Notes: a model not told the origin generated them from the letters alone. A stretch of 64,000 nt of DNA from an uncultured Chloroflexia bacterium (GCA_963797095.1 CAWCNY010000003.1:448001-512000); one strand, 5' to 3'. Counted from the stretch's first letter, positions 1 through 64,000 are shown. A program made the numbers and translations.

Positions 1-1
1 G

Positions 2-1183
2 GAAGCCTCCGACATAACCCTGGTCGGCGGCGACGTGCGCGGCGTGGTCACCGCCATCGCCCTCTCGCGCCGCACCGTGGGCACGATCCGCCAGAACCTC
101 TTCTGGGCCTTCTTCTACAACATCATCCTGATCCCCGTAGCCGCAGGCATCCTCTACCCTCTTTTCGGCCTCCTCCTCAACCCGGTGATCGCGGGTGCGG
201 CAATGGCGATGTCCTCCGTAAGCGTGGTCAGCAACTCCCTTCGCCTCAGGGGCTTCGCGTCACCCGCCAACCCCGACGAGATCCTCCACCCGCCCTTGCG
301 CCGCCGCCTCACCGACGTGGGTTATCTCCTCGCAATCGGCATCCTCGCCCTGGTAATAGGCGCGGCATCCCTTTTCGCGCTCCAACCCGGCATGAATGCC
401 CTGCACGACAATTCGGAGATGCTCACCCTCGTACCCACAGGCACAACCGCCGCCAACGTCAGGCTTGACCTCGGCAGTTCGGCCCTCCCCGGCCAACCCA
501 CCATCCTCACCTTCTTCCTGACCGACAAGACCACCGGCCAGCCCATTCAGGATCTTGCAATCGAGCACGAAGCCGCCATACACGCCATAATCGTCAGCTA
601 CGACCTGTCCTACTTCGCCTACGTACACCCACAGTCCGCTCCCAACGCCCAGGGCCGCTACACAATCGAGCACACCTTCCCGGCCAAAGGCGACTACGTG
701 GTCTACATCGAGTTTGCCCCCGAAGGCAAGCCCACAGAGGTCCACCGATTCGATCTCCCCGTTGGCGGTGGAGGCACTTCCCTGCCCGACCTCGCCCCCA
801 ACCTGGCCCCAGCGCAAACAGGCAGCTACACCGCCACCATCGCTGACATCTCGGACGCGCAGGGCAAGGCATACACCGTCCACATCGAGCGCGACGGCCA
901 ACCCGTCACCGACCTGCAACCCTACCTCGGTGCTGCCGCCCACATAGTCACCCTCGACCAGTACACAGGCAGTTTCGGCCACGCCCACGCTGTAGAGGGC
1001 ACCAATGCCGCAAGCCTCGATAGCATGGAGAATATGAGCGCAATGGAGGCCACACCCGCCGCTTTCGGCCCCGACATCACCTTCCGTCCCGCTTCCGCCG
1101 GACCCGGTCTCTACAAAATGTGGGTTCAATTTGAGCACCAGGGACAGGTGCAGACCGTCTCCTGGGTTGTGGAGGTAAAATAA
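2..1183 (+). CDS. copA: P1B-type (Cu) ATPase, 5'-truncated by the window edge, with a fused C-terminal His-motif domain
   Basis: Frame open from position 2 ([11 protein letters not shown]...). Motifs [13 protein letters not shown] and [16 protein letters not shown]. Followed by an extra TM helix and about 260 aa of soluble domain. copZ lies downstream. Confidence 0.9.
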
Positions 1184-1251
1184 ACCATACAAATCCAATC
1201 ATTTCAGGCCAATCCAAAATCGATCAGACTATAATGAAAGGACAAAACAAA

Positions 1252-1467
1252 ATGACCCAGGTAACACTCAACGTACCCGATATATCATGCGAGCACTGCG
1301 AAAAAACGATAGTCGAAGCCCTCCGCGACAAACCAGGAGTAGAAGCAGTAGCCGTGAGCATCCCAGGCAAAATCGTCCTACTCAAATACGACGAAGGCCG
1401 TATCAACCTCAACGAAGTCAAAGTGATCCTCGACGAAGAAGGCTACCCTGTAGCCGGCACAAGATAA
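1252..1467 (+). CDS. copZ: Copper chaperone (HMA domain)
   Basis: ISCEHC metal motif, 71 aa, AAAGGA RBS, directly after copA. Confidence 0.9.
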   Translation: MTQVTLNVPDISCEHCEKTIVEALRDKPGVEAVAVSIPGKIVLLKYDEGRINLNEVKVILDEEGYPVAGTR

Positions 1468-1532
1468 CACGCTAAGATTCGCTCAAGAGGAAATGCCTGC
1501 CAGGCCCACAACTCAAATCTAAACATGAAACT

Positions 1533-1680
1533 CTAAACATGAAACACCCCGAATTCTTAGATGCAGCTTCGCAGGCGTGCAATCTGGTTCTAAAACAAGC
1601 AAAATGGCGGCAAAGCCGCCATTTTGCTTGTTTTAGAAAGCCCCTCCCCAAGATTTTGGTAGGGGTTGGGGTGGGGTCAA
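1533..1680. repeat. ~150-bp palindromic interspersed repeat (REP/MITE-like), copy A
   Basis: Perfect 24-bp inverted repeat at 1588-1611/1615-1638. Homologous in inverted orientation to about 29869-30010. Confidence 0.8.
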
Positions 1681-1701
1681 AGAGGGCAAATCAGAAACCT
1701 T

Positions 1702-2010
1702 GTGATGACTCCGCATGGCGTAAACGCCAGCAGCTTCTACGGTTTTGCACCGATGCATACTCATCCATATGCCATTAAGGTTGCACTATAGGAGACACCT
1801 AAGATGCTTTTACGCTGCACAAGGGTTTCGTGCAACAACCCGCTAACATCTTGCATTATCAAAGTGCGGACTACTACCCGAAGGCAATAGTGGCGTGTAG
1901 CATTGGTTAGCTTCCACGTTACTTCAATTATACGACAAAGGAGAGACTATGAGCAACCTTTTATCAGCCGAACCACAGCCCATAAATGGGCATGGCTTTC
2001 AAGGTTTTCT
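1702..2010 (-). mobile_element. Non-autonomous IS200/IS605-family element (309 bp), copy 1, probable omega-RNA carrier
   Basis: Minus strand: TTAC|LE with AAAG + hairpin ccatgcccat-tt-atgggctgtgg; RE with GAAG + hairpin ctgctggcgt-tt-acgccatgcgg, ending TCAC. 308/309 identical to 30144-30452. Confidence 0.88.
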
Positions 2011-2041
2011 GTAATCGTCAAGAGCACGGGCAGCCCCGCGT

Positions 2042-3592
2042 TTACCCCTCCTCAAGCGCCGACCGAATAAGCTCCTGCTTCAAATCCCACAACCTCTGCG
2101 TCAGCGACACGTGATACACGTGCGGGTTGATCAACCTCCGCACGCCCGCATCCAACCGCTCCACATCTTTGATCCTCTGCGTTCGGATCGCTTCAATATC
2201 TGGCAAGTCATACACCAACTTCCCCTCCCGCAGCACCTCCACATACAACGGCTCCACCTCCGAAAGACTTTCCCTACCGATGGTCCTCATCAGCGTATGG
2301 TCTGACGGGTGCCGCGCCACGATCCTCTCCATCCCCGCAGGGTCCTCATCAACCAACCCAAGCAGGTCCGCCGTTGCCTTCCCCCGGCTGTCATACAATC
2401 GCCAGGCCCCCTTCCTGCCGGGGTTGGGCGTCTTGGTCGTCTGCTCCGATATCTTGATGGCCGGCTTCCAATCTCCCCCATGCTCCACCGCCACCAACTT
2501 ATACACCCCGCCCAGCGCAGGCTCCCCCTCCGACGTGATCAGCCGCGTACCAACCCCGAACGCCAGCCGCTTGATCAGCGCATCCGCGTCCACTCCATAG
2601 CGTGGGGCCTCCTCCGATATCTGGGCAAGTATTTGCCAGATCACAAGTTCGTCCAGGTCGTTCGACAGCGTAATTGAAGTGTTTTCAAACCCCGCCTGAT
2701 TCAGCATCCGCGCCGCCTGTATGCTCAAATACGCCAGGTCGCCCGAATCGAGCCTGATCCCCACCGGCTCATGCCCCTTCGCCCTCAACTCCTCGAACAC
2801 CCTGATGGCGTTGGGCACCCCGCTCTCCAGCGTATTGATCGTATCCACCAGCAGCAAACAGTCGTCCGGGTATGCCTCCGCATACGCCCGAAACGCCCCC
2901 AGTTCCCCCTCCCCGAGCGTCATAAACACCTGCACCATGCTGTGCGCGTGCGTTCCCTTCGGGTCAAATCCAAGCACGTGCGACGCCCCCACATTCGACG
3001 AAAAATCGGCCCCACCGATCAACGCCGCTCGCGTCCCCGCATTCGCTCCCTTCCCCTGCGCCCTCCTCAGCCCGAACTCCAGCACCAACCTGCCGCGCCC
3101 CATATCATGCACCAGCGCGGCTTTGGTCGCGATCAGCGTCTGGAAATTAAGGTGGTTCAGCAGCGACGTTTCCAGTATCTGCGCCATCGCCATCGGCCCC
3201 TCCACCACAGTCAGCGGCACCTGCGGATGCACCACCCTCCCCTCCGGTATAGCATGCAGCGAAATCGCGCTGAAATCCCCCTCTTTCCGCAGCCACCCCA
3301 GAAAATCGTCGTCAAACACCCGCCTGCCCGACCTACCTTTCTGCCCCCGCAAATAATCGATCTCCACGTCCCCAAACCGCGACTGCCCCATCCAATCGAG
3401 CAGCCACTCCAAGCCCGCGTTCACGCAATACCCCGCCTGGTGCGTCCCATAATTCGGGTAAGACCTGAAAAAATGGTCGAACTGCACCTTGCGCGTATGC
3501 AACCCCGCGCGGAAATAGACCTGGGCCATCGTCAACTGGTACTCGTCTGTGTAAAGTATTCCCTCGGCCATAGCTCTATCTTTGCTCTTCAT
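2042..3592 (-). CDS. pncB: Nicotinate phosphoribosyltransferase
   Basis: [35 protein letters not shown] and GGVYKL motifs. Confidence 0.95.
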
Positions 3593-3696
3593 CCCCACCT
3601 CACTATCACTTGCGAATCATGCAGACCGCGCTCCAATCCCGCCCCCAGGACCCCAAGCCCCACCATCGTCCTCCCTCACTCGTCACGCGTCACTTG

Positions 3697-4770
3697 TCAC
3701 GCGTCACCCGTCCACATTCGTCCTTCGTCCTTCGTCTTTCGTCTGTTTTCATCCTCCGTGCCCCCATACAACTCCACCACCGCCCCCGCCGTATCCAGCA
3801 CCGCCATGTGCAAATCCAGAGGCTCAACCACCTCGGCGTTCACCCCCAGCCCCAAAATACTGGCCCTAGCCTCCTCGAACGATTGGAACGTCAGCGTCAA
3901 CCTGATCCACCCATCTCCGTCGGGAGGCCCCGCCCCCTCGATAAGCGCCCTCATCCCTTCCCCGTAGATGCGCGGCAGCATATACACAAAATCGGGCGAC
4001 ACCCGGATCGTCGCACTGTACTTCGGCTGCCCGTCCTGGAACTCCCTCTGCCATCTCTCCCAGTACTCCCGCAAATTGAACCATTCGGGCCTCTCAAAAT
4101 GAGCTTCCATAGCTTCAGCGTGCTGGATCCTCGACACCCTGTACACCTGCAGCGACCGCCGCGCCGCCTTCATCCGCGTAACCCCAAGCGGCCTCGCATT
4201 CGCCGCCACAGCCGCCACCACGTACCACACCCCGCCTTTCGCCACCAACCCGTAAGGCTCAAGACAGCGCCTCACCTTCCCACTATCCGATTTTACATAC
4301 ATTATGTCAACCAACTGGTCGTCCCACACCGCCCGCTGCATCAAATCCAGGTACGGCACGTCCTCAGGCGGTCGAAACCATTCCGCCGTGTCAATGTACA
4401 TCCTCTCCCGCACCTGCTCGATGCTGCGCCGCTGAGTAGGAGGCAGGCTGGCGGTCAGCTTGAGCACCGCCGCCTCAATAGACTTCCCCAACCCCAGGTC
4501 CGCCAGCGGCCCCGGCACCGCCGACAGAAACAGCGCCCGTACCTCCCCCTCGCTCAACCCTGTGAGGTTGCTCCGATAATTATCGGGCAGCAGCACCCCT
4601 CCACCCGGCCCACGCTCGGCCAGCACAGGCACCCCCGAAGCATGCAAAGCCTCCAGGTCCCGGTAGATAGTCCGCTCCGAAACCTCCAATTCCTCCGAAA
4701 GCTCGGCGGCGGTCATCCGCCCCCGCGCCTGGAGAAACATCAATATAGAAATAAGTCTATCAGCACGCAT
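3697..4770 (-). CDS. YafY-family HTH-WYL-WCX transcriptional regulator
   Basis: N-terminal HTH (ELEVSERTIYRDLEAL), EPYGLV..WYVV, YRVSRI. Confidence 0.92.
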   Translation of the reverse strand: MRADRLISILMFLQARGRMTAAELSEELEVSERTIYRDLEALHASGVPVLAERGPGGGVLLPDNYRSNLTGLSEGEVRALFLSAVPGPLADLGLGKSIEAAVLKLTASLPPTQRRSIEQVRERMYIDTAEWFRPPEDVPYLDLMQRAVWDDQLVDIMYVKSDSGKVRRCLEPYGLVAKGGVWYVVAAVAANARPLGVTRMKAARRSLQVYRVSRIQHAEAMEAHFERPEWFNLREYWERWQREFQDGQPKYSATIRVSPDFVYMLPRIYGEGMRALIEGAGPPDGDGWIRLTLTFQSFEEARASILGLGVNAEVVEPLDLHMAVLDTAGAVVELYGGTEDENRRKTKDEGRMWTGDA

Positions 4771-5049
4771 TTCTTCTTCTCTTATTCACCGCAAAGATGC
4801 AGGGCACAGAGGTCAGCGTCGGACGATCACATCCTCAACAACCCCATCCATTATATAGCTGCAGTCCAACCGTTTACTCATATACATACAGGCCAAGCCC
4901 TAAGAAACGCATGGCCTCCCTATGGCCTCCCTAATGTATAATCAAAAGAAGACCGTCATGGGCAATGCTGGTGCATAAAACCCACGAAAGCGGCTCAAGT
5001 GCAGACATCCGGAGCGGGCATCCTGGTCGGCGTTCTGCTGCATTGTCAC

Positions 5050-5280
5050 CCAGGGCAAGTCCCGTAGGGATGCAAGAGACTAACCCAGAACGTAAGCCCT
5101 GTGCATCACCAACCACCCAAGCAAAGTCCGGTAGGGGTGTAAGAACACCACCTGGGGCGCGACCCCTGTGGCTCATACAACCCGAGCAAAGTCCCGGAGG
5201 GAGAGTAGCCCAGGGCGTAAGCCCTGCGGTGGGCCCAAGATAACACCGTAAGCCCCCTAGGGGCGTAAGAACAACCACTC
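5050..5280. repeat. Cluster of degenerate REP-like palindromes
   Basis: Recurrent cccag(aa/gg)cgtaagccctg and tagggg(t/c)gtaagaaca units in intergenic DNA. Confidence 0.55.
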
Positions 5281-5382
5281 CGTCCTGTATAATGCAATCC
5301 CCATCCTCCACTCTCCGACCTTCGTCCTTCGACTTTCGTCCTTCGTCCCCACCTATCACATATCACGCTCCAGGAGCCACCA

Positions 5383-7140
5383 TTGGAAACAGAAGCCAAA
5401 TTCACAGTATCAGACGAGGCCACTTTTGCCCACCTCAGAACCGTTGACCAATTCGGTCCCTACCAAAAACGCGACGAACGCACCAAGGAAATCACCGACC
5501 GCTACCTCGACACCTCCCGCTTCAACTTCCTCAACAAAGGCTGGGCCTTGCGATTGCGCCAGGGCAAAGAAGGCGACCTCCTCATTACAATCAAGGGCCT
5601 TGAGCGCCATCCCCTGGACGACGGCGCAGAATCCGGCGGCATCCACGCCCGCGAGGAGTACGAAACCTCGGCCCCAGGGATCACCATCGGCAGATGGCCC
5701 GCGAGTGAGGCCAGGCGGTTGGCTCGCAGCATCGCGGGCCACCTTCCCCTGCGCGACCTCGTAAGCGTAGATCAGGTCCGCAACGTGTCCCGTCTCTACG
5801 ACGGCGAGCGTGCCGTGGCCGAGCTTAGCCTGGACCACGTGACCTTCCACCGCAGCAAGGATCAGGTCGAAGCCGATACTACCTACGAACTTGAAGCCGA
5901 GCTTCTCCCCGATGGCACTGTCGTCGACCTCCGCGCCCTCTCGCACATCTTCACAGAAGAATACGGCCTGGAACCGCAACTCTATTCCAAGTTCGAGCAA
6001 GCCCTTCTGATCGCCGGTATCACCCCCGACATGACCGACCCGGCAACCCAGGTGGCTACACCCAGGAGGCGCACCCGCCAGCCCCGCGCCGCCACTCAGG
6101 AACCCGCTCCTCCCTCCCTTGAGGCCCCCGCCCCTCCGCCTCCCGCCCCGCCTGAGCCGCCTGCCAAACCCTCAAACTCTGACCCAAAGTCCCGCATCCA
6201 GAGCACCGATAGTATGGCCCTCGCCGGGCGCAAGCTGATCGCCCAACACTACGAGGCTATGCTCTCCAACGAAGAAGGCTCCCGGCTGGGCGAAGACCCC
6301 GAAGCCGTCCACGACATGCGCGTGGCAACCCGCCGCATGCGCGCCGCTATGCGCGTCTTCGGTCCCCACCTTCAGAGCAAGCGCGCCCGCGAGGTCGCTT
6401 CCGGTCTGCGCGACATCGCCCACGCCCTCGGAGAAGTGCGCGACCTCGATGTGCTCATTGGCAATGTAGAAACGTTCCGCGAGTCCCTTCCGCAGGAGCG
6501 CCAACCCGGCCTGCACGGAATGCTCGAAGAATGGCGCGTGAAGCGTTGGAAGGCGCGCAAAGCCCTCCTGCGCCTCCTCAACTCCAAAGAATACCGCCTC
6601 TTCAAGCGCGAAATGGACCGCTTCCTGAACGAAAAAATCGGTCCCCCTAACGACACCGAAGGCGCGCAACCCTACCAGGTGCGTCACCTCATCGGCAGCA
6701 CCATTATTTCGCACTACGAATCGGTTCGCTCCTTCGAAGCCCTGCCGGGCGAGCCTACCATACTCCAGTTGCACGCCCTCCGCATAGCTGGCAAATACTT
6801 CCGCTATACCCTGGAGTTCTTCCGCGATGTCCTCCCCAAAGACGTAACTGCCATGATCCGCGACGTTACAAAGCTCCAGGACAACCTGGGCGAGCTACAC
6901 GATGCCGATGTAGCCCACGCCCTCGTCGAAGACTATGCAAAAGAGCAAACAAAACACCGCGACCACAAAACGAGCGACGAAGCCCAATCTTCCACCGAAA
7001 CCACCCCACCTGGCCTGGCCGCCTACCTGGACGACCTGCACTCCACCATGGATCGCAAGCGAAAAGAATATGTAACCACCTGGGCCAATCTCCACAGTCC
7101 GGAATGGCGCAAACGCCTCGCCGCCCTGCTGGTGACCTGA
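5383..7140 (+). CDS. CYTH + CHAD domain protein (polyphosphate-associated)
   Basis: N-terminal ExExK (ETEAKF), YLDT, LRLR; Pro-rich linker; CHAD motifs HDMRVATRRMR, LGEVRDLDV, LHALRIAGKYFRY, LQDNLGELHD. Confidence 0.9.
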   Translation: METEAKFTVSDEATFAHLRTVDQFGPYQKRDERTKEITDRYLDTSRFNFLNKGWALRLRQGKEGDLLITIKGLERHPLDDGAESGGIHAREEYETSAPGITIGRWPASEARRLARSIAGHLPLRDLVSVDQVRNVSRLYDGERAVAELSLDHVTFHRSKDQVEADTTYELEAELLPDGTVVDLRALSHIFTEEYGLEPQLYSKFEQALLIAGITPDMTDPATQVATPRRRTRQPRAATQEPAPPSLEAPAPPPPAPPEPPAKPSNSDPKSRIQSTDSMALAGRKLIAQHYEAMLSNEEGSRLGEDPEAVHDMRVATRRMRAAMRVFGPHLQSKRAREVASGLRDIAHALGEVRDLDVLIGNVETFRESLPQERQPGLHGMLEEWRVKRWKARKALLRLLNSKEYRLFKREMDRFLNEKIGPPNDTEGAQPYQVRHLIGSTIISHYESVRSFEALPGEPTILQLHALRIAGKYFRYTLEFFRDVLPKDVTAMIRDVTKLQDNLGELHDADVAHALVEDYAKEQTKHRDHKTSDEAQSSTETTPPGLAAYLDDLHSTMDRKRKEYVTTWANLHSPEWRKRLAALLVT

Positions 7141-7240
7141 AAAGTAATGCGTGTTACGTGTTACGCGTTACGTGTTATGTGACTATCGCTACTCGTCACT
7201 CGTCACTCGTCACTCGTCACGCGCCACTAGTCCCGCCCCA

Positions 7241-8167
7241 ATGAACAGAATAGACCGCCTCACGGCCATTCTCCTGATGCTGCAGGAGAAACCCAGGACA
7301 TCGGAGCAGATAGCAGGGCATTTCGAAGTATCGAAGCGCACCATCCTGCGCGACATGGCCGCCCTCTACGAGATCGGGGTACCTATCATCTCGCGAGAGG
7401 GCGCGGGCGGAGGATATTCGCTCTCTCCACAGTACCGGATCGCATCACCGCCTCTTACCACCCAGGAAGCCTACCTACTCTTGCTATCATTGAGCGCCGT
7501 CAGCCGCCTCAGAAGCGCACCCTTCGCCAGCAAGCGCACATCCTTGCTCGCAAAGATACGCTCAACCTTGCCCCCGCAGCAACTTCAGGACGTTGATCGA
7601 CTTCTGTCGATCTCAAGCCTCGCCATGCCCAGGCGTGAGCAAGGCACACCCTTTCTAGATCCGTTGATGAAAGCCGCCGCCGAGCGCCAATGGGTGCGCG
7701 TTACATACCGGTCTGCCCGGCGCCTATCCACCCAACACCTGCTCCCCACATCCCTATCATCTCAAAACGGCTTCTGGTACTGCCGCGCCTACTCCCACGA
7801 ACGCCACGAAGAGCGCAACTACCGCGTAGACCGTATTCAATCCCTTGAACCCGCACAGCAAGGTTTCAGCCCCGGCGTCCTTCCCCAGCGTCCCTACGAC
7901 GATCCCCAACACCCCCAGGTGGTCGCCGCCCTCACCGCGGGTGGCGTTCTCCACATGGAAACCGAGCCTGACATAGGCCATCTCGTCCAGAGAGTGGAAG
8001 ATGGCACAGGCAAGCTAGAATTCCGCTGCCCGCCCGGCGAGCTTGCCTACTTTGCCCGCTTCTTCGCCGGACTCGGCCCCGAAGCCGAAGTCATCGCCCC
8101 CGAAGAACTACGCCTGGCCCTCGCAGAACTCGGCCAACAATTGATCGAGAAATACCAGAAACGATGA
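7241..8167 (+). CDS. YafY-family HTH-WYL transcriptional regulator
   Basis: MNRIDRL..FEVSKRTILRD HTH; GFWYCRAY..RNYRVDRI. Start moved past the heptamer repeats. Confidence 0.92.
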   Translation: MNRIDRLTAILLMLQEKPRTSEQIAGHFEVSKRTILRDMAALYEIGVPIISREGAGGGYSLSPQYRIASPPLTTQEAYLLLLSLSAVSRLRSAPFASKRTSLLAKIRSTLPPQQLQDVDRLLSISSLAMPRREQGTPFLDPLMKAAAERQWVRVTYRSARRLSTQHLLPTSLSSQNGFWYCRAYSHERHEERNYRVDRIQSLEPAQQGFSPGVLPQRPYDDPQHPQVVAALTAGGVLHMETEPDIGHLVQRVEDGTGKLEFRCPPGELAYFARFFAGLGPEAEVIAPEELRLALAELGQQLIEKYQKR

Positions 8168-8198
8168 CATAACGCTGTCACCATTGCCATGCTATAAT
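8165..8198 (+). promoter_or_regulatory. Putative WYL operator (TGACA-N6-TGTCA) plus extended -10 TGcTATAAT
   Basis: Inverted repeat at 8165-8180 and TATAAT at 8193-8198, at the 3' end of the WYL gene. Confidence 0.5.
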
Positions 8199-8299
8199 GG
8201 CACCAGGATAAGAACATACGTGCTGTATAGAGAAGGCAAGATTGACACTCCCAGATCCGAGAACAGCCTGAAAAGGCAAATCTCCCAGGCAAAAGAGGT

Positions 8300-8412
8300 T
8301 GTCATCCTGAACGAAGTGAAGGAGCTCGCTCTCCAAGATCACGCTTCGAATATGTACATGGCCCAAAAATACGCCTGAGAATCGAGATCCTTCCACCTCA
8401 TTCAGGGTGACA
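8300..8412. repeat. REP doublet (TGTCATCCTGA...TCAGGGTGACA type)
   Basis: Imperfect inverted pair tgtcatcctgaacgaagtgaagga / tccttccacctcattcagggtgaca. Confidence 0.7.
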
Positions 8413-8662
8413 GACGGAACGGGAAGGCCCCTGCCATCTTTTTCGTAAGCATAGCGCCGAATACTCCGCCACTAGAAATCACCCGAAAGTACACCCAAAA
8501 CCTGTCCAGTTTTGTCTTACCAATGCCTTATAGTATATAAGGGGAGGTCCATCCAGATAACAAGAAAGGCTACCAAAAACCCGCAAAAAAACTTTAGACC
8601 AAAGTACACATCCACACTCGCGACCCTGATCCCCAGAACGCTAACCAACAAAGGAGAAGAAC

Positions 8663-9046
8663 ATGGCACACATAGACATGATCGGCCTGACAGTACGCGA
8701 TATGGCATCATCCCTCGCCTTCTACGGGCTCCTGGGCCTAGCCATACCCGAAGGCGTCGAAGGTGAAGACTTCGTAGAAGTGATCACCCCCAATGGCTAC
8801 CGTATCTCCTGGAATAGCCTCGAAATGGTCAAAGGCCTGGACCCCGACTGGGTAGAACCGGTTGGACAGCGCATAGGCCTCGCCTTCAAATGCGATAGCC
8901 CTTCCGAAGTAGACAAGCTCTACAACCGGCTCATCGATGAGGGCCACACGGGCCACAAAGAACCCTGGGACGCCTTCTGGGGCCAGCGCTATGCCGTAGT
9001 AGAGGACCCCGACGGCAACAACGTAGACCTCTTCGCCACCCTCTAG
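8663..9046 (+). CDS. VOC/glyoxalase-family protein
   Basis: VRDMASSLAFY and PWDAFWGQRYAVVEDPDGN; AAGGAG RBS. Confidence 0.92.
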   Translation: MAHIDMIGLTVRDMASSLAFYGLLGLAIPEGVEGEDFVEVITPNGYRISWNSLEMVKGLDPDWVEPVGQRIGLAFKCDSPSEVDKLYNRLIDEGHTGHKEPWDAFWGQRYAVVEDPDGNNVDLFATL

Positions 9047-9071
9047 CGAAACCGTTTTCTAAAATACGGCG

Positions 9072-9420
9072 TGCAGGCGGAACTGCCTGCCGGGGGTTCA
9101 GTGAGTCTCCCAACTCTATCCCAGTTATCGACCTAAAAGGGGGTGAAGCGGTACTCCCCCTGACAGGGCGAGTGATGGGGGCAGTGGGGCGTCCTCTCTT
9201 TTCTAGCCACCAAAGCACAAAGGGGGGTGCAGGGGTACTCCCCTGACAGGAGAGTGATGGGGCAGTGGGGTGTCCCCAACCCTTCCTTTACACTCCATCA
9301 ATAAGGGGGGGCAGGCGGAACTGCCTGCCGGGGGGTTTGGGGGTGTCCCCCTAACTCTCATCTCCTTTTTAGACCCCCTCTCCCCATAAAATGGGGAGAG
9401 GGGCCGGGAGGGAGGGGTCT
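9072..9420. repeat. GC-rich intergenic repeat cluster
   Basis: gcaggcggaactgcctgccggggg x2, ggtactcccc(c)tgacagg..agtgatgggg(g)cagtgggg x2, and a cccctctcccc/ggggagagggg hairpin. Confidence 0.7.
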
Positions 9421-9561
9421 TGACATGCCTATTACTCCCCGTAAACCAGAATCCCAATTCCAAGCACAGAAAGAGCCTGGGCATAACCGCTGTGCACAGG
9501 CACATTTCCATGATAAAATCCTGGGTACACACTCCATACCTCAAAGACCCAGGACCAACCT

Positions 9562-11220
9562 TTGACCTTACAGCGACAGGGCCATATCGTACTCTGCGGC
9601 CTGGATGGGCTTGGCCTGCGCACCCTCGATGAGCTTCGAAAACTAGGCGAAGAAGTCACCGTGGTAGCAGACAACGCCCCCGACGGATTCATCCAGCGCG
9701 CCCAGGCCCTAGGCGCGCTCTTCCTCCATGGCAACTACCGCGACGAAGCCACTCTCAAGAACGCATGCGTCTCCGACGCTCGCGCCCTCGTCGTCACCAC
9801 CGCCGATGATGTAGGCAACATCCACGCGGCCCTCGCCGCCCACGAACTCAACCCCAACATCCGAATCGTCCTGCGCATCTTCAATCAGGACTTCGGCAGG
9901 CGTCTCGAAACCCTCTTCACCAACTGCGAAGTGCTCAGCTCCTCCGCGATTGCCGCCCCTGCCTTCGTATCCGCCGCTCTCCGTCAGGACTGGCAGCAAG
10001 AAGTTACCGTAGGTGGTCGCACCCTTCAAGTCCGTACCCTACGCGCCACCGACCCCGCCACCATCGTACCTATAGCCCGCGTCACAAAGGAGCGTAGAGT
10101 AGAGCTTTTCCCCGCGTCCGGTAACGAAAACCTCCTGTGCCTCACCGAAATGAAAGCCGAGGCACGAGCCGCACCCGGTCCAACCAAACGCAGAAGCAGC
10201 AGGTGGCCGGCAGCCCTCTCCTACTTCAAGATGCTTGCCGACAGCGCTGACCGCAGGCTGGGCTATGCTCTCCTCTTCCTCCTTGCCCTCGGCATTGCCA
10301 GCGTAGCCATCTTTTTCGCCACCAACGACCTCGACCTCGTTGATGCCTTCTATAACGCAACCGCCATCATCATCTCAGGTGGCCTGGGCGACCTCGACCC
10401 CGCATCCGTGCCCCTTCCCCTCAAGTTGTTCGGCACCTTCCTGATGATCATTGGCGCAACTATCCTCACCATCTTTTACGCGCTGGTCACCGATGCCGTG
10501 GTAAGTGTGCGGTTGGACAGGGCATTAGGCCGCTCAAATGTGGACATGAATAACCACGTAGTGGTCTGCGGCCTCGGCAATATCGGCTACCGGGTCGCCA
10601 CCCAATTGCATGCCCTTGGCTACGCCGTAGCCGCCACCGAAAAGAACGAAACCACAGCAGGTATAGACAATGTCCGCCGCCTGGGCATACCTGTGTTGTT
10701 CGCCGACGCTCGCGCTCCCGAAACCCTCCGCGCTCTCAACGTCGCCGAAGCCCGCTCCATAGTCATCGCCACCGACGACGATGCTGCCAACCTCGAAACC
10801 GCCCTCAATGCCCGCGCCATCCAGCCCGGCATCCGCGTGGTCCTGCGCCTCTTCGACCCCGATCTGGCCGCCCGCGTCGAGCGCGCCTTCAGCATCCACA
10901 TCTCACGCAGCGTATCGGCCCTGGCAGGTCCGCGCTTCGCAGCCGCCGCCGTAGCCGAGCGCGTCGCCGCCACTATCCCTATCCCACCACGCGTCCTGAT
11001 CGTCGCCCAGACCGCCGTCGAACCCAGCTGCCAGATCGAAGGCAACACCGTCGCCGACCTCGAAAACGCCTTCGAAGGCCGCATCCTCATGGTGGAACAC
11101 AACGGCAGTCAGACCTGGCGCCCACCCCCAACCACCGTACTCTCCCCAGGCGACGACCTCGCCTTAGTTGCCACGCGCAAAGGGTTAGTAACGGCGCTCG
11201 CGCTTACCGGGGGAAACTAG
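9562..11220 (+). CDS. TrkA-N/RCK domain ion-channel-like protein (two RCK-N, 2-TM pore, RCK-C)
   Basis: Two Rossmann motifs (HIVLCGLDGLG, HVVVCGLGNIG) flanking two TM helices. Confidence 0.85.
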   Translation: MTLQRQGHIVLCGLDGLGLRTLDELRKLGEEVTVVADNAPDGFIQRAQALGALFLHGNYRDEATLKNACVSDARALVVTTADDVGNIHAALAAHELNPNIRIVLRIFNQDFGRRLETLFTNCEVLSSSAIAAPAFVSAALRQDWQQEVTVGGRTLQVRTLRATDPATIVPIARVTKERRVELFPASGNENLLCLTEMKAEARAAPGPTKRRSSRWPAALSYFKMLADSADRRLGYALLFLLALGIASVAIFFATNDLDLVDAFYNATAIIISGGLGDLDPASVPLPLKLFGTFLMIIGATILTIFYALVTDAVVSVRLDRALGRSNVDMNNHVVVCGLGNIGYRVATQLHALGYAVAATEKNETTAGIDNVRRLGIPVLFADARAPETLRALNVAEARSIVIATDDDAANLETALNARAIQPGIRVVLRLFDPDLAARVERAFSIHISRSVSALAGPRFAAAAVAERVAATIPIPPRVLIVAQTAVEPSCQIEGNTVADLENAFEGRILMVEHNGSQTWRPPPTTVLSPGDDLALVATRKGLVTALALTGGN

Positions 11221-11251
11221 GTCGCTCACCTGGAACCGGCAACCGAGCAAA

Positions 11252-13501
11252 CTACTCGTGCGGGTCAACCCGCCCGTAGCTTGTCAAATACTTGCGGTAC
11301 TTATTAGGCAACGCCGACAGCGGCACCGCAATATCTGCGCCCTCGCTGGAAGCTTGGGCGAGTAGAAATGCCTGCGAATCCATAGCAATTCCACCTTCAG
11401 GTGGCTGTAGCCGCACGTAGCTCCCATCGGGCTGCAATACCCGGGCCTTCACATTGTCGCGCAGATACGTAGCCAACACCTCGTTGATCACATGGCTTCG
11501 GATCCCCTCGTCCTCCACGGGGAAGAGTGTTTCGACTCGGTTATCCAGGTTGCGCGGCATCATATCGGCGCTCCCCATCAACAATTCCTCTTTGCCCCCA
11601 TTCCTGAAGTAAAAGATCCTGCTGTGCTCCAGAAACCGCCCGATGATGCTGATCACCCGTATGTTCTCGCTCACCTTGGGAACCCCTGGCCTCAGACAGC
11701 AGATCCCGCGCACCAGCAAGTCCACCTGCACCCCCGCCCCCGAAGCCCTGTAAAGCGCCTCAATCGTAGCCGGGTCTACAAGCGCGTTCATTTTGAAGAT
11801 CAGCCTGCCCCCTCCGTTCTCCCTGTGCTGCTTGATCTCCCTCTCGATCAGCGCCAGCACTCCCGCCCTCAACGTGATAGGCGCTACCAACAATTTCCTG
11901 TATCGTGTCTGCTTGCTGTACCCCGTCAGGTAATTGAACAGCTCCGATACATCCGCACCAAAGTCTGGATGGCACGTCAATAACCCGAGGTCTGTGTATC
12001 CCCTTGCGGTCGATGGATTATAGTTCCCCGTGCCCAGGTGCACGTACCTCCTGATCCCCTCTCCTTCTTTGCGCACCACCAGCGCTACCTTACAGTGCGT
12101 CTTCAGCCCGATCAAACCATACGTAACGTGCACACCCGCTTGCTCCAACGCCCTCGCCCACTCAATGTTGTTCTCCTCGTCGAAGCGAGCTTTCAACTCG
12201 ACCAGCACCGCCACCTGCTTGCCCGCCTCCGCCGCCTCCAGCAGCGCCTCTACGATAGGCGAGTGACTTCCCACCCTGTACAGCGTCTGCTTGATAGCCA
12301 GCACGTTCTTGTCATGCGCAGCCGATCTTATGAAATCGACCACAGGTGTAAAAGAATCGAAAGGATGGTGCAGCAGGATGTCCCTGCTGCGGATTGCCTC
12401 GAAAATACCTGAGCCGCCCTGTATATTCCTGAGCGCAGCTGGAATGCGCGGCGTGAATGTTGGGTCCTTCAGGTCGGCGCGATCTATCTTGCTCAACTCC
12501 GACAGATCGCTCAACCCAAGTGGCCCATCCACCACGTACACTTCCTCGTTATCAAGCTCCAGGTTCTTCACCAACAATTCTCGCACCCGCTCCGGCATAT
12601 TCGGGTTGACAAACAAGGCCACAGCCGACCCGAACCGTCGCCTTGAGAGGCTTTCCTCTACTGTCTCTAACAGGTCAGCAGCCTCAAGCTCCTGGATTTC
12701 AAGGTCAGCATCTCTTATTACTCGAAATGGATGCACCTCCAACAACTGCATTTGCGGGAAAAGCGCGTGCAAATTAGCCGTCAAAACCTGCTCTAGCCAC
12801 ACATATACCATTCTGGGGGACTGCGCTTTTCCTTGTACATGCCCGTTGCGGCCCACTCGCCCACCACTAGCTTGAGGCTCAAGGGGCAAAGCCTCTAGCC
12901 TCGGCAACACATTGGGCACCTTCACGCGGGCGAAATGTCGCTGCCCGCTGGGTGTCTGCAACTCCACTGCCAGGTTCAAGCTGAGATTAGAGATATGTGG
13001 GAAAGGGTGCCCAGGGTCGACTGCGAGCGGTGTGCACACAGGAAACACCATCCGCTCGAAATATTCGCGAGCCGCTCGCTTCTGCTCCGGTGTCAACTCC
13101 TCGTAATTTGCGATCTTGATCCCCGCGTTAGCGAGTTCCGGCTTGAGCGTATCACGAAAGAATATCGCCTGCTTCTCGAACAAAGGCACTACCGCGCTTC
13201 TGATTGCCGCCATCTCCTCCACGGGCGTCATCCCATCCGGGCTGCGGTCGCTCACACCTCCCTTTACCTGCTCGCGTATCCCCGACACTCGAATCATGAA
13301 GAATTCGTCCAGCATCGAATGGAAGATCGATAGGAACTTCACCCGCTCCAGCAGTGGATCCTTCTCGTCAAATGCCTCATCCAACACCCGCGCATTGTAC
13401 TGGAGCAGGCTCAATTCCCGGTTGATGTAGAATGCAGGCTTCAGGGCCGGCTGTGATATCGCCAGCACTTCGCTACTTTTCTCTCTCTCATCGACAGCCA
13501 T
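11252..13501 (-). CDS. ppk1: Polyphosphate kinase 1
   Basis: NRELSLL, LDEFFMIRV, HPFPHISNLSLN, LLHHPFDSF, ELKARFDEENN, GRFLEHSR. Confidence 0.97.
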   Translation of the reverse strand: MAVDEREKSSEVLAISQPALKPAFYINRELSLLQYNARVLDEAFDEKDPLLERVKFLSIFHSMLDEFFMIRVSGIREQVKGGVSDRSPDGMTPVEEMAAIRSAVVPLFEKQAIFFRDTLKPELANAGIKIANYEELTPEQKRAAREYFERMVFPVCTPLAVDPGHPFPHISNLSLNLAVELQTPSGQRHFARVKVPNVLPRLEALPLEPQASGGRVGRNGHVQGKAQSPRMVYVWLEQVLTANLHALFPQMQLLEVHPFRVIRDADLEIQELEAADLLETVEESLSRRRFGSAVALFVNPNMPERVRELLVKNLELDNEEVYVVDGPLGLSDLSELSKIDRADLKDPTFTPRIPAALRNIQGGSGIFEAIRSRDILLHHPFDSFTPVVDFIRSAAHDKNVLAIKQTLYRVGSHSPIVEALLEAAEAGKQVAVLVELKARFDEENNIEWARALEQAGVHVTYGLIGLKTHCKVALVVRKEGEGIRRYVHLGTGNYNPSTARGYTDLGLLTCHPDFGADVSELFNYLTGYSKQTRYRKLLVAPITLRAGVLALIEREIKQHRENGGGRLIFKMNALVDPATIEALYRASGAGVQVDLLVRGICCLRPGVPKVSENIRVISIIGRFLEHSRIFYFRNGGKEELLMGSADMMPRNLDNRVETLFPVEDEGIRSHVINEVLATYLRDNVKARVLQPDGSYVRLQPPEGGIAMDSQAFLLAQASSEGADIAVPLSALPNKYRKYLTSYGRVDPHE

Positions 13502-13523
13502 TACTGTTTCCTCCACCCTACCC

Positions 13524-14459
13524 TCATCTAGCCCTTGCCAGGGCCAGGATCGCGCCCTCGCGCACCCCGTACGGCGACATAATTAGAGGTGGGTCATCAT
13601 AGCCTCGCATCACCTCGCGCAACACCAGAAGTGCTGGCATCACCAGCGGCGACCGTTCGGGCTTAAGATCATACCTCGCTCCGATATCCGCCGTAGTACG
13701 CCCACGCAACATCGCCAGCATCGTCTCTACCCCATCCTTGGGAAATATCTCGCCCATCTTGAGGTCGAGCAGAGGGGGCGTCCGCCTCAACGTGCCCCCC
13801 ACCCCAAGCACCCCCGTAATGGTGGTGTCGTGCAAGGGCAGGGCAGGTGGGATAGTCTGCGCGAGATAAGTCACAAGCAGTGCTTCTTCCAGATAGGTCG
13901 GTGGGTCGCTCGGCAAGAACTGGCCTGCCACCCGCGACGCTCCCAGAGGCAGCGACACACTGTCCCACACTTCGCCGTTCTGCCCGACAGCCACCTGCAT
14001 ACTCCCGCCGCCTATATCGACCATCACCTGCGGCCCCACACTTGGACACGCCACATCCGCCCCCAGGAACGCGAACTCGGCCTCCTGCTCCGGCGACAAA
14101 ATATCCACCGGTACTTCCAGTCTACTCTCGATCTCTTTTACAACGTTATCGCGATTTGATGCAGTGCGGATCGCCTGCGTCGCAAGCAGATGTATCTCGG
14201 ATGCTCTCTCTTTGAGAGCCTGGTCGCGAAACTTCCTGAGGGTCTCCACCAATACCTCTAGCTTCTGATCAGACAGAGCACCCGCGTAATCTACATCTGC
14301 GCCCAGGCGCAAGCCCTCGCTCACATCCACCAGCGGGTCCACGTGGCGTCCGTTGGTCCTGGCGACCAACAGATGCACAGTATTGCTCCCGATATCCACC
14401 ACCCCAAGCGTCTTCTCGCGCACGGCTGCTCCCGACTGCCTGGAGGCTCTTCTGCTCAT
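13524..14459 (-). CDS. ppx: Exopolyphosphatase, Ppx/GppA family (start uncertain)
   Basis: DIGSNTVHL, ATQAIRTASN, DIGGGS, GVREG. Confidence 0.9.
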   Translation of the reverse strand: MSRRASRQSGAAVREKTLGVVDIGSNTVHLLVARTNGRHVDPLVDVSEGLRLGADVDYAGALSDQKLEVLVETLRKFRDQALKERASEIHLLATQAIRTASNRDNVVKEIESRLEVPVDILSPEQEAEFAFLGADVACPSVGPQVMVDIGGGSMQVAVGQNGEVWDSVSLPLGASRVAGQFLPSDPPTYLEEALLVTYLAQTIPPALPLHDTTITGVLGVGGTLRRTPPLLDLKMGEIFPKDGVETMLAMLRGRTTADIGARYDLKPERSPLVMPALLVLREVMRGYDDPPLIMSPYGVREGAILALARAR

Positions 14460-14587
14460 CTCTAGCAATACGCCAGGCTCTCGATACAATTTTACCATAC
14501 GCCCCCCGAACCCTATCATGAGATATGCCGAAATCCGTTGCGCCCACACTGCCGCAACGGATCCCAGCGTTCCATTGTACCTAGCAA

Positions 14588-15016
14588 CTAATCAGTGCTA
14601 TCGTCACCAAACTCCGTTTCGCCGGGCATATCGCCCGCCTCTTCCCCGGATTCGTCATCGCTAGCCTCTGCATCGTCCTCTTCATCATCCTCTTCGTCTT
14701 CTTCGTCACTATCATCCGCGTCTTCTTCGTCATCTGCTTCATCATCGCTATCTTCCAACGAGTCCCCGCTGTCGGTATCTTCCGCAGCCTCGTCAGCCTC
14801 ATCCGCCCCCATATCGATATCGTCACCAGCGTCAGCCGCTTCCCCCATATCACCTTCATCTTCCTCGGCACCGGCATCGCCCATATCCTCTCCGGCTTCC
14901 ATAGCTTCGGGGGCGGCACTCTCGATTGTTGCCACATCTTCCGGCTGTTCGCCATCAGAGCCCGGGCCCGGCTTATCAGCATCCACGATTTCCGCATCCA
15001 GGGTCGTAGCGTTCAT
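14588..15016 (-). CDS. Extremely acidic low-complexity hypothetical protein
   Basis: AAGGAGAGG RBS before the ATG; 142 aa, about 48% D/E by hand count; same strand as the flanking genes. Confidence 0.65.
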   Translation of the reverse strand: MNATTLDAEIVDADKPGPGSDGEQPEDVATIESAAPEAMEAGEDMGDAGAEEDEGDMGEAADAGDDIDMGADEADEAAEDTDSGDSLEDSDDEADDEEDADDSDEEDEEDDEEDDAEASDDESGEEAGDMPGETEFGDDSTD

Positions 15017-15133
15017 CCCGCACCTCTCCTTAAGCATTATTAGTGCCTTTACAAAGCCACTACCTCCATGATAAGAGAGACTTGTTAGCCAGTGATTAAC
15101 ATCTTTGGAACGATTGTTAAAGCTCTCTGTTTC

Positions 15134-15625
15134 TCAATCTTTGGGCGAATGCACCCTCACCAACTTGCCCTTGCCTGGCCGTACATCACGCCAGCGCGCC
15201 ACGTCGAACTCTAGATGTGCGAACCCCGCCGTCGGCAGGCGCACCGACCCGGCATCTTCTTCGGCAAGCTCTGCACTCAGATCCTCGAATCCGGGATTAT
15301 GACCGACCAGCACCACACTCTCCGCCGCATCAGGCAGCCCACGCACCACCTTCACCAGAGCATCCAACCCCGCCCCATAAATCTTGGGTTCCAATTTGAT
15401 CTCGCCGCCATACCCAAATGCTTCCGATGCAATCTCGGCTGTCTCTCGCGCCCTCACCGCATCCGACGACACCACCAACCCCGGTTCACCCAGTTTGCCT
15501 ATCAGCTTGCCCATCGCCTCGGCATCGCGCCTGCCGCGTTTGGTCAGCGCCCTGGCCCGGTCCCCTGCTATGGTCGGCGCGTAATCTCCCGCCTTCCCAT
15601 GTCTTAAGACAAACAATGTCTTCAT
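15134..15625 (-). CDS. sixA: SixA-type phosphohistidine phosphatase
   Basis: LRHGKA, SSDAVRARET, VGHNPG. Confidence 0.9.
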   Translation of the reverse strand: MKTLFVLRHGKAGDYAPTIAGDRARALTKRGRRDAEAMGKLIGKLGEPGLVVSSDAVRARETAEIASEAFGYGGEIKLEPKIYGAGLDALVKVVRGLPDAAESVVLVGHNPGFEDLSAELAEEDAGSVRLPTAGFAHLEFDVARWRDVRPGKGKLVRVHSPKD

Positions 15626-15781
15626 CCCCTCACCTCCTCGACGATGTGCAGATCAGGTGCGTAAGAAGAATAAAGCACTCAATCCAGGCTCACCTTCCGC
15701 ACTCATACCTACTATATTACAGTGGAAACCCCTCAAGCCCTATTCTGAACTGTCCACTTTATCGGAGCCGCTCCGAATTCC

Positions 15782-15810
15782 TTGACAAAGGCCTGAGGCT
15801 TTAGTATACT
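15782..15810 (+). promoter_or_regulatory. Sigma70 promoter of the 23S-5S unit
   Basis: TTGACA-17 nt-TATACT. Confidence 0.85.
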
Positions 15811-16384
15811 TAGTGTTGCGCCTGAGAAAATGGTGCAAAGAAAGAGCAAAGCATGCACATAGTTGAGGCCACAACCAGATAGGCCATCTCGCATACCAAC
15901 AGCCGCCAAGGCTTGAGGCGCGAGTGCCCAAGCCTCTTTTGTTGCCATTCGACCACATCTGCAAGCTCACTAAACACCAAAATACAAAATAAGCCGCAAC
16001 GACTTCCGCTCCTCGCCCTGCACAAGGTCGAAGACTGGCAGTGACAAGGCTGACAGGCTCCCACGGCCAACCGGTAACTGACAATTAGCGCTAGCAACAA
16101 CTAGCAACCAGGAACCAGGAACCGCCCGCAAGAGTGAGCACCTAAGGGTGCCAGCACCTTACCAAGAGAATAGCAAGCAACGAAGAAAAGCAAAATTGGG
16201 ATACAATTTCGCACACGTAGTTCGTGGAAACACGCACTACATTCAATCGATCACCGACCGAGTGTGAATTGTGACCACATCAAGCGCTACATAAAACTGC
16301 TTGTTGACCGCTTGCATCGCTCCTTCCACTCCCACAGCCCTAGGCTCGTGATGAGAGGGGGGAGGCCGAACGTAAGATAGGTTA

Positions 16385-19575
<3,191 letters not shown>

Positions 19576-19854
19576 CCCCCTATTTTACTTCTGCTTCCCC
19601 CCTCTCCTCATAGCCATATCGTATATGCAATCCGCCATATATGAAGGCAGATGAGAGCAAGAAGCAATGCAAATAGAGGAAAACAAGCAGGTTTTATAGC
19701 GACTTGTGGTCACACACCGCAGGTCAGTGATTGAAAGAACGTGCGACTAAATCAGTTTTGCTTCTCAACTCGTAAGCGTACCCTCGTCGGTCGTCATTCG
19801 CCCTTCGTCCGTACCACGCTTGCTATTCAACTCTTGTAAGCAAGAGGGGATTTG

Positions 19855-19970
19855 TTCCGTGGTCAGAGCGTACTGGACCCACCCAGCCCCATCCCGAACC
19901 TGGAAGTGAAACAGTACAGCGCCGATGATACTTCAGCTACCCGGCTGTGGGAAAGTAGGCCATTGCGGAG
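19855..19970 (+). rRNA. rrf: 5S rRNA
   Basis: cccatcccgaac, gaagtgaaac, agcgccgatgatac, gggaaagtagg; terminal helix ttccgt/gcggag. Confidence 0.97.
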
Positions 19971-20278
19971 CAATCCCCTCTTTCTTTTTGCCTGCTGCAA
20001 CTTTCTCAAGCGCAATTTCCAGAGCAGTACGCCCTCACCCCAATATTAGTATTGCAATTTGCATCGAGCAAGTGTTATGCTCTTAGCACCAGCCATTGCT
20101 TGCGAAGGCTGGTTCGAGTCTTTTCTCTATCAAACACTGGAACTTCACAATCATACACTCCTGAACTCCGTATTCTCCAAGATGGTAGACATTGGTGGTC
20201 TTCACCTGATGTTGCCATGCAGGATCGTGCACCATCCGCAGGCACGCGCCGAAAGAGCAGAGTACATCACAAAGGAGG

Positions 20279-21340
20279 GTGGCAATTGTGTATGACGCCG
20301 TTATTGTTGGAGGCAGTTTTGCGGGATTGGCCGCCGCTATGCAATTGCGCGGCTTCAAGGTGCTTGTCATAGACCAGCGGCCTATTGGCACGCACCAATC
20401 CTCCACCTGCGCCACGCCTTTGCCCGTAGCGCAAGCAGTTGGAGCTACTAATGCAATCCAACAGACACATAACTACCTCGTAACTCACGTAGCTCACCGT
20501 GACCTCCGCTATCACCTTCAAGACCCATACGTCACCTTCGACTACCACACCTTCTGCCGGGCTATGCTTGCCCAGACCGGTGCAGAAGTATGGTTGGCGC
20601 GGGCCATGGGCTATCAGGACGGCCTCGTTACCACAACCCGTGGGGAGGTCAGTGCTCGCTGCATCGTCGACGCGTCCGGTTGGCAGTCACTAAAGCGCCA
20701 TGTGCCTGAGCGCGATCGGCGTCCGGTGGGCTACGGCATGGAAACCGAGCTTCCGGTCACTCTTCCGCTCAGCCCCGGCTTGCACTTCTATTTCGAGAAG
20801 AAGATCGTGCGTAATGGCTACGCATGGGTCTTTCCCTGCGGCTCAAGCTCACGTATCGGCGTGTGCAGCTTCGATCAGGGCGTGCATCTTCGATCTATGC
20901 TCGATGCCTTCCTCGACAGATTCGGCCTGCAATGTGGGAGCACCCACGGTGGGGGTATACCCATCTTACGTCGCCAACCTCTATCGAGCGACCTCTTCGT
21001 TATAGGTGATGCCGGGGGCCAGTGCCTGCCGATCTGGGCGGAAGGCATTCGCTCAGCGATATACCATGGCACAGCTTGCGGGCAAGCAATTGCGGGCGTG
21101 CTGGCCGGCGACCTCTCGCTTGAAGAGGCCCGGATACGCTACGCGACCCTGGCCCGACGCACCGAGCGCTTCCAACTCCTGCTGCTGGCTGTGCACAACA
21201 CCACGGCCTGGCTACCTGAGTGGTGGCGCGCGCTTATCCTCGCCACAATTTCACGTGTACGATTGGCGGACCCTTTTGTAAAGGTATACCAGCGCGGAAG
21301 CGGTTGGCTCTCCAGCACATCCCCGCCCATATTGTCCTAG
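20279..21340 (+). CDS. FAD-dependent oxidoreductase (geranylgeranyl reductase/FixC-like)
   Basis: YDAVIVGGSFAGL, GYAWVFP, IGDAGG..AEGI; AAGGAGG RBS. Confidence 0.85.
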   Translation: MAIVYDAVIVGGSFAGLAAAMQLRGFKVLVIDQRPIGTHQSSTCATPLPVAQAVGATNAIQQTHNYLVTHVAHRDLRYHLQDPYVTFDYHTFCRAMLAQTGAEVWLARAMGYQDGLVTTTRGEVSARCIVDASGWQSLKRHVPERDRRPVGYGMETELPVTLPLSPGLHFYFEKKIVRNGYAWVFPCGSSSRIGVCSFDQGVHLRSMLDAFLDRFGLQCGSTHGGGIPILRRQPLSSDLFVIGDAGGQCLPIWAEGIRSAIYHGTACGQAIAGVLAGDLSLEEARIRYATLARRTERFQLLLLAVHNTTAWLPEWWRALILATISRVRLADPFVKVYQRGSGWLSSTSPPILS

Positions 21341-21460
21341 CTACTCGCACCGGCAGGCAAATCGATCGATACGACTGCATCGCCCAAGACTAGACTTACT
21401 TGCATTTCATATCATTTGCGGCAGTGATCCTGCGCAGATGAAACGATCTGGGAACGCTTC

Positions 21461-22420
21461 ATGTTGTATAAGGCGAAATATCACCCTGCTGCAAGGAGCG
21501 AGGCTATGCTATCTCGAACATGTCGGAAATCACAAACACTTGAGATGCGTTCGACGGAAGACACCAGTATAGTCGAGCCGGCAAATCGCGTGATTTCAAA
21601 AGGGCCGTGGATCATGCGGCAAAGCTGGCATAACCTGCTCTTCGCACATTGGCCCGTCGCTCCGGAAGCTATCAGGCATCTCATTCCGCAGGACCTTACC
21701 CTCGATACTTATGGTGGCCAGGCATGGGTCGGCCTGATCGCCTTCCGGCTTAGCGGGATCGCACTCAGAGGTTTCCCCGCGATCCCGCCTTTCAATGCCT
21801 TCCCTGAGATCAACGTCCGCACCTATGTCACCCGCGATGATAGACCAGGCGTTTATTTCCTCAGCCTTGATGCCAATAATTGGGCGGCAATGGCCCTGGC
21901 CAGGCCTTGGTTCCGCCTGCCCTACACTTACGCTGCAATCAACTTCAGAGAGGAAGGCGACACGATCCACTTCACCAGTCGCAGGCAGGGATCTAGGACG
22001 ACCCAGGCCGAGTTCTCCGGTAGCTACCGGCCTATCGGTGAGCCGTGCGTGTCGACTCCGGGCAGCCTCGAACATTTCCTAGTCGAGCGCTATTCCTTCT
22101 ATACGCAAGATCGGCGGCAGGAGCTTTGTAGGTCCGATGTGTATCACAATTCATGGCCTCTACAACCTGCGGAAGCTAACATAGTCAAGAACACTCTGCC
22201 TCTTTCGCATGGCATAGAACTGCCTGACGTGCAGCCGCTTCTGCATTTTGCAAGCGGCACGCAAGCGCACATCTGGCCTCTACGCAGGCTCTCGCCTGAG
22301 GCACTCTCGATAGCTCCGGGGCCGAGGCTGGCCTGGTACCGGCAGAAAGTAGTTGAAAGTCGCAAAGTTCTCATAGTCGGTTCATCTCAAACACCTCAAA
22401 AGAAGTGCTACAATAACTAA
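21461..22420 (+). CDS. YqjF/DUF2071 family protein (start uncertain)
   Basis: MRQSWHNLLFAHW, FPEINVRTYV, GVYFLSLDA, FLVERY. Confidence 0.88.
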   Translation: MLYKAKYHPAARSEAMLSRTCRKSQTLEMRSTEDTSIVEPANRVISKGPWIMRQSWHNLLFAHWPVAPEAIRHLIPQDLTLDTYGGQAWVGLIAFRLSGIALRGFPAIPPFNAFPEINVRTYVTRDDRPGVYFLSLDANNWAAMALARPWFRLPYTYAAINFREEGDTIHFTSRRQGSRTTQAEFSGSYRPIGEPCVSTPGSLEHFLVERYSFYTQDRRQELCRSDVYHNSWPLQPAEANIVKNTLPLSHGIELPDVQPLLHFASGTQAHIWPLRRLSPEALSIAPGPRLAWYRQKVVESRKVLIVGSSQTPQKKCYNN

Positions 22421-22510
22421 CACTTGGGCACACCCGCAGCGCTTCGGCATGGCGCGTATCGTGCCCATAATGTGGCTATTGAGGCACTTGAGTCCGTCAA
22501 GGAGACTGAT

Positions 22511-23383
22511 ATGGCTGATAATTCAATAGCTCGAGACGACAGAAGTTCGATGGCTCAAACCGTGCGTGACGACCGTATCCTGCCGGAAACACGCGTGGTT
22601 GCATTCATCGTACCACCCTTCCTCTTAGCCGCCTTCATAATCCTTTACTTCTTTCCGGGAAACACAACCGAGCTTTTCGCCTGGACCATCAAGCCTCAAA
22701 TGACACCGCTGCTCATGGGAGGCGGTTACATTTCAGGATCATACTTCTTCATCAGGCTAATTATGGGCGGAAAGTGGCACTGGTTCACGCACGGATTTCT
22801 CGCTATCAGCGCCTTCACCTGGTTTATGGGCCTCGCCACACTGCTGCACTTTGACAAATTCAACTACAGCCATATATCATTTTATGCCTGGCTGATCCTT
22901 TACATTGTCACGCCATTCCTGGTCCCCTTCATCTGGCTTCGCAACAGGGGGGCTGACCCTGGCACCCCCGATCCGGATGACGTGGTTGTGTCGCCTACAA
23001 TTCGCCTGGTAGCACGCATTGTGGGGATTGGTTTGCTTGCCATGGCCTTGTTCATGTTCATCTTCCCATCTACTATAATCAGCATTTGGCCCTGGCAACT
23101 GACACCTTTGACCACGCGCGTGACTGCCGGTTGGTTCTCTCTGCCCGCCGTGGTAGCGATTACGACCAGCACCAACTCGCGCTGGAGCTCCTGGCGGATA
23201 TTGATCGAGAGCCAACTAATCGCGTTGGCATTGCTCCTGATCAGCGTAGTGCGGGCCTGGGGCGACTTCGACACATCTAACCTCCTGACCTGGGTGTTCA
23301 TCATCGGCATCGCCCTCCTCCTCATCGCCGCTACCGCCCTTTACACCTACATGGAGTCGCAACGCCGTCAGGCGATAGCCTAA
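22511..23383 (+). CDS. Multi-pass membrane protein with a two-fold internal repeat
   Basis: About 8 TM segments; FAWTIKPQMTP and WPWQLTPLTT repeat; AAGGAG RBS. Confidence 0.8.
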   Translation: MADNSIARDDRSSMAQTVRDDRILPETRVVAFIVPPFLLAAFIILYFFPGNTTELFAWTIKPQMTPLLMGGGYISGSYFFIRLIMGGKWHWFTHGFLAISAFTWFMGLATLLHFDKFNYSHISFYAWLILYIVTPFLVPFIWLRNRGADPGTPDPDDVVVSPTIRLVARIVGIGLLAMALFMFIFPSTIISIWPWQLTPLTTRVTAGWFSLPAVVAITTSTNSRWSSWRILIESQLIALALLLISVVRAWGDFDTSNLLTWVFIIGIALLLIAATALYTYMESQRRQAIA

Positions 23384-23403
23384 AAGTAAGAAGCAATTCA
23401 CTT

Positions 23404-23943
23404 ATGACTAGGCTGAACATACCTTCCAACGTAGACCGAGTAATGGCCGAGTGCTTTACCTGCGAGTTTACTACGGTGAACTCGCAGGGCCAGCCGATAA
23501 CATGGCCTTCAGTGCCATATTACAACCGCGAGGAAGGTAGGCTGATAATCACCGTGTCTATTGCTTTTCCCGTGAAGGCATACAACGCCCGCAAGCACCC
23601 GCAAGTGTCTATGTTTTTCTCGGATTTCACAGGATCGCACCTGGAGGACCCTCCCGCCGTGCTGGTACAGGGCACGGCAGAGGTGGCCGAGGTGCTGGAA
23701 TATGGGCCTGATATTATCGGCCTCTTCAAGACGGTAGCGAAGCGGCAACCTGGGAGTAGCAAGTTCACCTCCACCAAGCTGGTTCGCAACCTGTTTTTCG
23801 CCTATCTGTTCCAGCGGATCGCGCTCACAGTGACCCCCAGGCGCATCCTTTACTGGCCACGTCGCGATTTTAGCTCAATGCCGAAAGTGATCGACCTGAG
23901 TGAGACGGCAACGAAGGGGAAGGAGGCCGGCGGTGTGGAATAA
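23404..23943 (+). CDS. Pyridoxamine-5'-phosphate-oxidase-like (split barrel) protein
   Basis: EFTTVNSQGQPITWP, KAYNARKHPQVSM, VLVQGTAEV. Confidence 0.8.
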   Translation: MTRLNIPSNVDRVMAECFTCEFTTVNSQGQPITWPSVPYYNREEGRLIITVSIAFPVKAYNARKHPQVSMFFSDFTGSHLEDPPAVLVQGTAEVAEVLEYGPDIIGLFKTVAKRQPGSSKFTSTKLVRNLFFAYLFQRIALTVTPRRILYWPRRDFSSMPKVIDLSETATKGKEAGGVE

Positions 23944-24394
23944 GAAACTGGCCGAAGTTGCAAGCGGCTACCCGACAGTGGCCTTGACCGTGGAGGAGCC
24001 TTCGGGCTACCCGATCAGCGTGCGCTGTAAAGCTCGGTTCGATGAAGCGCACGAAATGGTCCATTTGCCATCTCCACCTGCTATCGCCTGCAATTGGCGC
24101 GGCAAAGCCTGCCTCCTGTTCCATCATCATGATGAACATTTAGAGGAGCTGCGCCAGATCGTTATTAAAGGAGAATTGGTGGAAGAAAGGGGCTTACCTG
24201 CCCTCAAAGTGACCGAGTTTGTCACAGCCAACGGACGAACCGATACTGATGTGATGCCGCATGCGGGAGCACCCTTCCGAATGTTCCAATTCCTGCTGCT
24301 GGTCCGCCGGAAAGCCCGCGAGTATATAACCAGGCGCGGCGCGCCCTGGCCCCCGGTTCCATTCGACGAAATCACCCGCAAGACATCTGAATAA
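23933..24394 (+). CDS. Hypothetical protein, probable degenerate PPOX-like partner
   Basis: AGGAGG RBS plus GTG overlapping the upstream stop; GYPISVR, ACLLFHHHDE, IKGEL. Confidence 0.65.
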   Translation: MWNKKLAEVASGYPTVALTVEEPSGYPISVRCKARFDEAHEMVHLPSPPAIACNWRGKACLLFHHHDEHLEELRQIVIKGELVEERGLPALKVTEFVTANGRTDTDVMPHAGAPFRMFQFLLLVRRKAREYITRRGAPWPPVPFDEITRKTSE

Positions 24395-24416
24395 TGCATT
24401 GGAGTGTAAGCACCGG

Positions 24417-24456
24417 AAAGAACAACCTGGCACTTTTGCCGTCAGGTTGTTCTTCC
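24417..24456. terminator. Hairpin between convergent genes
   Basis: agaacaacctg(g)...caggttgttct inverted repeat. Confidence 0.65.
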
Positions 24457-24463
24457 TTGTGTA

Positions 24464-24715
24464 TTAGGGGTACAGTCTACCGACCGGAACCCATTTGGGC
24501 AGTCGCAGGCTTACCTGTCGTTCACCTACCAGCCTGAGTACGAGCCGCCTATGCTTATGCTCGTCGTGTTCGGCATCCGCCTTCAACTCAGCTTTGTACT
24601 GAGCATCAGGATCGTTGCGTTGGTGAGCCTTGCGATAGTACGCGGGGCCACCACGTAGAGCTTCTTGCATGACTTTCTCATTCAGGTAGCTGTTGAGGTT
24701 CTGCATGTTGTCCAT
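24464..24715 (-). CDS. Small hypothetical protein (83 aa)
   Basis: AGGAGGAG RBS upstream and a hairpin downstream. Confidence 0.65.
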   Translation of the reverse strand: MDNMQNLNSYLNEKVMQEALRGGPAYYRKAHQRNDPDAQYKAELKADAEHDEHKHRRLVLRLVGERQVSLRLPKWVPVGRLYP

Positions 24716-25134
24716 TTGTCTCCTCCTTTCAGAGAACTCGGGGTGTCACCGTTGATTGGGTAACACCGTCTGCCTTGCCATTGCTCACAGTCTACGGGCT
24801 TGTTCAGACAGGCACATCGGATAAAACGCTTAACCTACACCAGTCATCTGAGGATTAAGTCGCAAGGCGGATGATTAACGTACCTCGCGAGAGGTAGCGT
24901 GGCCAGGCATGAAGGAGGATTAATCGCTGATCTGGACAATGAGCACTGAATGAGCGCAGTTTGAACTTCAATTTGAACAATGGCAGCCGGTAATATCAAA
25001 CAAGAGCATGCGGAGAACCTCAGGATGATCCATTGTCACATTCGGCCCGTATTATGTGTAGAGCCATGTATAATGCATGGCACCTGGCTGACGTGTTATG
25101 TACCCGCTGAATCTGACATGGAGTGACCAATAGA

Positions 25135-25629
25135 ATGAATTACTCTTTCACAACCTACTGGCAGATAGATGCCCCTATCAATACTGTTTGGGACGCTATT
25201 TACGATGCTAAGAACTGGCCCAAGTGGTGGAAGAACGTGAAAAAGGTGACGGTGATCAAGGAAGGGGATAAGAACGGGATCGGGGCCATACAGCATCACG
25301 AATGGGGCACTGCCCTACCGTACAGGCTTGTGTTCGATATCAAGACCACCAAGGTCGAGCGCCCGCACCTGTTGCTGGCCGACTCGATTGGGCAGTTGAT
25401 CGGCACGGGACGCTGGGAGTTGAAGGAAGAGGGGAGCACAACGTTAGTGCGCTACGACTGGAACGTGCGCACCACCAAGAAGTGGATGAACCTGCTCGCG
25501 CCGATTCTGCGGCCTGTGTTCGCCTGGAACCATAAGGCGGTCATGGGTGAGGGCGGGAGAAGTCTTGCCAGGCTGCTCGGCACGAGGCTGGTACAGGAGC
25601 CGAGGCATGTCATTAACGTGACGGCGTGA
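25135..25629 (+). CDS. SRPBCC/polyketide cyclase-like protein
   Basis: WQIDAPINTVWDAI..WPKWW, VRYDWNVRTTKKWMN, FAWNH. Confidence 0.88.
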   Translation: MNYSFTTYWQIDAPINTVWDAIYDAKNWPKWWKNVKKVTVIKEGDKNGIGAIQHHEWGTALPYRLVFDIKTTKVERPHLLLADSIGQLIGTGRWELKEEGSTTLVRYDWNVRTTKKWMNLLAPILRPVFAWNHKAVMGEGGRSLARLLGTRLVQEPRHVINVTA

Positions 25630-25724
25630 AGATGAACCATGGACTATAGTTTGCAGTTCCTGGTTCCTGGTTCCTTGTTATCGGTTGTTGGAGCACAGGC
25701 GTTCCGGGGAAGGTGGGTAGTTGA

Positions 25725-26519
25725 GTGAGAACGCAGGAGCATATTACCAATCCTGTTTACGAATATGTCATGCAGAAGCCGTCGCGGTGGATGTCTACCA
25801 ATCCGCTGACTAACTTCTGTATGGTCAGTTATGCTGTGCCTCCTGAGCGGGTGCGCGATTATATCCCGGCGGGGTTGGATTTGGATACGCGCCGCGATTC
25901 CAGAGGTGATGAAAAGGCGTTCATATCGGCTGTGATATTCAAGAACGACCACATCCGGCTGCTGCCTTTGCCATGGCCCACTTTCACGTTCTTGCAGGTG
26001 AACTACCGCATTTATGTGCGCCACAAGAACACGCCGGGTGTGTGGTTCTTCTACCTGGCACAGGACTCGAAGATGGCCGGGTTCAACCGGCGGATATTTG
26101 GCACACCTACTTTCTATGCGCATATGAGGCAAGATTGTGACCTGGACGTGCAGAGGGGCACGTCCAGATATTACCGCTTTGATTCGGATGCTCCTGACCA
26201 TACGCTGCACCTGGACGTGGAGCCTGCGTCCGATTTGACCGACTTCGACGGGCTATTCTCCTCGGCTGAGGAAATGGAGGTGTTCCTTGGCTCGCGGCCT
26301 GAGGGCTACTTCAATAACCTGCGTAAGCCGGAGATTACCGGTATCAGTGTGTGGCACAATGTGATAAGACCTCACTTTGGCACTGCACGCAGGGCAGAGT
26401 TCAGCGTATTGAGCGATCGTGGCCTTGTGACCGGCGAGGAGCAGCGCAGACCTTATAGTGTGATGCTCACTCCACGAACGGTGTTGCTGGGGCAGTTGCC
26501 GAAGCGGTTTGTACCCTGA
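25725..26519 (+). CDS. DUF2071 family protein (second, divergent paralog)
   Basis: SYAVPPE..IPAGLDLD, QVNYRIYV, PGVWFF. Confidence 0.75.
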   Translation: MRTQEHITNPVYEYVMQKPSRWMSTNPLTNFCMVSYAVPPERVRDYIPAGLDLDTRRDSRGDEKAFISAVIFKNDHIRLLPLPWPTFTFLQVNYRIYVRHKNTPGVWFFYLAQDSKMAGFNRRIFGTPTFYAHMRQDCDLDVQRGTSRYYRFDSDAPDHTLHLDVEPASDLTDFDGLFSSAEEMEVFLGSRPEGYFNNLRKPEITGISVWHNVIRPHFGTARRAEFSVLSDRGLVTGEEQRRPYSVMLTPRTVLLGQLPKRFVP

Positions 26520-26572
26520 GCGAGATCGCGGCCTGGTTGCCCGGCGAATCGGGCGCGTGATACAATCAGGGC

Positions 26573-27280
26573 ATGACAGACGAACAATCTCGCGCTGATG
26601 CGCACACGCTCTCACCTGCCGAGAAGGTGGAGAGGGTATATGATGCTCTCCGGCATGTGTATGGACCGCTGGAGTGGCACCCGAGCACGGACCCGCTTTC
26701 CGAGCTTATTCTTACTATCCTGTCGCAGCATACATCTGATACCAACCGCGACCGCGCCTTCAACACTATGAAGGAGCGGTTCCCCACGTGGGAAGAAGTG
26801 CGCGACGCGCCGACACAGGAACTGGCCGATGCGATCAAGTCGGGCGGGTTGTCGAATGTGAAGGCTCCACGCATTCAGGAGGTGCTGCGCCAGCTTGGAG
26901 ATGAGCGGAGCGGCGACCTCAACCTCGATTTCGTGTCGGAAATGCCCGTGGAAGATGCGAAAGCATACCTGGCGCGATTTCGTGGGGTTGGCCCCAAGAC
27001 GGCAGCCTGCGTGCTGATGTTCGCATGCGGGATGCCGGTTATGCCTGTTGACACGCATGTGCATCGAGTGTCGGGGAGGCTTGGGCTGATCGGATCGCGC
27101 ACGAGCGCCGAGCAGGCGCATGAGGAGCTTGAGGTGATTGTCCCTCCTGATAAGCGATACAGCTTCCACATTTACCTCATCTGGCATGGAAGGCAGGTTT
27201 GTAAGGCGCAACGCCCATTATGTGAGATATGTGCACTGACCTCCTTTTGCGATTACTATGCCCGCACCGGCTGGGCATAA
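26573..27280 (+). CDS. nth: Endonuclease III-family HhH-GPD glycosylase with 4Fe-4S cluster
   Basis: ILSQHTSD, GVGPKTA, PVDTHVHR, C-x6-C-x2-C-x5-C. Confidence 0.9.
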   Translation: MTDEQSRADAHTLSPAEKVERVYDALRHVYGPLEWHPSTDPLSELILTILSQHTSDTNRDRAFNTMKERFPTWEEVRDAPTQELADAIKSGGLSNVKAPRIQEVLRQLGDERSGDLNLDFVSEMPVEDAKAYLARFRGVGPKTAACVLMFACGMPVMPVDTHVHRVSGRLGLIGSRTSAEQAHEELEVIVPPDKRYSFHIYLIWHGRQVCKAQRPLCEICALTSFCDYYARTGWA

Positions 27281-27474
27281 TAAACACAGGTATGGACTAA
27301 TGGGGGCTTTTTCCGATTTTTGCGGTTATCGGAGTCGTTTTGTTGAACGAGGATCGGACTTCCCCTCATTTACATAATGACCTTGGTGGGACAAAACCGG
27401 ACAGGTTTCGAGGTGTACTTTAGTACAGTTTTTGGTACCTGGACGCCGACACCGAATTCTTCTCTATTTCCCTA

Positions 27475-27503
27475 TTGACATATGCGCTATTCTGTGTTAC
27501 TAT
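27475..27503 (+). promoter_or_regulatory. Sigma70 promoter of the PadR cassette
   Basis: TTGACA-17-TACTAT, followed by AT-rich imperfect palindromes. Confidence 0.7.
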
Positions 27504-27560
27504 ATACCAGTAGTCTGTATTACTGTATACCTGTCATACATAGTAGTGGGGGTGATCATA

Positions 27561-27887
27561 TTGAATAATCTAACGGAAATGCTGAAGGGTGTACTAGAGG
27601 GCTGTGTCCTTGAGATTATCAGCCGTAAGCAAATCTACGGCTACGAAATCACACGGCAGCTTAATGCCCTAGGATTCACGGACGTGGTGGACGGAACGGT
27701 GTACACGATTCTGGTTCGGCTTGAAAAGAACAAGCTCGTGGACATCGAGCAAAAGCCGTCCGATATGGGGCCGCCGAGAAAGTTCTTTACGCTCAACGAC
27801 GCGGGGCGCGAGGAATTACGCCGGTTCTGGGCCAAATGGGAGTTCGTCGCGTCGAAGATCAATGAATTGAAGGAGGTCCAGCTATGA
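27561..27887 (+). CDS. PadR-family regulator
   Basis: EMLKGVLEGCVL, YGYEI, GTVYTILVRLE, GPPRKFF. Confidence 0.92.
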   Translation: MNNLTEMLKGVLEGCVLEIISRKQIYGYEITRQLNALGFTDVVDGTVYTILVRLEKNKLVDIEQKPSDMGPPRKFFTLNDAGREELRRFWAKWEFVASKINELKEVQL

Positions 27888-28261
27888 GCGGACTGCGGGA
27901 TTTTCTCAATGATTATTTCAATTTCAGACACATCGCCCGTGAAAAGCGCAAGTTCAGGCAAATGCAGGAACGGGTGAAAGCCCTGCCGGAAGAATACACC
28001 TATGTGTACCACAAAATCCAGCACTATATGTTGAGTTACTCGGGGGGGTCGGGTATGGATATGCTGCCGATACTCACCGATTTGATCGACCTGTTCGAAA
28101 CGGGCGCGGCGGAAGGCAAGCGCGTGCTGGAAGTCACGGGCGAGGACGTGGCCGCGTTTTGCGACGAGCTTCTGCGTAACGCCAGGACATACACGGAAAA
28201 CCGGCGCGAGGCTCTGAACCACGACATTATGAAAAAACTCGGAAAGGGGAACGGTTCCTAA
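27884..28261 (+). CDS. DUF1048 family protein
   Basis: RVKALPEEY, DLFETGAAEGK.VLEVTGEDVAAFCDEL. Confidence 0.88.
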   Translation: MSGLRDFLNDYFNFRHIAREKRKFRQMQERVKALPEEYTYVYHKIQHYMLSYSGGSGMDMLPILTDLIDLFETGAAEGKRVLEVTGEDVAAFCDELLRNARTYTENRREALNHDIMKKLGKGNGS

Positions 28262-29023
28262 ATGACAGACATTGCAATTCAAGTGAAAGATTTGCGGAAA
28301 TCTTTCAAAGACACGGACGTACTGAAAGGCACTGATTTTGAGGTGCGGCGAGGCGAGATTTTCGCCTTGCTCGGCTCGAACGGCGCGGGCAAGACGACGA
28401 CCATAAACATCCTCTCGACGCTTTTGAAGCCCGACGGCGGTAGCGCGAGCGTATGCGGCTTCGACGTGGAGCGTCAGTCCGACAAGGTACGCGAGAGCAT
28501 AAGCCTTACAGGGCAATTCGCCGCCGTGGACGGCATACTCACGGGGCGTGAGAATCTCTTGCTGATTGCCAAACTGCGGAGAGTTTCCGACGCGAACAAA
28601 ATCGCCGATGAGCTGCTTTCCCGCTTTGGGCTAAGTGATGCGGCGAACCGCCGGGCAGACACGTATTCCGGCGGTATGGTTCGCAGGCTCGACATTGCGA
28701 TGAGCCTTGTCGGAACGCCCGCCGTTATCTTCCTCGACGAGCCGACGACCGGGCTTGACCCGGAGGGCCGGCTTGAAGTGTGGAGGACCGTCAAGGAGCT
28801 TGCCGATGGCGGTACAACGATCCTGCTTACGACACAATATCTTGACGAAGCGGAGCAACTCGCAGGCCGAATCGCAATCTTGCACGGAGGGAAGATCATC
28901 GCGAGTGGGACGCTTGACGAACTCAAGAAGCTGTTCCCGCCCGCCAAGGTCGAATACATAGAAAAACAGCCGTCTTTGGAGGAAATTTTCCTCGCAATCA
29001 CCGGTCGAAAGGAGAGCAAGTAA
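28262..29023 (+). CDS. ABC transporter ATP-binding protein (DrrA-like)
   Basis: GSNGAGKT, YSGGM, FLDEPTTGLD. Confidence 0.95.
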   Translation: MTDIAIQVKDLRKSFKDTDVLKGTDFEVRRGEIFALLGSNGAGKTTTINILSTLLKPDGGSASVCGFDVERQSDKVRESISLTGQFAAVDGILTGRENLLLIAKLRRVSDANKIADELLSRFGLSDAANRRADTYSGGMVRRLDIAMSLVGTPAVIFLDEPTTGLDPEGRLEVWRTVKELADGGTTILLTTQYLDEAEQLAGRIAILHGGKIIASGTLDELKKLFPPAKVEYIEKQPSLEEIFLAITGRKESK

Positions 29024-29776
29024 ATGAGATTCTTGCATGATACAGGGGTGCTGCTGGGGCGTTCTATGCGCCATATTCTGCGCAGCCCTGACACAATTAT
29101 CACGGTCGCGATTATGCCGATCATGTTTATGCTGTTATTCGTCTATGTGTTCGGCGGCGCGATACAGGCGGGAACCGACAACTACGTGAATTACCTGCTG
29201 CCGGGCATACTCTTGATTGCTATAGCAAGCGGAATAGCCTACACAGCCTTTCGGTTGTTTACCGATAGGCAAAAAGGACTCTTTACGCGGTTTCACTCAA
29301 TGCCAGTGGCTCGTTCGTCAGTACTGTGGGCGCACGTGCTGACATCGCTCGTTTCCAATGCCATATCGGTTGTCGTGATTATAGTGGTCGCCTTCATCAT
29401 GGGCTTTCGCCCAGGTGCGGGCGTGCTGGAGTGGCTTGAGGTAACGGGAATACTCGTGTTGTTCACGCTGGCGCTGACTTGGCTCGCGGTTATACCCGGA
29501 CTGACGGCAAAATCGGTAGATGGCGCGAGCGCGTTCTCGTACCCGCTGATCTTCCTGCCGTTCATTAGCTCTGCATTCGTCCCAACCGCGACGATGCCCG
29601 CCATCGTCCGCGCGTTTGCTGAGAACCAGCCCGTAACGTCTATCGTCAATACGCTGCGTTCCCTGCTGAACTCGCAACCCGTAGGAAACGAGATATGGAT
29701 TGCCCTCGCGTGGTGCGTCGGGATTACAGTAGTGGCGTACTTCTTCGCAATGAGGGCGTACAAACGGATCGCGTAA
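29024..29776 (+). CDS. ABC-2 permease (DrrB-like)
   Basis: Six TM segments, YVFGGAI, SSAFVP, AENQPVT. Confidence 0.92.
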   Translation: MRFLHDTGVLLGRSMRHILRSPDTIITVAIMPIMFMLLFVYVFGGAIQAGTDNYVNYLLPGILLIAIASGIAYTAFRLFTDRQKGLFTRFHSMPVARSSVLWAHVLTSLVSNAISVVVIIVVAFIMGFRPGAGVLEWLEVTGILVLFTLALTWLAVIPGLTAKSVDGASAFSYPLIFLPFISSAFVPTATMPAIVRAFAENQPVTSIVNTLRSLLNSQPVGNEIWIALAWCVGITVVAYFFAMRAYKRIA

Positions 29777-29868
29777 AGCATGATAACGCGGGGTACCGCA
29801 AAAGTGACGCATGAGCGTGTTTGGGAGAGGATCAATGGCGCCATCCTGAGCGAACGACCAGCGAAGAC

Positions 29869-30066
29869 CTATCCCCAACACCTCCCCAAATTGAGGGGGG
29901 CAGTCTAAAAAAGCAAAAATGGCGGCTTCGCCGCCATTTTTGCTTTTTTAGAACCAGATTGCACGCCTGCGAAGCATCATCTAAAATTCGGGATGTTTCA
30001 TGTTTTAGAAACAGGTTGAGTGCCTGCGAATCTGAACCTGGAAATCGGGAGCGTGCTTGTTTAGAG
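29869..30066. repeat. Palindromic interspersed repeat, copy B (inverted relative to copy A, with an extra ~58-bp tandem unit)
   Basis: Perfect 23-bp inverted repeat at 29904-29926/29930-29952; tttagaa..gcctgcgaa..tcggga..tgt unit occurs twice. Confidence 0.8.
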
Positions 30067-30143
30067 TGTCCGCCCCGTTAGCCGGACGGCTACCTGGGCT
30101 TATGAGGTCAGGGGAGGTGGGGCAGGCCGATGCGGGGGAGGTC

Positions 30144-30452
30144 GTGATGACTCCGCATGGCGTAAACGCCAGCAGCTTCTACGGTTTTGCACCGATGCAT
30201 ACTCATCCATATGCCATTAAGGTTGCACTATAGGAGACACCTAAGATGCTTTTACGCTGCACAAGGGTTTCGTGCAACAACCCGCTAACATCTTGCATTA
30301 TCAAAGTGCGGACTACTACCCGAAGGCAATAGTGGCGTGTAGCATTGGTTAGCTTCCACGTTACTTCAATTATGCGACAAAGGAGAGACTATGAGCAACC
30401 TTTTATCAGCCGAACCACAGCCCATAAATGGGCATGGCTTTCAAGGTTTTCT
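30144..30452 (-). mobile_element. Non-autonomous IS200/IS605-family element (309 bp), copy 2
   Basis: Identical to 1702-2010 except at 30374; inserted 3' of GTAC, which overlaps the cvpA stop codon. Confidence 0.88.
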
Positions 30453-30455
30453 GTA

Positions 30456-30950
30456 CTATTGTTGGAACTCCGGGGGGAGCATGGAGAGGACTACGGGCAC
30501 ATAGCCGCTGAACCAGTGGGCTACCTGCGAATCGCGCACGCCGTCGCTCAGGCCGGGGACCGGGAAGACGGTGGCTACCACCACCATCGCCATTGTGAGG
30601 GTGAGGGCTACGAGGAGGCCCAGGAGAGCACCCAGGAGGCGGTCGAGCCAGCCGAGGAAGAGGAGCCGGGCGACGATGCGCAGAACAGAGCCGACAACCC
30701 CGATAAGGAGGCTGAACAGGATCAGGATGCCGACAAAGGCGATAATATTCGCCCAGTTTTCGTCGGCTACGAGGCCTTTGCCGTCGGCGCCGTGAAGGGC
30801 TGAGGCTACATCAGCGTAGTAGCGCCCAGCGAGGAACAAACCACCGGCGAGTCCTACGAGGGCTATCACCTGGCGTATCAGGCCCCAGAAGAAACCTGCG
30901 ATGGTGCTCGTCGCCAGCGAGGCGAGAATCGTTATGTCAACTGCATTCAT
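30456..30950 (-). CDS. cvpA: CvpA (colicin V production) family membrane protein
   Basis: MNAVD..GFFWGLIRQV, LGWLDRLLGALLG. Confidence 0.85.
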   Translation of the reverse strand: MNAVDITILASLATSTIAGFFWGLIRQVIALVGLAGGLFLAGRYYADVASALHGADGKGLVADENWANIIAFVGILILFSLLIGVVGSVLRIVARLLFLGWLDRLLGALLGLLVALTLTMAMVVVATVFPVPGLSDGVRDSQVAHWFSGYVPVVLSMLPPEFQQ

Positions 30951-32083
30951 TATTCCGGGAGGAGGCACATATCGAGGCTCCAACTGTTGAAGTAGCTGGT
31001 GGGCCACTGCTCGTTGGAATAGATGGTGACTTCGAGCACCCAGTTGCCGTGGGCTTGCTCGCCGTTTAGAGCGGAAAGCCTGCCACCATCGGGTTTGTAG
31101 GTTCCGTTGAAGTTCTGCAAGCATGAGTAGGGAATGGGGTCATTGGCCGCATCATCGAGCGTGACGTGCATGCTGACCAGGCTGCCGGGGTCGCAAGCCC
31201 AGGTAAAGAGGTGCACGCGAACGTTGTCGGGGGATATGAGGGTGCCGGTGATCACCTGCGGCTGCTCGTGGTCGCCTTTGAAGAGGTCGAGGTCCACGAT
31301 CTTGATGCTGGAGATTACGCCCGTCGCATCGACATATTGCCAGGAGACGAAGTCGGCGCGATTGGCATATTGCTTACCCTCAACTGTATAGGGGCCGAGG
31401 TCGGCAACGGGGGGCGGGATGCGGGTGTCGCGTGTACCTCTGTGCTCCATAACCCAGATGTTGCAAACCGGGGTGGCCTGGGCTACGGCGGTGGGCGTGG
31501 AGGTGCGGACGGTAGAGGTAGCGAGCGCCGCTCGCACAGTGGTAGAGGTAGGCTCGGCGCGTGCGACCGCAGTGGCGGTTGGAGCTGGGCCGGCGCTATT
31601 GGCGAAAATCCAGCCCTGGTTCCAGGCGACCAATCCGCCCACGATTACCAGGAGAATAGCCCCAAGCAAGGCGAACAAGCCCCATCGCGAGGGTTGAGGC
31701 TGGCGGGAGGCGGTCTTCTTACGAGATGAACCAACCGACAAGCGCATTGTGCCGGCTGCGCTGGCTGCATTGGCGGGGTTGGTACGCGAGTGCGCGGAGA
31801 TCGTGAATGGGTACGCGCCTGCGATTGCGCCGTTGTCCTCCGGCACGCGGACGTGCACTTTGATCTCCATGCTGTCGCCCGGGAAGAGGGTCAGGCTCTG
31901 AAGGTCGAGGGTATACCATGCGGATGGAATGCCATCTATCTCGATGGCGTACTGGTCTACCGCATCACTTGCGTTGCGGACTGTCGCGACAAAGTCGGCA
32001 GCCTGATTAGTTGGTATGTCCAGTTGCTGGGGCGATAAGGAAAGGGTTACCGGGCTGCTCGCAGGGTTCTGAGGGCTTTGCAT
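30950..32083 (-). CDS. Single-pass protein: N-terminal Ig-like (COG1470/NEW3-like) domain, TM, Thr/Pro linker, C-terminal proprotein-convertase P-like domain
   Basis: TVRN..DQYAIEIDGIP..LFPG..AGAYPFTI; LISPD..LSALNGEQAHGNWVLEV..FNSWSL. Confidence 0.7.
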   Translation of the reverse strand: MQSPQNPASSPVTLSLSPQQLDIPTNQAADFVATVRNASDAVDQYAIEIDGIPSAWYTLDLQSLTLFPGDSMEIKVHVRVPEDNGAIAGAYPFTISAHSRTNPANAASAAGTMRLSVGSSRKKTASRQPQPSRWGLFALLGAILLVIVGGLVAWNQGWIFANSAGPAPTATAVARAEPTSTTVRAALATSTVRTSTPTAVAQATPVCNIWVMEHRGTRDTRIPPPVADLGPYTVEGKQYANRADFVSWQYVDATGVISSIKIVDLDLFKGDHEQPQVITGTLISPDNVRVHLFTWACDPGSLVSMHVTLDDAANDPIPYSCLQNFNGTYKPDGGRLSALNGEQAHGNWVLEVTIYSNEQWPTSYFNSWSLDMCLLPE

Positions 32084-32251
32084 AGGGTGCCACCTCCGGC
32101 ATGTATTGTATCACGATCACGTATGGGCGGCATACGTCACCAGGACAAAAGGAGTGCCGCAAACATGAATGTGCTGCTAAGCGCTCCGATTTGAGGTGAG
32201 AAGGCGTGTTCTCTTGTCCGAAATATGAACATTTACTATGCGCTGTAGGCG

Positions 32252-32280
32252 TTGACGTGATATACGGTGCGTGCTATGAT
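32252..32280 (+). promoter_or_regulatory. Sigma70 promoter
   Basis: TTGACG-17-TATGAT with extended -10 TG. Confidence 0.65.
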
Positions 32281-32397
32281 CAAGGTCACGAACCCTAACA
32301 CCGAACGCTACCGGTCTCTTACACCCGATTTGTCTTTCGTATTTACTACGTTCTATGAGCGTGCGTCTTGTGACGCTACCAGGAAAGGGCCACTACA

Positions 32398-35292
32398 ATG
32401 CAAAATGCACCTGTGAGTGAGGCACATCAGCCAGCAGACGCCAGGGACCAGAAAAAGAAATCGAAGAAGAGGCAATGGTTCAAAGCGATAGTATCAACGT
32501 TGATCGCTATCGTCACAATCGTGGGGGCATGGGTGGCATGGCGTGCCCAGGTCGCGGGTGGCGATGGGGGCGACAATGACGCTAGAGGCTTGTTGGCGCT
32601 TCAAAACAACCAGGAGACGGTAGCTCTCAGTTATATACAGGCGAACAGCCACGAGATCGCCTATACGGATTATCTACGCAATCGTAAGATCGCGATTGGG
32701 ATGATGCAAGATGGTACGGTACAAAACGCCCTGGACCCGGAAAGCGTGGCCCTGCAGATAACGCAGACGCTGGACCTGGCGAATACCAACAAGTATTTCT
32801 TCTTCCCCGGGCGCTACCTGGACCAGAACGACCAGTACGATTTCAACCGCGAGGTCAATGAGCTATATGCCAAAGCTGAGCAGGAGAAAGACCTGGATTT
32901 CCAGAAATACTTCGATGCGTCAGACGCGTCGGGCGACAAGGTAATGGGCCTGATCGCGCTCCTTATCGTGCTGGCGGCATCGCTCTGGCTGCTTGCGCTG
33001 TCTGAGATCCTCGTCAGCGCCGTCAAGTATATGACCGGGCTTGGAGGCCTCATTTTCCTGATCATTGGAGGAGTGGCAGCCTACATAATTGATGCGGACC
33101 TGGCAGCACCCGGTGTCGTAGGGGCGGTGGTATGGCCCGTATCATTGATAGCAGGTGGCCTAACACTGGTGCTGGTGCTAGGTGCGGGCGTGCTGGTGCT
33201 GGCAAGCCGAGGAGGAAAGAAAAGGGTAGCCGTGGCGACACACGCGGGGCCACCTCCTGAGATGGGATATACCAATCCCCCACCCGGCTATGGAGGCTCG
33301 TATCCGCCACCTCCTCCCCCGCCGGGCTATCCGCCTCCTCCTGCTAATACACCCACACCGGTGTATGTGCCGACCAATGTACCGCCTCAATATCAGGGGA
33401 TGCCCCCCGCGCAGGGACAATATCCAGGTCCCGTGGCGAATATGAACACCCCGGCACCACCCGCTACACAAGCTAGAGAAGAAGAGGAGGAGGAAGAGGA
33501 GAAGGAGGAGCCGTTCAAGCAGATAGTGACGGTTTTGATCGCTACCGTGGCCTTGATCGCGACATTGATCGCTTACTTGCAAGCCGATGCTTCCAACCAG
33601 GCCGGTGGAGCGAACCGTAACGTGCAGCAGTACGCGCTGGATGCGCTGGGCGAGCGCACGTATGGGGAATCGCAGCTTGGGTACCACTATTACACAGCCG
33701 CGCAGGCATGGAAGCAACTGGATGTACTGGCGACTTCATCGGACCGGCATGGCAACTCGGCGGCGGCTGCACGCTATCGCAGCGCAATGGACGCCATAAG
33801 CCAGCGAACCGATATTTTTGATGCGAAGTATTTCGACCCCGATACGGACGTTGTACCCAACAGCGACGCTTATGCCGCAGACCTGTATGTTACCAGCGCA
33901 GCCGACCTGGCCGAACGCTCTGTGCTCCAGCTTGCATTGCATAGCGCCTGGGACGACAAAGCAAACGCCTATATAGCTCACCTGACCTTGCTCGCTGTGG
34001 CGCTCGCCCTCTTCGGCCTGGGATTGGCGATATCGGGGTTTGTGCGCTATATCTTCGCGGTCGCGGGGGTTCTAATGGTGAGTTTCACGATCGTGTGGGC
34101 TATGGGCACCTTTTTGCAGTCTATCACAACGATCAGCGACGAGGCTGTGGATGCCTATGCCATCGGGTATGGAGATAATTACGCTGCACGGTACCAGGAT
34201 GCGGTCGATTCTCTAAATAAGGCGCTGGACCTGGAGCCGGGCTATGCCAATGCACTGGCTGCACGCGCCGACGCTTACCTGGGCCTGTATTATGACGCAT
34301 ATTCGGACAACTACTATTCCACACTATCAGGCGATACAGACGCGGCAGACAAGAGCGCCCAGGAGGCGAATGATCTTCTACAGAAGGCCATCGACAACTA
34401 TGAAGCGGCCCGCACGGCGGGCAAGGACGATGTGAATGTCAACTGGAACCTGGGGTGGGCGTATTACTTGCAGGGGAAGTATGACGAAGCGATACAGACG
34501 GATGATCACGTGCTGGAACTCGACTCGACTACGATCGGTGTGAGGATGAACCGGGCGATAGCGCTGCTGGCAAGCGGTAGATATGAGGACGCGGAACTGG
34601 AATACAATACGGCGATCGCGCGTACCAGCGACCTGGTCACCGACGCGCTGGACAAAGGGAAGACGCTGTCTGCCGACTTCTGGTACTACCTGAACGCGGG
34701 GGTGGGCGATCTGTTCAACTTAGCCCTGAGGATGGAGGGTCTCAACTTCTACTTTACCGAGGCACCGCCTGGGGATACAATCGCCGATCCCAAACAGACG
34801 GAAAGCGAGGACTTGAACACCATCATCAAGCTGAGGAACAAGATCGCCATCTTTGAATATCAAGCGACCTATGGGAAGATGCCGGACCAGGCGCAAACGG
34901 GTGCAACGGTTGATCCTTTCGAGTTCGGGGCGGTTGTGGACGGGCAATCACAGGAAGCGACCGGCATAATATTCCCCAGCAACACGAAGGGGGTGAATAT
35001 GTATTACAGCTACCAGAACATCCCCGCCGGCTCGCGTGTGTCGTTCAAGGTGTACATCAATTTCTTCCATTACCCCGAATACGACTATGTCGTGGACGAT
35101 TGGGAGAATCCCGTAAATGATAGCAGAAAAATCACTGTTACCGACCCGTATGAGCAAGACAGTGAGGCGTATTATATGGCCCCAGGGCTGTATGAGATGG
35201 AGATGTACGTGGACAACCAGTACGTCCAGAGCGGGATCTTCTACGTTCAGTCGCCCGCCGAGGAGCAGGCGACGAAGAATAGTACGCCTTGA
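32398..35292 (+). CDS. Large membrane protein with a duplicated TM module, Pro-rich linker, TPRs and a C-terminal beta domain
   Basis: 964-aa ORF; TPR-like NKALDLEPGYANALAARADAY and NLGWAYYLQGKYDEAI. Confidence 0.8.
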   Translation: MQNAPVSEAHQPADARDQKKKSKKRQWFKAIVSTLIAIVTIVGAWVAWRAQVAGGDGGDNDARGLLALQNNQETVALSYIQANSHEIAYTDYLRNRKIAIGMMQDGTVQNALDPESVALQITQTLDLANTNKYFFFPGRYLDQNDQYDFNREVNELYAKAEQEKDLDFQKYFDASDASGDKVMGLIALLIVLAASLWLLALSEILVSAVKYMTGLGGLIFLIIGGVAAYIIDADLAAPGVVGAVVWPVSLIAGGLTLVLVLGAGVLVLASRGGKKRVAVATHAGPPPEMGYTNPPPGYGGSYPPPPPPPGYPPPPANTPTPVYVPTNVPPQYQGMPPAQGQYPGPVANMNTPAPPATQAREEEEEEEEKEEPFKQIVTVLIATVALIATLIAYLQADASNQAGGANRNVQQYALDALGERTYGESQLGYHYYTAAQAWKQLDVLATSSDRHGNSAAAARYRSAMDAISQRTDIFDAKYFDPDTDVVPNSDAYAADLYVTSAADLAERSVLQLALHSAWDDKANAYIAHLTLLAVALALFGLGLAISGFVRYIFAVAGVLMVSFTIVWAMGTFLQSITTISDEAVDAYAIGYGDNYAARYQDAVDSLNKALDLEPGYANALAARADAYLGLYYDAYSDNYYSTLSGDTDAADKSAQEANDLLQKAIDNYEAARTAGKDDVNVNWNLGWAYYLQGKYDEAIQTDDHVLELDSTTIGVRMNRAIALLASGRYEDAELEYNTAIARTSDLVTDALDKGKTLSADFWYYLNAGVGDLFNLALRMEGLNFYFTEAPPGDTIADPKQTESEDLNTIIKLRNKIAIFEYQATYGKMPDQAQTGATVDPFEFGAVVDGQSQEATGIIFPSNTKGVNMYYSYQNIPAGSRVSFKVYINFFHYPEYDYVVDDWENPVNDSRKITVTDPYEQDSEAYYMAPGLYEMEMYVDNQYVQSGIFYVQSPAEEQATKNSTP

Positions 35293-35341
35293 TCCTTAGC
35301 ATAAGAGAGTAAGCTGGGGTCGATCATGCACGAGAAGGCAT

Positions 35342-36367
35342 ATGCTGTTTGACGCATTGATTGGCGCCGACCTGGAGCAAGCAGGACACGCGGCAGAGGT
35401 GGCCGAGCGGCTTGGCCTGGACGGGGTGTGGACTAATGAGACAGCGCACGACCCCTTCCTGACGCTGGCGCAGGCGGCGATGGCAACCGAGAGGGTGCAG
35501 CTAGGCACGGCGGTTGCCATCGCTTTCCCGCGCAGCCCGACCACGATGGCATACACAGGCTGGGACCTGGCGCGGGCCTCAAGGGGGCGGTTTATCCTGG
35601 GGTTGGGCACGCAGGTGAAGGCGCATATCGAGCGACGCTTTTCGGTGGCGTGGGATGCGCCTGTGGAACGACTGCGTGACTATATCGGGGCGGTGAGGGC
35701 GGTGTGGGAGTGCTGGCAGACAGGGGAGCGGTTGCGGTACGAGGGGCCTTACTATAGTTTGAAGCTGATGACGCCGTTCTTTAGCCCACCACCCCTGGAC
35801 AACCCGGCGGACGGGCCACCGATCTTTATCGCGGGGGTAAACCGCAGGCTGTGCAGGCTGGCGGGGGAGGTGTGCGATGGATTTCATGTGCACCCGTTTC
35901 ATACGGCGCTTTATGTGCGAGAGCATATTTTGCCGTGGATTGGGGAGGGGCTGGCAGCCGCGAGCAGAGGGCGCGGCGACGTGCAGGTCTGCGCCAGCGT
36001 GTTTGCTATAGTGGGGATGGGGGAGGACAGGGAGCGCGCAAGGGAGGATATACGCAAGCAGATCGCGTTCTATGCGTCCACGCCGACTTACCGGACGCTG
36101 CTGGATGCGCATGGGTGGGGAGATGTGGGCGAAAAGTTGAGCGGGTTGGCTAGGCGAGGCCGCTGGGACGAGATGGGGAGGTTGATCACGGACGAAATGC
36201 TGGCTGAGATCGCGGTGGAAGGTGATACGAGAGGGGAGGCAGCGCGTAGACTCAAGGAGCGTTATACTGGGGTGGCCGACAGGGTGGCTCTATACGAGCC
36301 GTTCGTGCCGGGCGAGCGGGACGACGAGTGGGCGGAGGCGGCTGCTGTAATGAGGGGCAAAGGATGA
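35342..36367 (+). CDS. F420-dependent LLM-class oxidoreductase (TIGR03617-like)
   Basis: ETAHDPFL, AIAFPRSP, GRFILGLGTQVKAHIERRF, IAFYASTPTY. Confidence 0.9.
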   Translation: MLFDALIGADLEQAGHAAEVAERLGLDGVWTNETAHDPFLTLAQAAMATERVQLGTAVAIAFPRSPTTMAYTGWDLARASRGRFILGLGTQVKAHIERRFSVAWDAPVERLRDYIGAVRAVWECWQTGERLRYEGPYYSLKLMTPFFSPPPLDNPADGPPIFIAGVNRRLCRLAGEVCDGFHVHPFHTALYVREHILPWIGEGLAAASRGRGDVQVCASVFAIVGMGEDRERAREDIRKQIAFYASTPTYRTLLDAHGWGDVGEKLSGLARRGRWDEMGRLITDEMLAEIAVEGDTRGEAARRLKERYTGVADRVALYEPFVPGERDDEWAEAAAVMRGKG

Positions 36368-37044
36368 GCGGTATTTCGGGTATACGACTCGATTCGGTGA
36401 CGGGGCCGCACGCGGGGACCAGGTTATTGGCGGTGGGCGAGCCGCTGGAAAGCGCACAAGCGGTGATGCTGATGGTGCACGGGCGCGGTGCGACAGCCGA
36501 GGACATACTGTCACTGGCAGAGGAATTAGACGTGAGTGGGTTTGCGTATGTGGCCCCGCAGGCGGCGGGGAACACGTGGTACCCTTACCCTTTCCTCGCG
36601 CCTATGGAGATGAACGAGCCGTGGTTGTCGTCGGCGCTGTCGGTGGTGGGTGGGACGGTGCGATTGCTGGGGAGTAAGGGCTTTTCGCCGGAGAGAATAG
36701 CGGTGCTGGGGTTTTCGCAGGGGGCGTGCCTGGTTACGGAGTACGTGGCGCGCAACGCAAGGCGATATGGCGGCGTGGTGGGGCTGAGCGGGGGATTGAT
36801 TGGACCGGATGGCACACCACGCGCCTATCCAGGCTCAATGGAGGGCACGCCCGTGTTTCTGGGATGCAGCGATGTGGACCCGCATATCCCCAAGGAGCGG
36901 GTGTATGAGACCGAGAGGGTGTTCGAGAAACTCGGTGGAGAAGTAACGGCTCGCCTGTACCGGAATATGGGGCACACGGTCAATATGGATGAGATAGAGT
37001 TCGCGCGCGGCATTATGAGGAAGGCAGCGCCGGAGAACGCATAA
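36364..37044 (+). CDS. Phospholipase/carboxylesterase (alpha/beta hydrolase)
   Basis: HGRG, GFSQGA nucleophile elbow, DPHIP, MGH. Confidence 0.9.
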   Translation: MSGISGIRLDSVTGPHAGTRLLAVGEPLESAQAVMLMVHGRGATAEDILSLAEELDVSGFAYVAPQAAGNTWYPYPFLAPMEMNEPWLSSALSVVGGTVRLLGSKGFSPERIAVLGFSQGACLVTEYVARNARRYGGVVGLSGGLIGPDGTPRAYPGSMEGTPVFLGCSDVDPHIPKERVYETERVFEKLGGEVTARLYRNMGHTVNMDEIEFARGIMRKAAPENA

Positions 37045-38151
37045 TGTTTGACATACTTGTGCGGGTGGTGGTTTTCCTGCTGGGGGTCGTACTGCTGTAC
37101 ACTGTGCTGCGGTCGGCTGTTGTGACGTTCATCCTGACCCGCGAGGGGCGCAGCTTTATTACTCGCAGGTTGTTCCTGGTTATGCGATTGATATTCAACG
37201 CGATCATCAATCGCTTCCCCGACTATAAGAGACGCGATCAGGTGATGGCGTTGTATGCGCCGATCAGTCTGTTGCTGCTGGTGGTGACATGGCTGGTGCT
37301 GTCTCTGGTGGGGTTTTCGGGGATGTTCTGGGCGACAGGCACCGAAGACCTGGAAACCGCGTACAGGCTCGGTATGTCGTCGCTGTTCACGCTCGGTTTT
37401 GCCTCGGCGGAGAACCTGGGGCAGACTGTGATCATTTTCGTGGCGGCCACTACAGGGCTGCTGCTGATCGCGGTGTTGATAGGATATTTGCCGACCATTT
37501 ACGCCGCATTTTCGAGGCGGGAGACGCTGGTGACGCTGCTGGAGGTACGAGCAGGCAACCCGCCTTTCGTGGCGGACCTGTTCGAGCGGTTCTATCGAAT
37601 CCACGGGTTTGAGAAGCTGAACGATATGTGGAGGCAGTGGGAGGTGTGGTTCGCTGAGCTGGACGAAACGCATACTTCGCTGGCGGTGCTGCCGTTCTAC
37701 AGGTCGCCGAGGGCGGGGCATTCGTGGATCGTGGCGGCGGGAGCGGTGCTCGAACTCGGCTTCGATGGCGGTTTCCACGCTCGATATTCCTCACGACGCG
37801 CAGGCGGACCTGTGCATCAGGGCTGGATACCTGGCTTTGCGCCATATCGCGGACTTCTTTGTACTGTCATACAACCCTGACCCTAAGAAGGGCGATCCTA
37901 TCAGCATTACGAAAGAGGAGTTTGATGCAGTGTATGACCGCCTGGCAAATTACGGCATCCCGATGAAGCCTAACCGACAGCTGGCGTGGGAGGATTTCGC
38001 GGGGTGGCGGGTGAATTATGATACGGTGCTGAGAGCGCTGGCGGTGCTGGCGATGGCCCCGGAAGCGCCCTGGATTTCGGACGAGAAGCGCATCCCTGAG
38101 CACGCGATCAGGCTAAGGAGGGTGTACAGGACGCTGGCGCGGGACGAGTAG
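37044..38151 (+). pseudogene. Ion-channel-like membrane protein split by a +1 frameshift
   Basis: Removing one A at 37753-37754 joins ORF 37044 to ORF 37765 (GAVLDSASMAVS). Pore-like SLFTLGF. Could be a sequencing error. Confidence 0.7.
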
Positions 38152-38814
38152 CTAGGCTTTGCCGGAGAGGATGGGCCAGTTCCGATGGCGGGCTTCCTCG
38201 GCGAGTTGCTCGTCGGGATCGACTGCGTGGGGATGGCCGAAAAGTTGTAGGAATGGGATGTCGTTGGCGGTGTCGCCGTAGGCGTAGCAATTGGCGGGGT
38301 CCAGGTCCAATCTCTTGCAGATGGCGAGAGCGCGAGCCGCTTTCCCCTCACCCTGGCATGGCGGACCATCCAGGCGGGCGATATAGACTCCGTTGCGCTG
38401 AACATAGCGCGTACCCTCACCTTCGCCACCCAATGCCTCGGCTATGCGGACGATCAAGTCATGCAGGCCTGCGCTCAGTAGAAAAAGAGGCATCCCTTCT
38501 CGCTGGTGGGCCTTGAGACGCTCAAGTGTGCCGGGCTTAATTAGCTGCATTGCCTCCGGTACGACAGCCTCGACCAACCTGCCCACATTGGCTGCTTTCT
38601 GCCCTGCCATTGCCCGTTTGATGGCGGCTAGCCGCACGCTCTGTTTGAGCTTACCCGGTGCGATCTTGCCCAGGATGCCGAAGAAGTAGAACTGCGACTT
38701 CTGCCAGGGCGAGAAGAAGCCCATCTTGCTGCCCGCCGCCAGCGACATCCTGGGGAGGTTGCCGTCGATGAGAGTGCCTTCTACGTCTGAAAAAACGGCT
38801 GAGTTTGCGGGCAT
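38152..38814 (-). CDS. HAD-IB family hydrolase
   Basis: DVEGTL, LSAG, GEGK, AYGDTAND. Confidence 0.88.
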   Translation of the reverse strand: MPANSAVFSDVEGTLIDGNLPRMSLAAGSKMGFFSPWQKSQFYFFGILGKIAPGKLKQSVRLAAIKRAMAGQKAANVGRLVEAVVPEAMQLIKPGTLERLKAHQREGMPLFLLSAGLHDLIVRIAEALGGEGEGTRYVQRNGVYIARLDGPPCQGEGKAARALAICKRLDLDPANCYAYGDTANDIPFLQLFGHPHAVDPDEQLAEEARHRNWPILSGKA

Positions 38815-38893
38815 AGGTGCTTTGGGATGACGAGTGACCGGTGACCGGTGGTTGGGATTAGTAGGTGTTGTTTTTGGTTTATTGGCTATGTGG

Positions 38894-40045
38894 TTAGTAG
38901 GTTATGCTATTGTCGGGTAGAATCTTGGATGGTTGGAGCTTCAGGCCGTGAGATAGATGGTTGTTTGCTCCTGTCTGGGCGTGATCTCCTATTATCGAGT
39001 TGTTATCTATGATGGTACCAGGGCCTATATTGGCTTCTGTGGCAATTATGCTGTTGTGAACGCGACTCCTGGGGGCGAAGGTCACACCTGCCCATGCTAC
39101 TACGTTTCTCAATTCCGCGTCTTCTTCTACACTGCAATTATCGCCGAGGACGGCAGGGCCGAGGATGAAAGCTCCTTTATCGAGGTGGCAACCTGCGCCA
39201 AGCACTACGGGACCGGACACGCGAGCATTATTGTGCACAAACGTGCCTTCGCCCGCCCACAGGTTGTCACGCATTAGCTCGACATCGAGGGGCATGGCGT
39301 GAGCTAGCCTGCCGGTAAGGAGATCGATATGGGCCTGGAGATACTTGGCGGGTGTACCGATGTCCATCCAGTACGCGCCACTCCTGTAGCCATACAGCGG
39401 CTTGCGCTCGTGAAGGAGGCGCGGGAAAAGGCCGTATTCCACCGAATAGGGGCGTCCCGGCGGTATCTCCTCCAATATTTGAGGGGGGGATATGTAGTCG
39501 AGCATGGCAGGCTCTATCAGGTAGGTGCCCGCGTTGATCCAGTTGGAGGTGGCTTCTTCGCGCTTGGGCTTTTCGGTGAAGCGCTGGATGCGACCTGAGT
39601 CCTCCATATCGACCACACCGTAGGCGCTGGGGTCCTCCACTGGGGTGAGGGAAATGGTGCACACCGAGCCGTTGTCGCGGTGGAAGCGGATCATGTCGGT
39701 GAGGTCGAGGTCGGTGAGGACATCGCCATTGAACACAAGAAAAGTCTCGTGGGGGTCGAGGTGGTCCTGGACGTTCTTGATGGCCCAGCCTGTGTCGAGT
39801 GGCCGCTCTTCGCGCACGTAGGTCAGGTTCACACCCAGGTGCGAGCCATCGCCGTAGGCGGTGATGAAGCCCTCGGAGCGATAGCCGACAGCCAGGATCA
39901 CATCCGTGATGCCGTGCTGCTTGAGGAGGTAAAGGACGTAATCGAAGAAGGGCCGGTTGACCAGGGGCAGGAGCGGCTTGGGTGTGTGTAATGTGAGCGG
40001 GCGGAGGCGCGTGCCTTGCCCGCCTACCAGGATTACTGCTTTCAT
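38894..40045 (-). CDS. NDP-sugar pyrophosphorylase (mannose-1-phosphate guanylyltransferase-like)
   Basis: ILVGGQGTRLRPLT..PKPLLP, FTEKP, WMDIGTP; C-terminal left-handed beta-helix repeats. Confidence 0.92.
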   Translation of the reverse strand: MKAVILVGGQGTRLRPLTLHTPKPLLPLVNRPFFDYVLYLLKQHGITDVILAVGYRSEGFITAYGDGSHLGVNLTYVREERPLDTGWAIKNVQDHLDPHETFLVFNGDVLTDLDLTDMIRFHRDNGSVCTISLTPVEDPSAYGVVDMEDSGRIQRFTEKPKREEATSNWINAGTYLIEPAMLDYISPPQILEEIPPGRPYSVEYGLFPRLLHERKPLYGYRSGAYWMDIGTPAKYLQAHIDLLTGRLAHAMPLDVELMRDNLWAGEGTFVHNNARVSGPVVLGAGCHLDKGAFILGPAVLGDNCSVEEDAELRNVVAWAGVTFAPRSRVHNSIIATEANIGPGTIIDNNSIIGDHAQTGANNHLSHGLKLQPSKILPDNSITY

Positions 40046-40113
40046 AGTTTTCGGTAGTCGGCAGCCGGCAGCCGGCTGCCGGTAGCCGGAGGGGGGTCGT
40101 TTCTGATAGCCGG

Positions 40114-41073
40114 CTACCGGCTGCCGGCTGCCTGCCTCCAATAGTCGAGAATATCGCGCAGGGTCCGTTCGATTGGTATGTTGGTTTGCCAGCCTGTGCG
40201 CTTGTGGAACTTTGCCGGGTCGCAGACCATTATGGGGATGTCGGAGGGGCGCATACGGGCGGGGTCCTGGCGCACTTCTACCTGCACCCGGCTCATACCG
40301 ATCAGGGTGTCGAGCACCCATTGGATCGCATAACCGTTGCCGGAACCTACATTGTACACCTCTCCAGGCTCGCCTTTTGTGATGGCTAGATAGTAGGCGC
40401 GTACCATGTCGCGCACGTCCGAAAAATCGCGCTCCGCCTCCAGGTTGCCCACGTAAATTACGGCTTCCTGTTTGCCTGCTTCGATGAGGGCCACCTGGCG
40501 GGCAAAGGCGGCGGTGACGAACGCATCGGTCTGGCCGGGACCGATATGGTTGAAGGCACGCACGCGGATGGTCGGCTGCTTGTAGCTGAGGAAATACTGG
40601 AGCGCGAGGGCATCCTGGGCGATCTTGCTGACGGCGTAAGGATTGTTGGGACGGAAAGGTGTCTCCTCATCGAGGGGGATGTCTTCAGGGCGCACCAGCC
40701 CATATTGTTCGGAGGAGCAGGCGATCATGATGCGCGCTTCGGGCGAGTGCTTTCTGAGAGAGTTGAGCAGGTTTAACTGTCCTACCACGTTGTTGACGAT
40801 GGTGGCTTCGGGGTCGGCGAAGGCGCGCTGGACATTGCTCTGAGCCGCCAGGTGAAAGACGAAGTCGGGCTTGAGATCGGCTATCATCTCATCGGCCTGT
40901 TCGCGACTGGTGAGATCGCAAGCGCGCCACTGGAGGCGAGACAACTCGATACCGTCGGGGCGAGTATGGGCGTTTCCGAAGAGATCCCAACCTGTATGCT
41001 GGTCGAGGTATGTGAGCAGGTGCTTGCCGACGAAGCCACCCGCCCCCGTGATAAGCGCGCGTTTTTCAGGCAT
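40114..41073 (-). CDS. GDP-sugar dehydratase/reductase (Gmd/Rmd-like SDR)
   Basis: ITGAGGFVG, HLAAQS, YAVSK, FNHIGPGQ, RDFSDVRD. Confidence 0.88.
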   Translation of the reverse strand: MPEKRALITGAGGFVGKHLLTYLDQHTGWDLFGNAHTRPDGIELSRLQWRACDLTSREQADEMIADLKPDFVFHLAAQSNVQRAFADPEATIVNNVVGQLNLLNSLRKHSPEARIMIACSSEQYGLVRPEDIPLDEETPFRPNNPYAVSKIAQDALALQYFLSYKQPTIRVRAFNHIGPGQTDAFVTAAFARQVALIEAGKQEAVIYVGNLEAERDFSDVRDMVRAYYLAITKGEPGEVYNVGSGNGYAIQWVLDTLIGMSRVQVEVRQDPARMRPSDIPIMVCDPAKFHKRTGWQTNIPIERTLRDILDYWRQAAGSR

Positions 41074-41227
41074 ATTGAGTGGATTTAGTGACGGAGAACA
41101 CGGAGATCACATAGCTCAGGAAGATGCTCCGCAGGGATCCTGCGGCGTAGAGATTATACCCTAACCTGCAAGGAAGGCACAAACCAACGGAGTGGAGAGC
41201 TATATGATCCCCATGCGTATCGTGAGA

Positions 41228-41251
41228 GGGCGCGGCGTGCCGCGCCCCTAC
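41228..41251 (-). repeat. GTAG-type REP palindrome downstream of metK
   Basis: Minus strand GTAG-gggcgcggc-ac-gccgcgccc. Confidence 0.7.
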
Positions 41252-41281
41252 GGGTGGATTTGAATGTGCAATATGCCGATA

Positions 41282-42592
41282 TTATCTGGTGCCCACCGCC
41301 GAAGAGCGGCGGCCATTGGCGTCGACCACGTTGGGAACAAGCACTTCAAGCTTCTCGTCAGCAGGGAGACCGGCGTCACGCCTGAGAGCCTCGGCTTTGT
41401 CGGTGCGCTCCCAGGGGGCATCAATGTCGGTTCTGCCGAAGTGGCCGTAGGCCGCGGTCGCCTTGTAGATTGGCCTGCGAAGGTTGAGATCGCGGATGAT
41501 CGCGCCCGGACGCAGGTCGAAGTACTTGTTAACAAGCTCAAGTATCTGATCATTGGGGATGCGGCCAGTGCCGTAGGTCTCAACCATGATGGAGATTGGG
41601 TGAGCCACACCGATGGCATAGGAAAGCTGTATCTCGCACCTGTCGGCCAGGCCCGCAGCCACTATGTTCTTGGCGACGTAGCGTGCGGCGTAGGCAGCCG
41701 AGCGATCAACCTTGGTTGGGTCTTTGCCGGAGAAAGCGCCGCCGCCGTGGCGGGCAATACCGCCATAGGTATCCACGATGATCTTGCGCCCGGTAAGACC
41801 GGCATCGCCCATCGGCCCGCCGATCACGAACTTGCCGGTTGGGTTGATGTAGATGTGCGTGTTGCTGTCGAGCAGATTGGCGGGGATCACTCGTTCGATC
41901 ACCTCTTTGCGGATCGACTGCGCGATCTCCTCAAGTGTCACGTACGGCTCGTGTTGCGCGGAGATAACGACGGCATCGACGCGCACAGGCTTGCCGTGGT
42001 GGTACTCGACCGTCACCTGGCTCTTGCCGTCGGGGCGCAGCCAGGGGAGGACGTGGGTCTTACGGGCCTCGGAGAGGCGGCGCGCCAGCTTGTGGGCAAG
42101 TGAGATGGTGAGGGGCATCAACTCCTCAGTCTCGTTGCAGGCGAAGCCGATCATCATGCCCTGGTCACCAGCGCCGATCTTCTCGATCATATCATCGGTG
42201 TCCATAGCACCCTGCTTCGACTCATGGGCTTCGTCCACACCCATGGCGATATCGGGCGATTGCTCGTGAATTGATACGACCACCGCGCAGGTTTCGGCAT
42301 CGAAGCCGTACTTGGCGCGCACATAGCCGGCCTGCTCTATAGTGTCGCGGGCGATCTTTTGCACATTGATCCAGGCGTCGGTGGTGATCTCGCCCATGAC
42401 AACGATTAGGCCGGTGGTAGTGGCGCATTCGCAGGCCACGCGGGCATCGCTGTCCTGGGCCAGGATCGCGTCGAGCACGGCGTCCGAGATCTGGTCGCAC
42501 AGCTTGTCGGGGTGGCCCTCCGTCACCGACTCGGAGGTGAGGAAAAGTTGTGGTGCCGACATGAATGTCGGTTCGCGTTGTTCTTTGCCCAT
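41282..42592 (-). CDS. metK: S-adenosylmethionine synthetase
   Basis: [27 protein letters not shown]. Confidence 0.98.
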
Positions 42593-42610
42593 GATATGCT
42601 TGTTCTCCTT

Positions 42611-42720
42611 TTTATGGTTCCAAGTTCCTGGTAGTCGGTAGTCGGTAGTCGGTAGTCGGTAGTCGGTAGTCGGTAGTCGGTTGTGGGACTAGGAACTTGG
42701 AACTTGGAACTTGGAACTTG
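42611..42720. repeat. Phased heptamer array (agtcggt)n plus inverted (ggaactt)n
   Basis: Directly visible tandem 7-mers. Confidence 0.9.
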
Positions 42721-43420
42721 TCTCTACTCGACAAGCGAACGCCTTGATTAGCTCGCTTGTATTGCGCGTGATCGGTATGCCGTGACCCATGCAGAGCACT
42801 TGTACACCCATACCTGCCACCTTCTGGATGGAGCGTATGTCCTCGGCCATATCGACGGTGACAGGAGCGAACGGCAAGGTGAGGTGGCGGGGCCAGACAC
42901 CCATCATCACGTCACCACAGAAAAGGACCTTGCGCTCCGGCTGCCAGAAGGCTATATGGCCGGGGACGTGGCCCGGAGTGGAAACCACATGCAAGCCACC
43001 CATCGCTTCCTCTATCACATCACCATCGTTGAGGATGCGGGCAACGGGAGTCGAGGGGAAAGTGGATGGAGGCAAGGGTAGATAGCGCCATATACCGCTC
43101 ATTGTGTCCCTGGGACGCCCAACTATTGGCTGCCCATCCTGTATTACGGCGCTCTCAGGCGCGGAGGCGTATACATCCGCCCCGGTGGCCTTTTGGAACT
43201 CTTGCAAGCCGCCCACGTGATCAGGGTGGGCATGGGTGATGAGGATACGCTTCACATCTACCGGAGCGTAACCCAACCCGCCCAACTGCTTCAGGATGCG
43301 CTTGGGCGCGAGGGAAAGCCCCGTATCAATGATCGTCAACCCGTCGGGGTCTTCGATCATATAGACACGGCCCACCAGGAGACCGGTGAAGGTATATAAG
43401 CCGGGAAGGATCCTTCTCAA
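42689..43420 (-). CDS. Metallo-beta-lactamase-fold hydrolase
   Basis: THAHPDH, TPGH, GD, GHG. Confidence 0.9.
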   Translation of the reverse strand: MRRILPGLYTFTGLLVGRVYMIEDPDGLTIIDTGLSLAPKRILKQLGGLGYAPVDVKRILITHAHPDHVGGLQEFQKATGADVYASAPESAVIQDGQPIVGRPRDTMSGIWRYLPLPPSTFPSTPVARILNDGDVIEEAMGGLHVVSTPGHVPGHIAFWQPERKVLFCGDVMMGVWPRHLTLPFAPVTVDMAEDIRSIQKVAGMGVQVLCMGHGIPITRNTSELIKAFACRVETSSKFQVPSS

Positions 43421-43500
43421 TTCGGTAGTTCGGTAGTCGGTGTTCGGTAGTCGGTAGTCGGTAGCGTGAGTATTCTCTGGCTACCGACTACCGATTACGG
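43421..43500. repeat. Inverted heptamer arrays (cggtagt)n / (actaccg)n
   Basis: Directly visible; forms a hairpin. Confidence 0.88.
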
Positions 43501-43503
43501 TTC

Positions 43504-45502
<1,999 letters not shown>

Positions 45503-45512
45503 AGGGTTCCCT

Positions 45513-46535
45513 CTAGCTGGAAAGAGCCAGGTCGAGGGCAGCCAAAACGGCAGGCTCATCCCCGAAATCCTGGGTATAGCGCTCAGCAAACTGCTCGCGC
45601 GTGTAAGAGTGGGCCTGCGTCCCATAGCTCTCAACGGCATAAACGGCGGCCAGTGAGGCCACCCTACCTGCTCTCTGGAGGTCAAGACCGGCGTTAAGGC
45701 CGAATATGAGGCCGCCCAGGTATGCATCGCCCGCGCCTACGGGGTCAACTACTTTCTCTGTGGAAGCGGGCGGGATGGCGGCCACTTCATCACGGGTCAT
45801 GATGACCGAACCGTGCTTGCCTTTGGTGCAGATCACCATCCCGGCGTGTTCGAGTATGGCCTGCTGGTCCATTCCCGTCTTATCGCGGATTAGCTCGTAC
45901 TCGTAGTCGTTGGCGAAGACCGCTTTCGCGCCGCGCACACCCTCGGCGAGTTCTTCTCCGGTCATGCGGATGATCTGCCAGATGGGTACATATATATAAG
46001 GAATGTTCAGTTCCTGGCATTCGCGGGTGAACTTGATGATAGGCTCAGGCTCGGTTGGCCCGATCACTACCGTCTCAATCTCATCACGTGGGATCGACTT
46101 AAGCGAGCGCGCCTTGTCGTGAGCCATAGCACCGGTGTAAAAGCCTGTGATCTGGTTGTTATCCAGGTCAGTGGTGATGTAGCAGGTGGCGGTGAATTCG
46201 TCGGGGACCACCTCCACATAGGAGGTATCGATGCCAAGCGCGTGCATCTCATCGCGATAGGCTGCCCAGTCGTTAGCGCCCACCGACACAAAAAGAGAGG
46301 GTGGCGCACCCAGCAAGGCCATCGTGTAGGCAACGTTGGCGGCCACCCCTCCGCGTTGACGCTTCAATGTGTTCACGAGGAACGAGAGGTTGAGCACGTG
46401 GATCTTGTCGGGCATTATGTGATCTTTGAAATAGCCCGGGAAGTCCATGATGTTATCGTAGGCTACGGAACCGGTGATTATTGTCGATTTTGGTCGCCCA
46501 GAGGGCACCCGGATTTCGGATTTCGGATTTATCAT
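45513..46535 (-). CDS. PfkB-family kinase, adenosine-kinase type (start uncertain)
   Basis: GSVAYDNIM.F.G.F, GGVAAN, NDYE, DPVGAGDAY. Confidence 0.85.
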   Translation of the reverse strand: MINPKSEIRVPSGRPKSTIITGSVAYDNIMDFPGYFKDHIMPDKIHVLNLSFLVNTLKRQRGGVAANVAYTMALLGAPPSLFVSVGANDWAAYRDEMHALGIDTSYVEVVPDEFTATCYITTDLDNNQITGFYTGAMAHDKARSLKSIPRDEIETVVIGPTEPEPIIKFTRECQELNIPYIYVPIWQIIRMTGEELAEGVRGAKAVFANDYEYELIRDKTGMDQQAILEHAGMVICTKGKHGSVIMTRDEVAAIPPASTEKVVDPVGAGDAYLGGLIFGLNAGLDLQRAGRVASLAAVYAVESYGTQAHSYTREQFAERYTQDFGDEPAVLAALDLALSS

Positions 46536-46579
46536 GGTTGGTACTGCTTTATTGCTTATCGCTAATTTGGTTGGTGGGA

Positions 46580-47659
46580 TCAGCTAATTCGGTCGTGTGT
46601 CCACTGCCGGATGGCATCTTCAAACGGTGGCCTGGCAATGCCAAACTCAGTGATTATAGCACTAATGAGGCTATTTGGGGTAACGTCGAAGGCCGGGTTG
46701 AAGGTCGAGGTACCCTCCGGCGCGTAAAGTTTGCCGCCGTGATGGGTGATTTCCTGTGGTTTGCGCTCCTCGATGACTATGCTTTTGCCCTGGAAAGTGG
46801 ATGGGTCGATGGTGGAGAGGGGTGCGACCACGTAGAAGGGTATGCGGTGGTGGTGGGCCAGCACCGCCAGTCCGTAGGTGCCGATCTTGTTGGCGGTGTC
46901 GCCGTTGGCGGCCATGCGGTCGGCTCCCAGGATCACGGCATCTACTTTGCCCGACTGCATAAGGGGAGCGGCCATGTTATCGGCGATGAGAGTATGGGGT
47001 ATAGCCCAGCGGGCAAGCTCCCAGGTGGTAAGGCGGGCACCCTGCAAAAGTGGGCGGGTTTCATCCACCCATACGTGAAGACGCTTGCCCTGATTGTGAG
47101 CCGTGTAGATCACCCCCAGAGCCGATCCGATACCACCTGCGGCCAGTGGCCCTGTGTTGCAGTGGGTTAGCACGTCCATTCCATCGAGCAACAGACCGGC
47201 CCCGAATCCGCCCATACGATTGTTTGCCTCGGTGTTTTCCTCGTCTACATGTCGAGCGGTATCGTATACAGCCTGCTTTACTGTGTGAAAGTCACCCGAA
47301 GGGGCAGCGCTGCGAGCGGCGTCGAGAACCCGATCGAGCGCCCAGGCAAGGTTGACGGCCGTGGGGCGCGTAGAGCGAAGGATCTGAGCGGCAGCGCCTA
47401 GGTCGTCCAACAGAGAAGGGATATCTGCGGCTTGAGAAGCATTGGCCGCCAGAGCCAGTCCATACGCGGCGGCGATCCCGATCACAGGTGCGCCACGCAC
47501 TTTAAGGGTGCTGATGGCATCGGCAAGTACATCAATAGCTCGGCAATCTATGAAGCTCAGTTCCGCCGGTAGCAGGGTCTGGTCGATCAGTCTGAGGGTG
47601 CCGACGGGCAGCCATTCAACCGCCGTGTGCAATTCGGATTTTGTATCTCGAACTAGCAA
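46580..47659 (-). CDS. mtnA: Methylthioribose-1-phosphate isomerase
   Basis: DQTLLP, VRGAPVIG, RPTAVNL, THCNTG, ETRPLLQG, ANKIGTY, NPAFDVTP. Confidence 0.96.
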   Translation of the reverse strand: MLVRDTKSELHTAVEWLPVGTLRLIDQTLLPAELSFIDCRAIDVLADAISTLKVRGAPVIGIAAAYGLALAANASQAADIPSLLDDLGAAAQILRSTRPTAVNLAWALDRVLDAARSAAPSGDFHTVKQAVYDTARHVDEENTEANNRMGGFGAGLLLDGMDVLTHCNTGPLAAGGIGSALGVIYTAHNQGKRLHVWVDETRPLLQGARLTTWELARWAIPHTLIADNMAAPLMQSGKVDAVILGADRMAANGDTANKIGTYGLAVLAHHHRIPFYVVAPLSTIDPSTFQGKSIVIEERKPQEITHHGGKLYAPEGTSTFNPAFDVTPNSLISAIITEFGIARPPFEDAIRQWTHDRIS

Positions 47660-47709
47660 CTATTCACCAATCTTACCTTTTGCTATGCTCCGGGTCGCGA
47701 TTCGCGCAC

Positions 47710-47737
47710 AAAAAAAGTTCTCCCGGCAGGAGAGAAC
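47710..47737 (-). terminator. Riboswitch intrinsic terminator
   Basis: Minus strand agttctctc-ctgcc-gggagaact followed by a T-tract. Confidence 0.85.
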
Positions 47738-47762
47738 TGGACATCAGGTATCAGCAAGGTTC

Positions 47763-47883
47763 TCTCTCATCTTTCAGTCCCTGTACGGGCCTGCCGGATT
47801 TGGCACCAACAATCGGGGCAAACGCACCTGATCTGGTTGCCGGGCTTCACGGGGCCGATCCCTCCGCCCATCTCGATAAGAGT
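47763..47883 (-). ncRNA. SAM-I (S-box) riboswitch
   Basis: Minus strand CTTATCGAGA..GGAGGGA..GGCCC..GAAGCCCGGCAACC..GGTGCCAAATCC.GCAG..CTGAAAGATGAG. Confidence 0.96.
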
Positions 47884-47916
47884 CCTGACTATTCGGTTAT
47901 TTATCGGACGATTCTG

Positions 47917-47945
47917 ATCTTATCATAATGGGCTTTGAGTGTCAA
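47917..47945 (-). promoter_or_regulatory. Promoter of the SAM-I operon
   Basis: TTGACA-17-TAAGAT on the minus strand. Confidence 0.75.
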
Positions 47946-47964
47946 GTTTGATCGATCTAGGCAC

Positions 47965-49438
47965 CAGGGCTGATGCAAAGTCAGAATAGTGAGGAAAGAG
48001 CAGCAAATAGCACCTTCATAGGATAGGATGCGAGTTACCGAACAACCATCAAACCTAAGAGAGGTGCTATGTGCCATGAAATGTACCATGCTGCCCTTGA
48101 ACGTGCAACTACCCGATGAGCCGTTTGCCTTCAGCTTGCAGGCTCTAGCTGAACGGTTCCAGACCATAAAGGACCTGCGCCGTCCCAGAGGCGTGCGTTA
48201 CCCACTGCCTGTGGTGCTCACAGTGGCAGTGCTCGCCAAGCTGGCTGGTCACAGCAAGCTTAGAGCAGTGGCAGAGTGGGCGCGGCTGCGCTCCGGCCAA
48301 CTGTGCGATCTGCTTGGCTTTGGAAGATGCACCCTGCCACACCCCACCACATGGAGCCGCATCTTCGCCACGGCTGTCGACCCTTGCGAGTTGGACAAGG
48401 CAGTAAATGGGTTCTTCAAGGAGTTGTGCTTGTGCTCTGCACGTATACAGAAGAAGCGCCGACGCAGAGGTGGTCTTGTAATAGCCATAGACGGCAAGAC
48501 CTTGCGAGATACCATCCCACTTGGGCAGACGCAAGGTGTGCATCTGGTGTGCGCTTACCTACCACAAGCAGGGGTGGTGCTGGCCCAGGTAGAGGTACAA
48601 GAGAAGGCTAACGAGCTAACCGTAGCTCCTACTTTGCTGGACTGGCTCAACTCGACCTGCATGGTGCTGTGATCACAGGAGACGCCATGTTGGCAGAGCC
48701 AATGTTTGCCCAGCGCAACCTGTCTGTTGAGGTGGTAGAAGGTGGGGGAGACTACCTGTGGAAGGTAAAGGATAACCAGCCCCAGTTGCTCGAAGATATC
48801 CGTCTGCTGTTCGACCCGCCACCCGCAAGCAAGACTGAAGCCTCTCTCTTTCCTGTGCCAGCCGACCTGCAGTGGGCAAGCAGCACCAACAAAGGACATG
48901 GACGAGTGGAGGAGAGGCAGATATGGGTGAGCAGTCTGCTCAAAGGCTACTCGGATTGGCCTTATCTGGAGCAAGTGTTCAAGCTCAAGTGCCGAGTGGA
49001 GGACAGGCTGGGACAGATACGTGAGACAGTGCATTATGGAGTAACCAGCCTGCCATGCACGACAGCCTCTCCACACAGGCTCCTACAGGTAGTGAGAGAG
49101 CATTGGGGAATAGAGAATGGTCTACATCACCGAAGGGACGTGAGCCTGGATGAAGACCATTCTCAGGTGAGATTGGGTGGTGCCCCACGTGTGATGGCTA
49201 CACTCAATAGCGTTGTGGTGGGGCTGGTTGTTCACCACGCACGCTGTGCAACAGACAGCGCTGCCAATCTACCTGCTGCACAGCGTGCCTTCCACTATCG
49301 CCTTGATCGCGCTCTATGGTCTTATCAATACCGCCATGGCCACCCGCACACCCACAGCCGCCACCGGCCACACTACTTGCGTCTGGTACCCACTCAATCT
49401 ATTGCTGGGGCTGCCTAGATGACTTTGCATCAGCCCTG
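47965..49438 (+). mobile_element. ISAs1-family insertion sequence
   Basis: Perfect 19-bp TIR cagggctgatgcaaagtca; 10-bp flanking DR atctaggcac/atcaaggcac (9/10 match). Confidence 0.92.
48076..49418 (+). pseudogene. ISAs1 transposase, frameshifted
   Basis: IAIDGKTLR, ITGDAM, VKDNQP, GHGRVEER, HWGIENGLH..RDV..ED; frameshift at about 48640-48650. Confidence 0.88.
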
Positions 49439-49541
49439 ATCAAGGCACATAAAGGGCCCTATACCCTCAGCTGGGCTTCTCCTCACGCGGACAGATAGCG
49501 GCATGGGCTATCAAAAAGGGGCTGGTGCAGTAGGATTCTTC

Positions 49542-50903
49542 CTATACCCGCACGTCGAAACGGGGGATTGCCTGGGGTCTGGAGTCGTTTGGCCCCTCAG
49601 ACAGCACGGACTGCTTGCGGTCGGGCCGCCTGGTATAGTTGAGCCTTGAGAGGAGATTAGCGAGAGCTTCAAGGCTGGCGAGGTTGTTGGCTGGAAGGAA
49701 GTCGTCCACGTATTGAAGGGCGGCAGCCATGCCCCGCGTGAGGGGCCGGTACCCGCGCACGCCAAGCAGGGGGTTCAGCCAGATGAGGCGGAAGGACACC
49801 CGCTGAAGGTGGGCCATCTCGGAGGTTAGTAGGGCCGGGTCACCCCGATCCCAGCCGTCGCTGATGATGCACACCACCGCCCCGTGACCGAGCACCCGGC
49901 GCGCCCACTTTGTGTTAAAAGTGCGCAAGGCCTCGCCCAGGCGGGTACCGCCCGACCAATCGGTGACATGCCGGGACACTTCGGAGAGCGCCCGATCTAC
50001 GTCGCGCATTTTCAACTGCCTGGTGATGCGGGTGAGCCTGGTGCCAAAGAGAAAGACCTCGGAATTGACGACACCGCGATGGAGCGTGTGGAGAAAGTAG
50101 AGAAACATGCGGGTGTAGGGAGCCATCGAGCCGCTGACATCGCAAAGGACCACCAGGGGCCGGGGCTTGCGGCGCGGGCCAAGAGTGAGCAGACGATAGG
50201 CAACCCCCTCCGTGCGCATAGCGCGGCGCACGGTGCGGCGAAAATCGAGCCTGCGGCCGCGGCGCACGGGGGCAAGGCGGCGGGTGCGGCGCATCCCAGG
50301 CTCCCATTCCCAGGTCGAAAGGAGCAGCCTGGCCGACGTAAGCTCCTCCTCGGTAAAGCTGGCGAAATCAATATGCCGCAACCGTTCTTGAGCACTATAC
50401 AGCAGCATCTGGCTCACCTCGTCCAGCAGATCATCGGGGTTTGCCTCGTCCGAGGCATCGCTACCGCTGTCCATCAGCGTGGTCCGCTCGATCATCGGCA
50501 AGATATCGGGCCGGCGCATTGTTTGGTCGGTTTGCTGCTCAGGCTGTGCCCTGATCATGCCGTTGGAGGAATTGAGAGAGCCTGTGTCGGAGGGGATAAT
50601 GATCTGGCGGGTGCGGCCCCAGAACTGCCGGAATGTCAGGTCGAATCGAGGCAGGTCCTCTTTGCGCGAGCAGAGAAGGGCACGGGCGGCAAAGTAGATC
50701 GTATCGCGGTCGGCGGGGTCGAGCGCGGGGAGGATGCGAAGGAGGTCTTGCACCTGGCCTGGGGAGAGTTGAACGCCGTTTCGCTTGAGAAGACGCCCGA
50801 ACTCGATCCATCGCCGGGCAAGCTTATTGCCCAGCTTCTCAAGGGCAGGATTATCGGAGGGATGAAGCGGCGCGGAGCCGTTACTGGCCGGCGGTCGTGC
50901 CAT
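49542..50903 (-). CDS. coxE: CoxE-like vWA protein
   Basis: MIDAS DVSGSM, FGTRLT, WSGGTRLG, ISDGWD, WLNPL. Confidence 0.88.
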   Translation of the reverse strand: MARPPASNGSAPLHPSDNPALEKLGNKLARRWIEFGRLLKRNGVQLSPGQVQDLLRILPALDPADRDTIYFAARALLCSRKEDLPRFDLTFRQFWGRTRQIIIPSDTGSLNSSNGMIRAQPEQQTDQTMRRPDILPMIERTTLMDSGSDASDEANPDDLLDEVSQMLLYSAQERLRHIDFASFTEEELTSARLLLSTWEWEPGMRRTRRLAPVRRGRRLDFRRTVRRAMRTEGVAYRLLTLGPRRKPRPLVVLCDVSGSMAPYTRMFLYFLHTLHRGVVNSEVFLFGTRLTRITRQLKMRDVDRALSEVSRHVTDWSGGTRLGEALRTFNTKWARRVLGHGAVVCIISDGWDRGDPALLTSEMAHLQRVSFRLIWLNPLLGVRGYRPLTRGMAAALQYVDDFLPANNLASLEALANLLSRLNYTRRPDRKQSVLSEGPNDSRPQAIPRFDVRV

Positions 50904-51849
50904 GCTCCAGTGCCTCCCTGGATGCTGCCGTCACCAGGGCATCGAGCGATTGGCCTCGCACCAGTTCTATATCTTCCTGGTGCTTGAGCAAGGCACCGAG
51001 AGTGTCGGCAACTACCTGAACGGTGAGAGTCTGCTGGTCGAGGGCCAGCAGAGCAGCCGCCCAATCGAGGGTTTCGGCCACACCGGGCAGCTTGTAGAGG
51101 TCCATGTGGCGCAGCTGCTGAACGAGGCCGACCACCTGCAGAGCCAGCGTCCGGGGCGTGCCGGGAAGACGAGCGTCGAGCACCGCAAGCTCTTTGTCGA
51201 AAGTGGGATAGTCGATCCAGTGGTAGAGGCAGCGGCGCTTGAGGGCGTCGTGTATCTCGCGGGTGCGGTTGCTGGTGATCACCACGGCAGGTGGTTGCTT
51301 GGGACGGAATGTGCCAACCTCCGGCACGGTAACCTGGAAGTCGGATAGCAACTCCAGGAGGAAGGCCTCGAACTCTTCATCGGCGCGATCAAGCTCGTCT
51401 ATCAAGAGCACAGGGCGTCCCTCGCCCCGGTAGGTGACGGCCTGAAGCAGTGGGCGCTCTATCAGGAAATCGGGGCCGAACAGGTGCTGCTCCTCCAGTT
51501 GGGTAGCCGGGGAGTGAAAGTCTGCTATCTGGCCCGCCTCGCCTGTGCCTTGAGCGCCACGGATGCGCGCCTCCAGCAGGCGGATATGCATCATCTGCCG
51601 GGCGTAATTCCACTCATAGACGGCGGTGCTGACATCAAGGCCCTCGTAGCACTGAAGCCTGATCAGGTTGGTGCCCAGCATCAAAGCGAGGGTCTTGGCG
51701 ACCTCGGTCTTGCCAACGCCCGCTTCCCCCTCAAGGAAGAGGGGTTTGGGCAGGGTGAGGCTGAGAAAGAGAGAGGTGGCAAGCCCTCGCTCCGCCACAT
51801 ATTTGTGTTGAGCGAGGGCTTCTTGTACATCGTTTACTGATGAGAACAT
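50881..51849 (-). CDS. coxD: CoxD-like MoxR AAA+ ATPase
   Basis: GEAGVGKT, LQCYEGLD, LIDELDRADEEFE, DALKRRC. Confidence 0.9.
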   Translation of the reverse strand: MFSSVNDVQEALAQHKYVAERGLATSLFLSLTLPKPLFLEGEAGVGKTEVAKTLALMLGTNLIRLQCYEGLDVSTAVYEWNYARQMMHIRLLEARIRGAQGTGEAGQIADFHSPATQLEEQHLFGPDFLIERPLLQAVTYRGEGRPVLLIDELDRADEEFEAFLLELLSDFQVTVPEVGTFRPKQPPAVVITSNRTREIHDALKRRCLYHWIDYPTFDKELAVLDARLPGTPRTLALQVVGLVQQLRHMDLYKLPGVAETLDWAAALLALDQQTLTVQVVADTLGALLKHQEDIELVRGQSLDALVTAASREALEHGTTAGQ

Positions 51850-51865
51850 AGGTTGTTGATCTTAC

Positions 51866-52720
51866 TTACGCTCTACCTTTCGCGGTTTCTACGGCGCGGG
51901 TGGCGACTACTTCGGCCAGGTGTTTGCGATAGTCAGCCGAACCGAATAGGTCCGACATCCAGTCTACATCCATTGCGCCGATCGTGCCAACAGCACCCTT
52001 GAGATCGTTGTCGGCCAGGCGGGTGCCTTTCAGAGCGTTCTCGGCATCGGTCAGGCGGAACGGCCTGGCAGCCGCACCCGTTATTCCGAGGGCTATGTCG
52101 CTGCACGTGCCGTCACCATCGAGCGAGACAACGGCGGCAACACCCACAAGCGCGTAGTGTGACGCTTTGTTGCGCACCTTTACGTAGGCCGAGCCTGCGT
52201 TGCCTGTGGACCTGGGCACGCGGATGGAAGTGATGATCTCGCCTGGCTCAAGAGCCGTGGTAAAGAGATCGATGAAGAAGTCGCCTGCGGCGATCTCACG
52301 GCTGTTGGTGACGATTGTCGCGCCGAGGGCAAGGACGGCTGCCGTGGCGTCGGCTGCGGGGTCGGCGTGGGCGATGCTGCCGCCCAGAGTGCCCCGCGCC
52401 CGTACCTGGGCATCGCCGATTGAGCGGGCCATCTCGGCCAGCAGCGAGCAACCGTCGGCTATATCGCCGTTGGTGTGCACCTGGTAGTGGGTCGCCATCG
52501 AACCGATCTCAAGCGAGCCGTTGCTGGCACGTATCTCCTTTAGCTGGGAGATGCGGCCCAGGTCAACCAGCAGAGTTGGCGCGGCAAGGCGCAACTTCAT
52601 CGTAGGGATCAGGCTGTGACCGCCCGCCAGCAGCTTGGCATCATCGCCGCCGTCGCGGAGCGCGCTCAAGGCTTCGTCCAGCGTGCCGGGGGCCACGTAA
52701 TCAAATTCCTTAGGTATCAT
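51866..52720 (-). CDS. coxM: Molybdenum hydroxylase FAD (medium) subunit
   Basis: AGGHSLIPTMKLR, GTLGGSIAHADP. Confidence 0.9.
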   Translation of the reverse strand: MIPKEFDYVAPGTLDEALSALRDGGDDAKLLAGGHSLIPTMKLRLAAPTLLVDLGRISQLKEIRASNGSLEIGSMATHYQVHTNGDIADGCSLLAEMARSIGDAQVRARGTLGGSIAHADPAADATAAVLALGATIVTNSREIAAGDFFIDLFTTALEPGEIITSIRVPRSTGNAGSAYVKVRNKASHYALVGVAAVVSLDGDGTCSDIALGITGAAARPFRLTDAENALKGTRLADNDLKGAVGTIGAMDVDWMSDLFGSADYRKHLAEVVATRAVETAKGRA

Positions 52721-52739
52721 GTTATCCTCCGGGTTGGGT

Positions 52740-52880
52740 TCGTAGTTCCTGGTTCCAAGTTCCAAGTTGATGGTAGTCGGTAGTCGGTAGTCGGTAGTCG
52801 GATCTTCGGGCTAAATACTCGCCACTCGCCACTCGCCACTCGCCACTCGCCACTCGCCACTCGTCACTCGTCACTCGTCA
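52740..52880. repeat. Phased heptamer arrays (tccaagt/agtcggt; actcgcc/actcgtc)
   Basis: Directly visible between coxL and coxM. Confidence 0.9.
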
Positions 52881-55295
52881 TCATGAATTTATGGCACGCC
52901 AGACCTTTTCAGGGCGGAGGGGCATATCGATGTGCTTCACGCCGAGGTCGCTGAGGGCATCTACTACGGCATTGACGATCACGGGGGTGGAGGCGATAGT
53001 GCCAGCCTCGCCCACGCCTTTCACGCCGAGCGGGTTGACGGGCGAGGGGGTGATGGTCGCGCCTGTTTCGATGTTGGGTAGGTCGCTACTGAAGGGCACC
53101 GCGTAGTCCATGAGGGAGCCTGTGATCAACTGCCCTTCCTCGTCGTACACAACCTCTTCCCACAACGCCTGGGCAATACCCTGCGCCACACCGCCATGCA
53201 CCTGTCCATCGACAATCATGGGGTTGATCACGTTGCCGCAATCGTCCACCGCGATGTATCGCAAGATGGTGGTTTCGCCGGTCTCGGTGTCTACATCTAC
53301 CTCGGCGATATGGACGCCGAAAGGATAGGTAAAGTTTACAGGGTCGAAGAAAGCCACCTCGCTGAGGCCCGGTTCCAGGCCTTCTGGGAGGTCGTGGCCC
53401 GTATTGGCTGAGAGGGCGATATCTTCGAAGGAGACCGAACGCTTGACGGTGGGTGGTTGCGCGGCGGCTTCGGGCGTCTGCAATTTACCGCCCGCCACTA
53501 GGTCTTCGTCCAACGGCAGACCGCGCACTGTGATAATACCGTCGTGGATCTCCAGGTCTTCGGGAGCCACCTCTAGCTGGTGGGCCGCGATCTTGAGCAT
53601 CTTGTCGCGCACCTTGATGGCGGCATTGTTCACCGCCGTGCCGTCAACCGCCAGGCTGCGGCTTGCAAAGGTGCCGGTGCCGGTCTGGATCATGCCGGTA
53701 TCGCCCTCGAACACGCGCACTTTGCTGTGGTCGATGCCGAGTTGCTCGGCGGCTATCTGTGCCCAGCTTGTGAGGTGGCCCTGGCCGTGGCCGCTGGCGC
53801 CTGCGAACACCTCCACGGTGCCTGAGCGGTCGACTCGAACGGTGGCGCTGCCAAAAAGCTGGTTCCGCACGCCGAGGCCGGCCGTGGCTTGCCCAGGACC
53901 CCAACCCGCGATCTCCACGTAGGCCGCCATGCCGATGCCGCGCCGCACGCGTGGGTTGCCGCCATTGATCTCGTCGCGGCGCGCCTTCATGCCTGCGTAA
54001 TCGGCCATCTGGAGCGCCTTGTCGAGGGTTGGCACGTAGTTTCCGCTGTCATAGGCAAGACCGGCGGAACTGGTGAAGGGCCAATCTTCTTCCTGCACGA
54101 AGTTCTTGCGGCGCACCTCTGCCGGGTCCATCCCGATCTCGTCGGCGAGCATATCGACCGCACGCTCGATGGCGTAGGTGGCTTCGGGCCGGCCCGCCCC
54201 GCGATAGGCATCCACAAAGAGGGTGTTGGTGTAGCCCACGTGGATGTCTACCTGGAAGCCGCTCAGCTTGTAGTTGCCGGGGAGCATCAGCCCCGCGAGG
54301 ACCGGAAGACCGGCGGCGAAGAATCGGCAGTAGGCCCCAATGTTTGCGTAAAGCTTGACCCGAAGGCCCAGGATCGTGCCGTCACGCTTGGCGGCTATCT
54401 CGACGTAGTCGACTATGTCGCGCCCATGAACGGTGTTTTGCAGGTTTTCCTGGCGCGTCTCGATCCATTTGACCGGCCTGCCCGTGACTATCGCCATGAG
54501 GGGCACAATGAAGTCTTCGGGGAGGATGTTGAGCTTGGAGCCGAAGCCGCCGCCCACATCGGGCGCGATCACGCGGATATTGTTCTCAGGGATGCCGAGC
54601 ATCCCGGCCAGGTGGTGCTTGGTGAGGTGGGGAGTCTGGGTGCTGGACCAGATGGTAAGCTCGTTCATCGGCTTGTTGTACTGGGCCACGATACCCCGCG
54701 TTTCGATGGAGACGGGCGCAAGCCTCTGGTTCACCAGGCGCTGGGTGACCGTCACTTCGGCATCGCGGAAAGCGGCCTCGATATCGCCGGTGGTCACGCT
54801 GAACAGGTATGCCTGGTTGGTGCCCAGGCTTTCGTGCAGGATGGGTGCGCCATCTTTTAGGGCATCCTCGATGTTGGTGACGGCAGGCAGCGGATCGTAA
54901 TCGACATTCACCATATCAAGGGCATCTTCGATGCGATAGCGGTCATCAACCGCCACCGCCGCCACAGGCTCACCTACATAGCGCACCACATCGGTCGCCA
55001 TCGCCCAGTGTTCGGGGGCTTTCAAATCGGCGGGTATAACCCAGGTGATGGGCAGGGGCGATTTCTGGTGGGCGCGCACATCGGCTCCCGTAAGTTTGCC
55101 TCTTACCCAGGACTGCCCATCGAGGGCAGACATATCGATGTTCTTAATACGAGCGTGGGCGTACTGGCTGTGCACAATACCCACGTAAAGCATGCCGGGG
55201 AGCTTGATGTCATCGACATAGGTGCCTGCCCCGGTAACCAGCTTGGGGTCTTCATGCCGTCGCACGCTCGCGCCAACCATGTTGCCTATAGCCAT
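52881..55295 (-). CDS. coxL: Form II CODH-like molybdopterin (large) subunit
   Basis: GGGFGSK, AYRGAGRPE, GQGH, KGVGEAG. Confidence 0.9.
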   Translation of the reverse strand: MAIGNMVGASVRRHEDPKLVTGAGTYVDDIKLPGMLYVGIVHSQYAHARIKNIDMSALDGQSWVRGKLTGADVRAHQKSPLPITWVIPADLKAPEHWAMATDVVRYVGEPVAAVAVDDRYRIEDALDMVNVDYDPLPAVTNIEDALKDGAPILHESLGTNQAYLFSVTTGDIEAAFRDAEVTVTQRLVNQRLAPVSIETRGIVAQYNKPMNELTIWSSTQTPHLTKHHLAGMLGIPENNIRVIAPDVGGGFGSKLNILPEDFIVPLMAIVTGRPVKWIETRQENLQNTVHGRDIVDYVEIAAKRDGTILGLRVKLYANIGAYCRFFAAGLPVLAGLMLPGNYKLSGFQVDIHVGYTNTLFVDAYRGAGRPEATYAIERAVDMLADEIGMDPAEVRRKNFVQEEDWPFTSSAGLAYDSGNYVPTLDKALQMADYAGMKARRDEINGGNPRVRRGIGMAAYVEIAGWGPGQATAGLGVRNQLFGSATVRVDRSGTVEVFAGASGHGQGHLTSWAQIAAEQLGIDHSKVRVFEGDTGMIQTGTGTFASRSLAVDGTAVNNAAIKVRDKMLKIAAHQLEVAPEDLEIHDGIITVRGLPLDEDLVAGGKLQTPEAAAQPPTVKRSVSFEDIALSANTGHDLPEGLEPGLSEVAFFDPVNFTYPFGVHIAEVDVDTETGETTILRYIAVDDCGNVINPMIVDGQVHGGVAQGIAQALWEEVVYDEEGQLITGSLMDYAVPFSSDLPNIETGATITPSPVNPLGVKGVGEAGTIASTPVIVNAVVDALSDLGVKHIDMPLRPEKVWRAINS

Positions 55296-55417
55296 GTTAG
55301 ACCTCCTGATTGAAATGCGGTGTTCGGAATGAGAAGTAACTGCGTACTTCGTATTGCGTACCGCGTACTTCGTAGTGCTTACTTACTCGTCACTCGTCGT
55401 CACTCGTCGTCACTCGA

Positions 55418-55927
55418 CTACCGAGCCGGCATCATTTCGCCTCGCGACGAGGCTTCGGTGACATCCTGCCCGGCGGCGGCGCGCACGGCTTTCACTATAT
55501 TGTGGTAGCCTGTGCAGCGGCAGATATTGCCTTCGAGGCCATGCCTTATCTCCTCCTCCGAAGGATTGGGGTTATCCTTGAGGAGGGAGGCGGCAGACAT
55601 GATCATACCTGGGGTGCAATAGCCACACTGGAGGCCGTGGTGCTCCCAGAAGGCCGCCTGGAGGGGGTGCATCTCACCGGGCGTGGAGGCAAGCCCTTCG
55701 ATGGTGGTGACTTCGGCCCCATTAGCCTGCACCGCGAACATGGTGCACGACTTGACCGCCTGGCCGTTGAGGTGGACCGTGCAAGCGCCGCACTGGCTGG
55801 TATCGCAGCCTATATGCGTGCCTGTAAGGTCGAGATTCTCGCGCAGGTAGTGCACCAGGAGGGTGCGCGCCTCGATCTCGCTCTCGTGCTTCGTGCCGTT
55901 GACCGTAAGAGAAATCTTCTGCTTCAC
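55418..55927 (-). CDS. coxS: 2x[2Fe-2S] (small) subunit
   Basis: [24 protein letters not shown]. Confidence 0.93.
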
Positions 55928-56364
55928 GATAGAACCTCCTTGTCTAAATAGCCCTCCATCGGACAGTGACAGTTATTGACCTGCCATAATCGAGAGACCG
56001 TGCCACCGGCGGGGTTGAAGCACGGGCGAAGCGTCGTCTATTCTATTGTCGGGAATCCTTGAAATTAGGTGGGCGATGGGGCGGGAAGAGCCCCAGGAGC
56101 AGGGACATGTGGGCAACAAAGGCAAAAATACCCAGCATGAATGAGGAAGGCTCCGTGGGACCTGTTTCGTGCGCCCGGTAGTGAGTCATCATAGCACAAA
56201 AGCCAAGCACGCGCAACGCTCATTGAGAGTGGGATCAAGGTCAGATTCTGTGGGTTTAAAAGAAGAATTCTACTCTGCCTCAGGCTGGATTTCGGTGCAC
56301 CACTGAGATGGAATCTGTTGTATAATGGCATCCGGGATCGCTTTGTGAAAGGGGTAACAAAGTC

Positions 56365-57801
56365 ATGATGAAGATCGACACCAATAATGAAGCCGCCCTT
56401 CAAGCTGTAACCGAGCATTTACGCCAGTACGACACCCTGATCCTGGCAACCTCCGAGCGTGGACAGCCCTGGACGGCCGGCGTCTTCTTCGCCCACGAGG
56501 TCAGGCCCAACGGCAGGATTGTGCTCTATGCGACGATGATTCAAGGCTCCCGGAAGGTAGATACTTTGCGGAGAAATCCGAAGGTCGGGTTCTACGTCGG
56601 CCCGCGTGAGCCTTCCAAATGGCTGCAAGGATCGGGGCGCGCGGTCATAGCCCGCAACGCGGAGCTAATCGAGCAGGGCAAATCTATAGTGCGCGAGCAG
56701 GCTCCAGCTGCCGGGATGTTCATCGACCATGTGCCCGTTCATGTAGTGCGCATCTTCGTTGAACAGGCGCAGCTCACCGACCTGCCAGGGAGGTATAAAG
56801 CGGAACTTTACAACAGCGACTTGCCGAAGCCCGATGAAAGCCGCAAAGAGAAGGTAATACGCATCGTCAAGCGGCTGGACAGGGCGACCCGCGCGCAGGC
56901 GCTGCCTGTGATGGCGCTGCCTGTAGCGCTCGGAGCGGCGCTGTCGTGGCAAGACGGGTATCGCTTCCGCCCGGCAGCTTTCGCCTTAACCGCCATAGGA
57001 GCGGCAGCCGCCCACCTGGCGGCTAACGTGACCAACGACTATTTCGACTATGAGGAAGGCACCGACGAGCGAGCGTCAATCGAGCCTGGGGCGGTCGATA
57101 CGAGCAGCGGAATCCTGATAAGGGGGGACATGAGCCAGGGCGAGGTCAAGCGCCTGATGTGGGGTCTATGGGGCACGGCGCTCGGGTCGGGCGTGGCGCT
57201 GGCGGCGCTATCGGCCCCGGCGGTGCTTGCTCTGGGGGCGGCGGGGTTCGCGCTGGGCTATTTCTACGTGGCCCCTCCCGTCAAAGTCGGATACATAGGG
57301 CGTGGGTTGGGCGAGGTCGATGTGCTGTTATCGTTCGGGGTCCTGCCGGTGCTTGGTAGCTACTACGTGCAAAGCCGCAAGCTCTCGTGGAAGCCGGTCA
57401 TAAGCTCGCTGCCGCTCGGCCTGCTGACCACCGACGTGTTGTTCAACCATCACTTCCTGCACTCGCAGAGCGACCGCGCCTCCGGCAAGATGTCGCCGGT
57501 AGCCGTGCTGGGAGAGAGCGAGGCGGCCAAAGCATCCGCCGGGATAGCTAAGGCAGCCTTCGCTTCGATGGTGGTCGGAGTGCTGACGAAATCGCTCCCC
57601 TTGATGTCGCTGGCGGCGATCTCTGCGGCCCCTAAGCTACTAGGGGCAATTGACAAGGCAGGCAGGGAAAAGAACCTCCGCGCCTATGGCGAGCTAATGG
57701 CATCAACCATGGAGGCCACATCGAAAGCGGGCGGCGTGCTTGTGGGCGCTGCAATCCTATCGGGGGTGCTACGCAGGCTCACGCGCAAGAAAGGCGCATA
57801 A
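56365..57801 (+). CDS. PPOX-like domain fused to a MenA/UbiA-family prenyltransferase
   Basis: N-terminal LATS..GQP..SRK..LRRNPKV..WLQGSGRA; C-terminal NVTNDYFD, G.FYVAPP..GY.G.GE and TM helices. Confidence 0.8.
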   Translation: MMKIDTNNEAALQAVTEHLRQYDTLILATSERGQPWTAGVFFAHEVRPNGRIVLYATMIQGSRKVDTLRRNPKVGFYVGPREPSKWLQGSGRAVIARNAELIEQGKSIVREQAPAAGMFIDHVPVHVVRIFVEQAQLTDLPGRYKAELYNSDLPKPDESRKEKVIRIVKRLDRATRAQALPVMALPVALGAALSWQDGYRFRPAAFALTAIGAAAAHLAANVTNDYFDYEEGTDERASIEPGAVDTSSGILIRGDMSQGEVKRLMWGLWGTALGSGVALAALSAPAVLALGAAGFALGYFYVAPPVKVGYIGRGLGEVDVLLSFGVLPVLGSYYVQSRKLSWKPVISSLPLGLLTTDVLFNHHFLHSQSDRASGKMSPVAVLGESEAAKASAGIAKAAFASMVVGVLTKSLPLMSLAAISAAPKLLGAIDKAGREKNLRAYGELMASTMEATSKAGGVLVGAAILSGVLRRLTRKKGA

Positions 57802-57929
57802 GGATGGCCCCTGAAACGGGAAGCCATCCGGTGGAGAGGAACCGCTCTGGAGGGCCACCACTGGCTATTTTCGCAACGCGTGCGCGACCTCAGCCCCGAT
57901 GAATGGGGAGCGCAATTGGCGAGAAGCGA

Positions 57930-58511
57930 TCAGTAGATAAAAGGGATAAGACGCCACGTGCGGTGAGAGTAGGCCGGGTACTCCTGCGGGAAGGCGTCAG
58001 ATAGCATAGCTTCTTCTGTTTGTATGCGATAACGGTAGGCTCGTCCGAGGATGATGGTAGCAAGCGCGGCCACAATCCTGTTTGACGAGGCGATGCCTCC
58101 GCCAATTCCCAATAAGAGAACGCCAAGATAACCGGGGTGGCGAACCAGGCTATATGGGCCTACCGTAATAAGGTGCTGGCTCTCGTCGGTTCGGAGGGTG
58201 CGAGTGTAGTAGGCTCCCAGCACGCGGCTGGCCCACACGCGGATTGCCAGGCCAGCAAGCATCACGGCGACCCCACCCCACGCGGCCTTCTCATTGCGAG
58301 AGCGTCCCAGATGCACCCGGTTCAGGAAAGGCGCGGCCACTAGAGCTATGATCGTTGAGCCGAGGGCCGAGCCAACTACCCGCCTGCTTCCTTTGTCCTC
58401 CTGCCCGCCTTGCCAGGTCCTGGCGTTCTGGCCCTGCCGCAAAAGGCGCTCTACGGCAATGAAACAGCCGACAAGAGTATATGCAACGTGAATGGGACGC
58501 AGTTGAGACAT
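57930..58511 (-). CDS. Isoprenylcysteine carboxyl methyltransferase-family membrane protein
   Basis: LITVGPYSLVRHPGY, RIQTEE, RLIPFIY. Confidence 0.88.
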   Translation of the reverse strand: MSQLRPIHVAYTLVGCFIAVERLLRQGQNARTWQGGQEDKGSRRVVGSALGSTIIALVAAPFLNRVHLGRSRNEKAAWGGVAVMLAGLAIRVWASRVLGAYYTRTLRTDESQHLITVGPYSLVRHPGYLGVLLLGIGGGIASSNRIVAALATIILGRAYRYRIQTEEAMLSDAFPQEYPAYSHRTWRLIPFIY

Positions 58512-58543
58512 AGTGTAATGTGTATTCAGCGAGCAGGTTCAGT

Positions 58544-59191
58544 TTAGGCGTTGCTTTGCGCGTCCGCAGATACGAGGCCAACGCGCACGGCGTAGAGGGC
58601 GGCCTGGGTGCGGCTAGGCACGCTCAGTTTGCCCAGGATGTTGCTCACGTGGGTTTTGACAGTCTTTTCACTGAGGGTCAGGGCCTGGGCGATCTCTTTG
58701 TTGGAGTTGCCCTGGGCAAGCAAGCGCAAAACATCGGTCTCGCGCTCGCTGAGTGGTTCGGGGCTTTCGGGGGCGCGCACTTCGCGCATGAGGGTGGCGG
58801 CGGCCTGAGGAGAGAGTTGCACCTGCCCGGCGGCGGCGGCTTTGATAGCCCGGCATAGCTCGTCGGCCTCGGTGTCTTTGAGCAAATAGCCAATTGCGCC
58901 AGCGCGCACAGCACCTACCACCTTGGAATCTTCGAGGACGCTGGTGAGGGCGATCACTTCGGTGTCGGGCAGGTCGCGGCGTATGTGCCCGATGGCCGTG
59001 ATCCCGTCCATTTTGGGCATCAGTAGGTCCATCAGCACCACATCGGGGGTGAGCTCGTGGGCCATATGCACCGCTTCCTGGCCATCGGAGGCCTCACCTA
59101 TGATCTCGAAATCGGGATCGAGACCCAGGAAGGTGCGCAAGCCTTTGCGGACTACGCTGTGATCGTCAACTATCAGGACACGGATAGCCAT
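58544..59191 (-). CDS. NarL/LuxR-family response regulator
   Basis: VDDH, LMDLLMP; [22 protein letters not shown]. Confidence 0.95.
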
Positions 59192-59589
59192 GTGTGACCT
59201 TTATCTGGAATGCGGCCTGGCACCTGACCTGGAATTTCACTAACAGACGAGGAAAGACTGGGTACAAGCGAGAGGTCGCAATCGAATGCTGGCAGGCTTA
59301 TACACCCACACAGTATAAGGAGTAATCTGCCGAGGATCGTACCATATTGCGTGCCGGTGCGCAACCGGCGCTACATCTTTTGGAGTAGTGGAAGGCTAGG
59401 ACTTAAGTTGTGAGGGCCTTGATACGTCTGCCTGCTGTGCCTGGCACCGACTGTGGCTATACTCAATATAGATGGTACCGGCGGGTAATAGTGCCGGAGA
59501 CCATACTATTAGGCAAGAGGCATAAGGTGAGCGGACGAACTTGTGCTTGATCAGGAGTTGATATGGGCTCAGGAAATAGAAAGGCTGTA

Positions 59590-59991
59590 ATGATCACTAT
59601 GTTATTGGTGGACGATCAACCCGCAGTGTTGCAGGCTTTGCGTGAGTGCTTCGCGCTTGAGCCGGACCTGAAAATAGTGGGAGAAGCGGAAGACGGGGAG
59701 GCCGCGCTCGCCCTGGCACGTGACCTCCACCCCGATATTATGCTGACCGATATTGCGATGCCGAATATGGACGGCATCGCGGCTACCGAGGCAATACAGA
59801 GGCTTTCGCCAGACACGAAGGTTGTGATTTTGACAGTACACGACAACAAAGCAATGCGAGTGCAGGCGTTCGCCGCCGGCGCGGTGGCGTTCATAGCCAA
59901 GCATGAGCCTGCCGAGACGTTGCTGGATGCGATACACAAGGCGGTAGGCAGCATTGAGACAGACGAAGGGCGAAAGACGGAGGACGAGTGA
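59590..59991 (+). CDS. Receiver-only response regulator (NarL-like REC)
   Basis: LVDDQ, LTDIAMP, FIAK. Confidence 0.88.
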   Translation: MITMLLVDDQPAVLQALRECFALEPDLKIVGEAEDGEAALALARDLHPDIMLTDIAMPNMDGIAATEAIQRLSPDTKVVILTVHDNKAMRVQAFAAGAVAFIAKHEPAETLLDAIHKAVGSIETDEGRKTEDE

Positions 59992-60176
59992 GTATTGCGT
60001 ACTGCGTATTCCATAATCCTCCGACTACCGATTACCATCAATCAGGAACTTGGAACTTGGAACTTGGAACTACCGACTACCGACTACCTTCATCCCCCGA
60101 ATAGAGTAAAATAGAAGGACATTTCTATCGCGCTCTTGAGTGATCCTTTGCAGAGCGTGGCTGGAAGGATTTGTAT

Positions 60177-62972
60177 ATGTCCCGTGCTGTAGAGGGGCGA
60201 GCTAACTCCTCTGAAGAGGCATTTAGTCCCGCTGACGATAGCTACCGCCACTTGATAGACTCGCTTGGCGGTCTGATCTGGGAATTTGACGCACGAACAA
60301 TGCGATACACGTTCGTGAACAAGGGTGCGGAGCGATTGCTTGGCTACCCGGCCACGCGATGGATCGATGAGCCTGGGTTCTGGCTGGACCACGTCCACCC
60401 GGAGGACCGCGAGCGCGCAGTCAAGACACGCGCCGAGGCAATAAGGGATGGACGGTCGCACGATTCCGAGTACAGGATGATAGCGGCAGATGGCCGGGAT
60501 GTATGGCTCCGCGAGCTTGTGACGGTAGTGGTCAAAGACGGCGTGACGGTCAAACTGCGAGGGATGCAAGCCGAGAGATCACAGCGCATCCAGGCTCTTG
60601 AGACTCTGAGGGAGAAAGAAGAGCAGTATCATAGGGTGTTCGAGGCCACTACGGATGGCCTGGTAGTGAACGATTGGGATGGCAATGTGGTCGAGGTCAA
60701 CCCGGCCTTCCACAGGATGCACGGCTACACCCATGATGAGATGGTGGGGATTGACCCCAGGAAGTTCGTGCACCCCGACTACCACGAGCACTTGAGGAGC
60801 TTTTTCGAGACGGTCAAGGATGGGCATCAGTTCTACACGCGGGCTATGGACATCCGCAAGGATGGCACCGCTTTCCATATCGAGGTGTACGGGGTGCCGT
60901 TCCTCTACAACGGCAAACCGCATATACTCGGCATCCTGCGCGATATTACCGAGCAGGTAGAGGCTTACGAGCTGCTCAGGCTCGAAGAGGAGCAGTACCG
61001 CGCCGTGTGGGAGGCCACCACCGACGGCCTGGCAATCGCCGAGATGACGATGGGCACGATAGTGGAGGTCAACCCCGCGTTTGCCCGCATGCATGGCTAC
61101 ACCGTCGAGGAAATGGTGGGCATGCACCCGACGGCATTCGTGCATCCTGACGATTACGAGGTACAAGCAGAGTTTGTGGAGAAGGCCAGAAGGGGAGAGC
61201 GGGCCCACGCCGAGGGTAAGGACGTTCGCAAAGACGGCACGTCTTTTCCTATAGAAGTCTATGCGGCCCCGTTCATGTATAACGACCAGCTTCACATCCT
61301 CGCGATAATGCGAGATATTACTGAGCGATCACGGGCCGAAGAACAGCTAAGACTCAAAGAGGAGCAATACCGCTCGGTGTGGGAAGCTACGAGCGATGGC
61401 CTGGCTATCGCCGACCTGGACGCCAACGTGGTCGATGTGAACCCGGCATGGTGCAGGATGCACGGCTACACCCGCGAAGAGATGATGAAGTTGCACCCGG
61501 TCGATTATATCCACCCGGATAGCCTGCATCTGTTCGCCGATTATTATGATAAGGTGAGAGCCGGAGAGCGGTTCCAGACCGAGGCCGTGGATGTCCGTAA
61601 GGACGGCACACCCTTCAACGTGGAAGTGCACGAAGAGCCGATCATGTACAACGGCAAGCGCCACACTCTCACGATCCTGCGCGATATCACCGAGCGAGCG
61701 CAGGCGCGCGAGCTGTTGGAACAGCGTGTGGAAGAGCGTACGCGGGAGCTATCGACGCTGTTGGAGGTGTCGGCCAATGTAGCGTCTACATTGGAGTTGA
61801 AACCGCTTTTGAGCCGTATTCTCGAACAGCTGAAGGAAGTTGTGAGCTATAGCCGAGCCTCCATCACTGTGGGCGACAAACCTGAGGTGGCGTGGGACAA
61901 AGAGCGACTGGGTGAGGCCACGGTCACCAGCGTGAGCGCCTGGGGCGACCCAGATTTGCAGGAGCCTGTGCCCGATCACAAGCCTGCTTTCCTGGGAGAG
62001 GTAGACGAGGTTGGCACCAACCTGCAAGAGGGCAGGACGTACATAGTGCACGACGTTCACGAAGCCTCTGTACCTCTGCAACAAATGGTGCTACACACCC
62101 TGGAGAACAATGACCCGGCAACCATCGAGAGCCTGCTGAAGGAAGAACACTCGATCCTGTTCGTGCCGCTTGCTCAGAAAGGAATCACGATAGGCGGGAT
62201 GACGCTCCGGCACAAGAAGCCAGGATATTATACCGAGCGGCACGCCAGACTGGCTATGGGTATAGCGAGCCAGGCGGCTATCGCCATAGAGAACGGGCGG
62301 TTGCTGGTGCAGGCCCACGAGAAGGCCGCGCTTGAGGAACGGCAAAGGTTGGCCCGCGAGTTGCACGATTCGGTCACGCAATCGCTGTTCAGCATCAACC
62401 TGATCGCCCGCAGCGTAGAGGTGATGCTCCAGCGCGAAGGCACGCACTCGCCTGAGACCCTGGAGAAGATGTCGGATCTCAGGCAGCTAACGCAGGGGGC
62501 GCTGGCCGAGATGAGGGCGCTGATATTCGAGTTGCGGCCCGGCGCGCTGGAGGAAGAAGGGCTGCTGCAAGCTATCCGCAAGCACGCCGCAGCCGTGCAG
62601 GGCCGTGAGCAGTTGCAGGTGGAGGTGATAGCGGTCGAATCTCAGATCCCGCGCCTGAAACCTTCCGCCGAAGAAGCATTGTATAGAATAGCCCAGGAAT
62701 CGCTGCACAACATAGTCAAGCACGCCAAGGCAACCAGGGTCGAGGTCTGCCTGGTGGTAGTAAAAGATGAAAGCGATGGCGGATCGCTGGTATTGCGAGT
62801 GGCCGATGATGGGATCGGGTTCAATACGGGCGAGGTACCGTCTGGGCACATGGGCCTGGGCACAATGAGCCAGCGCGCCTCTGCCCTCGGCGGTACGTGC
62901 ACGATCGAAAGCACACCCGGCAAGGGCACCGTCGTTGTAGCGCGCATACCGCTCATGGAGTGGCAGGTATAG
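60177..62972 (+). CDS. Soluble 4xPAS-GAF-HisKA_3 sensor kinase
   Basis: Repeated VNPAF.RMHGYT..HPD..RKDGT; ERQRLARELHDSVTQ; QESLHNIVKHA; DDGIGF. Confidence 0.93.
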   Translation: MSRAVEGRANSSEEAFSPADDSYRHLIDSLGGLIWEFDARTMRYTFVNKGAERLLGYPATRWIDEPGFWLDHVHPEDRERAVKTRAEAIRDGRSHDSEYRMIAADGRDVWLRELVTVVVKDGVTVKLRGMQAERSQRIQALETLREKEEQYHRVFEATTDGLVVNDWDGNVVEVNPAFHRMHGYTHDEMVGIDPRKFVHPDYHEHLRSFFETVKDGHQFYTRAMDIRKDGTAFHIEVYGVPFLYNGKPHILGILRDITEQVEAYELLRLEEEQYRAVWEATTDGLAIAEMTMGTIVEVNPAFARMHGYTVEEMVGMHPTAFVHPDDYEVQAEFVEKARRGERAHAEGKDVRKDGTSFPIEVYAAPFMYNDQLHILAIMRDITERSRAEEQLRLKEEQYRSVWEATSDGLAIADLDANVVDVNPAWCRMHGYTREEMMKLHPVDYIHPDSLHLFADYYDKVRAGERFQTEAVDVRKDGTPFNVEVHEEPIMYNGKRHTLTILRDITERAQARELLEQRVEERTRELSTLLEVSANVASTLELKPLLSRILEQLKEVVSYSRASITVGDKPEVAWDKERLGEATVTSVSAWGDPDLQEPVPDHKPAFLGEVDEVGTNLQEGRTYIVHDVHEASVPLQQMVLHTLENNDPATIESLLKEEHSILFVPLAQKGITIGGMTLRHKKPGYYTERHARLAMGIASQAAIAIENGRLLVQAHEKAALEERQRLARELHDSVTQSLFSINLIARSVEVMLQREGTHSPETLEKMSDLRQLTQGALAEMRALIFELRPGALEEEGLLQAIRKHAAAVQGREQLQVEVIAVESQIPRLKPSAEEALYRIAQESLHNIVKHAKATRVEVCLVVVKDESDGGSLVLRVADDGIGFNTGEVPSGHMGLGTMSQRASALGGTCTIESTPGKGTVVVARIPLMEWQV

Positions 62973-63968
62973 GTGTTGATGGACGAAGGACGAAGGACGA
63001 ACGACGAAGGCTCTGATCCAGGCCAAAATCGTTCGATTTCGTCGCCTGTCGTTCGTCCTTCGTCTTTCGCCGTAATTCTCCGAATTGTCGGCAGCCTGCT
63101 TGTAATCGGCGCTTTTCTTTGGGCGCTGTGGGGCCAGGCAAGTGAGATCACTTCACATAGCTGGCAGATCGCCCCGATCTGGATCGTTGTAGCATTTGTC
63201 CTGGCGCTGGCACGCGGACCGCTGATCGTCTACCCCTGGTGGCGCATCGTGTATGCCTGGGGCTATGGCCTTGATTGGTGGAAGGGGGTGCGTGTCTACT
63301 TCCATTCGGGGCTGGCGCGCTACATCCCCGGCCAGTACTGGTTTGTATTAAGCAGGGCCTTACTCGCCGAGCGCGAAGGCGTGCCCAAGCGCGTGACCGC
63401 CGCCTCGACGCTTGTGGAAACGCTGCTGGTGACCGGGGCAGCGGCTGGGGTGGCGTTGGTCGGATTGCAGCAGGTGCCCGGCTGGTCTGAGGGGGTACAG
63501 ATCCTCCTCATGTTGGGGGCGATTGCCGCGCCCCTGTTGTTGGTGGCGCTGGTGGCCTCGCCACAGGCGGCGCGGGTGTGGGGCAGATTGGCCCGCCTGC
63601 TGAAGTACGAGTTGCCCCGCCCGCGCCTAGCATGGGAGGACGCGAGTTGGGCGGTGGTCACGTCCCACGGCAACTGGGCCTTGTACGGGATGGTGGCCGC
63701 CTTTGCGCTGGCAGGCGTGGGAGGAGATGCAGTCGTGTATCTGGCGCAGTTCCCGGCAGTGATAGGCTGCTTCTGTGCAAGCGTGCTGGGAGCGGCAGTG
63801 GTGTTGTTCGTTCCTCAAGGTATAGTGGTACGCGAAGGGGTGTTTGTCTTCCTGTTGAATGGCCTGTTAGGCGTTCCGGTCCCCGAAGCGGTGGTAGCCG
63901 CAGCCCTGACCCGCCTGATAGCAACCCTGGCCGAAGGAATATGGGCGCTAGTGGCATTACGGTTCTGA
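62973..63968 (+). CDS. Lysylphosphatidylglycerol-synthase TM/UPF0104 flippase-like protein (start uncertain)
   Basis: LARYIPG, PQGIVVRE, RLI; many TM segments; the N-terminus translates a heptamer repeat. Confidence 0.75.
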   Translation: MLMDEGRRTNDEGSDPGQNRSISSPVVRPSSFAVILRIVGSLLVIGAFLWALWGQASEITSHSWQIAPIWIVVAFVLALARGPLIVYPWWRIVYAWGYGLDWWKGVRVYFHSGLARYIPGQYWFVLSRALLAEREGVPKRVTAASTLVETLLVTGAAAGVALVGLQQVPGWSEGVQILLMLGAIAAPLLLVALVASPQAARVWGRLARLLKYELPRPRLAWEDASWAVVTSHGNWALYGMVAAFALAGVGGDAVVYLAQFPAVIGCFCASVLGAAVVLFVPQGIVVREGVFVFLLNGLLGVPVPEAVVAAALTRLIATLAEGIWALVALRF

Positions 63969-64000
63969 CAAAATGCCCTTCCTGGTACACGAAGATACGA

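Follow-up and report, generated by a model that had tools for sequence, protein, structure and literature searches.

The stand-alone omega-RNAs of OMEGA systems reportedly have their origin in the work of Altae-Tran et al., published in Science in 2021. In IS608 of Helicobacter pylori, insertion takes place 3' of TTAC, the tetranucleotide AAAG lies 5' of the left hairpin, and the hairpins carry an extrahelical T. As summarised in PMC10691335, stand-alone omega-RNAs are mobilised, carry neither effector nor transposase, occur beside effector loci and are active in trans, with a role given there as unknown. PATEs are said in the Discussion of PMC10055086 to 'often encode omega-RNAs' that need TnpB in trans, and a retention or homing role has been demonstrated for TnpB itself (Meers preprint, PMC10055086; 2026 OMEGA review, PMC13565253). 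In the ISDra2 omega-RNA seen by cryo-EM, as described in PMC10097598, nt -5 to -3 pair with the loop of stem 1 to form a pseudoknot, while a UUUA loop caps the last stem. Among 59 TnpBs surveyed, processed scaffolds ranged from 79 to 466 nt, and the only constant reported was a 3' hairpin no more than 10 nt away from where the scaffold ends (PMC10278001).

We analysed a window of 64,000 nt (C3:448001-512000 of genome G000, which is 6.0 Mb in size) that holds two copies of a small repeated element whose sense strand is the minus strand of the window. Its features, all on the minus strand, are as follows.

1702..2010, minus: mini-element copy 1, 309 bp, a gene-less IS200/IS605 derivative (PATE)
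30144..30452, minus: mini-element copy 2, 309 bp, one base unlike copy 1
2011..2014, minus: TTAC, target site of copy 1, which would double as the TAM of the empty donor site
30453-30456, minus: GTAC, left flank of copy 2, from the alignment of own-genome copies
1973..1999, minus: left end, with AAAG at 1996-1999 and a bulged-T hairpin with a TTTA loop at 1973-1995
1927..1932, minus: -10 box TATAAT; the TG found 2 bases upstream in most relatives is absent in copy 1
30369-30374, minus: -10 box CATAAT of copy 2, its first base differing from copy 1
1774..1925, minus: 5' domain of the predicted RNA, of which about 135 nt would be transcribed (helices 1-4 and a UUCG hairpin)
1702..1773, minus: omega-RNA-like core, from alignment to tnpB 3' ends and pseudoknot covariation
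1761-1765 and 1704-1708, minus: predicted pseudoknot between hairpin loop GAUGA and tail UCAUC, from covariation
1740-1752, minus: small hairpin of the core, from the core alignment
1734-1737, minus: GAAG tetranucleotide at the foot of the right-end hairpin
1711-1733, minus: right-end hairpin with a bulged T and a UUUA (TTTA) loop
1702-1705, minus: TCAC, terminal tetranucleotide of the element and its right boundary
1682..1701, minus: flank readable as the putative guide of copy 1, unique to this flank
30124..30143, minus: flank readable as the putative guide of copy 2, adjoining its right end

The initial annotation had described two 309-bp copies one base apart, and BLAST found exactly that: the copies are direct repeats, 100% identical over 300 nt in a repeat search and 99.68% identical over 312 nt by BLAST, and the sole differing base (1932 A vs 30374 G) is the first base of the -10 hexamer on the minus strand. 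It had also proposed to look in the genome for further copies and for a parent with tnpA and tnpB, and BLAST and profile searches recovered both, the parent as two IS605 copies. With BLAST, the element matched eight full-length copies in its own genome (98.7-100% identity), two left-truncated copies of 266 and 219 nt, one copy at 86% identity and several fragments, and a profile search added seven more diverged copies. The right boundary is sharp, as all 11 aligned own-genome copies close in ...GGAGTCATCAC (TCAC) and diverge beyond it. TTAC lies directly 5' of six of the eight full copies, the remaining two having GTAC (window copy 2) and CAAC (C3:686k); it also precedes most of the diverged copies, where TGAC is among the exceptions besides GTAC and CAAC. 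The flank is not repeated at the opposite end in the aligned own-genome copies, so there is no target duplication.

Both ends resemble those of IS608. On the left, AAAG is followed by CCAT-GCCCA-TTTA-TGGGC-T-GTGG, a stem of 4+5 bp with a bulged T and a TTTA loop; on the right, GAAG is followed by CTGC-TGGCG-TTTA-CGCCA-T-GCGG, again with a 4+5 bp stem and a bulged T, and then by AGTCATCAC. The right hairpin covaries in an alignment of 14 copies, nearly all of which keep GAAG and TCAC. AAAG pairs with TTAC, and GAAG with TCAC. The right end thus reads as it was first annotated, with its bulged-T hairpin and TCAC close; for the left end, the AAAG, the hairpin and the TTAC 5' of copy 1 stand, but copy 2 follows GTAC rather than TTAC. 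The mini-element shares with IS608 the TTAC, the AAAG, a right tetranucleotide matched to the cleavage site and the bulged-T hairpins, and differs in its right end (TCAC/GAAG here, TCAA/GAAT there) and in having no genes. It has no terminal inverted repeats and bears subterminal imperfect hairpins at both ends, as expected of a PATE. No open frame runs across it in any of the frames checked, none of them shows any likeness to TnpB, and neither tnpA nor tnpB lies inside, in agreement with the initial annotation. The 309-bp element is therefore a gene-less derivative of the IS200/IS605 family. The PATEs of Geobacillus stearothermophilus are likewise gene-less, with IS200/IS605 ends and mobilisation in trans (PMC10055086).

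The only frame of the element that had been singled out before is a 21-codon stub on the plus strand, with its ATG at 1949 and a TAA stop at 2012-2014 contributed by the target site. At window positions 1938-2014 (plus), an RBS-like GGAGAGAC and the ATG open this frame, which reads out via the left end. We rejected it as a gene: the peptide varies freely where the left-end hairpin covaries, and the ATG is missing in 2 of 10 type-1 left ends. On the sense strand, the motif CATAGTCTCTCC is also present in full-length IS605, between the left end and tnpA. Since this motif is conserved while the stub peptide is not, it may serve another role.

We then considered what lies between the ends. Diverged full-length copies (66-84% identity) occur in the same genus in genomes G015, G001 and G016; the last of these, an unpublished genome, did not enter any alignment. 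MAFFT was used to align 14 distinct copies (alignment A1), for which RNAalifold predicted 43 pairs. Compensatory changes were found at 29 of them, so that the homologs do covary; 92.4% of the cells were paired, as against 21-48% when partners were slid by 1-3 columns, and none of 500 shuffles reached the observed covariation score. A second alignment, made by fitting 20 distinct sequences to the model and so biased in its favour, had 93.8% of cells paired and 34 of 43 pairs compensatory. G-U cells outnumbered A-C cells (74 vs 20), indicating that the fold belongs to the sense strand, and the C(UUCG)G hairpin, like the two guides quoted in the initial annotation, was as stated there. Invariant unpaired stretches were also seen between the ends of the 14 aligned copies.

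A TATAAT-like hexamer stands at the same place, just behind the left end, in 15 of 16 elements, most of them with TG two bases before it (TGnTATAAT-like); among the nine near-identical copies retaining the region, six have CATAAT rather than TATAAT. The promoter had been proposed as TTGCTC-18-TATAAT. Its -10 part is borne out by this conservation, and its -35 part is not: only 3 of the 6 bases of TTGCTC are those of the consensus, and a consensus promoter scan did not list the site because of this poor -35. A start about 7 nt past the -10 box would give a scaffold of about 218 nt. Together, the alignments support an interior that encodes a conserved structured RNA and supplies the -10 box for it.

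A covariance model (R1) was built from alignment A1, and genome matches were taken at E up to 1. In the element's own genome it gave 23 matches: 17 long RNAs, one intermediate match (C6:414943-415123), one weak match and four TnpB-linked matches, of which three lie where an intact tnpB gene has its 3' end and the fourth lies at a broken copy of the gene. The model ends exactly at TCAC in all copies. Inside the element there was no Rfam match at E up to 10, and at seven tnpB loci none at E up to 0.1 save one chance miRNA match. A loose motif scan of genome contigs returned at least 120 stretches, and none of the 80 scored fits the RNA model; we regard them as chance matches. A strict version of the scan gave one match in metagenome contigs, a further mini-element (L198), and no match in viral contigs.

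The proposal that the RNA is related to the omega-RNAs of TnpB was borne out by the covariance model for one part of the molecule. Only its last ~72-85 nt align with tnpB 3' ends, in the own genome and in relatives, at 45-56 bits; the parts in common are a hairpin, the small hairpin, GUAGAAGC, the right-end hairpin and the tail. The core underlies the C-terminal tail of the protein in typical relatives, whose tnpB frame extends to the very end of the element (...NILALGLQSIGSQSVEAPGFSHGE). The interior is not a decayed tnpB, however, since only this 3' part aligns, with the tnpB 3' end where omega-RNAs lie, and the 5' 135 nt do not. By eye, 'CTTTGA...AGATGTT' resembled the part of tnpB that codes for RuvC-III, but neither nhmmer nor the covariance model supported this. 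In 11 TnpB-linked ends, conserved structure was predicted in the last ~73 nt only. These comparisons support homology of the 3' part to the right end of TnpB-bearing IS605 elements, where the omega-RNA is encoded.

Within the core, the loop of the first hairpin is predicted to pair with the tail 3-7 nt before the element end, which is also where the guide would begin. In the mini-elements, 92.9% of the pseudoknot cells are paired and four of five pairs are compensatory, against 19-66% paired when slid, with partners such as GAUGA/UCAUC, GGCGG/CCGUC and GGCAAC/GUUGUC. In the 11 TnpB-linked right ends all 55 of 55 cells are paired and two of five pairs are compensatory, against 20-58% when slid, and the partners are GAUUA/UAAUC, GACUA/UAGUC and GACGA/UCGUC. 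The terminal hairpin stops 9 nt from the scaffold end, inside the 10 nt found for surveyed TnpB scaffolds. The omega-RNA of ISDra2 TnpB as described in PMC10097598 has the same order of parts, with the guide 3' of the right end, a UUUA loop and a pseudoknot before the guide, the last of these being a prediction in our case. The two RNAs show no detectable sequence similarity, and they differ in core length (~72-85 nt here vs 116 nt) and in TAM, which is TTGAT in ISDra2 and putatively TTAC here (PMC10097598). As a putative assignment, the omega-RNA interpretation has good backing from homology and covariation.

Could the same structure instead belong to DNA? According to this alternative, the element is a plain PATE or MITE whose internal pairing serves the folding of the excised ssDNA circle or recognition by TnpA, and no functional RNA is made. 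The structure does lie on the strand that TnpA would excise, which in IS608 is the top strand, and because G-T pairs can also form in DNA, the strand bias cannot separate an RNA from top-strand DNA. In addition, no transcript of this organism itself has been seen, the RNA-library contigs described below coming from relatives. However, IS608 TnpA needs only subterminal hairpins and guide tetranucleotides for recognition, while in our element some 200 nt between the ends are conserved, with 29 of 43 pairs covarying and unpaired stretches held invariant. The -10 box placed exactly upstream in 15 of 16 elements is also unaccounted for, as is the pseudoknot, which is the one described for TnpB guide RNAs, and the RNA part remains intact in left-truncated copies, which have lost the ability to transpose. 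We therefore consider a purely DNA-level role distinctly unlikely.

If the RNA is an omega-RNA, a TnpB and a TnpA should be available to it, and the initial annotation had anticipated a cognate TnpB. Profile searches of the own genome gave four Y1_Tnp transposase matches and eight TnpB zinc-ribbon matches. Two identical IS605 copies (C3:~1052789-1054450 and C1:~424100-425690) each encode a 129-aa TnpA and a 357-aa TnpB. The left end of this IS605 (C3:1052789-1054450) is 80% identical to that of the mini-element over 85 nt and follows TTAC, and its right end resembles the last ~70-85 nt of the mini-element and terminates in TCAC. The 357-aa TnpB matches ISDra2 TnpB structures with E 1e-45 and has OrfB_IS605, TNB and HTH domains; it has HRDVA in place of the DRDxN of typical TnpBs. 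A second intact TnpB of 388-399 aa (C2:1032892-1033980) has a DRDLN motif and a related right end, and the remaining TnpB matches are distant or broken. A tnpA and an intact tnpB are thus present elsewhere in the same genome, with the 357-aa and the 388-399-aa proteins as intact candidates. None of the 17 long mini-element RNAs adjoins a tnpA or a TnpB match, the nearest gap to the latter being 2.7 kb.

Looking at the two identical 357-aa TnpB genes (C3:1052858-1053928 and C1:424551-425621), we noted that they read HRDVAAA where relatives read DRDLNAS. They also end before the usual C-terminal tail, which places the guide-RNA core beyond their stop codon rather than under the frame.

We next asked what the guides might be for. 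The initial annotation saw in the copies a dispersed guide library serving a TnpB or TnpB-derived protein. In an extended form of this idea, the guides would steer TnpB or a nuclease-dead relative to other targets, to the benefit of the host in defence or gene regulation; exapted TnpB relatives described in PMC10705468 are RNA-guided transcription factors. The flanks, and with them the guides, are indeed all different in 18 of 18 RNA copies examined (the boundary is off by 2 nt for two diverged copies). Yet each guide is host DNA beside its own insertion, and none of the 18 had a second TTAC-preceded genomic site at up to 2 mismatches in 16 nt, so each guide matches only its own empty donor site. 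Moreover, a TnpB search of the own genome found only ordinary IS-borne TnpB genes or fragments. The library interpretation was not supported by this comparison, and we regard it as very improbable; self-retention of the element is the more likely role for the guide. The atypical HRDVA and missing C-terminal tail of the 357-aa TnpB, the closest candidate partner, would count against retention. Neither an empty site nor a circle junction was found; in G017, a syntenic relative without the element, the spacer is too diverged to show a TTAC-guide joint.

The distribution of the RNA was compared with that of the two proteins. Covariance-model matches were found in 4 of 25 relatives of the genus, as long RNAs in G001, G015 and G016 and as short or weak matches in G024. 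All four are among the eight relatives with TnpB matches, and none of the 17 TnpB-less relatives has a model match, in counts that include the unpublished genomes G016, G021 and G022 and relatives that are not independent of each other. All five tested genomes with such RNAs have TnpB matches and four of the five have a Y1 TnpA, the exception being G001, which is 71% complete. This pattern is ambiguous, as dependence on TnpA alone would equally explain why the mini-elements are confined to TnpB-bearing genomes.

In genome G024, contig C255 (L017, about 241-543) contains a mini-element of similar size that has the same left end and right-end core with another interior; only ~96 nt of it match the RNA model.

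The 5' part of the RNA sets the element apart. Its ~135 nt comprise helices 1-4, the UUCG hairpin and invariant single-stranded stretches, and no counterpart was found in the 11 TnpB-linked right ends examined. For that reason, binding of the whole RNA by TnpB is an assumption. The corresponding 5' region of the ISDra2 omega-RNA (-231 to -117) is disordered in the structure of PMC10097598, whereas here the 5' extension is conserved and structured. When 151 genomes of the phylum were searched with the model, the 5' domain turned up again in a second family of the same class (genus g12; loci L199, L200, L202, L205 and L207), where the left end is different and a -10-like box is again present. 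In tblastn searches with TnpA and the two TnpBs against 22 loci (~±1.5 kb), none of the 18 long-RNA loci gave a match, while all four loci with short 3' matches did. As judged from these sequences, with the 11 TnpB-linked right ends as the comparison, the 5' domain occurs only in gene-less elements.

Four diverged RNA modules in the same genome (G000 C4:557669-557879, C2:787242-787454, C2:1331513-1331733 and C3:701834-702064) have another upstream end. It consists of GGCTAAGACC, then a hairpin, then GGGATACAGC, with short tandem repeats in two of the four. These copies suggest that promoter, RNA and right end have moved as one module and become linked to another kind of left end.

Such strong conservation of the 5' domain across two families is what one would expect if the element were a mobile small-RNA gene, or an outward-firing promoter, that works without TnpB, its 5' domain being the functional part and its omega-like 3' part being kept as a transposon end. 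The domain is missing from all 11 TnpB-linked right ends and matches no known RNA family, which fits the same idea. On the other hand, TnpA presumably needs nothing as far upstream as the hairpin and pseudoknot, which covary in gene-less and TnpB-linked ends alike; the presence of TnpB genes in every tested genome that carries the RNA also speaks for a link to TnpB. For an outward-firing promoter, a terminator-like hairpin ~80 nt past the right end of copy 1 argues against read-out into genes. We judge this explanation to be unlikely.

Transcription of relatives was looked for in assembled soil RNA-library contigs, where relatives of the RNA occur in four records from three runs and two studies, at low depth and with DNA carry-over possible. 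A further run, X11, gave no match, and the parts of the stretch that are uncovered in runs X3, X12 and X8 carry no information. Three of these contigs extend 39, 58 and 19 nt beyond the right end (the value of 19 is a reading of a loose end, and contig ends are inconclusive as termini). One contig of 221 nt reaches from beyond the right end to the equivalent of window position 1902, near the predicted start. Coming from relatives rather than from this organism, the contigs are a weak sign of a transcript that crosses the right end.

Considering all of this, we favor the interpretation that these transposons are stand-alone omega-RNA elements relying on a TnpA and a TnpB supplied in trans, which the sequence comparisons make probable. 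The element would be a non-autonomous IS200/IS605 transposon (PATE) whose sole cargo is a promoter and a ~220-nt RNA, the 3' end of the scaffold coinciding with the right end. The Y1 TnpA of the related tnpA-tnpB IS605 copies would mobilise it in trans, with insertion 3' of TTAC. A transcript begun at the -10 box, just inside the left end, would cross the right end into the flank and so form an omega-RNA with the adjacent host sequence as its guide. Its 3' core, made up of the hairpin, the pseudoknot and the terminal hairpin, would be bound by a TnpB from another locus. After excision, TnpB could cut the rejoined empty site, which would present TTAC and a match to the guide, and repair from the sister copy would restore the element. 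If retention works in this way, the element would parasitise both TnpA and TnpB. A bolder proposal, which we put forward only tentatively, is that guide-only transposons form a long-lived lineage in at least two families, with their own promoter and ~135-nt 5' domain, rather than being sporadic deletion products. The 5' domain might then help the parasite's RNA to capture TnpB, for instance by making it more stable, by aiding its processing or by letting it compete with the guide encoded in cis, or it might have a separate function; in both cases the elements would be hyperparasites of the IS605 transposase and nuclease.

Parts of this picture are already in print. Like the stand-alone omega-RNAs, with which we compare it by way of the summary in PMC10691335 only, the mini-element is a mobilised guide RNA copy without effector or transposase, in a genome with effector loci, and each copy has a flank-derived guide; it differs from them as summarised there in being tied to TnpB and IS605, in its own -10 box and in its extra 5' ~135-nt domain. 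For the PATEs of PMC10055086 the omega-RNA is a remark in the Discussion, whereas the present family adds covariation, a promoter and a lineage-specific 5' domain found in two families. A search of open-access full text, supplements lying outside it, found no description of a promoter-bearing, 5'-extended guide-only lineage. The combination of promoter and extra 5' domain thus appears to be new, and stand-alone omega-RNAs and omega-RNA-bearing PATEs are not.

The family offers a compact test case, as one genome holds a 309-bp element with defined ends, a promoter and a covarying RNA together with a candidate TnpA and two candidate TnpBs. It bears on whether TnpB is hijacked by guide-only transposons so that they are retained, on how much guide RNA TnpB needs, given a shared core of ~72-85 nt, and on what the 5' domain contributes. 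A very short natural scaffold with a 5' module that possibly affects RNA stability or loading could also aid the design of compact guides for genome editing.

Two other kinds of repeat were seen in the window. A repeat of ~145 bp that contains a long perfect palindrome (window 1585-1640) lies at window 1535-1679 and 29873-30005 (C3:477873-478005), in the first case 23 nt past the right end of copy 1 and in the second 139 nt past that of copy 2. The palindrome at 1585-1640 looks like a terminator hairpin when read as minus strand. We considered whether this repeat is tied to the mini-element and rejected the idea: it occurs at ~76 places in the genome, and only the two window copies of 17 lie near one. 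Finally, tandem arrays of 7-base units (TCGTCAC, GGTAGTC and relatives) are found at window positions 3652-3720, 7172-7240, 42601-42694 and 52736-52894, among others.
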